From Diplonema japonicum (Eukaryota > Protista > Euglenozoa: Diplonemea), in the NCBI GenBank assembly GCA_964019335.1, contig OZ025704.1:450622-514621 (forward strand): a DNA stretch of 64,000 nt, written 5' to 3'. The notes beneath the pieces were generated by a model. The model made no database searches. It worked only from the letters and a program-made list of their open reading frames with translations, and was not told where the DNA came from. Both the position numbers and the translations under genes were made by a program. The stretch's first letter is position 1, and each line of letters starts with the position of its first letter. Below, one piece after another: positions 1-64,000 of this stretch.

Positions 1-2424
1 ACAAGACCATCGACACCATTCACCACGACCTTGAGTCTGCGGGAGAATACAAGAGAAACACCGAAGCAAAGATTGTCGCCTTAGAGAGGGAAGCCCAACG
101 TGCCTCGGAGCTTGATGGGAAGTTGCGTACGTACGACGACTTGCTGAATGAACGGGGGAACGAACTCAGGCAGGCACATGCAGAGACAGCACGCGCTGGG
201 ATGGCGGCGAAGGAGCTCAAGCACAGGATTTCTGAAATCGCAGAGCTGGACAGAAGGCTTGACATGGTGATGCGGGAGAGAAGGGAGCTGGAGGACGAGC
301 TCGCGAAGCAGCAAGGTGTCCAGACACAGGTTGAGAACGATAACCACGCACTGCTGAGGCAGCTCGAGGCCAACCAGTTCGCCTTAGAAACAGAGCGCAG
401 CCAGGTGGTGGAACTCGACGAGCTCCTTCGCGAAGCCAAGCAGCAGCTTGCCTTGCGCACGGCAGTGGAGCAACAGTACAAGCAGCTAGAGGGGGAGCTC
501 AACATACGCAACAACGAGCTGGGCAAGGAGAGGGTGGTTGCAGAGAACGAGATATTGCGCGCCAAGCACCTCGAAGCAGAGCTGGATGCAGCCCATGAAA
601 GGCAGCATGCTCTTGACAGCAATTTCGGGAAGCAGGTCGCCGCTGTCGAAATGCTCCAACTAGAAAACGGCAAGCAGTCAGTCTTGCTGCAGGAGAAGGA
701 GAAGGACATCACACGTCTGACAAGAGACGTTGAAGCCAAAGACGCCGAATTGCAGACGCTCAAAGAGTCGGATAGCAAAAAACAGCAGCAGCTTGATGTG
801 CAGGAAGCACGCATCTCCAGCCTCGAAGAGCGTGAGACGCGGAGGACAGAGCTGGTAGAGCAACAGATGAAAGACAATAACAAGCTAAAGGAAGAAAGCA
901 AAGAAACAAATGCTAAGCTAAGCGAAGAAACCCAAAAGGGCACAAAGCTTGAGGCTCAAGTAGTGCAGATGGAAGCCGAAGCAGTGCGATGCAGCACTCT
1001 GGAGGGCAAGGTCGCCGCACTGCAGCAGCTAAACAACGAAAAAGCGCAGGAGATCGACACACTCAACGCACAAATGGCTACTCTGAAAGGGCGGACTGCG
1101 AAGATGGAGAGTGACGTGCAACAAGCAGCACAGCAAGAAGCACGCATCAAAGACCTGAAACAGCAGCTTGTGAGGCAGCTTGAGGACATTGAAAGGCTTG
1201 AAGCCGAGGAGAGCAAGAAAAGCACAGTGCTCAGCGAGGCACGCAAGGAGTTTGAACGCGAAGCTGAGAAACTGAGGAGCAAAGATCGTCAACTCGAGGA
1301 AGAGCGTGCCAAGTCAGCTGCCATCACGGAGAGAGTACAAAGGTTGGAGGCGGCCGCAGCCGCCCGCAGCAGCCTTGAAGGAAAGATCGCAGGGCTGGAG
1401 ATCCTAGCGGAGAGCAAAGAGGCGGAGTTGCGCTCTGTGATCGAAGACAGCAACCATCTAAGGCGCAGAATCAAGGAGCTGGAATCGGAGCTTGGGAACA
1501 GAGCACGCGTGGAGGACGTCATGCAAGAGGCACAGACACAGCTCATGATGAAGAACGACACCATCTCGAGGCTTGAGAAGGAAGAGGAGAAAAGGCGTGG
1601 CCTCGTGGAAGACCAGCACAGAGAGATCATCATTCTAGGCGAGAAGGGAAAGAAGCAGGAGTTCGAGATCCAGAATCTGACGAGCAAGAAGATCGAAGCG
1701 GAGGCGAGGGTGCAGGAGCTCCTCCGCGAGGGAGACATGAAGGTGCGCACAGACGAAGGCGAACTCCGCGAGAGAATGATGGTGAACGAGAGACTGAACG
1801 CGGAATGCAGGGAGCTGAGGGAGCGGACAGTGAACGCGGAGAGGCAAGCGAGGATGAGGGAGCAAAGAGCGGAAGACCTGGATGAGGAAGTGAGGAGGCT
1901 GAGGACGATGTTGCAGCACACTGATGAAGAGAGAGGGGGGCTTGGAGCCGAGATAAACGAACTGAAGCGGCAAATACAGCAGGAGAGGGCTGCGGCAGTG
2001 CAGTCGACGAGCAGGACTGCTGAGCTGGAGTCTGACATGAAAATCCAGAAGGAGAAAGAAGAGCGGCTAGCAAGGTCAATGGGCGAGGACATCAGGGAGG
2101 TCAAGACGAAGTATGAGCAGAAGACAAGAGCATTGGAACAAAGACTTGTGGAGGAGAAAGCCAAGGCAGATGCGGGCGAGAGAGAGGCGGCTAGGCTCCG
2201 CGAGGAACTGACCTTCATGAACACCACTAGAGGCAAGAGCCTGCACGGCAACGACGACGCTGTCAGCCTGCCTAACCGCGCAGACACGGGCACCATGCTC
2301 ATCAGAGAGAAGGCTGACAACCTTGCTTCCGAATGGGAGAGAACGAAAGAGGTATGTACCTAATGCTAGCAACAACCCCCTGCAGTCTGTGTCGCGTCTA
2401 CGAGAGCAGTTGAAACATGGGTGA
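1..2424 (+). CDS. Long coiled-coil protein, 5'-partial; intron 2352-2385, last exon SVSRLREQLKHG*
   Basis: Frame open from the window start. E/K/Q/L heptad-rich. A 34-nt GTATGT...TGCAG intron removes the stop at 2361 and continues the coiled coil. Confidence 0.8.
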
Positions 2425-2753
2425 TACCTCATTCCTTTTAGATTTCCCAGTTGTGTGTTACCCACTAGATCTCTACAGGGCCCTCCCTGCAATCCCCCCT
2501 TTTTTTACGGCGCGTACAAATAACGGCCAGTTCCTCTTTTTTTATAGCTTTTTGTCAATCCTGTTAGATGCGCTACATCCTTTCTTCCTTCCCACCTTTT
2601 TCTTTTATTAAACATTATTTTAGATAGACATTGCAATATTAGAAGAAACTTAAAAAAATCGTTTCCCCAATACATTTCCCATTCCCCTGCATTTTCTCGT
2701 GCTTTTCTTTTTTCTCTTTTTTCCAATCTATTTCTCAGTTCACACAGCGAGCC

Positions 2754-3575
2754 ATGGCCGCGGTCCCCGCGGATAAAGGGCTGTTTGTGTTCGGGCTGGG
2801 GCACATCGGGAAGGAGGTAGCAGTGCAGGCATCAAGAGAAGGATGGAGGGTAACAGGTACGATCCGGAAAGGAGAGGAGAAAATGAAAGGAGTGAAGTGC
2901 GTGGAGTATGGAATGAATGATGTGGGGAAAGAGATGGAAAGGTGCAGCCATGTGCTGGTGACGATACCACCTGTGAAGGGGGGGGACATCGTGCTCAAGA
3001 ATTACGTGAAATCGCTACGGGGAAAGAAATGGGTTGGGTACGCGAGCAGTGCGAGTGTCTATGGGCAGACAGATGGTCGCCTCGTCTCCGAGACAGACGC
3101 CAAGCCGAAGTCTGAGAAGGGAGCTGTGCGTGTTGCGGTGGAAGCAGCATGGAAAAGCAAGGTGTCTCCCGTGCAGATCTTCCGTCTTGCAGGGCTGTAC
3201 GGACCGTCACGTTCCATCATAGACAGGCTGCGTTCAAGGACAGCCCGGTATGTCGAAGGCGGTGAGTACATCAACAGAGTGCATCATGCAGACGCTGCCT
3301 CGGCGATCCTGCTCTCCATGAACCGTGCCCCCTTCACGAGCAACACCTACAACATAGCCGACGATTGTCCTTGCGACCAAGGAGCTGTTGTTCGCTATGC
3401 CGCGTCCCTCCTTAACATGCCCCCTCCCCCTCCTACCCCCCTCTCCGGCCTCCCTTCACGCCTCCTCGCGCTCCATTCCACCTCGAAACGCCTCGATACT
3501 TCCCGTGCAAAGTCCCACCTTGGCTGGCGTCCCCGCTTTTCCAGCTACAAGACAGGGCTCCCTTCGTGTCTTTGA
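2754..3575 (+). CDS. NAD(P)-dependent epimerase / atypical SDR (YeeZ-like)
   Basis: FVFGLGHIG Rossmann motif, YASSASVYG, FRLAGLYGP, NRVHHADAA, YNIADD, LGWRPRFSSY. Preceded by a pyrimidine tract and CACAG acceptor. Confidence 0.9.
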   Translation: MAAVPADKGLFVFGLGHIGKEVAVQASREGWRVTGTIRKGEEKMKGVKCVEYGMNDVGKEMERCSHVLVTIPPVKGGDIVLKNYVKSLRGKKWVGYASSASVYGQTDGRLVSETDAKPKSEKGAVRVAVEAAWKSKVSPVQIFRLAGLYGPSRSIIDRLRSRTARYVEGGEYINRVHHADAASAILLSMNRAPFTSNTYNIADDCPCDQGAVVRYAASLLNMPPPPPTPLSGLPSRLLALHSTSKRLDTSRAKSHLGWRPRFSSYKTGLPSCL

Positions 3576-3638
3576 ATGTCTTGTTTTTTTTTTGTAAGCG
3601 GTTTCTTCAGTTTTCATGCTACCCCCAGGTTATGAACG

Positions 3639-4961
3639 ATGCGAGTAACCCGGACATGCTTGAATAAGGTTTCGATATCCCACCCGGGCTCAAGCGGGAG
3701 GAGGAAGGGGCTCAAGACTGAGATTGATGGAAACAACGAGACGAGCATGGTGTTCAAGAAGGGCTCATTCGACATGAGCCAAGGGGGGATCAGGAACGTG
3801 ATGGCGACGGAAGAGGAGCTGGAGCGCCTCATGGAAGGATCGGAGAAGGAGTCCATCAACTTCGAAAAGCACGCGCAGAAGGTGTTGTCAACGTTTAAGA
3901 GCGCGACCCAAAGGGACTGGGAGATTACGATGGATCTGCTGCTGGAGCGTGACACATACAACAAGGACTTCATCGCAGAATGGGAGAAGCGAGGTACTCA
4001 CAAAAGCATATTAAACAACACAACAGAGCCGAGCAAGGTGCGCGCATTTGCCGCACTTCATACTGTGCTTTTCATCATGGCTGACATCTACTTTGTCAAC
4101 CCGGTATGCGACAACCAGTGTTTTGTGCAATCCATCATATAGAACCGCCGCCACTTAGCCACGCCAGCCGTAATTGCCGCCTCCTCGAGACTCGAAGAGA
4201 AGACCCTGAAGGCTGGATGGTGGCAGGAATCTTTCAGAAAATTGCTTCTTCAGAACCAGGTTGAGGACGTGCCGTACCTACGTGCCATCATGGACGCCGT
4301 TATGAACATGAAGGTGAACAGGTTCCACATTCGAAACATGGTGAATAGCTACACCAAGATCTGCACGGTGAGGTACTTTAAGGACACGAGCGAGATGTTG
4401 AAAGTTTTCCAGAACATATGGGGCAGCTACTTCCTAGCGTTGTCCGAGGTGCTAGAGATGCCCACTGACCCGCGTACGATAGATGCATGCAATCACATGG
4501 GAAAGGCGTACGCACTGCTCACGGCCATCAAGTCCCTGATGCACGCAAAGGTGACACGCAGCGTGATGGTGCCCATAGACCTCATAGAGGCGTGCAACTG
4601 CGATGTAGAACACTTCTACGTCGGAAAGAACACGAAAGGCACGCGAACAGTTATCTACAAGCTCTTGGAGCTGATGCTCGAGGAGGTAAACAAGTGCATT
4701 GAAAACACAAACCACATGGCGCGACACCATTGCTTCCTGCTCCTCTACCGCTACAACGTATGCACTAGGCAAAAAGGAAAAAAAAAACCCCCCTCCACAC
4801 CAAAACAGGCCGAAGTCGAAGCGTGGATGAAACTGTGCCACCACTTCAAATACGACATGCTGCCACAAGACGAGGCACAAGCGTACATAATAGGCCTCCG
4901 ATGGGAGCACTGGAGACGGAGGGAGATTATAAGGAGGAGAATAAGGTTCCGATCATTGTAA
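3639..4961 (+). CDS. Squalene/phytoene-synthase-fold protein, NDUFAF6-like complex I assembly factor; introns 4104-4142 and 4758-4808
   Basis: The two ORFs join in frame through a 39-nt GTATG...TAG intron. Motifs KAGWWQESF, ACNHMGKAYAL and VMVPIDLI resemble NDUFAF6. Basic N-terminus resembles a presequence. Confidence 0.65.
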
Positions 4962-5049
4962 GTGTTGACACCCCGTTTTTTTTTTTCTCGCTCTTTTTTC
5001 TGTAAACGCTGGGGGGGGTTTTTTTCGTTTACTCCATTACGCAGGGAAG

Positions 5050-6248
5050 ATGGGGGGCACGTCGACGGCGGTAAAGGACATCGCGATCATCAATGGGGCG
5101 CTGAGCGCATGCGGGGGGTTGGCCGTCATACTGTCGTCGGTAATGATACCGCAACTGAGGAAACAGCTCTCCCGGGGAAGAATGCTGCTTCTGATGCTGA
5201 GCTTCTGCGACATGTGCCAAGGGATCCAGTTCATGCTGACAGGATCGTACAGCACAGAAACAGGAAGCGCATCGTGCGTCATCTTCGGGAGCCTCGGCAT
5301 CATCGCATCGGTGTCGTCCTTCATTGCGACGGCATGGGTGAGCTGGTGGGTGCACCATACTATTAAACACCCAGAGCTTCCCACGCCTATCCTCATGCCT
5401 TTCATCACCACCATCAGCTACCCTTTAGTCACCTTGACAGGTCTCTTCATCTATGCTGCTGTGCACTGGCACGGAGACGGCATTGGTTGGCGGCAGGTGT
5501 TCGAAGAGACGCAAGACTTCCCTTGGTGCTTCATCGCAGACCATCCTACCACAGATATGTTTATCTGGCGGATCATTGTGGAGTACATCCCCCTCATCGC
5601 GTCCATGATCGTGACCGCCATCTACTACATCACCTCTATTAGGCACATTAAGAAACAAGCCGCGCTGCAGTGCATTCGGGAGTCCCCCGAGATTATCGCT
5701 CTGGAGAGGAAGTTCCTGATCATCATTGTGGCGTACATCATCATCAGGCTGCCGGGGGTCATCGCGAGGCTTTACAACATGGGGTCGTCTTCGGACCATG
5801 TTGCGGGCTTTCTGCAGATCATGACTGTGCTTGGTGACCCTTCTCAAGGGCTTGTCAATGGTGTCGTCTTCACTCTGGGGACAAGGGTGGTTCGTGACAA
5901 GCTGTTCTCCATATGCTTCTATACTTCTAAAAATTCTGAAGAACCCGACACGCCGCAGGGCGGCCCGCTGAACCACAGGGGTGGGGAGATAAACGAGCAG
6001 CCTGCACGGTCCCCTAGGGAGAGACCTAAATCGCTTGTTCTCACCGGGCAAAACAAGGTTCTAGGTATGTTGTATGTTAACACAGTTCACCATCTCCAGT
6101 GCAACCTATTTCTGATCGCCTGTCCCCGTCTCTCGCAGAGAGCGCCCCCCTCCTCAGCACCTCTGTCAAAAGGGAACCCACTCCTGCCAATCTCTCACAT
6201 ACCTTTGCAGAGAGCGCTCCTTTGCTGGGCCAATCGGGAAAGAAGTGA
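5050..6248 (+). CDS. Seven-TM receptor of the cAMP-receptor (CAR/GCR1-like) family; intron 6065-6099
   Basis: Seven hydrophobic segments, LLLMLSFCD, C in the TM3 loop, FPWCFI, YIIIRLPG, DPSQGLVNGVVF. A 35-nt intron gives a C-tail with repeated ESAPLL ending at TGA 6246-6248. Confidence 0.75.
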
Positions 6249-6411
6249 CGAGCTCCCTCATGAAAAGGCTTGGAAGACCTTCCCCTTATTCTTTTTTTTT
6301 TTTTTTTTAGTTGGTAAGTTTTGAGAGGAATCGTTATTTGTACAAAAGGAGTAGAGGCAGCTTGTCCGTTTATCCCTACTGTAGGTGGAAAGGTTTGCAC
6401 ATATCAGACGA

Positions 6412-6462
<51 letters not shown>

Positions 6463-7450
6463 CAATGCGAGCTTAGGTAGCAAGCTCCTTCCTTTTCGTG
6501 CTCATTATTCCAGAATGGAAAGGTGGTTTCCACCTCTGTTTTTTTTTATTTTTGTTTTTTCTCTAATTAGAGCAGGGCCACCAGGTTCTCTTGTTCTAAC
6601 GAAGAAAGGGGGGGGGGGGGGGGGGGGGACAAGAAGGAGAGAAGAAAAGAAAAATGTTATAAAATGGAGAAATGTATCGAAAAGAAAGAGAAAAGAAGAA
6701 AAGAAAACGTTCTTTGTTCAATACAAAGAATGGCGGGTTTCGTAGAATTTTGTGGTTGTTTTCCCCCCTTTTTTTCTCTGTATTTTGCACCTTGCTGCTA
6801 ACAAGCAACTGCGACCTTACCTTGATCTTGCTCATTCAAGTAGCTTGCAGGCGCTGAGCGCTTAATTCACGGTCACATTGGAGAGGATAAGAGCCGTTTG
6901 AAGCAGGGAAAGAAAAGGGCCCGAGGGGAAAGAAGAATGGAGTGAAATGAGAAACATGCATCCCTTTATTTCGCAGTACCTGCACACCCTTTTTTTGGTT
7001 GCAACATCTCTTCCTATCATAGTGGCCCTTCCTTCCCCTCCTTTGCTCGATAAGGTTTTTTTTTTCTTCTTTTTTTTTTGCTATCGTAATATCTTGTGTT
7101 TTTCCCCCCTTCCTCTGTTTTTCTGGCAGGCATTTCGGCAAAAGACCGATGGTGATTTTCTTATTATCTAAAGCATTTGCAGCGGCCTGACCCGTAGGAA
7201 TAGGGAGGGGAAAAAGAGAAAAAGCAAAATAATTTCCTCCGATTGTTTTATTGATCGGTGCGTCCCCACCCCCCCTTCCCCCTTTGTGCAATGGCCACCT
7301 TGGGATAGTACTTTAAAAAAAAAAAATTGAAAAAAAAAGAAAAAAAGAAACGTTTTATTATTATTTTTTTTTTTTTATTACTTTCCCCGCTTTATGTGAA
7401 ACCAGAAAAACGTACAACAAAACAAGGCCGGATTTAAAAAAAAAAAAAAG

Positions 7451-8486
7451 ATGGCACAAGTCATGTTCAAGAGAGTGTGCCTAGGGGCAGGAGCCTACTC
7501 GCTATGGTCGGGTTTTGGTGCAGTTGTGTATGAAATAAAGCTCCCCCCCTTTTTTTTTTTACAAAAGAAAAAAAAACCCCCCTCCCACAGGTCACAGTAT
7601 CAAGAAGAAGAGCGTGTGGGGATAAAACGTATAAAACTGTTAAAAGAGATCAACGACCTAAAGGCAACAATCGAAGAGGAAGGGGAAACAGGACGACGCC
7701 TTATCGAGGGCCTGCACGAGGAATTGGAGTGCATCGGGGAGATGAACGAAGGCGTGCACAACCTATGGAAGGAGCGTGCGAGGCGGTGGAGCGACGTCAA
7801 GGAGTTCGACGACATGATGAACGTGATGCCATGGGTGTTCTGGCACTGGAAGCGGTTGGAGAAGTGGTACGAGGTAGTAGCAAGCCGTCTCGAGAATCAC
7901 GAAGACTTCAAGCAATACGAGTACACCAGCATGCATCTCAACGACATGCGCATGGCACACGTTCTTGACGCCTACGACACAGAGGTGAAGCTCCCACAGA
8001 CGGCCTCTACCATCGGCCTCGCTAGGCAAGCTTCCAACAACGACCCTTTCTTGTTTGTTCTTGAAGCGTCTCTCAAAAACACCAGCCGCCCTTCCCTCCA
8101 AGACTTCAGCGTGCAGAAGCAAACCCTTGCATCCATCATCGCGGCACTTCCTGCCACCGACACCTTCAAGCCACTCTACGCAGAAGCGTCCTCAGCTATC
8201 GCACGACACCCCATGGCAGAGTACACAGTTGAGGAGTTGGGCAGCAAGCTCAACATGGTTGGTGAGGTGTTGCAGCATGCTGAAAGGGAAGCCACTTCAG
8301 AGGACCTCCAGCGGGCCATCAAGCTGACCGACGAGCTCAAGGCTGGCATCATCGACTACCGAATATTAATTCAGGTATTTTTTTTTTCCTCTCAAGATTT
8401 AGAAAAATATAAACCCATTGCAGGCACACAATCTGTACGAGGCGTACATGACTACCCTGCTGCTGTCCTTGTCGCCTGCAAAGTAG
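7451..8486 (+). CDS. Probable mitochondrial coiled-coil protein, possibly with a cryptic mitofilin domain (Mic60/Mic34-like); introns 7528-7590 and 8375-8423
   Basis: N-terminal hydrophobic segment, then coiled coil. Spliced C-terminus IIDYRILIQAHNLYEAYMTTLL resembles the mitofilin C-terminal helix. Gene model is solid, family call is tentative. Confidence 0.45.
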
Positions 8487-8597
8487 GGCCTTTTTATTTT
8501 GATAGTTTTCTTTTTCTTTTTTCGGGTGCTTCGTTATCCCCTCTTTTTTATTTATTTATTATTGACCTATGCTTCTTTTTTTTTCTTCTTGTTTTTT

Positions 8598-8840
8598 CGA
8601 TCCATCGGGAGGACAAAGGCGGTGGAACAGGAGGGCGATATTTGCATCACCGAGGACCAAGCATGACCTAGAGGCGTTGAAAGGACAATGGACAAGAGAA
8701 CGAAGAGAAAGAGCGGCCAGGCTGGGAGAAGGCCGGCAAGACCACCAAAGGAGGAGAAACCGCTGCTGAAAGGGGATAGGTGCAGGTAGAAGATGAGAAC
8801 AAGGGGGCGTCTCACAAAGACTTCCTTTAACTCATATATA
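8598..8840 (+). mobile_element. 5'-truncated non-LTR retrotransposon 3' end (longest of three copies)
   Basis: Ends in GAGAACAAGGGGGCGTCTCACAAAGACTTCCTTTAACTCATATATA, shared with 10855 and 50564. Purine-rich residual frame GQRRWNRRAIF resembles the L1/Tx1 ORF2 C-terminal WxxRNxxIF motif. Confidence 0.6.
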
Positions 8841-9043
8841 TCTTCTTTCTTTGCGCAGTTCAAGCGCGTAAAAAAAAGAGAAAAAAATGTTTCCGAGCTG
8901 AACAGAGGAATCACCTTCTCAAAACTAAGAATTACGATACTTCTTCTTTTTTTTTTTTGTTTCTGTTTTTTGTTTCGTGCTCCTTCTCACCGACAACACC
9001 ACAGGAGCCAAGATATGCAGACGCGCGAAGGGAATAGATACGA

Positions 9044-10510
9044 ATGAGCCCCTTGCACCATGTTTCAGTCAAGAGACGGTTGCTGCTGCTGAGCATCAGT
9101 TTGATCATCACGATCGTGTACTTGTTCATCTGCGGTGGTGTGATGATGATGTTGGAGAAGTCGAACGAAGAAGACATCATCGAAGAGCTTGCAGAGGAGA
9201 TAGCGAAGGTGAGTCTGAGCAACAGCACCATATCGCATCTTGAGGAGCTTGGGGTGTGCCACTTCCCTCGCGACGCGCAGTGGACGTTCTCTGGGTCTGT
9301 GTTCTACGTGCTGACAGTGATCACAACGATAGGCTACGGCTCGCACACCCCGAGAACCTTCAACGGGAAGTCCTTTACTGTAGTCTTCGCCATCTTCGGC
9401 ATTGCGCTCATAGGCAACATCCTAACAAACTGCGCTGTTCTCCTAGTGGGCATCATCCAAGGCATCCTGCAACGCGTACGCAAGAAAGAAGTCGAAAAGC
9501 GCAAGCGATCGTCCCACGAAGAACAGCAAGTGTGGGACGCAGCTTTCAGCGCCTTCGAGTCACGATTTCATGAGAACGGCTGCCTGCCGAGCGAGTCCCT
9601 GAAGGACGTGATGGAGCTTGCGACGAACTCCCCTCTGGATGAGGACCAAGAGGAGTTCTTACTGTCAAACGTCGACAGCTTGAACTCTGGGTACGTTACA
9701 AGAGGCGGCGTTGCGAGGGCCCTCGTTTTGTGGTACGAGACTCAGGACCAGCTCCCCGAAGGCGTGTCGCGTCTGAAGTTCTTCATCTACATCATGGTGG
9801 CCTTTGTGTGGATCATCACATGGGCATGCGGCTTCTCGTACGTCGAGAGCTGGGAGATCCGGGACGGGATGTGGTTCTGCTTCGTGACGATGACGACGAT
9901 CGGGTTCGGGGACTTCGTGCCCACATCCAACACAGGGCGCATCATGTCGTTTGTCTTCGTGGTGCCCGGGCTGGGGATAGGGGCCACCGCCTTGTCGTCG
10001 CTGTGGAAAGCATTCGACTTCTCAAGGTTCTGGTGGCTGCAGAAGGCGTACACTAAGGGGAAGGTCTCGAAGAAACTATTGGAGGTGCATGGGATCCTGC
10101 TGCCGATTAGCACCAAAAACAAAGTCCGGAAGGTAAAGAAAAAGTACAGGACGAGGCTTCGTGACTACGTCGCCGACAGCAGCGAGGAGGGAACACCTGT
10201 CAACATACGGAAGAACGGAGAGGCGGAGGAGGGCAACAGCCTTGACACTGGCACAGGTGAAAGTTCACCCCTCAATGGGTTTGGCGTCAATGGGCTCTCG
10301 CATCCGTTGTTAGCTAGCTTGACGACAGTGATCCCAGACAGCCCTATATCCCCTAGCCACTCCCACCCGGAGGCTATACCCTACTCGAAAGATTCTCTCA
10401 TGCTCTCAACGCCTGCCCTGCAGCCCAGCTCATTGCTTCCAGCACTGCCTGTTAGGAGTATTGCCGGTTCGATGCCTGCTCGCACCCAGCAGCAGCAAGT
10501 GTTTCTTTAG
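9044..10510 (+). CDS. Two-pore-domain (K2P/TPK-like) potassium channel
   Basis: Two pore loops, TVITTIGYG and TMTTIGFGDF, each flanked by TM helices. Confidence 0.92.
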   Translation: MSPLHHVSVKRRLLLLSISLIITIVYLFICGGVMMMLEKSNEEDIIEELAEEIAKVSLSNSTISHLEELGVCHFPRDAQWTFSGSVFYVLTVITTIGYGSHTPRTFNGKSFTVVFAIFGIALIGNILTNCAVLLVGIIQGILQRVRKKEVEKRKRSSHEEQQVWDAAFSAFESRFHENGCLPSESLKDVMELATNSPLDEDQEEFLLSNVDSLNSGYVTRGGVARALVLWYETQDQLPEGVSRLKFFIYIMVAFVWIITWACGFSYVESWEIRDGMWFCFVTMTTIGFGDFVPTSNTGRIMSFVFVVPGLGIGATALSSLWKAFDFSRFWWLQKAYTKGKVSKKLLEVHGILLPISTKNKVRKVKKKYRTRLRDYVADSSEEGTPVNIRKNGEAEEGNSLDTGTGESSPLNGFGVNGLSHPLLASLTTVIPDSPISPSHSHPEAIPYSKDSLMLSTPALQPSSLLPALPVRSIAGSMPARTQQQQVFL

Positions 10511-10854
10511 TCCATTGCACCGAAACAATAAGATAAGAAATAAAAAAAAAGAGAGAAAGGAGGACATCAGGAGAGATAGAGTTATGGTAACGAACGGGGG
10601 GTAGGGGGGGTTTAAGGGGAGGCATTTGTTTTCCCCCAATACAGCATTGACCATGTCTCCCTCCTCCCCCCCCATTCTCCCCCTGTGGAAAGAAAAAAGA
10701 AAACACTGCTTTTCTGGTCGTTTTGTTATCACTCTCTCGTGATTTTTTTTTTTAGAAGAAAGGAAAAGTGTACAGTGAACACCCAATCTGCGTGTCTAGC
10801 TGCTTTGTGAAAACACTTACTTACTGCTTATGCTTTACCCTTTCTTTTTTTAAA

Positions 10855-10899
10855 GAGAACAAGGGGGCGTCTCACAAAGACTTCCTTTATCTCATATAT
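10855..10899 (+). mobile_element. Short copy of the same LINE 3'-end repeat
   Basis: About 45-nt near-identical match to 8796-8840. Confidence 0.6.
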
Positions 10900-12171
10900 T
10901 TTTTCTTTCTTTCTTTTTTTTTTTTTTTTTTTTTTTTTTTTGTTTGGCTCTCGGTTTGTTTTATTCGATTTGCCCCTTACTTGGTACAAAATCTCCCTAT
11001 GTTTCCCCTCCCACCTCCCCTTGAAAAGAACGCTTAAAAAGGAAAAAAACGAAAATTCAAATTTAAAAAAAAGAAGAAGAAAGAGAGAAAACAACAGCTC
11101 AAGGTTATTTTTTTTTTTTCAAGTTTTGCTTTTGATAAATCACCGTTTGCCTTATAGATAGGTGTTGCGACATCTTGGGAGTTGCAAAGGGTGGAAAAAA
11201 AAAAAAGCTTTTACCCCCTGTTTTTTGTTGTTTTCTCTTTTTTTTTCTTTTTTTTGTTTCAGAAAGAAATAAAAAAGACAGAAAGGAACTGGAAAGCTTT
11301 AGGCACTCCGTCATAGTGATAGAATGGCGAAGCAGTATTTCTTTTTTTTTTTGGCCAAGACTTGTCTAAACAAAAGGGGACCGTGACAACCCTTGGCCTT
11401 TCCCAGCACGTAGAAGCAACGGCCAGTTCCTCTTTTGATTTTGCCATGTCGCTATTAACATTCACGAAAACGGGTCCTAAGAATATAAATTCTATTTTTT
11501 TTGTTAAGAAGATGAAGCTTTATAGATACGGGTGAAGAAACAAAAAAAGAAAGAAAAGGATGGGGAAAAAAAAAGAAGAAATTCTTCCCCCCCCCCCCCC
11601 CCCTTCCACTAAATATAATTTATAAGAAAATTCTTTTTTTTTCCCATCCCGGTGCTCACGAAAGCACAACCAACAAGAAATGTCTTTAAACCCGAGAGGG
11701 TAGTAAAAAGAAGAAGAAAAAGGAAGATCAACTGCTTTTTTGTTCCATGAAGAGCTTATTTTTTCCCCTTCTTTTATTTGCTCTCTTCCCCCCCCCCCCC
11801 CCCCCCCTCTGGAGTCTTCTTTGTTGTAATTCTTACACTCCAGTTCATTTTCTTTTTTGTTTTTAGTTCCTTTTCCTTTGGTCGGCCAGGGGCCCCTTCT
11901 AGTAGTCCTTGGCTCGCAGCTACTGCTGGCCGGGATACCATTAGTATGTAGTGGCACAGGATCTTCTTTTAGCATTCTGCCTCTATTTCTTTTCTTCTGC
12001 GTCTTTTGGTGGGTCGGTTGTTAGCACTTCTCGATCATTGTGAAATTTGTTAAGCTGTTTCAGGTCTGTTCTGTCCTTGCACTGCTATGCAGCCAATAGT
12101 TGTGCGCCCGTAGTAGTGTTTCTCTTCATTATTGCTTCTTCTTTTCTTCCATTCATATCATCAGGTTTAAC

Positions 12172-15100
12172 ATGTCTGTGGCCTCCATAGCAGCTTCCTT
12201 CTCGAACCCTGCATCCCGTGCCGCAAGCATCTGCCGGACGCAGTCAGAGGTCAGTGTTGGTTCGCACAGTCAGGTTGCAGAGCAGCCAGCCACACCTTCG
12301 TACCACAGCCGTGCACCCAGTACTAGCAATGTTATTGATGCTAGCGTCACCGGTGCTGGCCAGAGTATTGCACCAAGTGTGAGCAATGCCCCTACCCCCA
12401 GCAACCCTCCAAGTGCAAGTATCCATCCAAGCATTAGCAACCCTCCCAGTGCGAGCAACCATCCTGGTATTAGCAACCCTCCTAGTGCAAGTATCCATCC
12501 GAGCATTAGCAACCCCCCTAGTGCAAGCATCCATCCAAGCATTAGCAACCCTCCCAGCGCCAGCATCCATCCTGGTATTAGCAACCCCCCTAGTGCAAGC
12601 ATCCACCCAGGCATCAGCCCTCCTGAGGCTGTCGCAGAACCCGCCCCAAACACCACGACAGCCCCTCCCAGCGCCAGGGGCTCGCTCACATCTCAGGTAT
12701 CGCAGCGTGATGACTTCCTCCACGAGGTGCTCAGCACCACCATGCGGTCGCAGCGCAGCGAACCGGTCCAAATGCCACTTTCTTCCCTTCAGGATCCAGC
12801 TTCTGAAGTTCGTGCTGAGAGTCATGTGAGCACGCAGGGCCCCGCTCTACTTGCCAGGTCTGCCTCTTACAGTTCCTCTGTCCACAAGCCTACCCACGAC
12901 ACAAGCTCGCACAAGACCTCAGTTCATGATGCCGACTCCCTTAGGCCCTCCCTCAATACTGCCTCTCGAAAGCCTTCCGTTCTCGACTCTATCCACAACC
13001 CCTCCACTCACGATGCTGCTTCTCAAGGGACCTTGATCCAAGATGCTACCCTTGTTCGCAAGCTCTCCGTTCAGAGCATAGCATCTTCCTACAGGGCCCC
13101 AAGGAACCCACCATCGCAGGATCTCCAAAGCAGCAAGTCAAAGGCCAGCCACGTACCGAGCACCAGGACTGATGTGGCACAAGCCGTTGAGGCACAACTG
13201 GACAACACACGTTCCATGATGTCAGGGAGGTCACCTTTTGAGTCACAACCACTGCAGGCATCTGCCCGTTCTCCTTCAGTTAGCATAGTGTCTGTACAAA
13301 GCAAAGGTATTTCGTCACCGCCACCGCCACCCGCCCCTGCTGAGTTTGTCTTGGACAAAAGGTCTAGCGCGGTGCCCATGTACCCCAACGTGTCTGTGAG
13401 ATCGCTCAATGAGTCACAGGTCTCCCTTTCCGGGCCTTACAAACTCCCCGAGCAGCTGCCGTACCAGGTACCCACCACAGCTTATGAAATGCAAAAGCAG
13501 CTTGAGCATGAAGACGAGGCACGTGCCAAACGAGAGGTTTCAGAAGCAGAGAGCTATGCCACACCAACACCCCACCCTAGCGTGGTCAGTGTGGCCCAGT
13601 CCAGACAGGATGATGCCTCGGCGTGCAGCAATGAAGCAGAGGTCGAAGAGGAGGAGGCGGTAGAAGTAGTCGAAGACGTGGAAGAAGAAGAAGGAGAAGT
13701 TGACCGAGAAGTTAGCGCCCCTGAGCAAGAGGGGAGCGGCATCAAGGAGGTGGTAGGGAGGAAGGTGTGGGAGCCACCTGCGAAGGAAGAGCTTTCGCAG
13801 TACGTTAACATTCACACTGAGGAGAAGATAACACAGTACCGCCTGGACCCCACGGGGGCTCTCGACATCGGGTCGGCCTCCATGGTACAAGACATCGTCA
13901 AGGACCTTGTCGATGAGCTGAATGACATGAAGATTGCGTTGTTCAAGATGACAACGGAGCGTGACTCTCTGCTGGCCGAGATCGCGTTGCTTCGTGCTCG
14001 CCTTTTGGCGCCCAAGCCAGAGCCTGAGGCGACAAATATTATTATTGAGCAGCCTGTCGTGCAGGAAGTAGCAGAAATAGAAGGCCCCGGAATAATATTA
14101 AACTGGGCGCTGTTCCAAAAGCAACTTAGAGCTGCCCAAGCCGAAGCGGCTAGGTTGCGCAAGGATCTTGTTGCTAAGGACATCTACGAAGGTAGAGCGG
14201 AACGTGCCGAGGACGCCCTGCGCAAGGCAGAGGAAGTGATGCTTGAGGTGCAGCTTGCATTCAACGAACTCGCCACAACGCGGGAGGACGACATCAGAAC
14301 TCTCTCAAAAGAGAACCTCGAACTGCGCGGCTCGATCAATGCCAGAGTACCGAGGGAAGAATTCAGGAGTATTGAAGCAAGACTGGCTGATAAGAACAAG
14401 CAGCTAGAACTCGAGAGAAAGATGGCAGAAGCGACACGGCTTGGGTTAGTTGACGAACTGGCAGCTGCGCAGCTGCTTGTGAGTAGGATCGAAGAAGAAG
14501 CGGCACAAAGGGAAGAGCGGCTGAGGGAGCTGCTTGTCCAAAGTGGAGATGAGCAGAACAGGCTTTTACAGCAGCTGATCCTCAGCGAGCAGGCATTGCT
14601 GCCCGAGCTGAGGGACAAGCTGCTTCTACAAAAGGAGACCATCGCAAGACTGCTGAAGAACATAACGCGACTTGAGGACGATAAAAAGGCTTTGCGTGCT
14701 GATGTGTTAGCAGCTGAGACGCTTGCGGAGAGCACAGAGAATGAAAGAGAGGCTATGGAGAAAGAACTCAAGGCGGCGAAGGCAGAAGGGGCCATGCTGA
14801 GGCAGATGTTGGAGAAGATCGCAGACAGCGCTCGCGAGGCAATGGAGTTGCGGAAGGAGCTGGCCAAACTGAAAGGTGTGAATGAGCATCTGCGTGATAA
14901 GCTGAAGGAGCGTGATGTTTACATCCTTAGCCACAAGAACACTGTGTCAGAGATGCGTGTGGAGCACGCAGCAGAGATGAAGAACGCTGTGGACCGTGTT
15001 ACTTCTTCGGTAAGGGCGCAGTCGGGTGAACTTTTTGGGAGGCACCTTTCAATGATGTCTACAAAGAACTTCACGGGAACACGCGAAGGGCAGGCTCTAC

Positions 15101-15288
15101 CTAGCCAAAGTAGGGCAGACGTACGCACCCGCACTGGACAGCCCAGAAGCACCGCTCTCGAGGCCATTCACATCCTTCACGACACTTTCGCACCTATGCA
15201 CAGCACGCGAAGCATGCAGAGCATGCCCTCGTTCCCCCCGCAACCACGCAATATTTCGCCCATAAGGGAGAAACATATGAGGCACTGA
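12172..15288 (+). CDS. Large S/P-rich disordered plus coiled-coil protein
   Basis: ORF of about 1038 aa from ATG 12172 after a pyrimidine tract and CAG. Acidic stretch and C-terminal heptads. Confidence 0.8.
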   Translation: MSVASIAASFSNPASRAASICRTQSEVSVGSHSQVAEQPATPSYHSRAPSTSNVIDASVTGAGQSIAPSVSNAPTPSNPPSASIHPSISNPPSASNHPGISNPPSASIHPSISNPPSASIHPSISNPPSASIHPGISNPPSASIHPGISPPEAVAEPAPNTTTAPPSARGSLTSQVSQRDDFLHEVLSTTMRSQRSEPVQMPLSSLQDPASEVRAESHVSTQGPALLARSASYSSSVHKPTHDTSSHKTSVHDADSLRPSLNTASRKPSVLDSIHNPSTHDAASQGTLIQDATLVRKLSVQSIASSYRAPRNPPSQDLQSSKSKASHVPSTRTDVAQAVEAQLDNTRSMMSGRSPFESQPLQASARSPSVSIVSVQSKGISSPPPPPAPAEFVLDKRSSAVPMYPNVSVRSLNESQVSLSGPYKLPEQLPYQVPTTAYEMQKQLEHEDEARAKREVSEAESYATPTPHPSVVSVAQSRQDDASACSNEAEVEEEEAVEVVEDVEEEEGEVDREVSAPEQEGSGIKEVVGRKVWEPPAKEELSQYVNIHTEEKITQYRLDPTGALDIGSASMVQDIVKDLVDELNDMKIALFKMTTERDSLLAEIALLRARLLAPKPEPEATNIIIEQPVVQEVAEIEGPGIILNWALFQKQLRAAQAEAARLRKDLVAKDIYEGRAERAEDALRKAEEVMLEVQLAFNELATTREDDIRTLSKENLELRGSINARVPREEFRSIEARLADKNKQLELERKMAEATRLGLVDELAAAQLLVSRIEEEAAQREERLRELLVQSGDEQNRLLQQLILSEQALLPELRDKLLLQKETIARLLKNITRLEDDKKALRADVLAAETLAESTENEREAMEKELKAAKAEGAMLRQMLEKIADSAREAMELRKELAKLKGVNEHLRDKLKERDVYILSHKNTVSEMRVEHAAEMKNAVDRVTSSVRAQSGELFGRHLSMMSTKNFTGTREGQALPSQSRADVRTRTGQPRSTALEAIHILHDTFAPMHSTRSMQSMPSFPPQPRNISPIREKHMRH
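12400..12615 (+). repeat. Coding tandem repeat, 6 x 36 nt (SNPPSASIHPSI/GI)
   Basis: Directly visible. Units differ mostly at synonymous positions. Confidence 0.9.
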
Positions 15289-15382
15289 CGCACATAGTTG
15301 TACTGTAACCTTCTGTTGTACATGTATTTTTGATTATTTCTCTACTTCCTTCTTTATTTACAGTACAGGTGCAGGTAGCATA

Positions 15383-18076
15383 ATGTTCGGGGGTAAGAAA
15401 AAGAAAGGAGGGGGTGCTGTGAACAACTTTGCAGGCTTCTCCATGGAGGACCTTGCACCGTCCCCGAAGGCCGAACCTAAGAAGCCGAAGCCGAAACCCA
15501 AACCGAAGCCGAAACCGAAGCCGAAACCCAAGGCTCAGGAAAAGCCGAAGGTCATAAAGCCAGTTCAGCAAAAACAGCCCGAGAAGGCACCAGCAGCTGC
15601 ATCTGCGGTGGGTGGGGCACAATTGAGCGATTTAGCCGCTATACAAAAGATGGCTGTCTTCTACAAACTGGTAGACCCGTCTAAAGAACCAGAGAAGATC
15701 ATAGAGCTGTGGTACAAGTACAAAGGCAACCCCAGTTCGTACTATAAGATAGCGAAGGATCGTTATCCTGCTGAGCACGTGCAGCATATCGCTTGGATGG
15801 AGACACAAAAGGGCATCCCGCTGAAACCCGTTGATGTACAAGACGCAGTGTCACGTTTGATAGGTTTCTACAAATCAGTAAACGTGGACAAGTCCCCTAA
15901 GGGTGCGGAGAAGATATGGAACGACCATAAGGACTTCCCGGAGGTATTATACCGCAAGGCTGCCATGAAATATGATGCAGACAAGATGGTGCAGCTGAAC
16001 TGGCTGTTGCGAAACCCGTTCCCCCCGTCACTCTTGACTGCTGAGCTTCAACTTGAGGGAAAAGCTCCTGAACCTGAAAGGCAGCCAACCCCACAGCAGG
16101 CTCCCACACCTCAGCCACCTACGCCAGAACAGCAGATAGAAAAGCCACCTGCACCACAACAGCAGCCGCCAACGCCAACGCCACAGCCACCAACTCCTCA
16201 ACAGGCGCCCACACCACAGCCACCTACTCCGCAACAAGTGCCTACACCGCAGCCACCTACCCCGCAACAAGCTCCTACGCCACAGCAGCCGCAGCCATCA
16301 CCACAGCCACCAACTCCGCAGCAAGCACCTGTTCAACAAGCACCCACTCCTCAGCCACCGACACCGCAGCAAATGCCCATCTATCAAGCTCCCACTCCAC
16401 AGCTTCCTACCCCCCAACAGGCACCATATAAGCCGCCAACTCCAAAGCAGCCAACACCTCAGCACGCACCACAGCCTCAAGTATCTACTTCGCAGCAAAT
16501 ACCACAGGCTGCAATGCCGCAGAACCCAGAAATGCCTGTCCCTCAAGTAGTCTCGGGGTCAAGGCCGCCTTCATTGCCATCTCACCAGCCAACTCCGCAG
16601 CAAATGTCCTCACAGCCGCCTCGTCTGCCTACACCGCAGCAGCTGATCACCACTTCACCTGCCCACACCCTGCACCAGCCCGCACCCCAGCGGGGATCCT
16701 TCCCTCGTCAACTCACACAAGAACCAACACCCAGTGCAGCACACCCACAGGTTATGCCTTCACAGATACCCCTCCAACCGCCCCTAGAGCTCGGGTTACC
16801 CGCGCCTATAGCATCCAACGTGACAGCACTTCCTGTGGTCACTCATCAGCAGCTTGGTACACCAGCTATGCAGACGTACCACACTCCTGTGCAGAGCAAC
16901 AAACCACCTTCACCTTCGCCGTGGCAAGACGTCATGCACTCATCTCAGAAGTCTGTTCAAGAGAACGAGTTGCATGAACAGCAGCAGAAGTTACTAATGT
17001 TGCAGAAACAGCTTGAGCAGCAGCAGCAAGCATTGCAACAACAGCAACAGCGGCACTTCGAAAAAGAAAAGCTTCTTGAACAGAGAGAGTTCGATCTCAA
17101 CAGGCAGCAAATACAAAAGAGACAGTACCAAGAAGCACAGTCCCCACAGATGGTGCATGTCAATGTTGCAGAAGAAGAAGTCGCAAGGCAGAAGGTATAT
17201 GCTGCTAATGAGTCGCTGCGGCTGAAAACTGTAGATCGTGTTGGGCGTGACGCATGGCGGGTGATGACGTGGGTGGAGAGAGACTCTGCCATTAACGAAG
17301 ACGACGTGCTGGCGACAATGGGTTTGGGCAGTGCAGACACAGGGATGACTACCGCCGCGCGGCAAGAGATCAACAACATGCGGGCTGCGGTACACACGTC
17401 GATAGCTATGCAGAAGGACGAGAACACGCGCGCGATGCAGCAGGAGGACGTGCAGTGGCAGGCGGCACGGCAACGGTTACGACAGCAAATGCAGAACAAA
17501 GTGCAGCCACAAGCTCAAGAGAAGAATGGATTAGACGACGCAAAATTAGAAATGGAGCGACGGAAGCAGGAGCAGGAGATACAGCACAGGCTTACGCTCG
17601 CAAGACACACGATGGTAGAGGCGGTTGAACAGATGACAAACCAGGCATATGCCGTCACTGCTGCCGCAAATATGAGAGTGGCTGAAGTCTCTGCTAGGAG
17701 ACACCTGAGTCCCCGTGGGACACGGGATGCCAGCCTCAGCCCACACGGACCTGCACATCGGCGTACTGGCGCCCCCCAGTTCCAGTATCATGTAAACCCA
17801 GCATTCACTTCTCCCAGCGCCGGCGTGCGCCCCCCTACGGAACAAAAGTATAATGTACCTGCGGAACAGAGGTATTATGTGCCGCAGGACCACAACCTCA
17901 CAAGAAGCCCTAGAAAAAAAGAATCCTCTGCAAGAAAGAAATTAGCGAACATCGCGAAGCAGATAAAAGATATTCTTAGCTCTGAGGACCCCCTCCTTGA
18001 CGACAGACCGAAGCCTCGGAGGAGAAAAAGGGACTCCGGCTCTGATGACTTGGATGAGTTTATTAAATACCTTTAG
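15383..18076 (+). CDS. P/Q-rich protein with KP repeats, a duplicated N-terminal helical module and coiled coil
   Basis: 897-aa ORF. PTPQQ repeats at about 16080-16640. Two similar FYK..D.SK.P...KI..W..YK modules. Confidence 0.8.
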   Translation: MFGGKKKKGGGAVNNFAGFSMEDLAPSPKAEPKKPKPKPKPKPKPKPKPKAQEKPKVIKPVQQKQPEKAPAAASAVGGAQLSDLAAIQKMAVFYKLVDPSKEPEKIIELWYKYKGNPSSYYKIAKDRYPAEHVQHIAWMETQKGIPLKPVDVQDAVSRLIGFYKSVNVDKSPKGAEKIWNDHKDFPEVLYRKAAMKYDADKMVQLNWLLRNPFPPSLLTAELQLEGKAPEPERQPTPQQAPTPQPPTPEQQIEKPPAPQQQPPTPTPQPPTPQQAPTPQPPTPQQVPTPQPPTPQQAPTPQQPQPSPQPPTPQQAPVQQAPTPQPPTPQQMPIYQAPTPQLPTPQQAPYKPPTPKQPTPQHAPQPQVSTSQQIPQAAMPQNPEMPVPQVVSGSRPPSLPSHQPTPQQMSSQPPRLPTPQQLITTSPAHTLHQPAPQRGSFPRQLTQEPTPSAAHPQVMPSQIPLQPPLELGLPAPIASNVTALPVVTHQQLGTPAMQTYHTPVQSNKPPSPSPWQDVMHSSQKSVQENELHEQQQKLLMLQKQLEQQQQALQQQQQRHFEKEKLLEQREFDLNRQQIQKRQYQEAQSPQMVHVNVAEEEVARQKVYAANESLRLKTVDRVGRDAWRVMTWVERDSAINEDDVLATMGLGSADTGMTTAARQEINNMRAAVHTSIAMQKDENTRAMQQEDVQWQAARQRLRQQMQNKVQPQAQEKNGLDDAKLEMERRKQEQEIQHRLTLARHTMVEAVEQMTNQAYAVTAAANMRVAEVSARRHLSPRGTRDASLSPHGPAHRRTGAPQFQYHVNPAFTSPSAGVRPPTEQKYNVPAEQRYYVPQDHNLTRSPRKKESSARKKLANIAKQIKDILSSEDPLLDDRPKPRRRKRDSGSDDLDEFIKYL

Positions 18077-18186
18077 TAATGACAATGGCAATGGTTTCTT
18101 TGTTACATTTTGTTATCTGTATAAGTCTCTTCTTTTTTGTTGTTGTGGATAGTGAAACACGTGTATGAATAGTAATATTAAAGAAA

Positions 18187-20172
18187 ATGAAAAAGGGTGA
18201 CCTCCCCGCACCCCCTGAGGTGCGATCTAATGTGAGCAGCTCTAGCAGCTCCAGTGATAGCGATAGCGATAGCGATAGCAGTACTTCGTCATCTTCATCC
18301 AGCTCAGCCCTCGCTAAAGTAAAGGTGTCTCCTCCTCCCACTGCTATGAGGGGTGCTCTACCGGGCCACATTAGAGGACTCGGGCTCAAAATGAAAGCAC
18401 CTGCTCCAGCCCCGAAGAGTGCTACTGCTCCTGTCACTCCGAGGAGTTCCCCTGTACCTGTCCCTGCTCCTGTCCCTCCCGCTGTCCAGCCGCCTTTTGT
18501 ATTCAGTGCAACTCCCGCCAAGCGGAAGCACCTTGTTTCCAACTGGAACAAGGTACACAGATGGAATGCAATGCAAGAGCTCCCGGAAACTGTTGACATT
18601 GTGAAGAAACAGCTGCGGTACGTCTGCAGCAGGGGGTATATTCTGCGAGTAGGCAGCGAGAATACACGAGACATGGTTATCCTGCTGATGCGGAGCGCCA
18701 TGTGCACCTCAAACGAGGAAGCGCCCATGGTCTTCGAAGCACTGCGTGTAGCCATCGAGGGCACCTTGGGGGAACATTCACTTCAGGCCTCTCATTATGT
18801 AAACAATAGGATTCTTGCAGCCTTAGCACTCTGGGTACATAAGCTGCGAGGGTGCACACAACCGACGATTAACCTGTTGCACTTGGTTAAAAAGGTCCTG
18901 CTTCATGTGCCGCCTCATCTGTTGCTCGAGAACCTCTACACCCTCCCGTCTGCGCTAGGCATGCTGCTGATTGAGGATAACATTGAAATCAGAAAGTGCG
19001 CGCAGAAATGCCTATCCAATATCTTCCCACAACGGGCGCCCATCACGCTCATGGAGCATGACACCCGACAGACAGTTATCAAAGACAATCAACAGGCGCC
19101 GGTCTGGGACCTGACGTCCCCACAGCCCGAGCGGCACATGGCTACCATCATTATGAACAACACGCCTCCCAAAGAGGTCGTGATAGAAGAGGTGACGCCG
19201 ACAGCAGTTGTTCTCCCCATAAAGCTCGATCCTCCCCCCAAACCAGCGCAAAGTATTTTGAAGCAGTCTAGCGGGACGAAAAGGATCCGATGGAACGACG
19301 ATCGGAGCACCGTTCACGTGTTCGAGAAGTTCTCAATCAGACTACCTCGCAAGCAAAGGAGTGTGGTAAAGGAGAAGAAACACGTTAATCAAGAGACAGT
19401 CAACATAAGAGTGAGCCTGACTTCACTGACCGCAAAGGAGAACGAGCTGAAGCCTGGGCTGAGGTTTCTCCCGTGGGAGGGCACCACACCGAAGTACTGG
19501 AACACCGAACTGTCATTTGCACATCAGACGAACGAGCAGTTAGGAACTGATTGGGGGAAGCTATGCCAAGTTGCTACAGTGTCACAGTCACCTGCAATGG
19601 ACTGCCCCCAATCTGCGACCAACCCGCAGCTAAGGACTTCGGGACTGCAAGAAAGTGCAGACCGCCCACTAACTTTGGCTTCCCCAGTAGAGCAAAAAGA
19701 AGGCAATGTGAATGTTGCAGACCACCCAGAAAAAGAAGACTATGCGCCACAGTTTTTGGCTACCCAACAGCAAAGGTCTGTTCAAGAGGAAGCAAGTGAT
19801 GTGAACAGCAAGGACTGCCCACGACCTTTGACTGTTACGCAGCGGAGGGCTCCTGTTCAACAGGAAGATGTAGGCAATACGGGCCGCCCACAACCTGTGG
19901 CCATCCCGCGGCGGAGGGCTCCTGTTCAACGACCTTTGGCTATCCCAAAGCGGAGGGCTCCTTTAGAGCAGAATGAAGATGTAAACAGGACCACGGCCTG
20001 TACACCCTTTAATTCCAGCACACTTAACTCTGACAATGAAACTAACTATGTCCCCCAACCGGAAGTCCCGCCACAAAACACAATGAAGCGTCCATACACG
20101 CCTGACACTGAAAGTGAGGACTATGTCCCTGAGCCGAAGGTACCGAAGGTTGATTTCGTTCTTATTGAATAG
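18187..20172 (+). CDS. Putative PP1 regulatory subunit, PNUTS/PPP1R10-like
   Basis: Helical TFIIS-N-like segment (LALWVHKL...VLLHVP...IRKCAQKCL), then SILK and RVxF-type KRIRW docking motifs and a downstream VHVF. Confidence 0.5.
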   Translation: MKKGDLPAPPEVRSNVSSSSSSSDSDSDSDSSTSSSSSSSALAKVKVSPPPTAMRGALPGHIRGLGLKMKAPAPAPKSATAPVTPRSSPVPVPAPVPPAVQPPFVFSATPAKRKHLVSNWNKVHRWNAMQELPETVDIVKKQLRYVCSRGYILRVGSENTRDMVILLMRSAMCTSNEEAPMVFEALRVAIEGTLGEHSLQASHYVNNRILAALALWVHKLRGCTQPTINLLHLVKKVLLHVPPHLLLENLYTLPSALGMLLIEDNIEIRKCAQKCLSNIFPQRAPITLMEHDTRQTVIKDNQQAPVWDLTSPQPERHMATIIMNNTPPKEVVIEEVTPTAVVLPIKLDPPPKPAQSILKQSSGTKRIRWNDDRSTVHVFEKFSIRLPRKQRSVVKEKKHVNQETVNIRVSLTSLTAKENELKPGLRFLPWEGTTPKYWNTELSFAHQTNEQLGTDWGKLCQVATVSQSPAMDCPQSATNPQLRTSGLQESADRPLTLASPVEQKEGNVNVADHPEKEDYAPQFLATQQQRSVQEEASDVNSKDCPRPLTVTQRRAPVQQEDVGNTGRPQPVAIPRRRAPVQRPLAIPKRRAPLEQNEDVNRTTACTPFNSSTLNSDNETNYVPQPEVPPQNTMKRPYTPDTESEDYVPEPKVPKVDFVLIE

Positions 20173-20265
20173 AGTGTTGGACTAGTGTCTGTAAGCCTTG
20201 TAAGCAGCGATTGCTCCAGTTTGTTCTCGATTAGATTAAGGTTTTCTCACCAGCATCACAGGAAA

Positions 20266-22110
20266 ATGGAAAAAAGCAAAATTGAAGATGAGATCAGGCA
20301 GAGCGAGGACGAGTCACCAGGCCCGATGCGGGGCCTGTACGAGATGATGAAGACTGGTGTCACGAGGTCGTATTTCAGGATGCTGTTGTACGCGTACTAC
20401 AGAGAGGTGGATGTGATTGGGATCGAGAATGTGCCAAGGACGGGACCCGTGATCTTCTGTGGGAACCATCAAAACCAGTTCGTTGACGGAGTGATGCTGT
20501 ACGCGCACTGCCCTAGAATACCGTCCTTTATCATCGCTGCTAAGTCGATGGGCAGGCAGGTGGTAGGGGACTTTGCACGCTTCATGAATTGCATCCCTGT
20601 GCGCCGCCCACAAGACGAGGCAGTTGCCGGACCCGGTGTCATCACCTCCGTCACCGAAACCCACATCACAGGGATGCACACCAAGTTCACCTCCATCCCT
20701 GGGGGTTCCCTCATCTCTATATCTCTCGGTGGCGCTTCTACCCTAATAGTGAAGTTGATGAATATAACTTCTGACACAGCAGCTGAGATCAAAGAGATCT
20801 CGACTGACAGCCTCCCCGAGGCACCAGAGGGCAGGGCTTACAAGATATTCCCTAAGATCGACCAAAAGGAGATGTGGCAGTCTGTGTACGCGAGGCTCGG
20901 ACAAGGGGGTTGCATCGGGATCTTCCCCGAAGGCGGGTCGCATGACCAGACATCGATGATAGGGATGAAGGACGGCATCGCGAGGATCGCGTTGGGGAGC
21001 ATCGAGCATGGGAACCAGCCACCCGTCATCATCCCTGTGGGGCTGACTTACTACTACGGGCATAGATTCAGATCAAGGGCCCATATTGAGTTTGGGAAGC
21101 CCTTGTATATCACTGATGACATGTACAAAGGGTACCAGGAAGACAAGGCCGCTGGCGTTGTGTCTTTAATGCAAGAGCTGCAGGCAGCTATGGCGGAGGT
21201 CACGATCCAGTGTCCTGACTGGAGAACCTTGAAGCAGGTGCACCACGTGAGAAGGCTGTACCAGCCTGGAAGGATCAAACTCGACGTGGCGGAATACCTG
21301 AGAACCACTAGACGGTTTGCCCAGGGGTTGCGACTTGTAGAAGACCTTCCAGCGGCCAAGGCATTGCTCGAGAAACTTGAGCTGTACCAAGAGAATTTGA
21401 AGGCATACCTGCTGACTGACCACCAAGTGCAGAGCCTTGACACCCTGCAGAGCCACACCAGTTACAAGCTCGTGGCGCACCGTATGTTCATGACTGCCTT
21501 TTGGTTCCTGCTGTGCATCACAGGCGTGGTCATCAACCTGCCTGTGGGTGTCATTGCGAGAGTGTACAGCGACGTGAAAAGCATGGAGGCGGTGAAGAAC
21601 AGTACCGTGAAGGTGCTTGGAAATGACGTAAAGGCCTCGTACAAGGTGCTGTGCGCTATGATGCTAGCACCTTTCTACATCATGATGTACGTTGTTCTGG
21701 CGTGGTGGTACTACAGTTTCGGACTTGCTGTGGTGATCCTCATAGTGTACCCCTTGTGGTCGTACTGGTCAGTCGTGTGGGCGAACAATTGCATGTGCGC
21801 TGCTAGGGCGACGTTCCCGTTGCTGCTGTCGCTGCACTCGGAGAATTACATGTCAAGGTTCAACGAGCTGCACAACTTCAGAAAGGAGCTGGTGGCCGAT
21901 GTGCGGCAGCTGGTTGACGTTCATGTGCGTGGGAAGCACGACCTATGGAGCAGCAGGTCTGAAGAGCTGTACCAAAGGATCGAAGCATTGGACTCTATTC
22001 CACCTACCGAAGAGACGCAGAACATGCCCTTCACGGTGGAACACACCTCCCGCCTGGAAAAACGCGCAGTCAGCAACACATCCTTCTCGTCCTCAGCAAA
22101 GTCCGAGTGA
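20266..22110 (+). CDS. Glycerol-3-phosphate/DHAP acyltransferase (fungal SCT1/GPT2-like GPAT)
   Basis: NHQNQFVD (HxxxxD), IGIFPEGGSHD, IIPVGLTY, HRFRS, C-terminal TM helices. Confidence 0.9.
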   Translation: MEKSKIEDEIRQSEDESPGPMRGLYEMMKTGVTRSYFRMLLYAYYREVDVIGIENVPRTGPVIFCGNHQNQFVDGVMLYAHCPRIPSFIIAAKSMGRQVVGDFARFMNCIPVRRPQDEAVAGPGVITSVTETHITGMHTKFTSIPGGSLISISLGGASTLIVKLMNITSDTAAEIKEISTDSLPEAPEGRAYKIFPKIDQKEMWQSVYARLGQGGCIGIFPEGGSHDQTSMIGMKDGIARIALGSIEHGNQPPVIIPVGLTYYYGHRFRSRAHIEFGKPLYITDDMYKGYQEDKAAGVVSLMQELQAAMAEVTIQCPDWRTLKQVHHVRRLYQPGRIKLDVAEYLRTTRRFAQGLRLVEDLPAAKALLEKLELYQENLKAYLLTDHQVQSLDTLQSHTSYKLVAHRMFMTAFWFLLCITGVVINLPVGVIARVYSDVKSMEAVKNSTVKVLGNDVKASYKVLCAMMLAPFYIMMYVVLAWWYYSFGLAVVILIVYPLWSYWSVVWANNCMCAARATFPLLLSLHSENYMSRFNELHNFRKELVADVRQLVDVHVRGKHDLWSSRSEELYQRIEALDSIPPTEETQNMPFTVEHTSRLEKRAVSNTSFSSSAKSE

Positions 22111-23858
22111 CATCCGTCGCTCTTAAAATAGCAAAAAAGAATAATCAAAAAAGAAATGTCTAGTGCAGCGTGTGTCTGTTTGTTCCCTCTCTTTTCCCCT
22201 TTTTTTTGTCGCATTTTGCGCCATTTCCCCTCTCCTTACATTTTTTGCTCCCTTAGGTGCTTACCCTCATTTTCTCCCGCAACGCGGCCCCCTCGCCTTT
22301 CCCTAGAGGGGAGCTTGTTTGCACTGCTCCTGTGACTCGGATGGCATGACCATAGTTATGCTTCTATTTGGGTTTTATTCTTCTTTTTTTTCCCCCCCCT
22401 TCGGATCTCTAATCTGACTGGGTATTTCTCCTCAAAAAAGGAACGAAAAAGAATCGAAGGGGTCCTTTTGTTTTTCTTTTGTTAGGTTTTAAAAAGACAA
22501 AGATGACGGCCCCACGGGTGGGGGGGGGGGGGGGGGGGGGGTCTAGCGGGAGCCCTTTGCGCAATTTATCTTTTTCTTCCATTTTTCTGATCATCTTTAT
22601 ACACATAGGCAACACGCCCCGTTTTGAGATTCCGTCAAGACTGGCGCATCGGGGCTGATGTATGAAATGGTTTCAGGTTTAATACAGGTGATGGTTGGCA
22701 TGAAGCAGGTGCCTACCATAAACAATGGTGGGCCGCTATTGGGATAGCCAATTTTGTTTTCTTCAATTTTCTTTTTTTTGTGGGGCATTTCATTTTTGAA
22801 TGCAGCTAATTTCTTTTAACCTGATGCACCCGGCTGCCCTTATTCCCGGAAGTAAGGAATGAGTGTCACTGCCTTTACATCCTTTGAGAACAAAAGGTTT
22901 AAAATTAGTGCCAATATTACATCCAACAGTTCTTCTTCTTCTTTTTTTCTTGCCTCTTCGGGTGCATCAAGAAGAAGAAACAGAAAAGCCGAAGAACCCC
23001 CCTCCCCTCCCTCGCTCTTTCGTTTTCTACTCCGGAAGATTCTTAATTCGGAAGTAACACAGAACAAAGAAAAAGAAATAAAGAAAAAGAAAAACGACAA
23101 ACGAGATGGGGGGGGGGGGTAAAAGAATAGAAGCTTGTCATCCTTTGTTGTGCTGAGCGAAAGATTTATTTTTTCCACTTTGTTGGCTTTTTTCTTTCTT
23201 TTTTTTTTCACACTGGTCTTTTTCTACCTCTCAGAAAACCAATAAACGACGAATTCTCTTTATTTATTTTATTTTTTTTTTTTTTTTTGCTTTTGTCAGG
23301 TTATTGGCGGGTTGGCAATTTCTCCGGTTCAGCCGGATGGATGTCAATGAAAGGGATTTTTCTTCTTTTTTTTTTCTATAAAAAAAACCACCAAACCCAT
23401 TTACAAGAGGGGAAAAAGAAAAAAGATGAACCTCTTTTTATCTTCACTGTTGACGGAATGGAATAGCACTTGTCGGGTCACTATCATGCGATGCGTGCCC
23501 CAGATCAAGAACTTACAACATCAGGACCCAGGTATTTGCTACATGAGTGTCGACAGACGACCTGATTCATGACTGGGTACCTTATCGACTTGTACCGAGC
23601 AAAAGAGAATTTTTTAATTTTTCGAATTCTCCTTCCGACTTTCGTATTTTACTTCAGATTTGTAGTCAGGGTGTAACAGCGGGGGGTGGGGGTGGGGGAT
23701 GTGAGAAGCTCATGACTTCTATTAATAAGAAAGCCTGGTATATTTTTTTTTTTATATTATTATTCTTCCTATTCTTTTAATTTCTTCCGCTTTTCTTCCC
23801 CCCCTTGACCCTCCCAATGTACAACTAGCATCTCAGGCGGAGGGGGTGGGTGTGGTGC

Positions 23859-24269
23859 ATGTGCAGCTTTGCGAATGTTCAGAAATTCAAGTTTGACTCG
23901 AAAGACAGGATACCCTTAAGGCTAGGGGAGAGCATCACTCAGGGGAAGGAGGGGGTGCTGCTGACCCTCAATGGTCTGGAGAATGGTATCGAGATGCAGG
24001 AGGCGAAGAATGAAGGCGAAGATGTAAAGTTAAAAGCGATGAACTCGCAGGACGTGCACCCACGGGAGTTATCGGGCAAACGAAGAAAGATCGAGTCAGA
24101 CGAGGGGACGACACGGTGCATCATAGTGTATGACGCAGAAAAGGTATGCTTTCTTTCTGGGAAAGTTGAATGTTCACCTCAGCATGAGTTCACACTTGAA
24201 GCATTATCGACGCATGCTGATCTCACGCAAGAAGAAGGCGAGGGCAGTAAGCGCAAATGTGACGACTAG
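23859..24269 (+). CDS. Small EAF-like (ELL-associated factor) domain protein; in-frame intron 24144-24182
   Basis: LRLGES...LSG...CIIVYDAEK/HEFTLEAL fits the EAF domain pattern once the 39-nt GTATG...CAG intron is removed. Confidence 0.45.
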   Translation: MCSFANVQKFKFDSKDRIPLRLGESITQGKEGVLLTLNGLENGIEMQEAKNEGEDVKLKAMNSQDVHPRELSGKRRKIESDEGTTRCIIVYDAEKVCFLSGKVECSPQHEFTLEALSTHADLTQEEGEGSKRKCDD

Positions 24270-24344
24270 TTACTTTGCAATTTTCCTTTTTTTTAAAATA
24301 AGTTTTATAGTATCATCCCGAAACACCACCTCAAAGAAGAAACA

Positions 24345-25115
24345 ATGGGCTGCACACGATCAAAAGAATCGAGCAGAGGCGGCACGTCGCCTGCGAAGAA
24401 CATCCAAGCACCACTGCCGCACTACAAAATAGAAGATAAACTGCACGAAGATTGCCTGATCAGCCCATACACGGGGTCTCCAAAGCAAAGAGTACGCACG
24501 TTCAGGGTGCTGCTGACAGGGATACAGGAGTCTGGAAAGACACATCTTTTGTACACGTTGCTCAACCCGGCACAGGCAGTTGAGCCGGCAGAGACGGACG
24601 GATTCAGAGAGGAGACTCTATATGTGATGCGGGGCAAGGGTGAACGGTATGTAATGGGAAGCTAGGACACCCTTCGCAGGCCTCGTGTGAATTTTTGTAT
24701 TGCAGATTTAGCTGGGCGGAAAGAAGAGAGAGATAAACATTTAGAAAGTATGCTTACATCTAATGATGTTGACTCAACCCTTACAGGTGCGCTTGCAGGG
24801 AGCGCCGGCATAGTTTTTACTGTTGACAGCACGTCGACAGAGGAGGAGCTTGAGCAGTCGCGAATGTGGATACAGGAGGTGTTGAGCAACAAGCTATCAT
24901 TCAGGGGCAAGACACCACTCCCAGTGGTCCTGTTGTGCACGAAATCCGAGAAGCCGGCTTCATTGTCGTCTTCTGAGATTAGTGACAAGGTGCTGCTTCC
25001 AAATATAAAAGGAGGCAGGAAGCACACTGCGCAATCTTGTACAATCACAACAGAGCAAGGCCACGTACAGGCTGCCACCGGTTTGCAATGGTTGGCCATG
25101 ACCATCCAGAACTGA
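24345..25115 (+). CDS. ARF/ARL-like small GTPase; introns 24647-24679 and 24748-24786
   Basis: MGC acylation start, G1 GIQESGKT, G3 DLAG, VFTVDST, G4-like TKSE. A 33-nt intron removes TAG and joins the two ORFs. Confidence 0.8.
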
Positions 25116-25358
25116 GCCGTGTGAGCAGCGTAGCTGGGTCGATTTGCTCATCACTAACAATTACATCCCTTTCATTTCATTTACGATCATTCTTACCTAT
25201 TGCTAATTATTTTATTTTTTCTCTCTCTCTGCTATTACGCCCCCTCCCTTCATTTTTTTTTCTTTGCATGCCATACCCAGGAGTGCGCACTCCTCAAGCT
25301 AGTCTATTCAGTTATTCATTGTACTTGCAACTCATCACAGCCAAAGGAAGCAGCTCAC

Positions 25359-27373
25359 ATGGACAGCAGCACAGTATATCCGTGCAGCGTGTATGGCGCT
25401 GAGGAGCACCCTAAGTACCCTACGGAGGTGTGGCAGGCAGGCGAGTCGTCTACGTACATTGAATGTCTCTATGGGAGTCCTGAAACGAGCAATCCCCCCG
25501 CACAGCACGAAGAGGACGTTACTGCAGTTGAATATACTGAGAAGCCACAGGAGGAGCTAGCAGAAGGCAATACCACCCTGCCGCAGGTAAACACAGACAG
25601 CACTCCCATTGGTAGTGAAAGCGAAACAAGCCCTGGTCCGCATGAAGACAGGGCAGTCTCGGACAAGCATCTACGAGCACCGGCCTTTAGTGTTACACAG
25701 TCTGTTGTTAGACCAAAGAGCACGAGATTCTCACTCGCTACAAAGTATGCCTTTTTATGACGCTATCACACTTAAGGTCGGCATTTGGTCTCCATCTGGG
25801 CCCGGGTGCAGTGACGATGGCGGGCTTCGGTGAGCGCAGCATGGCAGGGAAGTCGCGGGTGAACCTGAAGCAGACACGGCTGAACACGACGAATCGCCTG
25901 GGGCGGCTCGGGAAAAGCATGAATGCAGTCAGAAGGGAGGTCGTGGAGGAGACCTTGGAAGAGAAGTGCTGGGAGAGGTCGCCGCTGTTCAGGAAGTTGG
26001 CTGGGAACTTTAGGTCATTATACCAGATTGCAAAGACGGCAGGGACACCTCACTTGTTGTGCTTGCCTCCTGATAATTGGAGGAAGGAGGAAAACATCAG
26101 CTACCAGGATGTGCAGGCGCACCTGTTGATGCCCGAAGGCAGTGGAATATGGGGCAGCCTGCAGTATCACAGCCTGAGAAATGATGGGCTCAGCGTTGAC
26201 ATCAACGAGGTGTCCGAGGACCATATTGAGCTGAGAGTGAAGAAGCGGCCGCCACCGCTGTACGAATCGTGTGCCCCTGTCACGTCAGAGCACATAATCA
26301 AGGTCTCGTCGTGGGAGGCACTTGAGGACACGTCTGTCATAGTTTTGTGGTTAGACTCTCCCTTGTTGAAGGAGAAGGCAGTGAGGAGGAAACGCACGGG
26401 CTTTGATCTTGGTGCTTCGTGTAACGGGATGTCCCTAAATCTGCACAATCTGGGAGCATCCATGCTTGACATGACCACGAGAAGCAACCTCGGGGCTAGT
26501 GGAACACCAGATCACCCGGGCACAACAACGGAGTACCAGAAATACCTTTCACAGTTCGTGAAGCAGTACCCCGAGGTCAATACGATCATCAACATGATGG
26601 ATGAGGAGATCCTCATCACCAACACCCACTACTTCTTCCCCCCGGAGGACCTAAGCCACCTCACACCCGCTAAAACCTGTTACTTGTGTGAATCGTTCAC
26701 GTCAGACGTTTTCAAGGCCATCGGGCTAGAACCTGAGTCGCCTCTGGAGGAGGTGAACACCAGCAACGTTGAAATTACAATAGGTGCGAGGGAGAGTGAC
26801 GCAGAGGAGGAGAAGAAGGAACAGATTGAGCAGAGTGTGCACACATATCTGATTGGCGGGATCCACCACAAGCTTTTCGGTAGGTGGGCGCAAATTTACA
26901 GAGAACAGGAAGAAGACTTCAAATTGTTGAGCAAAGAGCTTGTGGACTTGTCGTGGGTCGAGTGGCAGATACCTGTGGGGTTCCGTGGAGACCAGGAAAG
27001 AGCAGTTGAGATGCTGCGTGACTTGCAGACACTAAGCACGCCTTTAGAGATGGGTAAGTCTCTGGCGATTGTCACAGTTGCAATTCTCGAGGACAGCCCG
27101 TCGAACGAGGTTGCGGGTATGGACATCGCAAAGGAGGCAAGTGCAGACCTGTTGCTGCCTCTGTTGATGCGCACTATCGCGATCGCTGTTGCCGGCATCC
27201 CCGACATTGTCCCCTTCATCACCGCCCTAGCTTATGTACGTGACTTCGGGTGCCCTTCGATGGGCTTCTCGAATATTGCCTATGCATGTGCATCCTTTGA
27301 GGCAGCTGTGGAGTTCATCTCTTCTGGTGCGTGTCTTGACTTCGTCACCTCTGAAGAGATAGATATTAATTGA
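25359..27373 (+). CDS. VPS9-domain (Rab5 GEF) protein; intron 25745-25776 joins the two listed ORFs
   Basis: C-terminal TPLEM...ASADLLLPLL...YACASFEAAVEFI is the VPS9 signature. The 32-nt GTATG...TAAG intron restores frame. Confidence 0.75.
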
Positions 27374-27572
27374 AATTTTATTCGTGTGTCATGTCCGCTC
27401 CACAGCTGCGAAGGGGCCTGCCTTTCATCAATGAAGAGCCGTGTGCCGTGTCAACGAAAGGCAATGCTCTTCACCGTGCCCCGTTATGGTTCGTTTAGTT
27501 ACCTTTTTTTTTCCCATCCACTAATACTGAGTGTTTTTATCTACCTTTATTACCCGTTCTACTTCAACAGGT

Positions 27573-29612
27573 ATGCTTGCACTATGTAGCACTGCACACT
27601 CGCACACGGATGCACATGGTGGGACAAGGCTGGCACGTGTAGGGTTCTTCATGGATGCAACCGTTAGCCAGAAGACATCATGTATTACTGACATAGCTGG
27701 CTTCTGCAAAGAGAAGCCACGGAGAGTGATTGCATTGTTGGTGATGTCTATCAAGGGGAAAACGCAACACGGGCAACGGGCACAGCTCTCAAAGTTCATT
27801 GAGATGTTTCCCCATCTAGACAAAGCGCTTGTGGCTCAGGAAGACGCAGAGGAGTTTCTTGTAGTGCTCTTCATCCTACAGAACAGACGGTGGGGCCACA
27901 CGAGCTTCCAGTCAGCCATTAACTGCCAGGTCAGCGACCTGGCCTTTACCTGCATCTGCAAGCTGCTGCTGTCTCCTCATAGGTGGCGGTCCCTCTTCCT
28001 TGCAGCCCTCAAAAGCATCATGGCACAAGTTAACTGCAAGGATCGGTACCTCTACAGAGCGCAGGAGCCGCCGAAGCAGAAGTCGCAGGCTGCTGGTGCT
28101 GGTGAAGAATCTGAACCGTCATCTGAAGTCCCAGACGAGCATGAGGCCCACGAAGACTTCAATGACTTTGGTCTATCGGAAGCTGAGGAAGAGCTTAATT
28201 CCCTCTTGCGCGACGCGTCGAGTCCTGCACACCAAAACATGTCGCTGAACGGTGTGCCAGTAGACGACGTGGGATCGCTGTCCGAGGGAAACGTGAAGTA
28301 CGTCATGTCCCTCTTCAGCAAGGCGGACGGAGATGTACTGCCCTTGTCGTCTGTTGGTGGGTCCGAAGAGCAGACTGATCTTGTAACCGCAGAAGAGGCT
28401 CTACTCCGGTTGCATCCAGATGTTTCTCCAACGCTGATATCTGAAAGACTAGCTGGCAAGCCGTTGACGCACAGCAAGGATAGGTGCAGCGGCCCCCCAT
28501 CCAGTATACACACAGCCATTGTGCTGCTGAAGTCCCTCGACTTCGAGAGCGTAGGGTTGGTGACGCCGCAAGCTGTAGAGCTCAATGAGAACATGGTGTG
28601 TGGTGTGACCATGAACCTGCAGGAGGAGGCGAGCTATTACGATCTCTTAATTGGATGGTACCCCGAGGAGGAGGTGCTGCGTGCCTTAGAGGCTTTTAGC
28701 AATGAAGAAGAAGGGTGTCGTGCCATCAGAATAGAGCAGATGCAGGAGATGGAGAAGGAGCTGCTTGAAAAAGAACATGCCGCAGAGTTGAAAATATCCG
28801 AAGCTATGGACAAAGTGGAGAAGATTAAGGAGCTGATTCGGGCGGCAGAAGCAAGCTGTGCAGACGGAATCATAGCTCGGGAGAGACAGACAACACCTTC
28901 AGACACATCGGTGCGGGTCGAGGCCGTGGAGGCGTGCCCACAAGAGGAGTGCAACGTACCTGCAGTGCACAGCTGCGACGAGATGAACAAGAACATTGTT
29001 GTTGGTGGGCTATCCTTTTCCAAGGACTCCCTCAGCATAGCGTGCTTCTTGGAAGATGAAACAACTAGAGCCGCAGCAACCAGATTGCTGGAATGCCTCG
29101 ATGCTTCAGGCGTTAATGCTAATTTCTTCACACCCATGGCGTACATGTACCTGCCATTTCAGATCAGTGCGCGCTGCAAGGTTCACAGGGATTTCACGTG
29201 TTGCCCACCGCGGCCGAGGGGGGACCTGTCGACGGAGGTGCACTTCAAAACGAGTATCAGGATACGAAGCGAGGTGAAATACAGATTCCACTTCGAGGGA
29301 TTCAACTGGGGCATGAACCAGCCTATATCGACTGTTGTGGTAGGTGCTGCGGGGCTGCAGTGGGACCGGCTTAATGACATGGCGTACTTTGGGTGGCCAG
29401 AAGGTTGGGACAATGGAACAAGTGCGTGCTACAGCAAAGGGATTGAGGGTGTGACGCAGTATTTCTCAACTGATGGGTGCGTCACATTTGTCTTCCATGC
29501 ACGAACGTTCTTGAACGTCGGGATAGGCGCCTCCGCATGGCTGGTGACACACGACTACGGGGCTGACCACCAGCTTACAGCCACATGGCATCACACATCT
29601 GAAAGGTTGTAG
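27573..29612 (+). CDS. Hypothetical protein (helical N-terminus, coiled coil, beta-rich C-terminal domain)
   Basis: About 680-aa ORF with coding-like composition. No motif recognised. Confidence 0.7.
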   Translation: MLALCSTAHSHTDAHGGTRLARVGFFMDATVSQKTSCITDIAGFCKEKPRRVIALLVMSIKGKTQHGQRAQLSKFIEMFPHLDKALVAQEDAEEFLVVLFILQNRRWGHTSFQSAINCQVSDLAFTCICKLLLSPHRWRSLFLAALKSIMAQVNCKDRYLYRAQEPPKQKSQAAGAGEESEPSSEVPDEHEAHEDFNDFGLSEAEEELNSLLRDASSPAHQNMSLNGVPVDDVGSLSEGNVKYVMSLFSKADGDVLPLSSVGGSEEQTDLVTAEEALLRLHPDVSPTLISERLAGKPLTHSKDRCSGPPSSIHTAIVLLKSLDFESVGLVTPQAVELNENMVCGVTMNLQEEASYYDLLIGWYPEEEVLRALEAFSNEEEGCRAIRIEQMQEMEKELLEKEHAAELKISEAMDKVEKIKELIRAAEASCADGIIARERQTTPSDTSVRVEAVEACPQEECNVPAVHSCDEMNKNIVVGGLSFSKDSLSIACFLEDETTRAAATRLLECLDASGVNANFFTPMAYMYLPFQISARCKVHRDFTCCPPRPRGDLSTEVHFKTSIRIRSEVKYRFHFEGFNWGMNQPISTVVVGAAGLQWDRLNDMAYFGWPEGWDNGTSACYSKGIEGVTQYFSTDGCVTFVFHARTFLNVGIGASAWLVTHDYGADHQLTATWHHTSERL

Positions 29613-29676
29613 ATAGTTATTCCTCGTTAATTTATGCACATTAACACATATACTACACTCTAATACCGCTGCAGCA

Positions 29677-30262
29677 ATGGCAGATAAGAATGATGTGGAG
29701 GCTGAGATGACGGTGCGGCCGATGCCGCAGCCGAGGCACAAGGCCTCGGAGAGGACGGCGCCTGGTATTCAGTATGTCAGCACTGCTGTCAACACACAAA
29801 ACAGATATCGAAAGAGCGTAATGGCACGAAGGGCGCTTCGTGTGGGGGGCTTTGGAGTCCTACTGGGTTTGGCGTGGTGGAAGATACCGGGAGAACCTGA
29901 GAAGCGGCAGCTGATAAAGGACTCCATTAATGAATACATTGAGGAGAAGGTATGAAGGGGTCCTCAACAACACCATACAGCACGACATGCGAGGCATTGT
30001 GGACCTTGAGATATACGAGGAGCTGGAGACAATCGGAAAGCTGCAGCGCAGGAAGAGGTGGATGGGCCAGCCGATCCCTGTAATCAACGACGCGGCGCGT
30101 GAGTTGGGTTTCGACGTTCACAGATACCCATGGAACTATGACAGAAAACCGCCTCCCAACCCCTGGTACTCCCCGACCACCGTGTGGTACAAATTCAATC
30201 GACAATTTTACTACACCCCAGAGGAGATAGCAGAGATAGACAGACTGTATTCGGACATCTAG
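29677..30262 (+). CDS. Small single-TM protein, probably mitochondrial; intron 29950-29980
   Basis: A 31-nt GTATG...CAG intron joins ORFs 29677 and 29930 in frame. One TM segment. Confidence 0.65.
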
Positions 30263-30325
30263 TGTTTTAAGTTCCTTTCTGTAGTTTTTTTCGTTGCTTC
30301 CCTTTTTGAACTTCACAGAAATAAC

Positions 30326-32539
30326 ATGTCTCTCGCAGACGAGGTCAACAAGCTTAAAGCGCTGCTCGACGATGGCATCCTCAACCTTGCACAGTTTGAA
30401 GACGCGAAGAATGCAGTTATAAAGAGTTTTGCGTCACCTCCTTCTGTTGAGGAACCCAGACACGCGGCAGACGAATACGTCATTCATCTATTCTGGGACG
30501 TGTCCAATTGTCCAATGAGTGAGTGCGACAAGATTGCACCTATTTTACATGAGATTAAACATAACCTGAAAAAGAAGTTTTCAAAAGAGTGTCACGGGTG
30601 GGACCCTTTCGCATCGGTCACAAGAGGGCAGTTCTACTTGAACGCCAAGGTGAGCCACGGCCTGATGAGCTCTCAAATCGACGACCTGCGTGACGTGGGT
30701 CTCACACATGTGGATCCTGGCGAGAAGCGCGGGGGTGATGACCACAAGATGATCAGCGATATCACGCAGCTTGCGACAGACCCTACCATAGATTCCTCGA
30801 AGGTGGTGGTGGTGGTTATTACAGGCGACAGGGACTTCAGTGCCTCCCTCAGAACCCTCAAAAGCAACGGATTTGCAAAGACACTGCTCATCCATAACGG
30901 GAGCGCACGCAAAGCATTTCTCAGCAATGCGATGTTCGCGCTTGATTGGAACTACATCCGCAGTGCCGCTATCGAAGCGAAGCTATCAATCAATGGAAAC
31001 GGAGGCAGCAGCCGTACATATACTGGCCTGTACCGCCCTAGCGAGCAGAGATGCTCATCGAAGCACAGGAAGAGATCAGCTTCACCCGCAGTAAGAGCAA
31101 TTTCGAGACACGAGTCTCCAGATTCTGCTGTACCTATCGTAACAGGAATTTTGAAACGTGGAGTGCCCCATACGCCCTTAACCCCTGTTACAGGTTCACG
31201 GCCCGGCACACCGAGGACGTTCGGAACACCTGGTACAACACCCCCCAGAACACCACCAAGATCCCCTACATCAAGGGACAGCTTCGGCAGCAAGGGCCAG
31301 GCAGCACTTGAGATGTTGAAGCAGGCAAGCGTGAAATCAAGCAGAAACGCATCAGAGTACCCGCTGTTCTCGTGGTTGAGCACTGGGGAGGGAATCGGTG
31401 TGGAGAAAGCGGCCGAGACGATGGTGATACTGCATAAGTCGGTACTCGACACATGCGGCAGCATCGACCACGGGGATTCCGGTGCGATGACTATTGGGAA
31501 CAAGACAAGCGCGGCCTTTGCTTACAATTACTTCATCATGGTGAACATCGAGCCATTGATCTACACCATTGGAATGGGACTGCCGAGTTACAAGGTAGCA
31601 AACCTGATGAGCGATTTATTTGTTGCTCATGACAAAGTAGTGGAGCAGCTCGCGAAGTGCGATGTGTCGAGGGTAGTCTGCCCGTTTCCATTCAGCATGA
31701 AGCACGACCGCGACTTGGACACCATCTCACCGGAAGTACGAAGTAGGTGTATCATGGTTCGTAGTGCCGCATTCGCCTCAGCCTCTGGTCTGACGAGGGA
31801 GCTCCTCACCCGCCATGGTTTGGGTGAGATCAGCACGCTTCCCATTGATGAGCCGGAGGAGTTCAGAGTTCAAGTTGTAGTGAGAGAGGTGTTGAAGCTC
31901 TGCACCACGCATCCTGAGACTATCAAGAACTTTGCAGCATCACTGATGACTGTCTCAAGGCAGTACGGTCCCTCCCAGGTACTCGAGGCCGTTGCTGACG
32001 TTAATGATTTTAACTGTTTTGCCGTGGCTGGTCTCCTGTCCCACGGGTACCCTGTCCTAGGCACTGAACAGGGTTCACTGATGCTAACAATAAAGGTGCT
32101 CGAGGGCTGCTCATCAGATTCTTCGAAGAAGGTGTCTGCCTGTCTGCAGCTACTGGACTCTGTTGGGGAGCGCTTGGACGAATCAGTTGAGGGCATCATT
32201 GCTGTCGATGGTGCGCTTGATGCCCTGCTTGAAAAGAGCTTCATGAACAAGCTGACCCATTCGCAGCAGTGGCTAATGGCGAGGATCCGTAAGCTCAGGA
32301 GCAACGGATGGAGAGAAAAGGGGGGCGAGGTGCTAAATAAGGTTTCAGCACCGAAGCTGAAGAGTGAAATTAAGGATTTATTTCACAATTTTAAGAGACA
32401 AGACCTTCTCAAGAAGCTTGTGCGGGAGCAATACAAGGAATGTCTGGTTAACAGCAAACTCCAATACAACAAACTAACCTATGGCAGGGCACATGCACTC
32501 CTCCGTGAGTTGAAGAAGCTGCAGTATTCTGATAAATAA
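30326..32539 (+). CDS. SHOCT + NYN (MARF1/Limkain-type) ribonuclease + MIF4G-like protein
   Basis: SLADEVNKLKALLDDGIL..QFEDAK (SHOCT). LFWDVSNCP, DHKMI and ITGDRDFS (NYN acidic residues). CLQLLDSVGERLD...LRSNGW (MIF4G C-terminal signature). Confidence 0.75.
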   Translation: MSLADEVNKLKALLDDGILNLAQFEDAKNAVIKSFASPPSVEEPRHAADEYVIHLFWDVSNCPMSECDKIAPILHEIKHNLKKKFSKECHGWDPFASVTRGQFYLNAKVSHGLMSSQIDDLRDVGLTHVDPGEKRGGDDHKMISDITQLATDPTIDSSKVVVVVITGDRDFSASLRTLKSNGFAKTLLIHNGSARKAFLSNAMFALDWNYIRSAAIEAKLSINGNGGSSRTYTGLYRPSEQRCSSKHRKRSASPAVRAISRHESPDSAVPIVTGILKRGVPHTPLTPVTGSRPGTPRTFGTPGTTPPRTPPRSPTSRDSFGSKGQAALEMLKQASVKSSRNASEYPLFSWLSTGEGIGVEKAAETMVILHKSVLDTCGSIDHGDSGAMTIGNKTSAAFAYNYFIMVNIEPLIYTIGMGLPSYKVANLMSDLFVAHDKVVEQLAKCDVSRVVCPFPFSMKHDRDLDTISPEVRSRCIMVRSAAFASASGLTRELLTRHGLGEISTLPIDEPEEFRVQVVVREVLKLCTTHPETIKNFAASLMTVSRQYGPSQVLEAVADVNDFNCFAVAGLLSHGYPVLGTEQGSLMLTIKVLEGCSSDSSKKVSACLQLLDSVGERLDESVEGIIAVDGALDALLEKSFMNKLTHSQQWLMARIRKLRSNGWREKGGEVLNKVSAPKLKSEIKDLFHNFKRQDLLKKLVREQYKECLVNSKLQYNKLTYGRAHALLRELKKLQYSDK

Positions 32540-32882
32540 ACCTCTGTTTCTTTCGCTCTCGGGACACAGTTCCTTCTTCGCCTGCAGCGACGTAGCCCGG
32601 CGATTCCCTCAATGGCTTGTGCCGTAGAAGTGGTTGCTTTCTTCTGAATCTTAGAAGTATCCTTTCGATACTAAAGTATAAAAGCTTCCAAAATGTCAAG
32701 TGCTGCACCACCCAGACTCCTACTAACCTGGTCTGGTCGCGTGGGTGATTGGATTTGACTAATTTATATTGTTCCTTTGTTATGGTTTATTCATTCGTGC
32801 AGAGCGCCAACACCGGCCTTCATCTCATAATTATTCTATGGTTTCCATTTATTATATCATTGTCTAGTTAGGTAGGTGGAAG

Positions 32883-35399
32883 ATGGCGGTGGCAGGTCGC
32901 CAAGACTTCGTCCCCTTGTGGATAGAAGGAGTGTTGTCCAGCGACTACGAGGTAAGCACACTGCCCTTAATGTTTGCTTGTGAGAGTGACTTTGATGCAT
33001 ATTACACCACACTTTGCGAGAGATATCCGAGGAAAAGCAAAGAGATGAGAGACATGATGAGGTACAGCCGATCAGCTCGAGAGCTGAAGGTGAAGGGGAA
33101 GTGGCAGGAGAGCCTTGAAGCCATGAATGAGTCTCTCAACTTGCGGAAGAAAGTATTTGAGAACGAGGACTATCAGCTAGTGGCAGCACAGCAGCACTAT
33201 TGTCTGACTGCTGTGCATTACGCATCGCAAGCACTTGTTCAGCAGCAGGGTACAACGTCATACGAGCTGTTCAAAGAGGCGAAGGAGGCTGTGGAGGCAA
33301 ACTTGCCCACAATGGAGAGGCCCTTCTTTGAGGTAATGCTGTATAGCAATTGGGCAAACTACTGGAACCGCCGCGGCAGGCCATCGTCGACATGCCAGTC
33401 GTGCGGGTCGGCTTTGAAGCGCTGGAGGAAGCTCATCCAAGTGTTGCCTCCGTCGTGCAGCGAAGCGCCAGACTTCAAGCTCTTCACCTCCTTTTTATTA
33501 CTGCGGTACGGAGCCAGCCAACTACTGTGCTGCAAGTATGGTGCAGCCCAGGCGTCGCTTGTAGAGGGGCTCAACTGCATGACGCAGCTCGCACCCCCAG
33601 TCCAAATACCTGCAGGTGCCATCAACGCTACCGGGCTGAGCTTTAGCGACGCTCCCAAGATCTATCTCCCTGTGGAGAAGATTAACATGTGCGTGACGTC
33701 GGCCTACTCGCATTACGACACGCCGTGGCCGCTGCTTCCGTCGCTGCGAACTGTCGGATTGTACAACCTGAGCTATGCAAACATCTACCTGTTGCGCTTC
33801 AGTGCCGCTACAGAGAATCTTGAGAAATGCGCAAAGCAGTTTGAAAGAAGCTTGCGTATGTATAAGAAAGAAGGGAATGAGCACTGGTGGAACGAAGTAC
33901 AACTGGCCTTTAAGCATTGCTCCACGGTGTTGAGCTCTGGTAAAAAGATACGAGTCGACCACTGGAACAGCCATCACAGAGGGCTACAGACTATCTTCAT
34001 GCAGGACCACCAGCGGGGCGTAAGCAAAGCTAACAGCCACATTGACGAAGAACAGAAAGACGAAAGCACGGAGGTGTGGGAGAAGCTGGTACCCTGTTTG
34101 AAGAAGAAGATGACTTTCAAGCACGCAATGAAAACAATGGATGGCATGGCTGTCAAAATGAAGCAGGATCCGCAGATCATATCACTGGCAAACAAGATTA
34201 AGGAGAAGCAAGATTTAACAAAAGTAAAAAAGCGGGTGAAAGAAGCACAAGAAAGTGAAGGGGTACAGGGACAGGGACTATGGAATAGCAAATTCACATT
34301 GCACAGTAGTAATAAAAGGTATATTGCAACCTTTCCGAACACGACGCAGCAGAGGACAGTTGTGAAGAAGACACGTTCGCATGCTACCAGCCCTGTTCAC
34401 GAGGAGGTTGCAGAAGAGAAAGAGAAAGAGCTGTCGCCACGTCAGATCTTGAAAGATTCGTTGTTTGAACTCTACTGCCCCTCGCAGGAGGTGGCAGAGG
34501 ACCCTGCTTATGAAGCCGCAAAGATGAGGCTATCAGGAATCTCGCAAAGAGAGCATGTCCTGACGGAATACGCGTCTTCACTTGAGCGGGAGCTCAGTAG
34601 AGTGGCCAAGCAGAAGGATGATGTTGCATCTACTCGAAAGAAGCTGGAGCTAATTTGTGAGAAAGGACCTGTGAAGCCAGAGAAAAAGCCACCGCAGATT
34701 GAGGAACCAAAAGAGGTGGACGTGGCACCTAAAGAGATACCGGCATACTGTGACACTGCAGCACAAAAAGCACCCCCCGTGTTGGACAATCTCAATAAGA
34801 TCACGAACAGATTCATGCACGGGTTTGGTAAGGCGAAGACACCTGAGCCTGCTATGGACAACACAAGTGAGGGTAGCGATGAGAGCTTCTGTGACAAGCT
34901 GAGCAGCGTCTACGGGCGCAGACAGAAGATGTGCAGATCAACATCTCCGAAGTCTGATGCATTCAAGAGACCAAAGAGCTTTGTGAACAGCAGGTCAGCT
35001 GGTGAGAGGCAGCAACGGCTGCGCACCCTCTTGCCCCATCTGGACCAGCATGGCGAAATGTATAGAATGGTCACAAAGGAGCTGGCATCCAACCAGCAGG
35101 TGCTGACATGTCGGGCAAAGGAAAGACGCCTGCAACGAATGGTCGAGGTTGCGAAGAAAGGCAGGATTGCACTGCACATCGGAAGCGACGTCAAGAAGAA
35201 CATTATTGCTGATAGAGAAGCCCTCAGGAACGCAAGGTGGGTGTTCTCCGCAACGTTAGCAGTTGCAGCCACACTGGACAGCGCTAGCATGCTCAGCACC
35301 CAGGAGACTGCTACTCTGGGCGATACTGCCACTGAGCTGGGTTGTGGTGATGAAACACCTGTTTTACACGAGGACGCTGTTCCTGTTCCTCCCGTTTGA
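32883..35399 (+). CDS. TPR-like helical-repeat protein with a charged C-terminus
   Basis: 838-aa ORF. TPR-like segments GKWQESLEAMNESLNLRKKV and LYNLSYANIYLLRFSAATENLEKC. Confidence 0.65.
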   Translation: MAVAGRQDFVPLWIEGVLSSDYEVSTLPLMFACESDFDAYYTTLCERYPRKSKEMRDMMRYSRSARELKVKGKWQESLEAMNESLNLRKKVFENEDYQLVAAQQHYCLTAVHYASQALVQQQGTTSYELFKEAKEAVEANLPTMERPFFEVMLYSNWANYWNRRGRPSSTCQSCGSALKRWRKLIQVLPPSCSEAPDFKLFTSFLLLRYGASQLLCCKYGAAQASLVEGLNCMTQLAPPVQIPAGAINATGLSFSDAPKIYLPVEKINMCVTSAYSHYDTPWPLLPSLRTVGLYNLSYANIYLLRFSAATENLEKCAKQFERSLRMYKKEGNEHWWNEVQLAFKHCSTVLSSGKKIRVDHWNSHHRGLQTIFMQDHQRGVSKANSHIDEEQKDESTEVWEKLVPCLKKKMTFKHAMKTMDGMAVKMKQDPQIISLANKIKEKQDLTKVKKRVKEAQESEGVQGQGLWNSKFTLHSSNKRYIATFPNTTQQRTVVKKTRSHATSPVHEEVAEEKEKELSPRQILKDSLFELYCPSQEVAEDPAYEAAKMRLSGISQREHVLTEYASSLERELSRVAKQKDDVASTRKKLELICEKGPVKPEKKPPQIEEPKEVDVAPKEIPAYCDTAAQKAPPVLDNLNKITNRFMHGFGKAKTPEPAMDNTSEGSDESFCDKLSSVYGRRQKMCRSTSPKSDAFKRPKSFVNSRSAGERQQRLRTLLPHLDQHGEMYRMVTKELASNQQVLTCRAKERRLQRMVEVAKKGRIALHIGSDVKKNIIADREALRNARWVFSATLAVAATLDSASMLSTQETATLGDTATELGCGDETPVLHEDAVPVPPV

Positions 35400-35479
35400 A
35401 CCGTTTCCACGGTTCACTGTATCGTCTTAACTTTTAGTAAATGAATGTGGTCCTGTAGCACACTCACGACAGGTCAACA

Positions 35480-37846
35480 ATGGAAGGCATTACGAAGGAA
35501 GCTATGCATGCTTTGGCCAGGGCGCTCATTAGCAGCGAGGCAGTAAATTACCCTGACGGATCCACACCCCTGCAATTGGCCACATCAGTGCTTTTAGCAA
35601 ATGTGACCTTTGACGGCAAGGCGGTGTTGTCCCCCCCTCTTGTAGAGGTTAGGAGGTGTGTGGAGCCTGTACCTCGGCAGCCTGCAGCACCAGCACCCAA
35701 ACGAAGGCGCCCCAACGGGCAGTACGAAGCCAGCAATGAGGTGGCTGCCGTGCTTCATCGACGAAAACTACTGCAACACGAATGGGATGAGCGGCAGATT
35801 GTTCTAGAGGACGAAAAGGTCGAATGGTCAACGCTTCAGGCGGGGTGCACTCTCATTGCAAACAACATTGAGACTATGCTGGTGTTGCAAGGCACCCTGC
35901 AAGAACCGTTGTCATTCCCTTCTCCACCGCCCAGCCCGCCCAGTAGAGGATCATCCTTTGCGGAACGTAACCGAGAATATAAGCACCCGGTACCGCCTGA
36001 GGAAAATCTAAACATAGGAGTGGTGCGCCTGATGCATGACTTGGATAAGAAGGAGAAGGCTGCAACAGCAAGACGCAAAGCAAGAATCAAGTGGAGATCC
36101 AAAAGGCCAGTGCACCTTCAGGAGTTTGATGATAGGAACCTCCGGCGGAAGATCCAGTGCGACAGGCGAGTGCAGCTCCGCAGGCTACTGCTGCGTGGGA
36201 AGCAATACGAAACATACACAGATATGAATCCGATGGATGATGGCCTGCACGTGCTGTTTCATTCGGCCATCGAAGGGCATGTTGACAGCTTCAAGAAGTT
36301 TACCCTTGTCAACGAGAGTTTGGATCCAATGCTCCTGTTGACAGATAAGTTTGGGAGAACGCCTTTGCATTTTGCTGCTTACCATGGACAGTTGTGCGTT
36401 GTGCATTTCTGTACAATGAATTTAAATATCCACAAAATACAGCCGACGAGTCGTGGGCACACTGTACTGCACTACGCGGTTTTGGGAGGGCGTCTTGATG
36501 TGGTTACAATGATTTTCAAGAGCGCTTCAGGCCATTGCAGAACAGTATATGAACTGTCAGCAGCTACAAAAGAGGGTCTTCGGGCCATTGACATTTCTCG
36601 TAACATGCAGTACGGACACATCTTTCACTACTTGAAGCAGTTGGAGGGACAGCACACCATAAGCAAAATGGCTGAGTTGGTGAAGGTGAAGAAGACAAAG
36701 GAGGTAGAACGTGATGTGATACGTGCAATGAGGTTGGCAGAGATAGAGATACAGGAAGCTCTTCAGAAAGCAATGGAAGAAGGGGAGCGAGAGAAGAGAG
36801 AGGCCGCGCTCCGAGATGAAGAAGAGCGGTTAGAACGAGAAAAGATGGCTGAGATGGAGGCGCTGCTGGCGGAGGAAGAGGCAATTGCAATTGCGAAGTT
36901 AGAGCAGATGAGGCAAAAGAGAGAACAGTATTTCGAAGAAAGGAACATACGTTTACATGAGTTTCGCCTTGCTAGGGAGCTCATCGAGGAAACACTGATG
37001 AGCGAGGAGGACATCCTAAGCAGTGAAAAGCCTGTTGTACAATTGTCAAGAACGAAAGTGGAACCAACGCAACAAGAGCGGGCATATTATGGACTATCTG
37101 TGTGCGACGGTCAGCGGGTTCGGGGGTATGGAAATATTCAGTATGACCACCTGCTAGTAATGATGACGAAAGGACCTGCAACAGCTGCCGGCATCAAGTC
37201 AGGAGAGAGCATTGTCGCGATCAATGGAAAACAAGCAAGCCTTACGAGGTTTAGAGAAGCATGTAGTTCAGCAGGCTGCTTACATCTGATTCTAAAAGAT
37301 AAGCAATCGAAGAAGAGAGATGTGATTGTGGAGCCTTGTATGGAACTCGAACGCTGCGAGAGTAATAGCAGATATACAAACTATACCGTCACGAAGGTTC
37401 CCCCGTACGTAGCTGGATTCAAGAGTGCGAAACAGTTTGCAGCCGTGAGCGCAGGCCCATGCGTCGAGGGAAGGGAAGATGTGCACTCATCAGTCCGGAT
37501 AATATTACGTAGTGATGCTAAGGTTGTGTGCATCTCTGGCTTCCAGCTGTACGGCCCTGGTGGGCGACGCGTCATGCATGCCAGCCTGTCCAATCCTCGC
37601 ATTGCTGCAAAGTTTCAAAAGGAAGAGGACGTGTCCCAAGCGTCGCCTATGGTGATAGAAGTTCAGCTTGTGAAGCCGATTGTAATAACATCATTCCGCC
37701 TCAAAACAGCAGCATGTGATAGAGCCACTGACCCCACTGAATGCATGTTACAAGGGCGTTTAAAGACAGAGTGGCACACGCTCTGTGAGCACCCATTGCT
37801 GCTACCAACAGCAAGGAAGACATGGGGTGTCATCACCGATTCTTAG
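35480..37846 (+). CDS. Ankyrin-repeat + coiled-coil + PDZ-like protein
   Basis: DKFGRTPLHFAAYHG and GHTVLHYAVLGG (ankyrin). GPATAAGIKSGESIVAING (PDZ). Confidence 0.85.
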   Translation: MEGITKEAMHALARALISSEAVNYPDGSTPLQLATSVLLANVTFDGKAVLSPPLVEVRRCVEPVPRQPAAPAPKRRRPNGQYEASNEVAAVLHRRKLLQHEWDERQIVLEDEKVEWSTLQAGCTLIANNIETMLVLQGTLQEPLSFPSPPPSPPSRGSSFAERNREYKHPVPPEENLNIGVVRLMHDLDKKEKAATARRKARIKWRSKRPVHLQEFDDRNLRRKIQCDRRVQLRRLLLRGKQYETYTDMNPMDDGLHVLFHSAIEGHVDSFKKFTLVNESLDPMLLLTDKFGRTPLHFAAYHGQLCVVHFCTMNLNIHKIQPTSRGHTVLHYAVLGGRLDVVTMIFKSASGHCRTVYELSAATKEGLRAIDISRNMQYGHIFHYLKQLEGQHTISKMAELVKVKKTKEVERDVIRAMRLAEIEIQEALQKAMEEGEREKREAALRDEEERLEREKMAEMEALLAEEEAIAIAKLEQMRQKREQYFEERNIRLHEFRLARELIEETLMSEEDILSSEKPVVQLSRTKVEPTQQERAYYGLSVCDGQRVRGYGNIQYDHLLVMMTKGPATAAGIKSGESIVAINGKQASLTRFREACSSAGCLHLILKDKQSKKRDVIVEPCMELERCESNSRYTNYTVTKVPPYVAGFKSAKQFAAVSAGPCVEGREDVHSSVRIILRSDAKVVCISGFQLYGPGGRRVMHASLSNPRIAAKFQKEEDVSQASPMVIEVQLVKPIVITSFRLKTAACDRATDPTECMLQGRLKTEWHTLCEHPLLLPTARKTWGVITDS

Positions 37847-37939
37847 TACGTATTTACCCCTTGTGTCCAAGGCGGTGTTTATGGCTTCTCATTCAGCATC
37901 CAGTCACTGACAGGTTAATTCAAGCAACAAAAAATACAA

Positions 37940-38878
37940 ATGAGGATCACTATTAAGTATCCTGAAGCCGGTACTGAAGGGACCATTGAAGAGCACGATG
38001 AGCTTCTGGGGAAGAACTCCACTGTCCTTGATTTGAAGGGTCTCATCAAGCTATGGACAGGTGAAAGCATTATGAAGCAGGTGCTTCTCATGGATGACAA
38101 TGTGTGCGAAGACAGGGACACTTTACAGAGCCTTGGCATCAGCACTCAGGAAGATGCAGAGCAAAAGCCGTTTTCCCTAATTCTTGAGGAGGAAGAGGAG
38201 GCTGCTATGGCTGAGGGTGAATACACTCATGAGGCATTCATCAGGGCCAACACTGCACTTGGAAAGGGTGTTGCTGTGACGCCTGATACCGAGCACGAGG
38301 AGCAGAAGAGGAGAGAAATAACGCAGAGAGCGATTGAAAAGACGCGAAAAGAAAAGGAGCACCCCCGTGTCAGGCCCATGAAGCTCAACACCCACTCCCC
38401 CGAGATGTCGACAGAGGATAAGTCGGATGTATACGCAATCTACTTGGACTCCAAGTACGGCATGCGTGTCAAGGGCATGGACCAGAAACTGATGATAACC
38501 GTCGGTGCTGAGGACTATGAATACTGGGACCTGAGGCTTCCTGAGACACTTTCCGTCAGGACGGAGTGCAACAGGGCCACGGAGGTTGTGCTCGACGTCT
38601 TCTACTTCGGCGAGATCAAGAAGGTCGTTTCACAAGAAGCTTTCAGGCAAAAGGTGAAGGACAAGCTCGAAGGCTTGGGCATCAAAACGAGCTTTCTGAG
38701 CTACCCCCTCCGCGACGCAGGGTGCATGTACCCCCTCATCGCCATGCCTTTCGTCGTGTCCCACAGTGACGCTGAGAAGTTGGGCCATTCTGTATTTGAG
38801 CACTTTGGTAGACCGATGACCCCACCCTCCCAACGCCCTTTGAACAGCGGTGCAGGTGGTGGCTGTGGGTCGCAGTAG
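37940..38878 (+). CDS. Protein with an N-terminal ubiquitin-like domain
   Basis: MRITIK...STVLDLKGLI...QVLL...DRDTLQSLGI fits the ubiquitin fold. Confidence 0.7.
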   Translation: MRITIKYPEAGTEGTIEEHDELLGKNSTVLDLKGLIKLWTGESIMKQVLLMDDNVCEDRDTLQSLGISTQEDAEQKPFSLILEEEEEAAMAEGEYTHEAFIRANTALGKGVAVTPDTEHEEQKRREITQRAIEKTRKEKEHPRVRPMKLNTHSPEMSTEDKSDVYAIYLDSKYGMRVKGMDQKLMITVGAEDYEYWDLRLPETLSVRTECNRATEVVLDVFYFGEIKKVVSQEAFRQKVKDKLEGLGIKTSFLSYPLRDAGCMYPLIAMPFVVSHSDAEKLGHSVFEHFGRPMTPPSQRPLNSGAGGGCGSQ

Positions 38879-39054
38879 GACTCGATTCAACAATCCAAAC
38901 CCCTAGTGTTTCTTATTACTTTATTTATCTCCCCTTTCAGCTTTTTGAAGCCCTACAATGTCATGTTAAGTGGCCTATGACAGGGCGTAGCTCACTCTTT
39001 ACGTATCTTTTGAATTCCATCCACATAGTTTCACAGGTGACATAAAAGGAAACA

Positions 39055-41208
39055 ATGCAGGGAAAGGAGGCTCAGAAGCAGATGCTGCTCACTGTCCTTG
39101 ACAAGACAGGCAGGCCACTCAGCGAGGTGGGGCCGGCAATAAAAGCACTGCTGCAAAATACAAGCAAGACTCTTGAAGAAATCTACCCCGCTCTTGAAAA
39201 CTGTGGCTGGGACTTCCAGAAGGCAGAAGCTGTGCTGCTCGCCCCTTCAGAAGAGCAGAGTGTGCAGCATGATTCGATGCGATCGGCATGGGAGCAGGCC
39301 AGCATGGAAAGCACAGCTCCCAAGCCTCCTGTGCAGCATTTGAGCTCGGCGTCCACGTCGTCTTCGCTTCCTGGCGTGCCACCTCCGCCAGTCATGATGA
39401 AGGCTGCTTTACCGCAGCAAATACCGCAGCAGCAAGTAGAAGCTGATTCAAGGTCAGTGCACAGTTTTGTGAGTGAAAGTGAATCTTGCGGTCCTGCACC
39501 TGCTGCACCTGAACCTGAACCTACACTCACAGCCATGCCAGTTTCTGAGACTAGCCAAGCCACTGTACCACCTCCCAGCTTCATGGATGCAGGAAAGGAT
39601 AGCTACCCTGCACCTTCGTTCAAAAGGGTGTCCTCACTTGTCGGGACCCCTGCAGTAACTCCTCTCGCGGCGCACACCTCAACACCAGTTGCTCAAGAGA
39701 AGCGCGCACCTTCCATACCCATGACAACACTTCAAGAAGAGATAAAAGATAAACAACGTGAGATGGTTGTCAGGAAAGCGGGAGTGGAAAATCAGCTACA
39801 CAAGGAGCGCATGGATGGACTAGAGAACGAGCTGCGCCAGCTTAAGGCAGCTAGAGAGGAGCGCGCGAAGCAAGTCGAAGACAGAGAAAAGGAAGGCTCA
39901 CGCATTCAGCACAAGGCAGCTGCTGCTACTATGGAGTGGAAAAAGGCTTTCTCAAGTATCTCACCGCACCTCACCCAAATGAGCGAGAAGGATTTCACAC
40001 CAGAAAGTGTAGGCCGAGCATGGAAGAAGGCAACAGATGCCTCAACAGTTGCTCTTGAGGAGAAGATAAAAACAGAGTTGCAAGAGGACTTGCTGCTGTC
40101 CGAGAAACGTGATCGGGAAGAGGAGCGAAAAGGCTGGGCAAAGCGGCTGGATGCATTGGTTGAGCAGAGGGCTGATGATTTGAAAGATCAAGAGGCTACA
40201 TTCTCAAAGATCTTAGAACAGAAGGGACAGGAACAAACAGCACTTATCCACGTGTTCCACAGTAGGTTGACACAGGTACAGGAGGCTTACGAGGCGAGAC
40301 TTGAGCTTTCCAATGCAGAAACCGAACGGCTGGTCACAGAGCACCTTGTTTCGCCTCCAAGGAGGCACGGCACGCCCGGTTCGATACAGCTCACTCCGAC
40401 ACCCACTACCCAGCTGCGGGAGGGTGCAAGGGGTCCCATCATCTCTCCGATGACAGCAACCAGTACTGCAGGCATGCTGGACTATCTGGACATAGGCGGC
40501 GACCCCCTGGGGTACAGTGATTCAGAAGTGGAGCGTCAGGCTGAAGCTGCAGCACGACACTTAGAAAAGCTTGGGAAGAAAAATATGTCGCCCGCCGACA
40601 AGGCCGCTCGTAAGATGAGGAAAACCCGCAAAAAGGATTCAGCACCCAGCACAGCAGCTTCAACTCCCGCAGGTGCACACATCCCAGCTCCTGCGGCACC
40701 TGTACCCATCGATGTTTTGAGGAAGAATGTTCAAGCATTCGCGGAATCTCCTGTTAAGCAGCATGCCACAATTGCTCCTTTTCCTGTAACCAGTTTGGGC
40801 CTATGCCCCTACTGCCGGTTAGATGTACCTGTGCAAAGCAACTATTGCAACGCGTGTGGGGCATTTATTAGAACTGATACCGTCCCTACCCAGCCCACTG
40901 TGCCGTACTCGCCGTATCAACAATCCCCCTATACGCAAGACACCCAGCAGCCAAACATCGCTGCACCCGGCACTGATAGCAGGTATTCGAAGCGGCACCT
41001 TGAGAAGAAGCTCTGGGATGCGAACAGACAAGAACACAGGCAGTACAATGCCGATAGCTATGCGCGCTTGGATCCCTCGGCCCAAAGGAACGCAACCATT
41101 TTCACGAACGTACCTGGCAAGGGTCGAGAGTCTCCGGTTAAGAGGCGCCCCGGGTCAGACTTTGCCTCGCCCAACACTTTTTATAGCACTGGCTCACCTT
41201 ATTACTAG
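39055..41208 (+). CDS. Protein with UBA-like N-terminus, coiled coil and zinc ribbon
   Basis: ALENCGWDFQKAEAVL (UBA-like). CPYC...YCNACG zinc ribbon. Confidence 0.7.
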   Translation: MQGKEAQKQMLLTVLDKTGRPLSEVGPAIKALLQNTSKTLEEIYPALENCGWDFQKAEAVLLAPSEEQSVQHDSMRSAWEQASMESTAPKPPVQHLSSASTSSSLPGVPPPPVMMKAALPQQIPQQQVEADSRSVHSFVSESESCGPAPAAPEPEPTLTAMPVSETSQATVPPPSFMDAGKDSYPAPSFKRVSSLVGTPAVTPLAAHTSTPVAQEKRAPSIPMTTLQEEIKDKQREMVVRKAGVENQLHKERMDGLENELRQLKAAREERAKQVEDREKEGSRIQHKAAAATMEWKKAFSSISPHLTQMSEKDFTPESVGRAWKKATDASTVALEEKIKTELQEDLLLSEKRDREEERKGWAKRLDALVEQRADDLKDQEATFSKILEQKGQEQTALIHVFHSRLTQVQEAYEARLELSNAETERLVTEHLVSPPRRHGTPGSIQLTPTPTTQLREGARGPIISPMTATSTAGMLDYLDIGGDPLGYSDSEVERQAEAAARHLEKLGKKNMSPADKAARKMRKTRKKDSAPSTAASTPAGAHIPAPAAPVPIDVLRKNVQAFAESPVKQHATIAPFPVTSLGLCPYCRLDVPVQSNYCNACGAFIRTDTVPTQPTVPYSPYQQSPYTQDTQQPNIAAPGTDSRYSKRHLEKKLWDANRQEHRQYNADSYARLDPSAQRNATIFTNVPGKGRESPVKRRPGSDFASPNTFYSTGSPYY

Positions 41209-41283
41209 TATTGTACTTTGTATCTGTGTATTATGTATTGGCCCCCGCACGTCCATCCTTAACGAACAAGTACTTCACAGGTT

Positions 41284-42003
41284 ATGAAATTCATATTATA
41301 TGTAGTAACGTGCCTAACGTGTCTCATCGCAGTAAGGGGTCAAGATGCAACTGCCACAGCAACGCTCACCCTCACACTCAACACAACCACAGAGACGCTG
41401 ACCTCGACACTGGGAACAAGGACAGCGACGATGACCGAGACAGCAAGCATATCAGTGAGTGCTACGAAAGAGGTGACAGAGACGGCTACGCACATGGCAA
41501 CAGGGACAGAGACCATGACTGCATCAGAGACAGTCTCAGTGACGAATATCACGGAAACAGCAACGCTGTCACCGGAGATTGAGTCAAGTAGTAGTAGTGA
41601 TTTTTGGAAGTGGGCCATATTAGTGATCTGCGTAGTGTGCGGACTCCTCGCCATCGGGATTCTGTACCTCATCCTTCTCAAGCGGAGGAAGAACAGGAAA
41701 CAGCGGTACATTGATAATGAGAACAATGAGAGCAACGACATTGAGTCCCCTCAAATGCGCTTCGAGCTCCCTGATTTCACACCCAAGCGGTCATCAATTA
41801 GACAGCAGCAGAGTGTGCTGAGCCCCAATGTCACTGACACAGGTGGCCGTCTTGGGAACTCGGAAAATGTCCTTTGGATAAACCCAGTTGTACCGGAATC
41901 TCCAAATCTCAGTAAAAACCTTGACCAACCACAGACTACTTCCAGGGCTAGCCGCCTTACTTTGCAAGATACATTCGGCAAGAAAAGTCTGCCTGCATCG
42001 TAG
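41284..42003 (+). CDS. Type I membrane protein with a Thr-rich mucin-like ectodomain
   Basis: Signal peptide, TxT repeats, TM followed by KRRKNRK. Confidence 0.8.
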   Translation: MKFILYVVTCLTCLIAVRGQDATATATLTLTLNTTTETLTSTLGTRTATMTETASISVSATKEVTETATHMATGTETMTASETVSVTNITETATLSPEIESSSSSDFWKWAILVICVVCGLLAIGILYLILLKRRKNRKQRYIDNENNESNDIESPQMRFELPDFTPKRSSIRQQQSVLSPNVTDTGGRLGNSENVLWINPVVPESPNLSKNLDQPQTTSRASRLTLQDTFGKKSLPAS

Positions 42004-42129
42004 CAATGTGTTTATACAATATTATAGACTTTATTATTTGTAGCAACTGTACCATGTTATATTGTGTTATTATTCTCTTACTGGTTCACTTTTGTTGGCT
42101 CTCGGATTCTTCAATACAGGTGTTCAAAG

Positions 42130-42627
42130 ATGACTTGGGAGAAACCCAGACCATCGATTCTGCAGCGTCCTTTAAAGCAGGGGAACTATAGCAACCATGA
42201 GAACCTCGAAAGCGAATGGGAAAAAGAGCAGGCCAAGACGCAGGCACGCAGGGACAAGTACGCGACGATCGATGAGAGGCTGCGTCTGGGAAATGGCGGT
42301 GCATCCATTGCTGATAAGCAGAAGCTTGCTGCCTCTGACAGAGAGTTCAAGAAACGCGCTATCGAGGCAAAGTCTCTTTCTGAGAAAATGGCAAAGGAAC
42401 AAGAGAAAGAGGCAACGAAGCACGCCGCTCAAAGGGACCTTGCTCTCTCTGTGAATGAAGAAGACGCAAAGATCCGCAGGCGTGAAGAGCAGCGCAGGGT
42501 TATGCAGGAGAACATGGCACTCGCTGAGGAACGTAAGAAAGCTGCTGCGGAGGCAAAGAGGAGGGAACAAGAGATGGAAAGGAACAACATCCAAATCCTA
42601 GGCCACCAGCAGCGCAGCTTCCGTTAA
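42130..42627 (+). CDS. Small coiled-coil protein (possibly flagellar)
   Basis: ATG after a CAG acceptor. E/K/R/A-rich helix. Confidence 0.7.
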   Translation: MTWEKPRPSILQRPLKQGNYSNHENLESEWEKEQAKTQARRDKYATIDERLRLGNGGASIADKQKLAASDREFKKRAIEAKSLSEKMAKEQEKEATKHAAQRDLALSVNEEDAKIRRREEQRRVMQENMALAEERKKAAAEAKRREQEMERNNIQILGHQQRSFR

Positions 42628-42863
42628 GCTACGCAACGCAGAATGCAGAATAGATTATTATTATAGATTGATTCTCTTTGTTTTCGTGCTTTCTTTTCTT
42701 TTTTTATAAACCCATTTCCCCCCCTTTCCCCTTTTAAGCGGTCTCGTTGCAGGTTCCTTAAAGTCCCTCGTTGTTCAGCTCCCTTTTTTTCTCCAGATAG
42801 ATACCCTTTTTCATTCTGTTTGCCGTGCAGTAGCCAAGTATCATCAGGAATGCAATATACTAC

Positions 42864-44504
42864 ATGAAGGGCAGCACGTTGCTTAAGGGATGGGCGGGTG
42901 TGTCGGTGGCACTCACGCTGATAGCATTCTCAACACTTCTGGGGAGGGGTGACACGGACGTCAGCGTTGATAAGAAGATAGCACAACATAGTGAACCTGG
43001 TCGGTTGGAGGTTAGAGGTGAGGTTGGAGAATCAAAGAGTGAAAAACAAACAGTCATATCCCGTTTAGAGGTACCAGAGTTAGCTGTTGTAGCAGATAAG
43101 AAACCCGAGAAGGCCGAGTACCGTGGGGAACCTGGGAAGTGGACGGGTGAGTGCAAAAATTATCCTGGCTTGGGTGTTAAGTTTCTCAGCCCCACAACAC
43201 GTCCTGTGGCGGCAGTCAGAAGGGAAAAGGACTGGAAACCATGGAAACTACCGCAAGAGATTGAAGATGAACACAATGACGAGGCACGCTTCAAGGTCCC
43301 ACCTGGGTGGACGTCTGTGGCCAGCAAGATGGGGAAACAGTGGTTTCACATCACTAACTTCTGCGTGAAAGACGGGAAGCTGACGCTATTCGACAAGAAA
43401 CAAGATATTAGCGTTCGAAAGAAACGCTTCAATTTGTACAATGAATTCACGCGACACAGGAACAAGCTGTCATACCACATAGAGAGCGTTCCTGACAAGC
43501 TACCGGGACCGCTGGTGGACAACCCAGCATGGATCCTTTCCTTCTGGTGTCAGGATCTGTTCCACTCTACCTTAACATTGATGCCTGCACACGCCATCAA
43601 GAAGTGGAACAACTCCGACATCTATGTCACCCTTTGCAAGCCCAAGTCACCCTGCCACACCAAGCTGGGTTCCCAGATCTCCTGGAACGACAGCTACAAT
43701 CCAATGTGGGGCAACGACAAGCAGTTCTCGTATGCCGGGAACCCCTATTGGAGGATGTACAGAGTCCTCACCGACCAGCCCTGGCGTATAAGGCCATTAG
43801 GAAAGCACCCTTTCTACAATAACAAGTCGAGATGCTACAAAGAGGGATTCATCGACAAGAAATGGTTTATCCAAATCACCCGACAAGAGGCAATAGACTA
43901 CTCCAACCATCATTTAAGCAACTTCGGGATCAAAAGGCAGAAGAGGGAGTGCAAGAAGGAAGGTGGCTACAGGATGACGATGATCAATAGGCAGGGCGCG
44001 ACAAGGAAGCTCGCAAACATACAGGAAGTCTCGGAGGCAGCGATGTGCCATGGGTTCAACGTGACAGTAGTGGCGTTTGAGAAGTTTGATTTAAGGGAGC
44101 AGATTGAGATCGTGGCAAACACTGACCTGCTGCTAGGGATGCACGGCAATGGGCTGATCTGGACTATGTTCCAGGAGATAGGGGCGTATGAGATAGAGAT
44201 CATGGGCTCGTGGTACGAGAGGTACGCACGGTTGTGGGGCAATGGATACAACAACACAAACACCTTCGACAAGTACGGCAAGAAGGGCAACGAGTGGAAA
44301 CCCTTCCAGGCTGATATGAAGCAGGTCGGCTTGGCCCTCGCTCGGGCCAAAGAGCACTTGGACTCCACCTCTTGTGGAAATGTGAAGCTGCCTACTATGT
44401 CCGAAAGCCACAAAACAGTGTGGGAGGTATGCAGCAGAATACGTGTAACCAGCACAGAACATCTTGATTCGCAACCATCCGGAGTTGGCGCTGCCTGCAG
44501 GTGA
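42864..44504 (+). CDS. Glycosyltransferase family 61 (DUF563), type II membrane protein
   Basis: N-terminal signal anchor. INRQGATRKLAN, REQIEIVANTDLLLGMHGNGL, EIEI. Confidence 0.85.
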   Translation: MKGSTLLKGWAGVSVALTLIAFSTLLGRGDTDVSVDKKIAQHSEPGRLEVRGEVGESKSEKQTVISRLEVPELAVVADKKPEKAEYRGEPGKWTGECKNYPGLGVKFLSPTTRPVAAVRREKDWKPWKLPQEIEDEHNDEARFKVPPGWTSVASKMGKQWFHITNFCVKDGKLTLFDKKQDISVRKKRFNLYNEFTRHRNKLSYHIESVPDKLPGPLVDNPAWILSFWCQDLFHSTLTLMPAHAIKKWNNSDIYVTLCKPKSPCHTKLGSQISWNDSYNPMWGNDKQFSYAGNPYWRMYRVLTDQPWRIRPLGKHPFYNNKSRCYKEGFIDKKWFIQITRQEAIDYSNHHLSNFGIKRQKRECKKEGGYRMTMINRQGATRKLANIQEVSEAAMCHGFNVTVVAFEKFDLREQIEIVANTDLLLGMHGNGLIWTMFQEIGAYEIEIMGSWYERYARLWGNGYNNTNTFDKYGKKGNEWKPFQADMKQVGLALARAKEHLDSTSCGNVKLPTMSESHKTVWEVCSRIRVTSTEHLDSQPSGVGAACR

Positions 44505-44706
44505 GCGTGCAGCATATCTGAAGAACAAAGGACACAAGACTGAAGTGACAACTGGCGGCGAGAGCAGTGAAGCTGGAAATGTATGAAAGAACAAATGGTA
44601 TCAACACCTTTCGCAGTCTGAAGCGTCGGAGGACTCGAAGTAATGGTCGTTTAACTTAACCCTATTCGTTCATGGACGTACTTCTTTTTGCGCATATCAA
44701 ACAGGA

Positions 44707-47169
44707 ATGGAAAATGCTCAGATGCAGTTGCTGACGGCACTCAGTCTTTACTTTCTTGGTGCTTCTGGCGAGATGCTGCCCGGCCTATCGGATCCCGTGC
44801 TGTACATGAATGTAGACACAAAGACGATCTTGGATCTGAATCTGAAGACAAGCGCTCCCCAGTGGAGTTTGGGTGCATGGACAGGGCTGCTAGCAGATGA
44901 GCTAAACATAGCAGACAACAGAGCAAAGGTATGGCGTATCGCAGGGGGTGCTACGGAGAGCTCCTTCCAAGTTGCAAGCAGGATCGTCAAGGAGTACGCG
45001 TCACCCGCAGTAAGGCAAGTGAAGATGGGCGTTCCACTGCATGGTGACTTTTACATAGGAAACATCGAGGGCATCTCCAAGGCAGGGCTCCGCACCATCG
45101 CGCAGCTGGCAGTCAAAGACGTGGCAGCCATGTATGGTGTGGAGCGTGAGACAGTTCATGCATTGTGCACATCGGAGACCACAGGCATCCAAGTGAGGTA
45201 CTCTGTAGACCTGAAGCACAACAACGACCCACAAGAAGTACTCACGACGTACATCAGCCACATGACACCGAAAGGATACCTCACGACATCCACCAGACAA
45301 GGTTTACTTGAAGCAATTGGTGGTGATACGACGGCGACTCTCTTAAAAAGTGAGACAACAACAAGCACCCTGACGCTCCAAGGCATTATCCTCATCTTTT
45401 TAACACCTGCGGAAATAGAGCTCTTAAGTAGGGAAGCTGCGAAGTCCATCGCCAAGGTCATAGACGTGTCGCAGGCGTCTGTGAACACTTTGATGAGAAG
45501 CGGTGTTTCCGTGTCGCATGTTGACTTCACAGTCAGCAGCGGCTCCGGGAAGACAAAGGCCGAACTTGACTCCATGCTGGCAAGCAAGCTGAACGACACC
45601 GACATAAGCAATATCCAAACACTGTGGGAACAGATGACTACTCTGGTATTCAAAGGCGCAGGTGCATCGAACAGTAGTGCTGTACTATGCCGTGGTGTAG
45701 GTTGTGAGACGGTAGGTTCCCCACCACTAGTGCAAGGCGGTGTAGGGTGGTACATATTCCCAGCCATGGACATTGAAGAAGAGCCAAACAGTAGAAATGC
45801 TTTAGAGAACTCACTGCTGCTTGACATCAGCAACCAGTACGGTGTATCTGCAACCTCTATCTCTGTTCAGTTACAAAGAAGTCAGCCGGGGAAGGCGGTG
45901 TTTTCAGTTATCTCAACCGTACCTCAAGTCCAAACAAGGGCCGACAACCTGTTCAGCACAGCTGCAGGTCTGAGTTTCCCTCTTCTTGAGCAGGCCTATG
46001 CATCTGTCCAGACGAATGGCTCAGTGGAAGTTGACAAAAATGCAAGCAGGCAGCCGGAGTTGCTGGACAGATCATACCTCTTACTTGAACCTGTGAACAA
46101 GGCAACCTTTGACGTGCAGGCGTTCCAAAGTTCAGTCATTGAGGAGATGGGTCTCGGCGACTGCAACATGTCGCCTGTTGTGACTGTTAGCAGCTATGGC
46201 GACACACAGTACCTAAAGGCAACCGTGCAGGGGTGCGAAAGGACACATACCAACGCATCTTTGATATCAGTTCAATTTACTGAGGGCACACCATCTCCCG
46301 TAGATCTTCGGTCAGCCGTGCTGTCGTCATCGCTGTGCTGCAAGGACACCTGCCTCATGGCTGTTTTCTGCACCAAGCTGGGTATCGTAAACGTGGACTT
46401 GTCCCATCTGTCGTGCCCTGCTATGAACGCTTCTCTGCACTGCCAAGCAAAAAAAGAGTGCATATGGAAGGAGGGCTCTTGTGCCACGCAGGTCCTTCCG
46501 ACACAATCTACAACAGCTGCGCCGTTGACCCCCACTCCAGACAGCAGCAACGACTTTCCTTGGTTTCTTGTAACTATCGCCGGCGGTTCTGCGTTGCTGT
46601 GTCTCATTCTACTGGCTGTAGTACTGACATGCATCAAGAAGCGGCGTGGGGGTCTAAGCATTACGAAGGCAAGAGAAGAACCAAAAGAGTTCCAAGAGTT
46701 CGCCTCACCGTCCGATATGGCCAACCCGCACCGCCTTCCTGAGAATGTGACTCCTCACTTGCATCCCATTGCACTACCAACTGTCGTTTCCCCCAGCTCT
46801 GCTCAAGGGCCTGAGACCTTGTACCCGTCGCCTCCACACAAAGTGCCCTTTCGTCTCCCGCCACCACCTGTAGCCACATCACAGGGAGTTGGCTCGGGAA
46901 GCGGTTCTCAGGGACAGGCATGGTACCCTGCGACTGAAGTCTTGTCACCTCCTCCTCTGCTCAAGGCCTTACCATTTGATCCCAATGAGACACCTGTGCC
47001 GAAGTACAAAGATGTCCTGCCAGCTTTGTCTGACGTTAATCCATTGAAGGGCATGAATCCACTTGCGATGCATGACATGACTGCAGCACGGACAACTACC
47101 CTAAGAGCACTCGATAGGCATAACCACGAGGGGGCTCCACAAGTATGTACAGAGTTTGTCAACGCGTAA
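44707..47169 (+). CDS. Type I surface membrane protein with a Cys-rich juxtamembrane module and P-rich tail
   Basis: Signal peptide, long ectodomain, TM FPWFLVTIAGG...IKKRR. Confidence 0.8.
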   Translation: MENAQMQLLTALSLYFLGASGEMLPGLSDPVLYMNVDTKTILDLNLKTSAPQWSLGAWTGLLADELNIADNRAKVWRIAGGATESSFQVASRIVKEYASPAVRQVKMGVPLHGDFYIGNIEGISKAGLRTIAQLAVKDVAAMYGVERETVHALCTSETTGIQVRYSVDLKHNNDPQEVLTTYISHMTPKGYLTTSTRQGLLEAIGGDTTATLLKSETTTSTLTLQGIILIFLTPAEIELLSREAAKSIAKVIDVSQASVNTLMRSGVSVSHVDFTVSSGSGKTKAELDSMLASKLNDTDISNIQTLWEQMTTLVFKGAGASNSSAVLCRGVGCETVGSPPLVQGGVGWYIFPAMDIEEEPNSRNALENSLLLDISNQYGVSATSISVQLQRSQPGKAVFSVISTVPQVQTRADNLFSTAAGLSFPLLEQAYASVQTNGSVEVDKNASRQPELLDRSYLLLEPVNKATFDVQAFQSSVIEEMGLGDCNMSPVVTVSSYGDTQYLKATVQGCERTHTNASLISVQFTEGTPSPVDLRSAVLSSSLCCKDTCLMAVFCTKLGIVNVDLSHLSCPAMNASLHCQAKKECIWKEGSCATQVLPTQSTTAAPLTPTPDSSNDFPWFLVTIAGGSALLCLILLAVVLTCIKKRRGGLSITKAREEPKEFQEFASPSDMANPHRLPENVTPHLHPIALPTVVSPSSAQGPETLYPSPPHKVPFRLPPPPVATSQGVGSGSGSQGQAWYPATEVLSPPPLLKALPFDPNETPVPKYKDVLPALSDVNPLKGMNPLAMHDMTAARTTTLRALDRHNHEGAPQVCTEFVNA

Positions 47170-47324
47170 TGCACCACAGTTAGCATTGAAGATAGATGAG
47201 CTTGATCTCAGCGTTTAGATTAGATTGTTAGCACATTGTGCATATTGCTTGTTAAAAAGTAGATTAGTCCATACTTTACGTTCGTGCATCGCTCATTAAC
47301 ATACTCGAATAGGTTTGGTATGAC

Positions 47325-48203
47325 ATGTCGGTTTGGACTTCACGGAATGCTTCTGTCACACCGTCTGTTGCTTTAAGGAGTGAGTCATATGGCTGCGGTG
47401 ATGATGCAGGAAGGACAGATGGTATTAGACTTAGCTCGGCTAGAGTACGCAGGAGTGAGAGTGTGGAGGAGCGGTCTGGTTTGTCGGTTCTGACAGAAGA
47501 GCGTGACCGTTTGCAGTGGGAATTGGGCCAAGCAAAGCAAAAGTTGAAGCTCGCACGTCCAAGCACAGAGCACAGCGCGGTGGATGTGATCGGTGAGCTG
47601 CGTGCGTGTGTTGCTGGAGCACGGAAGGACATCCAGACATGCAACAGTAACAAGTCAAACCTCCGCCTGACGAGGGCTGACGAGATGTTGTACACTGCTT
47701 CCAAGGAGCTAACAAGGCTGGGTGAGACGTGCCAAGACCAGAATATCAAGAACACAGAACTTTTCCAAGAGTTAACTGAGCAAGTACAGGACGAAGAAGA
47801 GCGGCGAATTGAGGTCTCCGAACAGCTTAAGCGCCTCATCGGCAGCACAACAAGCTATCTCGGCGAGATTAGGCAATGCCTTGAAGCACAGCCTTTACCT
47901 CCCCCAATGCCACTGCCCGTGGGTCCCCCTGTTTACAACGCCCAGGACACCAGTGAAGCCGATACAGATAGGGCAAAGCTTGCAGCTGTCAAGCAGAAAA
48001 TCAGCAGCCTCCAGGCCATGGCCAAACGCCAAGGGATAAAGTCGCCCATACTTAGGCAAACAAGTGCGCCTTTGGCATCTATTAGCCCAAACACAGTCAG
48101 GTGGACCGCCCACCCTGCTCACCTGCACCCAGCTCAAGCTCAACCAGTGACCGCCGTTCCTTGGGATCCTAGGTCGCCACCTTTGTTTATAGAACGAGAT
48201 TAG
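47325..48203 (+). CDS. Hypothetical coiled-coil protein
   Basis: 292-aa ORF in the same-strand cluster. Confidence 0.65.
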   Translation: MSVWTSRNASVTPSVALRSESYGCGDDAGRTDGIRLSSARVRRSESVEERSGLSVLTEERDRLQWELGQAKQKLKLARPSTEHSAVDVIGELRACVAGARKDIQTCNSNKSNLRLTRADEMLYTASKELTRLGETCQDQNIKNTELFQELTEQVQDEEERRIEVSEQLKRLIGSTTSYLGEIRQCLEAQPLPPPMPLPVGPPVYNAQDTSEADTDRAKLAAVKQKISSLQAMAKRQGIKSPILRQTSAPLASISPNTVRWTAHPAHLHPAQAQPVTAVPWDPRSPPLFIERD

Positions 48204-48274
48204 ATAGATGTAACACTTTTGTTTCTTTTTTATATCACACCGTTCACACCGCACTTTACAACAGCAGAGATAAA

Positions 48275-49378
48275 ATGGACGACAAGACAGAAGTGAAGGA
48301 CGAAGCTGAAAAAGAGAATGAGAAAGGCGATGAAGAGCAGTCGGAGGAGAAAGACGAGGAGTACTATGAAGGGGAGAAACGTGACGGAAAGAAAAATGGT
48401 AGGGGGAGGCTGGTTTTCAAGTACGGGGTGTACGAGGGGAACTGGGAGAACGATATGATGAGCGGGGTGGGAAAGCTTGAGCTGAATACAGGGAATGTGT
48501 ACGAAGGGCAGTTCAAACTGAATAAATTTGAGGGCTCGGGGAAACTCCGATGGAAGAACGGGAAGATGTACGTGGGGGAAATGAAGAACGGGAATATGTG
48601 CGGACGGGGCGTGATGACAAGTGAGGACGGGGAGTATGATGGGCATTTCTTCGACAACGACTACTACGGGCACGGGAGAATGACCTTTACAAACGGGTGT
48701 GTGTACGAAGGGGAGTGGAAACTTGGGATGATGTGGGGCGAGGGGAGGCTGCAGACAGGAGCCGGGGTGATCTTCGAGGGCGAGTTCTACAAAAACCAGA
48801 AGCATGGGAAGGTGCTGCGGACAGATGCAAGGAATCAGTATAGTGAGATCTACAACAGGGACAATATGGAAACGTCGTTCAAGCTGAAAAAGAGCTCGAA
48901 AGGTAGTGTTGGCAAGTTCTTGTCAAAGGTGACGAACGCTGGGAAGTCAAAAGAAGAAAAGTCAGCCACGTTGTTTAACCGGCCAAAGCAGACAAAGGTA
49001 AGGTATGCCTGTACAGTGCCACACCGCATCTAGGAGGAGGTTGCAAAGCAGCTGGACAAACGTGCTAAGAACAACCAGTACCACAAGGGAGAGTCTCAGC
49101 GCTCTGGCTACTCTTCACGTGCGAAGTCACCTCCCGGCGCCCTTTCCTGCCCCGATCCGAAATCGAAAGAAGAGGCCAAACCTGAGGTATGAACAGGGAT
49201 ATTGGTTTTATTTATCACACAGGCAAAGGCGAAACAAGAACCGGCAGTTACATCTCCTCAGCAGACCAAGTATGATTTCCCTTGCTAAAGCATGTACAAC
49301 AGTATCGCACCACCACCGCTGCCCCCGTGTCCCCCTCCGCCCTCGGATCATTTCGTTTCCTTACAACAAAAGTCTTGA
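48275..49378 (+). CDS. MORN-repeat protein; introns 48998-49033, 49187-49222, 49270-49302
   Basis: About seven YEGxW/FxxxxxxGxG repeats. Three small GT-AG introns extend the frame to TGA 49376-49378. Confidence 0.85.
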
Positions 49379-50315
49379 GAAACTTAACCAATAGACAACC
49401 CTTATTTTATTGACCCTTTTGAGTCGCATATTTGGGATTCGCGAAAGCCCCAAGATATAATGCTAGCGAGACGCGACGCTGGCCCTAAATCGGGCGCAAC
49501 AACAAAAGGATATCTTGTTATGACAACTACAATGAGCCCCTCTTAGGGTACAGCCATGAGGAAGCCTCCCGGAATTATTTCTTCGAGACACTACTAGCAG
49601 GAAACCCACCTTGATGCCAAAAGGGCTGGCTTCAGGACATATTTACTCCGTGCCGCAAGTTGTGCCAAAAGTAGGACCCAGGCTGTAGGTGAGGGTAGCA
49701 AAGGCGGTTTTTTTTAATATAAATCTTGTCTTCATTCAGTTTATTATCCTTTGCTTTCAAATATAGTCTTAAAAGAGAGTAAAGAAAAGACAAGAAAAAC
49801 TACCCCGAAGGAAAAGAAATGTAATAAATGTGTACAGTAAGAACAGGAAGAGAAGGAATAAAACATGAGTGTCAAGGTAGGGATCGTTGAGTGTCCAAAG
49901 GTCCTTGGCTTGCTCGGTCTTGCTCCATTTGTTTTGGGATTGTTTCTCAGATTTCGGAAAGGTCGCCTTCTCGCCAGCCTTTCTCAACAATTTTTTTTTC
50001 TGTAAAGATTTTTCTTTTTTGTGGGCCATTGCTAACACTTCTCCCCCATCAATAGTGATATTTATTTACTTTCGGAGTACTTACTCATGTAGTGTTTATT
50101 TTTTTATGTTTTTTTGTCTTTTCTGTTTTTTCGTCTCAGATAAGTCGCTGAAGAATTTAATTTTCTTGATAGTGTCCCGGGAGGGGATGTGGGGAAGGAG
50201 AGGAAAAAAAGCTTATTTCATAGATGGTTTGTTACAACGTTATCGATGAACTATTCTTTGGTGATAGTTAAGGCATGCGTCATAACACACTATGCATGGC
50301 ACACTATGTTTATCG

Positions 50316-50549
50316 GGAAAACCACCGTTTTCAGCAGTTTTTTGTAGTTTCATTTCCGGTTTAAAATGCTTTTTATCTTTTCTATAGCTCTAAGTTCCGT
50401 GACCTTGGAACTAGTGGATGCCTTGGCTCTATGGGGTGGAATGAAACTATATTCATGGCAAGCTATACGGTTTCGGCAATAGGGAAAAACAGCTAAAGGT
50501 TACGAGCACAGTTACTTCTTGAAATGCTAACTGAAAACGTAGGTTTTCC
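50316..50549. mobile_element. MITE-like element with about 19-bp imperfect terminal inverted repeats
   Basis: GGAAAACCACCGTTTTCAG ... CTGAAAACGTAGGTTTTCC, non-coding interior. Confidence 0.55.
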
Positions 50550-50563
50550 ATGTTTTGTTTATT

Positions 50564-50625
50564 GGTGCAGGTAGAGCATGAGAACAAGGGGGCGTCTCAC
50601 AAAGACTTCCTTTAACTCATATATA
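50564..50625 (+). mobile_element. Third copy of the LINE 3'-end repeat
   Basis: GGTGCAGGTAGAGCATGAGAACAAGGGGGCGTCTCACAAAGACTTCCTTTAACTCATATATA, flanked by a possible TTTATT target-site duplication. Confidence 0.6.
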
Positions 50626-50925
50626 TTTATTTTTTATTATGTTTTTTTACGTCCCTTTATTTCTTCCTTTTCTTTTTGCTGTGGTTCTCTTCCCTCCCCT
50701 TTATTTTACTCCTCATGTCTCAATAGTATTCGAAGGTCAAGGTGTCACTTCCAAGGAGCGCGACACGACGTTTAACACGGGTGAGTTGCGACACTTTAGA
50801 GATCTGAGGGATAAAATACGGTTTGTAGTCGCCGTTCTGGTTTGTTCAACACCTTCTTTTCCCTCTTTTTTTTTCTAGTTTTTGAAGAACTCTTGCACTC
50901 AATACCTTCGTACCTTAGGATTGAC

Positions 50926-52023
50926 ATGACTGCCGCATGTTCCTATCGTACGAACCCCAAGGGCACATGGAGGAACAGGATCGCAAAATTGTATGACGAC
51001 AACTTCCACACCAAGTGGTATGCTTTGGCTCAGCCCGTTATCGCATTGCAGGTTCTCCGATCCATCGGCAAAGGCGACGCGGAATAAGTACCGGCAGCTG
51101 CTCTCAGAAGCGAGCCGCAGCAGCGGCACACATGAGGTACGTCTACACATTTGCTTACAGCACGCAGCCACTGATGAACACGCTCATCCGGGGCGACTAC
51201 TATGGAAAAGAGGGGCGGCTGGAAGGAAAGGCACTCGGCAAGCAAAAGCCATTCGGCATAGTTGCCAAGAACAAACTCCTGCAGGTATGCCAAAGCATGA
51301 CACATGCATGCCGCACAGGGGCAGTCGAGGCTAAACTTGTCTCAGAAACGGCAAATAGCGAAGTACCTTCATGCTCGCAAGCAGCACACTCCACAGAATA
51401 AAATTGATTCTAACATTCGAGAACGACTTGCACAGCAAGAGACGGACTACTGGAGCACCTTAGATGGCCTGAACAGGAAGAGGCGTATTAATTTCCACAA
51501 AGCCTCTAGCTTCGGTGACGGGAGGTGCTCACCCGTCGCCCTCGCCATGACCGACTGCTCCAACGGCGCCAACACATTTGGCACTAAAAGGACAGTGCTG
51601 CCCGCTGCATGTGTAGAACCCCTCGACCCACCTGACGAGAGTGCTGAGCTGAATGAGATCAAGATGGACATGCTCACACCTCCCGGAACGCCACCTGGGT
51701 CACCCAGTGAGGCAAGGGCCAGCATAGGGGGGAGAAAGGGGAAGAACTTAGCAAGAGTTCTTGAAGATGCGAGGCATATAAAAGAAGGCGGCGAGCAGGA
51801 GTTGTGTGCTGCAGAAGAGAAGAAAAAGATGCGAAAGGCATATGATCACGTTTCTACAAATAACAAATCCATCATTCAAGACTCAGTGGGCACCCTTGCA
51901 AGAGACAAACACCACTACATAGGGATCACCGACCACAGCCACCGTGCAACGTGGACGAACCCCTCACAATACGCAGACCAGCGTGTTCCCATCATCCCGT
52001 ACGAGCAGCCACGCGGCTTATAG
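50926..52023 (+). CDS. Hypothetical protein, 4 exons (introns 51018-51051, 51137-51167, 51285-51318)
   Basis: Three 31-34-nt GTAYG...CAG introns connect four overlapping ORFs into one frame. Confidence 0.65.
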
Positions 52024-52105
52024 CATATCGTGTCTTTACAGAGCGATTTTAACTTTTAAACAGTATATTTGTGGCAGTGTGGCTCAGCAGGTACTTCCAC
52101 AGGTA

Positions 52106-53203
52106 ATGAGGCGAGTTGTGCAGGACGTGCAATTCGAGGTCTTGTGGCACACGCCCGTCGATGTATTGCTGAGGAACGAAAGCTACAGGAGATTCAAATG
52201 TAGATGGAACTCGCTTGCTGAGGCGAAACGAAAGGAGTACCGCGAGACGTGGGGCACGTGCGATGGGCCTGAGGAGTGGGCGTTGAACTGTTGGAAAGAT
52301 AAAGACTTTGATGCTTCTTATAAATTGGGGACGACTCATGTTGTTAAGATGAGAGCCGCGAGCAACTCAACTGTCACACACGGAGTGCTGCAGCCGAGGG
52401 ATGACTACGTGGTTCTTGATCGGGAGGGGGACTTTTACAAGATCATTAGGATAGTAGATGGATTGATTGGATATATTAAAATAAAATACGCAGAGGTCCA
52501 AAAACAGTTGACCTGCATCTCTGACACCCCAGCCTCCTCGTGGCACAAAGACGACGGCTTTGACATCCCTAGCCTGACGTGCTACAATATGCCTGCACGT
52601 TTGGAGCAGCTTCTCATGCTGCGTGTGCAGCTCATTGATTCAGAAGAGGGCTGGATCTCGGGGCAAGCCTTTAAGAGGGACATTTCTAAAGAAGGTCGAA
52701 TGGTGAACTACGGTGCAAAGATTGGAAAGGAAATCCTTGACGAGCGGTGCTCGTACCCATTCCACCCCTTGACAGAGCACATCATGCGCCTGCTGAATTA
52801 CCCCTTAGACTTTTCCGAACCCTGGCGAAGAGTGAATGTGACGTGGAACAGGTACAAAGTTGGCGACGGCACGGCACCCCATAAGAATTGGGTTGGGCTC
52901 GAGAGACATATGTACCTTCACTTTGGCACGGGGAACTGTAGGTACTCATTCTTTACAAGAGATAAAGAAGAAGTGCAATCAAGGAGAGTCCAGAAAATGA
53001 TAATGTTCCTTGGTGTGGCGGTCGACAGGTACTTACATAGTGTTTCTGATGTGCGCGACGGAGTGCATTACAGCATGGTGGTGCGGACTGTAACCGACAA
53101 TTGGAGAGAGTGGTCAAGCTACAAGCAAAATGGGTTTGAACGAGAAGATGAAGAGGACAAAGGCGAATTAAGAATTATGCCTCAGAGCGAAGAGGCTGAG
53201 TGA
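52106..53203 (+). CDS. SH3-like + divergent AlkB-family 2OG-Fe(II) dioxygenase-like protein
   Basis: VKMRAASNS...YVVLDREGDFYKI...GYIK (SH3b-like). NVTWNRYKVGDGTAPHKN...YLHSV...HYSMVVRT is an AlkB layout with HxD changed to HxN. Confidence 0.6.
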   Translation: MRRVVQDVQFEVLWHTPVDVLLRNESYRRFKCRWNSLAEAKRKEYRETWGTCDGPEEWALNCWKDKDFDASYKLGTTHVVKMRAASNSTVTHGVLQPRDDYVVLDREGDFYKIIRIVDGLIGYIKIKYAEVQKQLTCISDTPASSWHKDDGFDIPSLTCYNMPARLEQLLMLRVQLIDSEEGWISGQAFKRDISKEGRMVNYGAKIGKEILDERCSYPFHPLTEHIMRLLNYPLDFSEPWRRVNVTWNRYKVGDGTAPHKNWVGLERHMYLHFGTGNCRYSFFTRDKEEVQSRRVQKMIMFLGVAVDRYLHSVSDVRDGVHYSMVVRTVTDNWREWSSYKQNGFEREDEEDKGELRIMPQSEEAE

Positions 53204-53255
53204 TATATCTTTTCATTATGAGGGAACTTGCTACATATATCAGGGGAGGGAGAAC

Positions 53256-56015
53256 ATGTCGTTTATGTGGAAGGTATTCACGCCTGTGTTGAGTAAGACA
53301 ATCAAGCGGCTTGAGGACAATGATGCTACGTTAACAGAAGTGCAATGTGACGGGACTTCTGTTACAAGGGAGTCGCTGAAGCAGGTTTGCAATGCTATAA
53401 AGAAGGGTCCCATTCATTGGATTGTGAGTTTCAAGCTTGCGCGATGCAACATCAGCGAGTCTGCTTTGAGGGAGGTCATGCATCTATTTGAACCCTCGCA
53501 GACGCTGACGACGTTTGATTTAGAATGGTGTAATTTGAAGAACCGTGGCGCTGCCATGGTCTGCAGCTCTCTCGCTAAGATCAGCACCCTTACGCGGCTC
53601 TCCTTTGCTGGGAATGACTTAACAACAGTCGATCCAATTACAAAGCTGCTGTCGCAAAGCTCTCTCCGAATGCTGAACCTCTCAAATAACAAACTTGGCA
53701 AACACGGCGACGGCGAAGTAATACTGCTCGCAGAGTCTCTGTGCGATAACATGTTGCTGACTTCATTGGATTTAGCAAGCAACGACATTGGGATGGACTT
53801 CGTGGACTCTATGTCTGATGTTTTGTTCCGGAATTTCTCTCTGACGCAGATCAAACTGAACGGGAACATCAAGATCAGCAGGATCAAGGGCAGCTTGGAT
53901 AGCATCAATATATCTCTTCAGAAGAATAAGGCAGACACTGCCACCGTACATCGAGGCATTGAAGCACGTGATGTGACAGAAACTTCAAACCACAGCACCC
54001 CAAATGATCTTCATCTCGAAGAAGAGCGGCAGAAGGAGCAGGAGAAATTCGACATCCTGCCGCTACAGCGAGACCCCGTGGTGCGGAAGCAAGACTTGGA
54101 ACAGACTATAAAAGGTCTCCGTGAACAGTTGGCAAAGAGCAACACCGAAGTGGAACAACTCACTGAGGAACTTGACAAGGAAATAAAGGCGCATGCACTG
54201 AGCGAGCTTGGGCACGAAGAATCGATTCAAACGTTCACTGAAAAAATCGTGGAGATGGAACAGAGACACGAGAACCAATTAGCAGTAGTGAAGGCAGACG
54301 CGGAAGTTCCTGTGAAAGCAGCTCCGTCGGCACTAGCGCTGCAGCTTGCGGAGGAGCATTACAGAATGAACATGCTTGATGGGTCGTTTAGAGAATCCTT
54401 GAAGGGTTCGTTTGAGAGTAACCATGGCTCAGACATTGGGCAGGACAGGTTCCATCAAGAGTTGGATGCTTTGATGGCGAAGCTTAAGAGTGACGGCACT
54501 GGAGACAACATGAACGGGCTTCGGGAGGTGCTGCGACTCATCGACAAGAGCTCTTCCACTTTCTTCGAGTCACAGGTGGCAACCATGTCCTCTGAGATCA
54601 ACACTATTATGGCGCATCGGGCAGACGTGATAGATGACGTCGACACAAGCGAGAAAGACCTCACGATAAAACACCTCGAACAGAAGTTAGCCGCAGCTGA
54701 AGAGCAGAAGTTGGCTGCAGAAGAGTTGTGCACGACAGAAGGTAAAGAGCCAAATTCGTCAGGCCAGCATGAGGCGGCACTGAAGAAGCTGAAGGACGAA
54801 TCAACCGCAATGCAGACTGACTTGATGCAAAATATCGGAAACCTAAAAGCAAAGCTCACATTGAAGGAAAAGACAAATGCGACACTTCTTGCCAACGAGA
54901 GCAAGCACCTTGAGACAATAGCTAGTCTTCGAGAGGAGGTAAACGAAGTGAGCACAGAGAAGGATAAGCTAAACGGTGTGGCCGCGAAGCTTAACGCAAT
55001 CTTGGCTGATGAGGGAATGAAACTTTCTGAGTCTCGGGACCAGCTTGCTGCTAAAAAGGTGTGATTCAAGAAACAAACAAAACACATGAACAGGAAGAAC
55101 TGTGCACACGTGACGCCGAAATGTCGGAGCTGCAAAATGAAATTGTTCGCCAGACGGAAGAAATCGCAAAACTGACGGCCACGAATAAAACGGTATGATG
55201 ATGTTAGAACATAAACTCAAAGCAGCTGGACAAGGAGAAGACACGTGTAGAGGTGGAACTGCACAGGTTCATCAAGGAGAGTGATGCAAAGGTACAAGAT
55301 AAGATAAATAAAGATAAATTACAATTACAGCGAGAGAAGCTTGAGCGGAAGCTAAAGGAAAAAGAAACCAGCCTGAGCTCCACAGCAAACAAGCTGAACG
55401 AGATGCAGGAGTTAAACGATCAGGTGTGCATGTTGTACAAAGGTGAGGTTTTACTCAGTTTTCGTCGCAAATAAAGAAGCTCCAAAAAGAAGAAGGGAAC
55501 TACCTGAACAAGCTAGACGAAATGCGGCAGGTGCGTAACGAGTACGACACCGACATGAAAGATTTGCAGAAGAATTTGGAAGAACAGCAGAAGTCTTTCG
55601 AGTTACAGGCAGCTGAAAAGGATAAATGTATCAAGGAGCTAGAGGTATGGTGAGGTTGCTTCTGTAATATTTCTTAGGGGAAGCTTCAAACGAAAGAGGC
55701 TATAAGCAGGGCAGAGGCACAGCAGGACATTGACAGTTCGTCGGAATCAGAAGATGAAAAAGAACAGCCTCAAGGCATGCCCACCGAAAACTGGGTGCAG
55801 TCAGCAGATGTCAAAGTATGTTGCATCATGCTCACGACTCACAACAAACACAGACATGCATTAAGTGCAGCAACAGGTTCACGTTTAAGAACCGAAGACA
55901 CCACTGCAGAAGATGTGGCAACGTATTTTGCGGAAAATGTTGTCGCAAGTCCCCCCTTACCGACAATAAAAGAGTTTGTATCGATTGTAACACGACAGGC
56001 CGACCTACCCGTTAG
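53256..56015 (+). CDS. RNI-like LRR + coiled-coil + C-terminal FYVE protein; introns 55059-55093, 55193-55222/5, 55424-55458, 55645-55677, 55816-55853
   Basis: LxxLxLxxNxI repeats. Spliced end NWVQSADVK/TCIKC..FTFKNRRHHCRRCGNVFC...RVC is a FYVE domain. Confidence 0.85.
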
Positions 56016-56479
56016 GCCGCCTTTTCTATCTTTCCTTATATTTTGAGCGTTAGTCGCGTATTAGTAACGTGTTTATTTTTCTTTTCGTAATTTATTTTGT
56101 CAGAATTAATTTCTTACTGGCAGAGCGTACAATGTGAAGTGGTAAGAAAGGCGCGACGTTTGCTGTTCGGGTTGGCCCCAATGGGAAAAAAACCGGTAGA
56201 GTTTAGAGTAGTAAGCGCAAACACCTTCCAACTGTTGCATTCAACCTTGAAGAAAAAAGGAAGCTAGATTTGCTGAAAAAAAGGAATAATAAGACGGGAA
56301 GGAGCCAGGCGCACCCGTCTTGTTTCAATTGAAGAGCCTTTCTAGGCGACGGCTGCAAACAATGAAAATGAATTTGGCCTCTAAAATTACTTTTCCCCAA
56401 AATAAAAAAGGAAAAAAGAAAAAAAAAGTCACACACTACAAAGGTTTACACCATCCCTTCTCACACCCCCTTCCTACCG

Positions 56480-56888
56480 ATGGCTGACTCTTCTTGGGTG
56501 CCCTATGAAGACACGACGAAGAAGCTGCGATGTGCCGTGCGAGCCAGGTGGTTCATAGCATATCCCCTTCAGCGGCCCACAGCGTTGTTTGGGGCAACGA
56601 TAGGAGAGATAGGTCTGGGTGTCTTACTCATGGCGTTGTTGGTGGTGGAAGCGGTGGGGTGGGAAACTTCAAGAAGTGGGCTTCTGGCACAAGGACCGCT
56701 GATACTAGCCTTCATGACTGCGGCCAAGTACTCCCCTTTCACGTGCTTTCTGGGGATACCCTTTGAGCGAAGAATGTCGTTCCACAAGATGTGTGCTTAT
56801 GTGTCAATCATCACTGGGGTGCTGCACGGCATCATCGCCTTCGTTCAGAAGGAGGCCACCGACACCAAATACTCCAGGTTCCTCTGGA
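56480..56888 (+). pseudogene. Ferric reductase/NOX-type transmembrane domain gene, truncated by transposon sequence
   Basis: SG..AQ.PL...TA.K.S....LGIPFERRMSFHK......GVLHG with two heme His. The frame runs into repeat sequence before the remaining TMs and FAD/NAD domains. Confidence 0.7.
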
Positions 56889-56961
56889 CGGGTTGTGTCC
56901 CGTGAGTCCCGTCCAGGCCCGTATTCCGTTTTAGGGGACGGGACGGGACTGACCAACACTG
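56889..56961 (-). mobile_element. hAT-like DNA transposon end with subterminal (TCCCG) repeats
   Basis: Reverse complement begins CAGTGTTGGTCAGTCCCGTCCCGTCCC. GTCCCGT/ACGGGAC motifs occur in both orientations. Confidence 0.5.
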
Positions 56962-57314
56962 CCTGACCCAGGAGAATTACAGGTCTGAAACGGTTAAAGG
57001 TTTCAAAACTGCATTTAAGGCCTTAAATAAGGCTCTATTTTGGGTTTTAATGGCTGGAATGGGCTCAGATCGTCAAAATAGGGTTTTTGGAAAAAAAGAA
57101 TTTGAGCATGGTCTTGGTATGTTTTGCCAGAAATATGGGTTTTGGATCGATCAAACCGATCCGAAATTAGAAAAAAACCGATCATAAACCGATCAAACCG
57201 ATCCGAAATTAAAAAAAAAACCGATCATTAACCCGACTGTGATCGAAAATCTAAAATTGCTCGGGTCGGGTTTCAAAACCCGAAGGTGATCGGTTTTCTT
57301 TGTAGTTTTCCCTA
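56962..57314 (-). mobile_element. Second hAT-like transposon end with AAACCGATC subterminal repeats
   Basis: Several AAACCGATC(CGAAATT) copies at 57146-57230, an inverted GATCGGTTT, and a terminus reading TAGGGAAAAC on the - strand. Confidence 0.5.
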
Positions 57315-57965
57315 TTTAACTACCTCTCAATTATACTCGCTGTCATCAACCCCCTCCATCTGAAGGGGGATGGGGTTTTTCTTTTTTTTTTTTAAAAAGG
57401 GGGACTTGAGAAAATAAATAAAAAGGGGGACTTGAGAATGTTTTTTTTTTTTTTTTTTTTTTTTTTTTTCAAAAGACACACAAGGCACGATAAACCTTAA
57501 GAGAAAATAAAAATATTCCAAAACAGACAATCAAGTTCCAACCTGGGAGGAAGGCATGGGTTTCTCTTTTTCTTTATGGGAGGGAGAGGGGAAGAAGAAG
57601 AAGCAACTCCAAATGATAAAAATTCAAAAATAAAAATCTCAAAAAAGGCTTAAAAGAAGAAGAGGCAAATTCAAAAACATACTAGGGAGGAATGAGTGGG
57701 GCAGGGGGTAAAATTTAGGAGGGGGAAAGAGGGAGAATCAAAAAAGGGGAAAGGGGCAGAGTGACCAATGTCCATGCGAAAAAGCATAGAGCATTTGGAC
57801 CGGCTTTGGACACGCTGGTTTGTTCACAGTAACATCGGTGGTCGACCCGTGCGTATGGTCTACGCGTGAGCGCTTTCAACCCCAATAAAGAAGCCTAATC
57901 ACAGGGCACCATTACCACCGTTCATAGAGTGCAGGTCTTGACGTCATTATTTTTGATAGTTTTGC

Positions 57966-58000
<35 letters not shown>

Positions 58001-58021
58001 CCCCTTTCATAGTGTCCAGGG

Positions 58022-58052
<31 letters not shown>

Positions 58053-58662
58053 AAAAGAAAGAGAGAAAGAAGAGAGGGAGAGAGACAGGGTGAGTATGCT
58101 TTCGTTAAAGCGCTCCCCCATACATGCATTTTATTTTTATTTTTACTTTTATTTTTATTTTTTTTTTATTTATTCCTTGTTTTCCCTTAACAATGTTTTG
58201 GTCAAAACGTTCTTTAGGGAAGGGAAAAAAAAAAAAAAAAAAAAAAAAAAAAGGAAAAGAAAGAGAAGAAAGCAATTGATTGTCTGCTTCTCTTCTCCCT
58301 CTCTATTTTTACTTTTATTTTTATTTATTTTATTTTATTCAAAGGGTGCCCCAACCGGCTTCCTTTAAATCATCGAGCTTATTTTCATTTTTATTTTTAA
58401 TTTTAGTTTAAATTGTGTTTTATTTTTAGTTTTATTTTTAATTTTTTTTTTCTTTGTTGTTTCTTTTTCTTATTTTTCTTTCTATCTTAAAATTTTTAAT
58501 CTTCCTAGTTTAAAAGTTTAAAAGAAAGAAAATGATAAAGATTGTTTGATATGGGTTCTAGGTGTTTAAAAAAAAAAAACTATTTTTCTTTTTTCTTTTT
58601 CCCCCCTCCATCTCTTCCTCTCAAGTTTTGACCTCCCTCCCCCCCAACTTTCTTGAACCTTG

Positions 58663-58701
58663 AACCAACGATTCTAAAGCTACAGTTTCTGTACTTTATT
58701 G
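58663..58701 (+). ncRNA. SL: Complete 39-nt spliced-leader (mini-exon) sequence, not followed by the SL intron
   Basis: AACCAACGATTCTAAAGCTACAGTTTCTGTACTTTATTG has the length and conserved 3' half (ACAGTTTCTGTACTwTATTG) of kinetoplastid/diplonemid SLs, with a diplonemid-type AACCAACG start. It is followed by GATCC, not GT. Confidence 0.92.
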
Positions 58702-58750
58702 GATCCCCTCCCCCCCAACACACACTATAAAACAAAAAAAAAAAAAAAAA

Positions 58751-60457
58751 ATGGATCCAAGACGACTCGCAGGAGGAGGTGACCGCAGCCGCAGCCGCAG
58801 CCCGCAGGAGCAAGCCCGCAGCCCACAGCACACGGCGCCGAGACCCACCCAACCAGGCAATCTGGTTGGGCAGTATGAATCCCCACCCCCTAGATCCCCC
58901 CACCCCCCTTTAGAAAAAAAAAATAATAAAATAAAAAAATCACTAGCAGAGACCGCGGTTTTGACCGCCGCTGCTACAGCCACGGCCGCCCCAGCCGCCC
59001 TGAACGCCACAGCCGACCCTGCCGCCCTGATCGCCGCAACTGAGACCACCGCAGCCGCCCCTGCCACAGCCACGACCGCCGCGACCACGACCCCTGCAGC
59101 CGACCCTGCTATTGTTGAAGAGGGAAGAAAAGAGGGAGAAAAAAAGGGGTGGGTACTGGTGTATGGTGAACACCCTCCCGGGTTGAGGACGGGCCCGGCC
59201 CCTGCCTTCCCGAAAGCCCTGCTTTCAGGAAAGTGGGAGGCCCTGTCTGGGAACTCAGGGAGGGAGACCCTCCAATACGGGTACCGGTGGGAGGGGACGA
59301 ACGCCAAGGTGCGCCCCACCACGGGGATCCCAGGGGGGGCGGAGGGGTGGGTGAGGGAGGTGGCCGCCGCCGCAGGGCTCGAGGTGGTCCCCAACCAGGT
59401 ACTTGTCAACAAGTACAAGTCTGGTTGTGGGATTGCCGCCCACAAGGACGACGCGAGGCTGGGACCGATTGTCCTAGTCCTCTCGTACAGAGCCGAGACC
59501 ACAATGGTCATGAGGAGGGGGGACAGGGTGGCGAAATACCTGGTGCCCCCCTTCTCATGGGCATTGTTGGAAGGTGAAGCGAGACACCAGTGGACGCACC
59601 ACATCCCGTCCGGGATGTCCACTGGTGTCAGGGTGTCGATCACCCTGCGTGCGGTAGGCCCCAAGCTCACCCGCACACCCCAGGAAGACCCATCCCCTGG
59701 GTTAACAGACGAACCCCCTTTTTTAGATCCCCTTTTTTGTGGGCAAGGGGGGGTGGCACTCCCAAGAGAGGATAGTGCCCCACCCGCCCCCTTTTTTTTT
59801 TTAGAACCCTCTTCGGAGGAAAACAGACCCTCTTCGGAGGAAAATAGAGAGAAAGGGGAAGAGGTGGCACTCCCGAGAGAGGGTGGTGCTCCTCCCCCCC
59901 ATTTGTCCCCCCCTTTTTCGTTTTTAGAGCCCTCTCCAGAGGAACCCTCCACGGAGGTAAAAAACAGACCCTCTTCGGAGGAAAACAGAGAGAGAGGGGA
60001 AGAGGTGGCACTCCCGAGAGAGGGTAGTGTTCCTCCCCCCCATTCGTCCCCCCCTTTTTCTTTTATAGAGCCCTCTCCAGAGGGACCCTCCACGGAGGTG
60101 AAAAACAGACCCTCTTCGGAGGAAAAAAAGGCAGAGGGAGAGACAGCACACCCGAGAGAAGGTAGTGCCCCTCCCTCTCTGCCCCCCATTTTTTCTGGAC
60201 CCTCTACGGAGGTGTACACCCTGGTCCCCAAGGGCCGGGGGCTTTTTTTGAGGGTGGAAGGGAAAGAAAAAAAAAAAAACAAACAAGGAGGAACCTTTTT
60301 TCTTTTCAAACAACCAGGGGGACCCAGCACCCACCCCCACCGCCCGCCAAGGTGTGGTTGGGGCGGAGGCTGCGAGCGACGTGAGAGCACCACTGCACAC
60401 CCTTGTGAGAAGACAGAAAAGAGCCCCCTGGATTGCCATGGGTGGCAGGGAACCTAA
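58751..60457 (+). CDS. Retroelement ORF1: A/T/P-rich linker + AlkB-type 2OG-Fe(II) dioxygenase + tandem repeats
   Basis: RETLQYGYRW, NQVLVNKY, GIAAHKD (HxD at 59441), GEARHQWTHHI (distal His), RVSITLR (2OG-binding RxSxxxR). Confidence 0.85.
   Translation: MDPRRLAGGGDRSRSRSPQEQARSPQHTAPRPTQPGNLVGQYESPPPRSPHPPLEKKNNKIKKSLAETAVLTAAATATAAPAALNATADPAALIAATETTAAAPATATTAATTTPAADPAIVEEGRKEGEKKGWVLVYGEHPPGLRTGPAPAFPKALLSGKWEALSGNSGRETLQYGYRWEGTNAKVRPTTGIPGGAEGWVREVAAAAGLEVVPNQVLVNKYKSGCGIAAHKDDARLGPIVLVLSYRAETTMVMRRGDRVAKYLVPPFSWALLEGEARHQWTHHIPSGMSTGVRVSITLRAVGPKLTRTPQEDPSPGLTDEPPFLDPLFCGQGGVALPREDSAPPAPFFFLEPSSEENRPSSEENREKGEEVALPREGGAPPPHLSPPFSFLEPSPEEPSTEVKNRPSSEENRERGEEVALPREGSVPPPHSSPPFSFIEPSPEGPSTEVKNRPSSEEKKAEGETAHPREGSAPPSLPPIFSGPSTEVYTLVPKGRGLFLRVEGKEKKKNKQGGTFFLFKQPGGPSTHPHRPPRCGWGGGCERRESTTAHPCEKTEKSPLDCHGWQGT
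59752..60211 (+). repeat. About 3.5 imperfect tandem units of 111-141 nt within ORF1
   Basis: GTGGCACTCCCGAGAGAGGG...ACAGACCCTCTTCGGAGGAAAA recurs near 59752, 59864, 60004 and 60141. Confidence 0.85.
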
Positions 60458-63400
60458 GCCAGCGCCCAAGCGGAAGAAGAACAGGAGGAGGCACAGGAGC
60501 GAAACGGCCCTTCAGAGGCGTCGGGAGAAGAGGACCAAGGCGAGGGAGGGGGCGAGGGAGGCTGCCAGACAGGAGAAGAAAAGGCACCGTCGTGCGAGGA
60601 AAGAAGGGAGGAGGAGGGCCCGCAGAGAGGAACACGAGGCCGCCCTGGAACAGAAGCCAGATGACCCTGCAATGGGGCTGAAGCGGACCGAGGTGGGAAC
60701 GCCTGGAGCCCAACCCCTGGCACCCAGAATCCCGGCACCTGGGGCTGCAACCGGCACAAGGAGGCACCGCAGACGGACGGGACACAGCAAGGAAGGGGTG
60801 AGATGGGAGCACCTGGGGGCGTGGGCCTGGGTCGCCCTGGTCTCCCTCTTGCTGATCCCAGGGGTGAGGCAGGTGCTGGGGGCGGGCATCGGGATGGCCC
60901 CCTCCTTCCTGCATGCGGCAGTGTTGTGGAAGAGGCCGGGGAGCGACAGGAGGACCACCCGCAGGTCAAGGGTACAGGTGGGGCCCCGAGGGGATGAATG
61001 GTCCGCCGGGGAGCTCGCTTGGCTAGCAGTAGGGGGCACTCTGGTGGGAAGCACTTCAGTTTGGATAGGGGGGCTGATGTCGCTCTGGGCCATGTCGGAA
61101 GTGATGGTGGGGAAAGCTGGTGCTGACCCGACCCAGAGATTCGGACCGGTAAAGCTGAGGAAGACAAGACGCGGATCGAGAGGTCACTACCTGCCGGTGT
61201 ACTTGGGCCCGCCTAGAAGCTCAAGACGCAGAAAAAAGAAGGAGGACGCCAAGCAAGCGGCGAAGGAACGAGCTGAGACGGAGGATAAGCTCTTTCAGGC
61301 CGAACACCTGGACCCCTTTGCGGACTTGACGCTGGCAGGGGACGCGTTGCAAGGAGGTGGTGACACTCCCCCCATGGATTTGGATGATGAGCACACGGAG
61401 GCGCAGAAGGAGGGGGAAAAAGAAGGAACAGACAAACATCAATGCCGGATGGAAGGCTGCTCTTTCCGCACCAGTGTGGCAAGCTGTCTAGTTAAACACC
61501 TCAATGCGGTCCACCATCATTTTGTGAAACAAGAGCAGGCGAGGAACATGAAGGTGAACCTCTGTGGAACGTGTGCTGCGGCGTGCTCGTCGAACCAGAC
61601 GCACTGTGCACTACACAGGCAGCGGAATCTGTGGAACCCCGACAAACAACCCAGGGCCGGCAAGTCAGTGGACGAGATCATGAAGAGCTTCAAGCTGACG
61701 AGGAGATCGACGGAGAAGGACGGGAACTGCATGTTCCACGCCCTGGCCGGTTCGCTCGGGGAAGCCTACGGGGACCACACCCACATCAGGAGCGAGGTTG
61801 TAGAATGGATGAAACACCGGGAGGAGCACTATGCCCCGTTTTGCAGCGAGGGTTGGGACCGGTACTTGGAAGGGATGGGCACAGCGGCGACGTGGGGAGA
61901 CCACTTGTGCCTGGCAGCCGCAGCACAAGCGTTTGGCCGCACGATACTCGTGGTTGCTGGGGGGAACAACCCAGTCCTGATGATAGGGGAGTACAACTCC
62001 GACCACGAGAAGGTGGTGGTGCTGGCGTACAACGGCAACCACTACGAGTATGCAGTCGGAGAGGAGGAGTCGATGATGATGCTCCTTGATGAGTCCCAAT
62101 CGGTTGCTCTACAAAAGGCAGGTAAGCAACCCTCCGAGGCCCCGGGTGAGGACATCGGGGAGTGGGACATAATAGACCGTGCGATCCCTGGATACGGGAA
62201 GGCAGAGGTGTTGGACCAGATGGGGGCAAGGAACCAGCAATTCCTGTACTGTCCGGTGGCGAACTGCGCTAGGTCGAAGTGCAAAAGCACGACCCCGTTC
62301 AACTCGACAAGGGTATGGAAGTGTCACCTGGATGGGCACCTGGAGAGTGATGAGATCCCGGAGAGCGTTCTGAGGAGACTGGACCTCGAGAGGTGCCTGG
62401 TGTGCAGGGGCTGTGTGTGGAAGGGTCAGGGGTGCCACGACGAGTGCAAAAAGGCGGTGCGAAGGGAAGGGGAATACACGACCCCCCCGCCGGCCCCGAC
62501 GAGGACCGAGTTACCCAGCCTGGAAGCCATAGCCGCCATGAACGTCACGACCATGGGGTCGATCCCGACGAGCCTTCAAAGACTGTGGGGGCTTACCCTT
62601 AAGCACACTCTGGGCCGGGCGGTGAAGGACAACACAGAGGAGGCTTGGCTGCTGGTGGCGATGCTCCCCAAAGCCTGCCTGTGGAAGAAGAGGGGAGGGA
62701 AGAAGCGGGACAAGGAGACGGAGCTGAGTGTCCAGGCCAGATTGGAGGAGTGGGAGAAGGGAAATTACATGGCCCTCTGGAATAAGCTGGAATCAGGTGA
62801 GAAGGGGGAACCTAAGAACGACGAGGTCTCTAAGGTCGCCAGGGCCACGGAACTGTGCAGCAAAGGGAGGTTCTCGGCAGGAAACGCGGCGCTTGTAGCC
62901 CAGGGGCTGGCGGAAGACAATGAGGATTGTTGGAGAGCGCTGCAGAGCAAACATCCAGAGCCACTACACCCCCAATGGGACAACCCGGCGAAGACGAAGG
63001 AAGCGGTAGAAGTCTTGCCGGAAGAAGTGCTGGACGCAATCAGGGACTTCCCGAGGGGGACTGCTGCGGGACCGACTGGTCTGAGAGCCCAGCACATCAA
63101 GGACGCGGTGGACGGAGCTTTTGAGTCTCAAGGCTGTTTGATGTCGGTGGCGAGGGCAGTCAACGCATTAGCTAGAGGCACGGCCCCTAGGGAGGTGGCT
63201 CCGCTGATGGCAGGGGCGAACCTTGTGGCCCTCAAGAAGAACGACAGGGACGTGCGGCCCATAGCCGTTGGGGATGTGCTGCGTCGGCTGGTGGGGAAAT
63301 CCCTTGTGAAGAAGATCGCTCCGGAAGTGGCCTCTTCGTACCTGAAGAAAGGCGGCCAGGTGGGGGTATCGGTCCCTGCTGGAATGGAGGCGGCTATACA

Positions 63401-63740
63401 CACCATCAGGCAGTATGTGGACAGGGAACGGGGCAACAAGCAGGAAAACAAGGTGATCCTCAAGATCGACTACGCCAACGCCTTCAACAGTGTTTGTCGG
63501 AGACAGCTGTGCTCACAGGCCTATGAGCAAGCGTCGGGGCTGTATGCGTGGGCCGGTTGGTGCTACAGGGTGCCCTCCCAATTATACTACAACGGAAAGG
63601 TGATTAAGTCCCAGGAAGGGGTGCAACAGGGGGACCCGATGGGACCGCTGCTGTTCTCTCTGGCCATCCAACCCCTGGTGAACAAGATAAGTGAAGACTG
63701 CAACCTGGACATCCTCCAGTTCTACCTGGACGATGGCGTC
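60318..63740 (+). CDS. Retroelement ORF2 (not in the ORF track): basic region, TM-like helices, C2H2 finger, OTU protease, Cys/His fingers, reverse transcriptase
   Basis: Manual translation shows the frame open from TGA 60249-60251 to the window end, first ATG 60438. CRMEGC..HLNAVH; DGNCMFHAL..WGDHL..NGNHY (Cys 61728, His 62040); CPVANC..HLDGH; RT at about 63000-63740. Confidence 0.88.
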
Positions 63741-63785
63741 GCACTTCATGCTCCTGGGGGCGCCGATAGGATCGCCGGAGTACCA

Positions 63786-64000
63786 CAAACCTGCAAACCC
63801 GCAAACCCGCAAACCCGCAAACCCGCAAACCCGCAAACCCGCAAACCCGCAAACCCGCAAACCCGCAAACCCGCAAACCCGCAAACCCGCAAACCCGCAA
63901 ACCCGCAAACCCGCAAACCCGCAAACCCGCAAACCCGCAAACCCGCAAACCCGCAAACCCGCAAACCCGCAAACCCGCAAACCCGCAAACCCGCAAACCC
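63786..64000 (+). repeat. Perfect octamer array (CAAACCCG)n, i.e. (TTTGCGGG)n on the - strand; telomere-like or satellite
   Basis: One CAAACCTG unit, then 25 perfect units plus a partial unit to the window end. Confidence 0.95.

Follow-up and report, generated by a model that had tools for sequence, protein, structure and literature searches.

At one end of a Diplonema japonicum contig (OZ025704.1), a spliced-leader (SL) exon is followed by an AlkB-family dioxygenase, an OTU cysteine protease and a reverse transcriptase (RT), which raises the question of whether a retrotransposon owns these two accessory enzymes or whether host genes lie beside an RT fragment by chance. The window analysed here is a stretch of 64,000 nucleotides, and its positions 58663-63785 had been called a single SL-associated retrotransposon in a preliminary description. 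We found that this segment is a dead, cut-off terminal copy of a genuine high-copy retrotransposon family. It is probable that the family is a recently active non-LTR retrotransposon of D. japonicum, and we hold the explanation as a whole, including what it says on chromosome ends and enzyme roles, to be probable to the same degree.

The copy in the window

Pfam matches place all three domains where the preliminary description had put them. The 2OG-FeII_Oxy_2 model (PF13532) matches residues 167-300 of ORF1 (E 4.7e-12, 47 bits against a cut-off of 31.2), the OTU model (PF02338) matches residues 428-533 of ORF2 (E 1.8e-12, 48.3 bits against 23.3), and RVT_1 matches residues 933-1101 of ORF2 (E 4.1e-12; 2.1e-16 in a full copy). 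The catalytic residues are intact as claimed, with the AlkB motifs and the OTU Cys and His all present in the window copy, and pattern matches bear out the C2H2 finger and, as two knuckles, the further Cys/His fingers (Table 1). The TM-like helices suggested earlier come down to one segment (ORF2 residues 125-153, nt 60810-60896); no other segment passes the threshold, a Kyte-Doolittle mean of 1.6 over 19 residues.

Table 1. Features of the element copy and the adjoining terminal array, in window coordinates.
Feature	Positions	Strand	Remarks
Spliced-leader exon, 39 nt, diplonemid-type	58663-58701	+	5' terminus of the retro-copied RNA
5'UTR	58702-58750	+	Abuts the SL directly ('spliced' form); 121-nt GT...AG stretch missing here
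ORF1	58751-60457	+	568 aa; in most copies the N-terminal portion of a fused polyprotein
AlkB-family 2OG/Fe(II) dioxygenase domain	59138-59710	+	Pfam match 59249-59650; HKD 59441-59449, WTHH 59591-59602, RVSITLR 59630-59650
141-bp tandem repeat, 2.5 copies	59820-60175	+	TRF; encodes a Pro/Glu/Ser-rich linker
A13 homopolymer	60267-60279	+	Surplus A divides the polyprotein frame into ORF1 and ORF2
ORF2 of the window copy	60438-63785	+	From ATG 60438; basic region, hydrophobic segment, fingers, OTU, partial RT; truncated
Hydrophobic, weakly TM-like segment(s)	60810-60929	+	Kyte-Doolittle 19-aa window, maximum 1.75
C2H2 zinc finger (C-X4-C-X12-H-X4-H)	61443-61517	+	Pattern match; aligns with D. papillatum P0273
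Cys/His knuckle	61563-61616	+	Pattern match
OTU cysteine protease domain	61719-62048	+	Catalytic Cys in DGNC 61719-61730; His in NGNHYE 62031-62048
Cys/His knuckle upstream of RT	62394-62447	+	Pattern match; conserved in D. papillatum P0273
Reverse transcriptase, N-terminal part to YLDD (63723-63734)	63234-63740	+	Pfam RVT_1
Post-YLDD remnant	63741-63785	+	Follows a 185-bp internal deletion; frame-shifted ...FMLLGAPIGSPEY; element cut off here
(CAAACCCG)n terminal array, 26.9 copies	63786-64000	+	TRF; reaches the contig end

Against PDB sequences, the AlkB domain matches ALKBH8 (E 2.4e-8), the OTU domain matches OTUD5 and OTUD3 (about 1e-4), and the best matches of the RT are R2 RTs (3e-7). 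The RT, for which 404 eukaryotic relatives were recovered at E <= 1e-5, is predicted to be of the non-LTR type. Word-based homologue searches gave no match with the AlkB domain alone or with the OTU/finger region, and relatives of the AlkB domain were recovered solely by exhaustive HMMER search.

The defects of the window copy became apparent from comparison with other loci and with Logan contigs of other sequencing runs, whose library type is unrecorded. Just after YLDD the window copy lacks 185 bp that other copies carry between query positions 5078 and 5081. Its ORF2 frame runs without a stop until the repeat begins at 63786, where the truncated element is capped directly, and the loose ends at the truncation run on into normal element in contigs of other runs. 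At 60267, the contigs are one base shorter than the window copy in all four runs. The homopolymer at this place is A12 in 17 loci, A13 in four and A10 in one, and the two-ORF layout, a minority state among family copies, is due to one extra A in the A12 run. AlkB had been thought to occupy an ORF of its own; in the family it mostly forms the N-terminal part of one frame of ~2,900 aa, as at the 17 A12 loci, two of which were read through directly and the others reported as long open frames. The copy number of the 141-bp linker repeat also differs from locus to locus.

The element family in two Diplonema species

The broken RT and separate ORFs of the window copy could be taken for a chance chimera, in which a host AlkB or OTU gene lies beside an RT fragment at one locus, and linkage of AlkB to RT at this locus only had been named beforehand as grounds for rejecting the retroelement. 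The D. japonicum genome (62.5 Mb), however, holds at least 85 AlkB-bearing copies linked to the element, and at least seven of them have one uninterrupted frame of 2,700-3,005 aa from AlkB to RT, the 3,005-aa frame belonging to a divergent subfamily. Where the sequence of the long frames was read (loci L012 and L016 and ORF2 of the copy C75), the order is AlkB, OTU, RT and restriction-like endonuclease. Together with the same order in a second species and the selection on AlkB described below, these counts refute the chimera, to which we give practically no chance.

Our reference for the element is one natural copy, C75, whose full ORF2 has 2,352 codons. The genome-wide search for full-length copies called for in the preliminary description did recover copies of 9.66 kb with REL endonuclease and poly(A). 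The element consists of the SL exon, an optional 121-nt GT...AG stretch, the 5'UTR, a single frame of ~2,900 aa, a 3'UTR of ~0.85 kb that ends in 26-bp repeats, and a poly(A) of ~46 (A46/A47 tails). From its N-terminus the frame encodes AlkB, the repeat linker, a basic/hydrophobic region, the C2H2 finger and OTU; these are followed by the Cys/His knuckles, RT, a CCHC and PD-(D/E)XK endonuclease and then ~650 aa. LTRs are absent, and many copies are 5'-truncated, at varying query positions from 39 to 2051.

The putative endonuclease in C75 ORF2 has the motif C-X4-C-X10-H-X3-C-X6-RHD-X19-E-X10-RPAD-X15-D, which is similar, with slightly different spacings, to the SLACS/CRE/MoTeR pattern in the available text of PMC12857005, and the region aligns with D. 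papillatum P0273. No Pfam model matches over the REL endonuclease region, an Atlas search with the RT-REL piece returned unnamed RVT_1 clusters only, and neither Pfam nor Atlas has a match for the C-terminal 473 aa or for the N-terminal basic region. Judged from these sequences, the family is a non-LTR retrotransposon bearing a restriction-like endonuclease (RLE/REL).

In D. papillatum, GenBank proteins auto-named 'SLACS 132 kDa' contain AlkB, OTU and RT in the identical order. Two of them, P0273 and P0274, carry all three on a single chain and are collinear with the element, with which they share 34% identity over 1,356 aa. The D. papillatum AlkB is 39% identical to that of the element and keeps the catalytic residues, the OTU Cys and His are likewise present, and a hydrophobic stretch of P0273 is weakly similar to the TM-like segment. 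Further AlkB matches (P0123, P0125, P0128 and cluster members) come from incomplete gene models or fragments tied to the retroelement family, and some of these bear the name ALKBH8-like tRNA methyltransferase. In the D. papillatum genome paper, 'a dozen' AlkB genes were counted and cited as a sign of dynamic gene regulation. Our comparison corrects the database annotation, in that the D. papillatum AlkB matches found here belong with the retroelement family. The linkage of the predicted AlkB, OTU and RT domains is a property of the family.

The AlkB domain has the HxD...H iron triad, the RxxxxxR 2OG-binding motif and a predicted jelly-roll fold, and HxD, the second His and RxSxTxR form invariant columns across a 44-sequence alignment. 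Between subfamilies its dS is 0.317 and dN 0.074 (omega 0.23; p = 1e-8, Fisher's exact test on Nei-Gojobori counts), and a frame-shifted dead copy, as internal control, gives an omega of ~1. Among young copies, 11 of 18 AlkB sequences are identical, so that dN/dS among them is uninformative. The substitution pattern indicates that purifying selection acts on AlkB, and the neutral evolution that had been set as a refutation was not seen. That AlkB and OTU are part of the retroelement's own coding sequence, as first proposed, is upheld by the many copies, the order shared with D. papillatum and the selection on AlkB.

The spliced leader and the chromosome ends

All diplonemid mRNAs bear a spliced leader, which in the related kinetoplastids carries heavy modification. 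The SL exon of the element is the sole SL in the window, where none is expected by chance. In 23 element copies SL nt 2-39 are kept and nt 1 is variable (changed in 14). Element copies start at SL nt 1-3, and what lies upstream of them is unique DNA, an older fragment of the element or a remnant of the array. We conclude that the SL belongs to the reverse-transcribed RNA, as its 5' end. SL-headed copies of unrelated sequences are also present in the genome.

Copies with and without the 121-nt stretch between SL and 5'UTR coexist at different loci. Cross-locus comparison gives the other 5' ends as SL + GTCGTTCG...CGAAAG + GATCCCC. As the 5' variants at L018 and L041 do not follow an AG acceptor, splicing is not the source of all 5' diversity. 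Rfam gave no match to an SL RNA family over the 5' module, and the 164-nt SL plus 121-nt stretch folds no better than shuffles (z +1.4), with an SL stem predicted across the GT. Genuine SL RNA genes with stem-forming introns lie dispersed at internal sites, and as their introns differ from the 121-nt stretch, we dropped the idea that the latter is a genuine SL RNA intron. Contigs of one run that behaves like RNA-seq span the element, and the depth of its SL bin is ~35,000, against ~40 elsewhere.

The preliminary description took the element as SL-associated in the sense of SLACS, CZAR and CRE, which target spliced-leader RNA genes. An element of that type would begin with an SL exon for this reason, and the SL exon at the 5' boundary, the 'SLACS 132 kDa protein' label of the D. 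papillatum relatives and the likeness of the REL motif to the SLACS/CRE pattern, as far as given in the available text of PMC12857005, fit such targeting. However, the copies start at SL nt 1-3 and not after nt 11, their upstream flanks are not SL gene repeats, and they sit at contig ends, whereas the SL genes are dispersed and internal with other introns; unrelated sequences can be SL-headed as well. Among the loci examined, no copy occupies a fixed place in the exon of an SL RNA gene, the trait of the CRE clade. SL-gene targeting is very improbable, and the association in that sense does not hold. As to the CRE clade itself, in which the preliminary description placed the element, the automatic 'SLACS' names of the D. 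papillatum relatives give no more than an indirect hint that the family may belong to it.

Copies of the element are found at nearly all contig ends, head to tail and with the sense strand outward, and at every end examined the element 3' end points toward the contig end. A few matches are internal, for example C115:74134 and C12:810964. Neighbouring copies are separated by (CAAACCCG)n remnants of 8-20 nt, and the (CAAACCCG)n array, of identical polarity at other contig ends, caps the ends. At four inspected ends the outermost copy is 3'-truncated, at a different site each time, and, like the copy in the window, borders directly on the array that caps it. We considered (CAAACCCG)n as the element's own 3' tail and dropped the idea, full-length copies finishing in poly(A). 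The C-rich strand of the terminal array runs 5'->3' toward the end, the reverse of canonical telomeres.

With nearly all ends occupied by head-to-tail copies in a single orientation, and eroded terminal copies re-capped, it is conceivable that the family has been co-opted to maintain chromosome ends, as in Drosophila, and is more than a mere parasite, with AlkB and OTU serving end protection. That no TTAGGG arrays were found in the genome would agree with this. On the other hand, a TERT-like RBD match is present (28.4 bits), the final sequence at the ends is a simple 8-mer array and not an element, and the polarity is the reverse of that expected from end-primed addition according to the available text of PMC12857005. 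Co-option for end maintenance is thus decidedly unlikely.

Possible enzyme roles and known systems

We propose that the RNA of this retrotransposon is polyadenylated and acquires its SL cap by trans-splicing or by using its own SL-exon/GT...AG module in cis. The endonuclease would nick the terminal array on its G-rich strand, with the orientation set by target-primed reverse transcription (TPRT); truncated copies could result from end erosion followed by re-capping. Since the array polarity is reversed, the chromosome-end part of this model stands on an unexplained structure, and at the C75 junction an array remnant precedes the A46 run, which is at odds with simple TPRT into the array.

The predicted AlkB structure (AF2, pLDDT 90.6) has ALKBH8 (2.9e-11) and ALKBH6 (5.3e-11), both RNA-side members, as its top PDB matches in Foldseek; ALKBH2/3, E. 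coli AlkB and the 6mA demethylase NMAD-1 follow at ~1e-9 to 1e-10, and viral matches comprise giant-virus oxygenases and RNA-virus polyproteins. By sequence and predicted fold, the nearest kin of the element AlkB are ALKBH8/ALKBH6 and small viral oxygenases. The enzyme might instead act on DNA, repairing or demethylating single-stranded cDNA or the target array (e.g. 1mA/3mC, 6mA) during integration, as the matches to ALKBH2/3, E. coli AlkB and NMAD-1 and the ssDNA exposed by TPRT would allow. We consider this unlikely, as ALKBH8 and ALKBH6 rank first in both the sequence and the fold comparison, the domain, at 18 bits where the cut-off is 267, does not qualify as an equivalog of bacterial AlkB, and the AlkB domains known in mobile RNA-based replicons work on RNA (PMC9289625).

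AlkB most likely would act in cis on the element RNA, removing methyl groups on bases or alkyl damage at which the RT stalls, and its targets may include cap-proximal SL modifications. The specific proposal that it erases RT-blocking methylation from bases of the SL-capped RNA, the hypermodified SL nucleotides next to the cap among them, so that the cDNA reaches nt 1, is rather unlikely. SL nt 1 is changed in 14 of 23 copies, and if the enzyme does clean cap-proximal bases, this often fails or has no bearing there. Several AlkB substrates are possible, as ALKBH8 and ALKBH6 are not classic m1A/m3C demethylases. The OTU domain could cleave the giant polyprotein, take off ubiquitin-like tags, or both.

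The accessory enzymes that retrotransposons have fixed show which host barriers matter to these elements. Selection has kept an AlkB in a non-LTR lineage present in two diplonemid species, which suggests that methylated bases in RNA or ssDNA hinder reverse transcription. If the cap-proximal proposal were true, non-LTR retrotransposition would for the first time be shown to depend on a dioxygenase, and the enzyme would provide a handle on diplonemid cap structure. As the family makes up most subterminal DNA and adjoins a non-canonical terminal repeat, it also bears on how diplonemid chromosome ends form. D. papillatum is a laboratory model, which makes the system testable.

In the literature searched, we found no description of AlkB and OTU ahead of RT in a retrotransposon polyprotein. 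An AlkB-OTU pair had been held to be characteristic of Betaflexiviridae, a view too narrow: AlkB folds of a similar kind are also present in polyproteins of Picornavirales-like viruses, in closteroviruses and in giant viruses, and a Ty3/Gypsy AlkB is known from an orchid. Betaflexiviridae, Closteroviridae and Picornavirales-like viruses share with the element an AlkB and a cysteine protease, in their case often OTU or papain-like, in one replication polyprotein of an RNA-templated replicon. The viruses, however, are RdRp-based, and there is no sign of direct descent: the fold match to RNA-virus AlkB has E 1e-9 to 1e-11 with a sequence identity of 13-24%, and giant-virus and cellular AlkBs match equally or better. 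NeSL/Utopia and Helentrons also have an accessory cysteine protease with intact catalytic residues, but the former's is of another family (Ulp1-like) and the latter, with an OTU protease, are rolling-circle transposons; the available portions of PMC4640811 and PMC4067079 do not mention AlkB.

Drosophila HeT-A/TART/TAHRE likewise form head-to-tail, one-orientation non-LTR arrays with truncated members at chromosome ends. Their poly(A) points toward the centromere and a simple-repeat cap is absent, whereas the diplonemid poly(A) points to the end and an 8-mer array caps it. MoTeR1, FoTeR and Cnl1 are fungal telomere-targeted RLE non-LTR retrotransposons grouped with SLACS/CRE/CZAR (PMC12857005). 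According to the available text of that source, they share with the diplonemid element an RT with a C-terminal CCHC/RHD/E/R(P)AD/D-type endonuclease, confinement to chromosome ends within terminal repeats, internal tandem repeats and a sense strand that runs collinear with the C-rich strand of the repeats. In the fungal elements it is the 5' end that faces the terminus, but in the diplonemid element, equally located in terminal repeats at chromosome ends, it is the 3' end. The same text does not mention AlkB or OTU in the fungal elements, and the diplonemid element differs further in its 5' SL, its length of ~9.7 kb and its protein of ~2,900 aa.

SLACS, CZAR, CRE1 and CRE2 resemble the element in their euglenozoan host, in Zn fingers, RT and REL endonuclease, and in the association with SL sequence. 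They insert at one fixed site within the exons of SL RNA genes, whereas the diplonemid element owns a whole SL, lies at chromosome ends and has the added AlkB and OTU modules. A retrotransposon lineage with a fixed AlkB-family RNA demethylase domain is found in Phalaenopsis, where the ALKBH5-like m6A demethylase of a Ty3/Gypsy element was proposed to counter epitranscriptomic control of its own RNA (PMC9289625). That plant LTR element carries its AlkB in an extra ORF; the diplonemid element is non-LTR, with an ALKBH8/6-like AlkB at the polyprotein N-terminus and an OTU in addition.

The window copy and the full-length element

That a single retroelement carries both AlkB and OTU, the central idea of the preliminary description, stands, and the finding is real and robust: the element is a non-LTR retrotransposon of the restriction-like endonuclease (RLE, or REL) type with an AlkB+OTU module, and it resides at chromosome ends. 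In the window copy, the Pfam matches to 2OG-FeII_Oxy_2 in ORF1 and to OTU and RVT_1 in ORF2 all (3/3) exceed the curated cut-offs, and both AlkB motifs (iron triad and 2OG), the catalytic Cys and His of OTU, and YLDD are present, so that the earlier reading of AlkB and OTU with intact motifs, together with an RT, is confirmed. The C2H2 finger and further Cys/His fingers were recovered as one finger and two knuckles. The weakest item observed is the 'TM helices', since only one hydrophobic segment has a transmembrane-like score. The spliced leader (SL) occurs once in the window, where none is expected by chance.

Features of the window copy and its surroundings
Feature	Position in window	Strand	Remark
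Piece of element 3'UTR	57376-57792		~400 bp long, upstream of the copy; 96-99% identical to part of the 3'UTR; inverted relative to all other ends
SL exon AACCAACGATTCTAAAGCTACAGTTTCTGTACTTTATTG, 39 nt	58663-58701	+	read directly in sequence
49-nt leader, GATCCCC...	between SL and ORF1 at 58751		directly after SL
ORF1, 568 aa	58751-60457	+	
A homopolymer	60267-60279		A13
ORF2 (second frame)	opens at ATG 60438		open until CAAACCCG repeat at 63786
Terminal (CAAACCCG)n array	63786-64000		reaches contig end

The window copy, at the right end of contig C57, is dead. It lacks 185 bp directly after YLDD that are present in all other copies, and it ends at 63785 within the RT, joined directly to the array. 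The outermost copies at the left end of the same contig (C57) and at contigs C42 and C75 are also cut at differing internal points and array-capped. The full-length copies with REL endonuclease and poly(A) that had been sought do exist in the family, as judged from an endonuclease block and A46-A47 tails, both of which the window copy is without. A natural copy located at the left end of contig C75 begins with the SL and reaches its poly(A) over a length of 9,657 bp; its ORF2 of 2,352 codons comprises, in order, a basic region with a hydrophobic segment, a C2H2 finger, OTU, Cys/His knuckles, RT and the endonuclease block, whose CCHC and RHD...E...RPAD...D match the pattern given for the restriction-like endonucleases of SLACS/CRE/MoTeR (PMC12857005). 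No recognisable domain was found in the last ~650 residues. Tandem repeats of 26 bp close the 3'UTR, ahead of a tail of A46-A47; these 26-bp repeats are also present at many contig ends.

The homopolymer is A12 in 17 loci, A13 in four (window included) and A10 in one, and one A fewer than in the window is also found in contigs from all four (4/4) public runs aligned to it. In the A12 state the AlkB frame continues straight into the OTU-RT frame. Frames of 2,700-3,005 aa that include the AlkB match occur on C9, C16, C24 (twice), C31, C33 and C97, and at two loci (L012, L016) the long frame is directly readable up to the limit of the locus sequence. The simple reading is that ORF1 and ORF2 are one polyprotein and that the window copy bears a frameshift mutation; slippage on the A-run is conceivable.

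Copies, subfamilies and the terminal array

We searched a genome of 62.5 Mb in 132 contigs; the published assembly of Diplonema japonicum YPF1604 has 62.30 Mb in 118 pseudomolecules (PacBio HiFi and Hi-C), and its data note is silent on transposons and telomeres. At the DNA level 91 stretches match the window element, 30 of them scored as loci with 97-100% identity. The Pfam AlkB search gave at least 85 element-linked matches and ~8 internal ones resembling host genes. The linkage of AlkB, OTU and RT is thus a property of the family and no local accident. Copies are truncated at different 5' points (query positions 39, 72, 109, 183, 419, 1125, 1338, 1850 and 2051), the signature of non-LTR retrotransposition. 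Plus-strand copies lie near contig ends and minus-strand copies no more than a few kb from contig starts, so every copy points outward.

Terminal (CAAACCCG)n arrays are also found at L031, L032 and L033 and at the ends of C1, C3, C4 and C5. Between successive element fragments, 8-20 nt of the repeat are present (L003, L004, L008, L015, L018, L046), and the complete 3' end at L004 reads ...A47-CCCGCAAACCCGCAAACCCG. The REL endonuclease would target this array by nicking its G-rich strand, from which target-primed reverse transcription would proceed; ends would erode and then be re-capped. At every contig end seen, the C/A-rich strand runs 5' to 3' toward the terminus, opposite to canonical telomere polarity, and at the C75 junction an array remnant precedes the A-run, an order that simple target-primed reverse transcription into the array would not give. 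There is no (TTAGGG)4 anywhere in the genome, which has a single TERT-like RBD match (C41:533974-534300).

A divergent subfamily is repeated in tandem every 10,659 bp (G000:C24:5,000-42,000); its AlkB scores 44.8 bits vs 55.9 in the main family, and two of its open frames are 3,005 aa. L011 and L012 differ from the window copy by 9-20% over query positions 1-1400 (5' module and ORF1 N-terminus), with an ORF2 in common that is ~98% identical, which points to probable recombination or template switching between lineages. At L046 (C9:8412-11449), the first 174 nt (SL, 121-nt stretch and 5'UTR start) are joined to the 3'UTR (reference positions 8425-9307), and this internal-deletion derivative may be a non-autonomous short form. 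In L008 (C58:506096-513754), C>T/G>A substitutions are numerous in both the 5' module and AlkB, frequently at CpG (18 differences in 573 nt vs 0-2 in most copies), and decay driven by cytosine methylation would fit.

The spliced leader at the 5' end

In 23 element 5' ends, SL nt 2-39 are kept and nt 1 is variable (A 9, C 9, G 3, T 2). Two main forms occur side by side in the genome, at different loci. In one, the SL is followed by a 121-nt GTCGTTCG...CGAAAG stretch and GATCCCC; in the other, found in the window, C57-left and C31, the SL abuts the leader precisely at G|GATCCCC. L015 shows a third form, with a different AG, and in a few variants the junction does not follow an AG. Upstream of the SL lies DNA that is unique, belongs to older 3'-truncated copies or consists of a few array repeats. 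The element RNA therefore acquires or carries the SL and is reverse-transcribed with it, and the earlier framing as an SL-targeting CRE element does not hold. The two forms would be explained by alternative acceptor use or by cis-splicing of the element's own SL-GT...AG module. The variable first nucleotide is compatible with miscopying of a modified nucleotide by the RT and does not imply that AlkB acts there.

SL followed by GT occurs ~200 times in the genome, with three intron classes (GTGTCCGACCGTGCCAATAAAGT, GTATCGACCGTGCCAATAAAGGA, GTCGCTCCCC...) scattered over internal sites, and introns GTGTCCGACCGTGCCAATAAAGT and GTATCGACCGTGCCAATAAAGGA are able to pair with the SL 3' end. SL exons with GTGTCCGACCGTGCCAATAAAGT, GTATCGACCGTGCCAATAAAGGA or GTCGCTCCCCGTGG... 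stand singly at, for example, C11:179617, C21:304999, C52:185483 and C57:137963. The dispersed classes look like genuine SL RNA genes; their introns differ from the 121-nt stretch. No large tandem SL array was found among the first 100 places listed. Other repeats are also headed by a complete SL (L036 and L039, C1:890258 and C3:59837; L037 and L042, C2:150559 and C4:650088), beginning SL+GTGGTGGGGATAACATGG... and SL+GTACCCAATCTGATCC..., which suggests widespread retro-copying of trans-spliced RNAs.

AlkB, its relatives and known systems

An exhaustive search of 1.84 billion representatives returned no close relative of the AlkB (best E-value 1e-15, identity <=46%), and most matches are single-domain proteins of ~180 aa. 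The longest that also bear OTU or RT are GenBank proteins of D. papillatum. AlkB, OTU and RVT_1 lie together on a single chain in P0273 (KAJ9442719.1, 2,635 aa) and in P0274. P0273 and the element are collinear over a region that starts at the C2H2 finger and finishes where the endonuclease ends (34% identity over 1,356 aa), and the AlkB of P0273 (39% identity) retains HxD, H and RxSxTxR. The architecture is therefore older than the divergence between the two species. GenBank already contains it, with automatically assigned names such as 'SLACS 132 kDa protein' and 'tRNA (carboxymethyluridine(34)-5-O)-methyltransferase'; in the paper on D. papillatum, mention is limited to RT models of SLACS-like type and 'a dozen AlkB-type genes', taken as host regulators. 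We found no account of the architecture among the papers searched that mention AlkB, OTU and retrotransposon.

Purifying selection on AlkB is seen between subfamilies. For the window AlkB and that of a divergent subfamily (L011), dS is 0.317, dN 0.074 and omega 0.23 (p = 1e-8 by Fisher's exact test applied to the counts); a frame-shifted copy has omega ~1, and young copies are too similar for informative dN/dS. The AF2 model (pLDDT 90.6) best matches ALKBH8 and ALKBH6, then NMAD-1, ALKBH2/5/3, Ofd2 and AlkB, in agreement with a PDB sequence search. Against a viral library, small oxygenases of giant viruses matched best, together with the AlkB modules found in polyproteins of Picornavirales-like viruses, flexiviruses and closteroviruses. 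Neither the viral-library nor the PDB comparison indicates a particular donor. Two near metagenomic relatives are fusions, P0175 with an mRNA cap guanine-N7 methyltransferase domain and P0232 with FtsJ 2'-O-methyltransferase and N6 methylase-like domains, which hints at a possible link of this subgroup to cap chemistry.

We argue that AlkB would act in cis on the template RNA, because its nearest relatives are RNA-side enzymes and by analogy with AlkB-bearing RNA viruses and an orchid Ty3/Gypsy retrotransposon lineage, whose AlkB has demonstrated m6A demethylase activity (PMC9289625). OTU would process the ~2,900-aa polyprotein and/or strip ubiquitin-like tags; accessory cysteine proteases are described as Ulp1 in NeSL/Utopia and OTU in Helentrons (PMC4640811, PMC4067079). 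Among fungi, RLE elements that target telomeres have been described, and the sense strand of MoTeR/FoTeR is collinear with the C-rich strand (PMC12857005), as it is in the Diplonema element. SLACS, CZAR and CRE are located inside SL genes, whereas the Diplonema element has the SL as the 5' end of its RNA.
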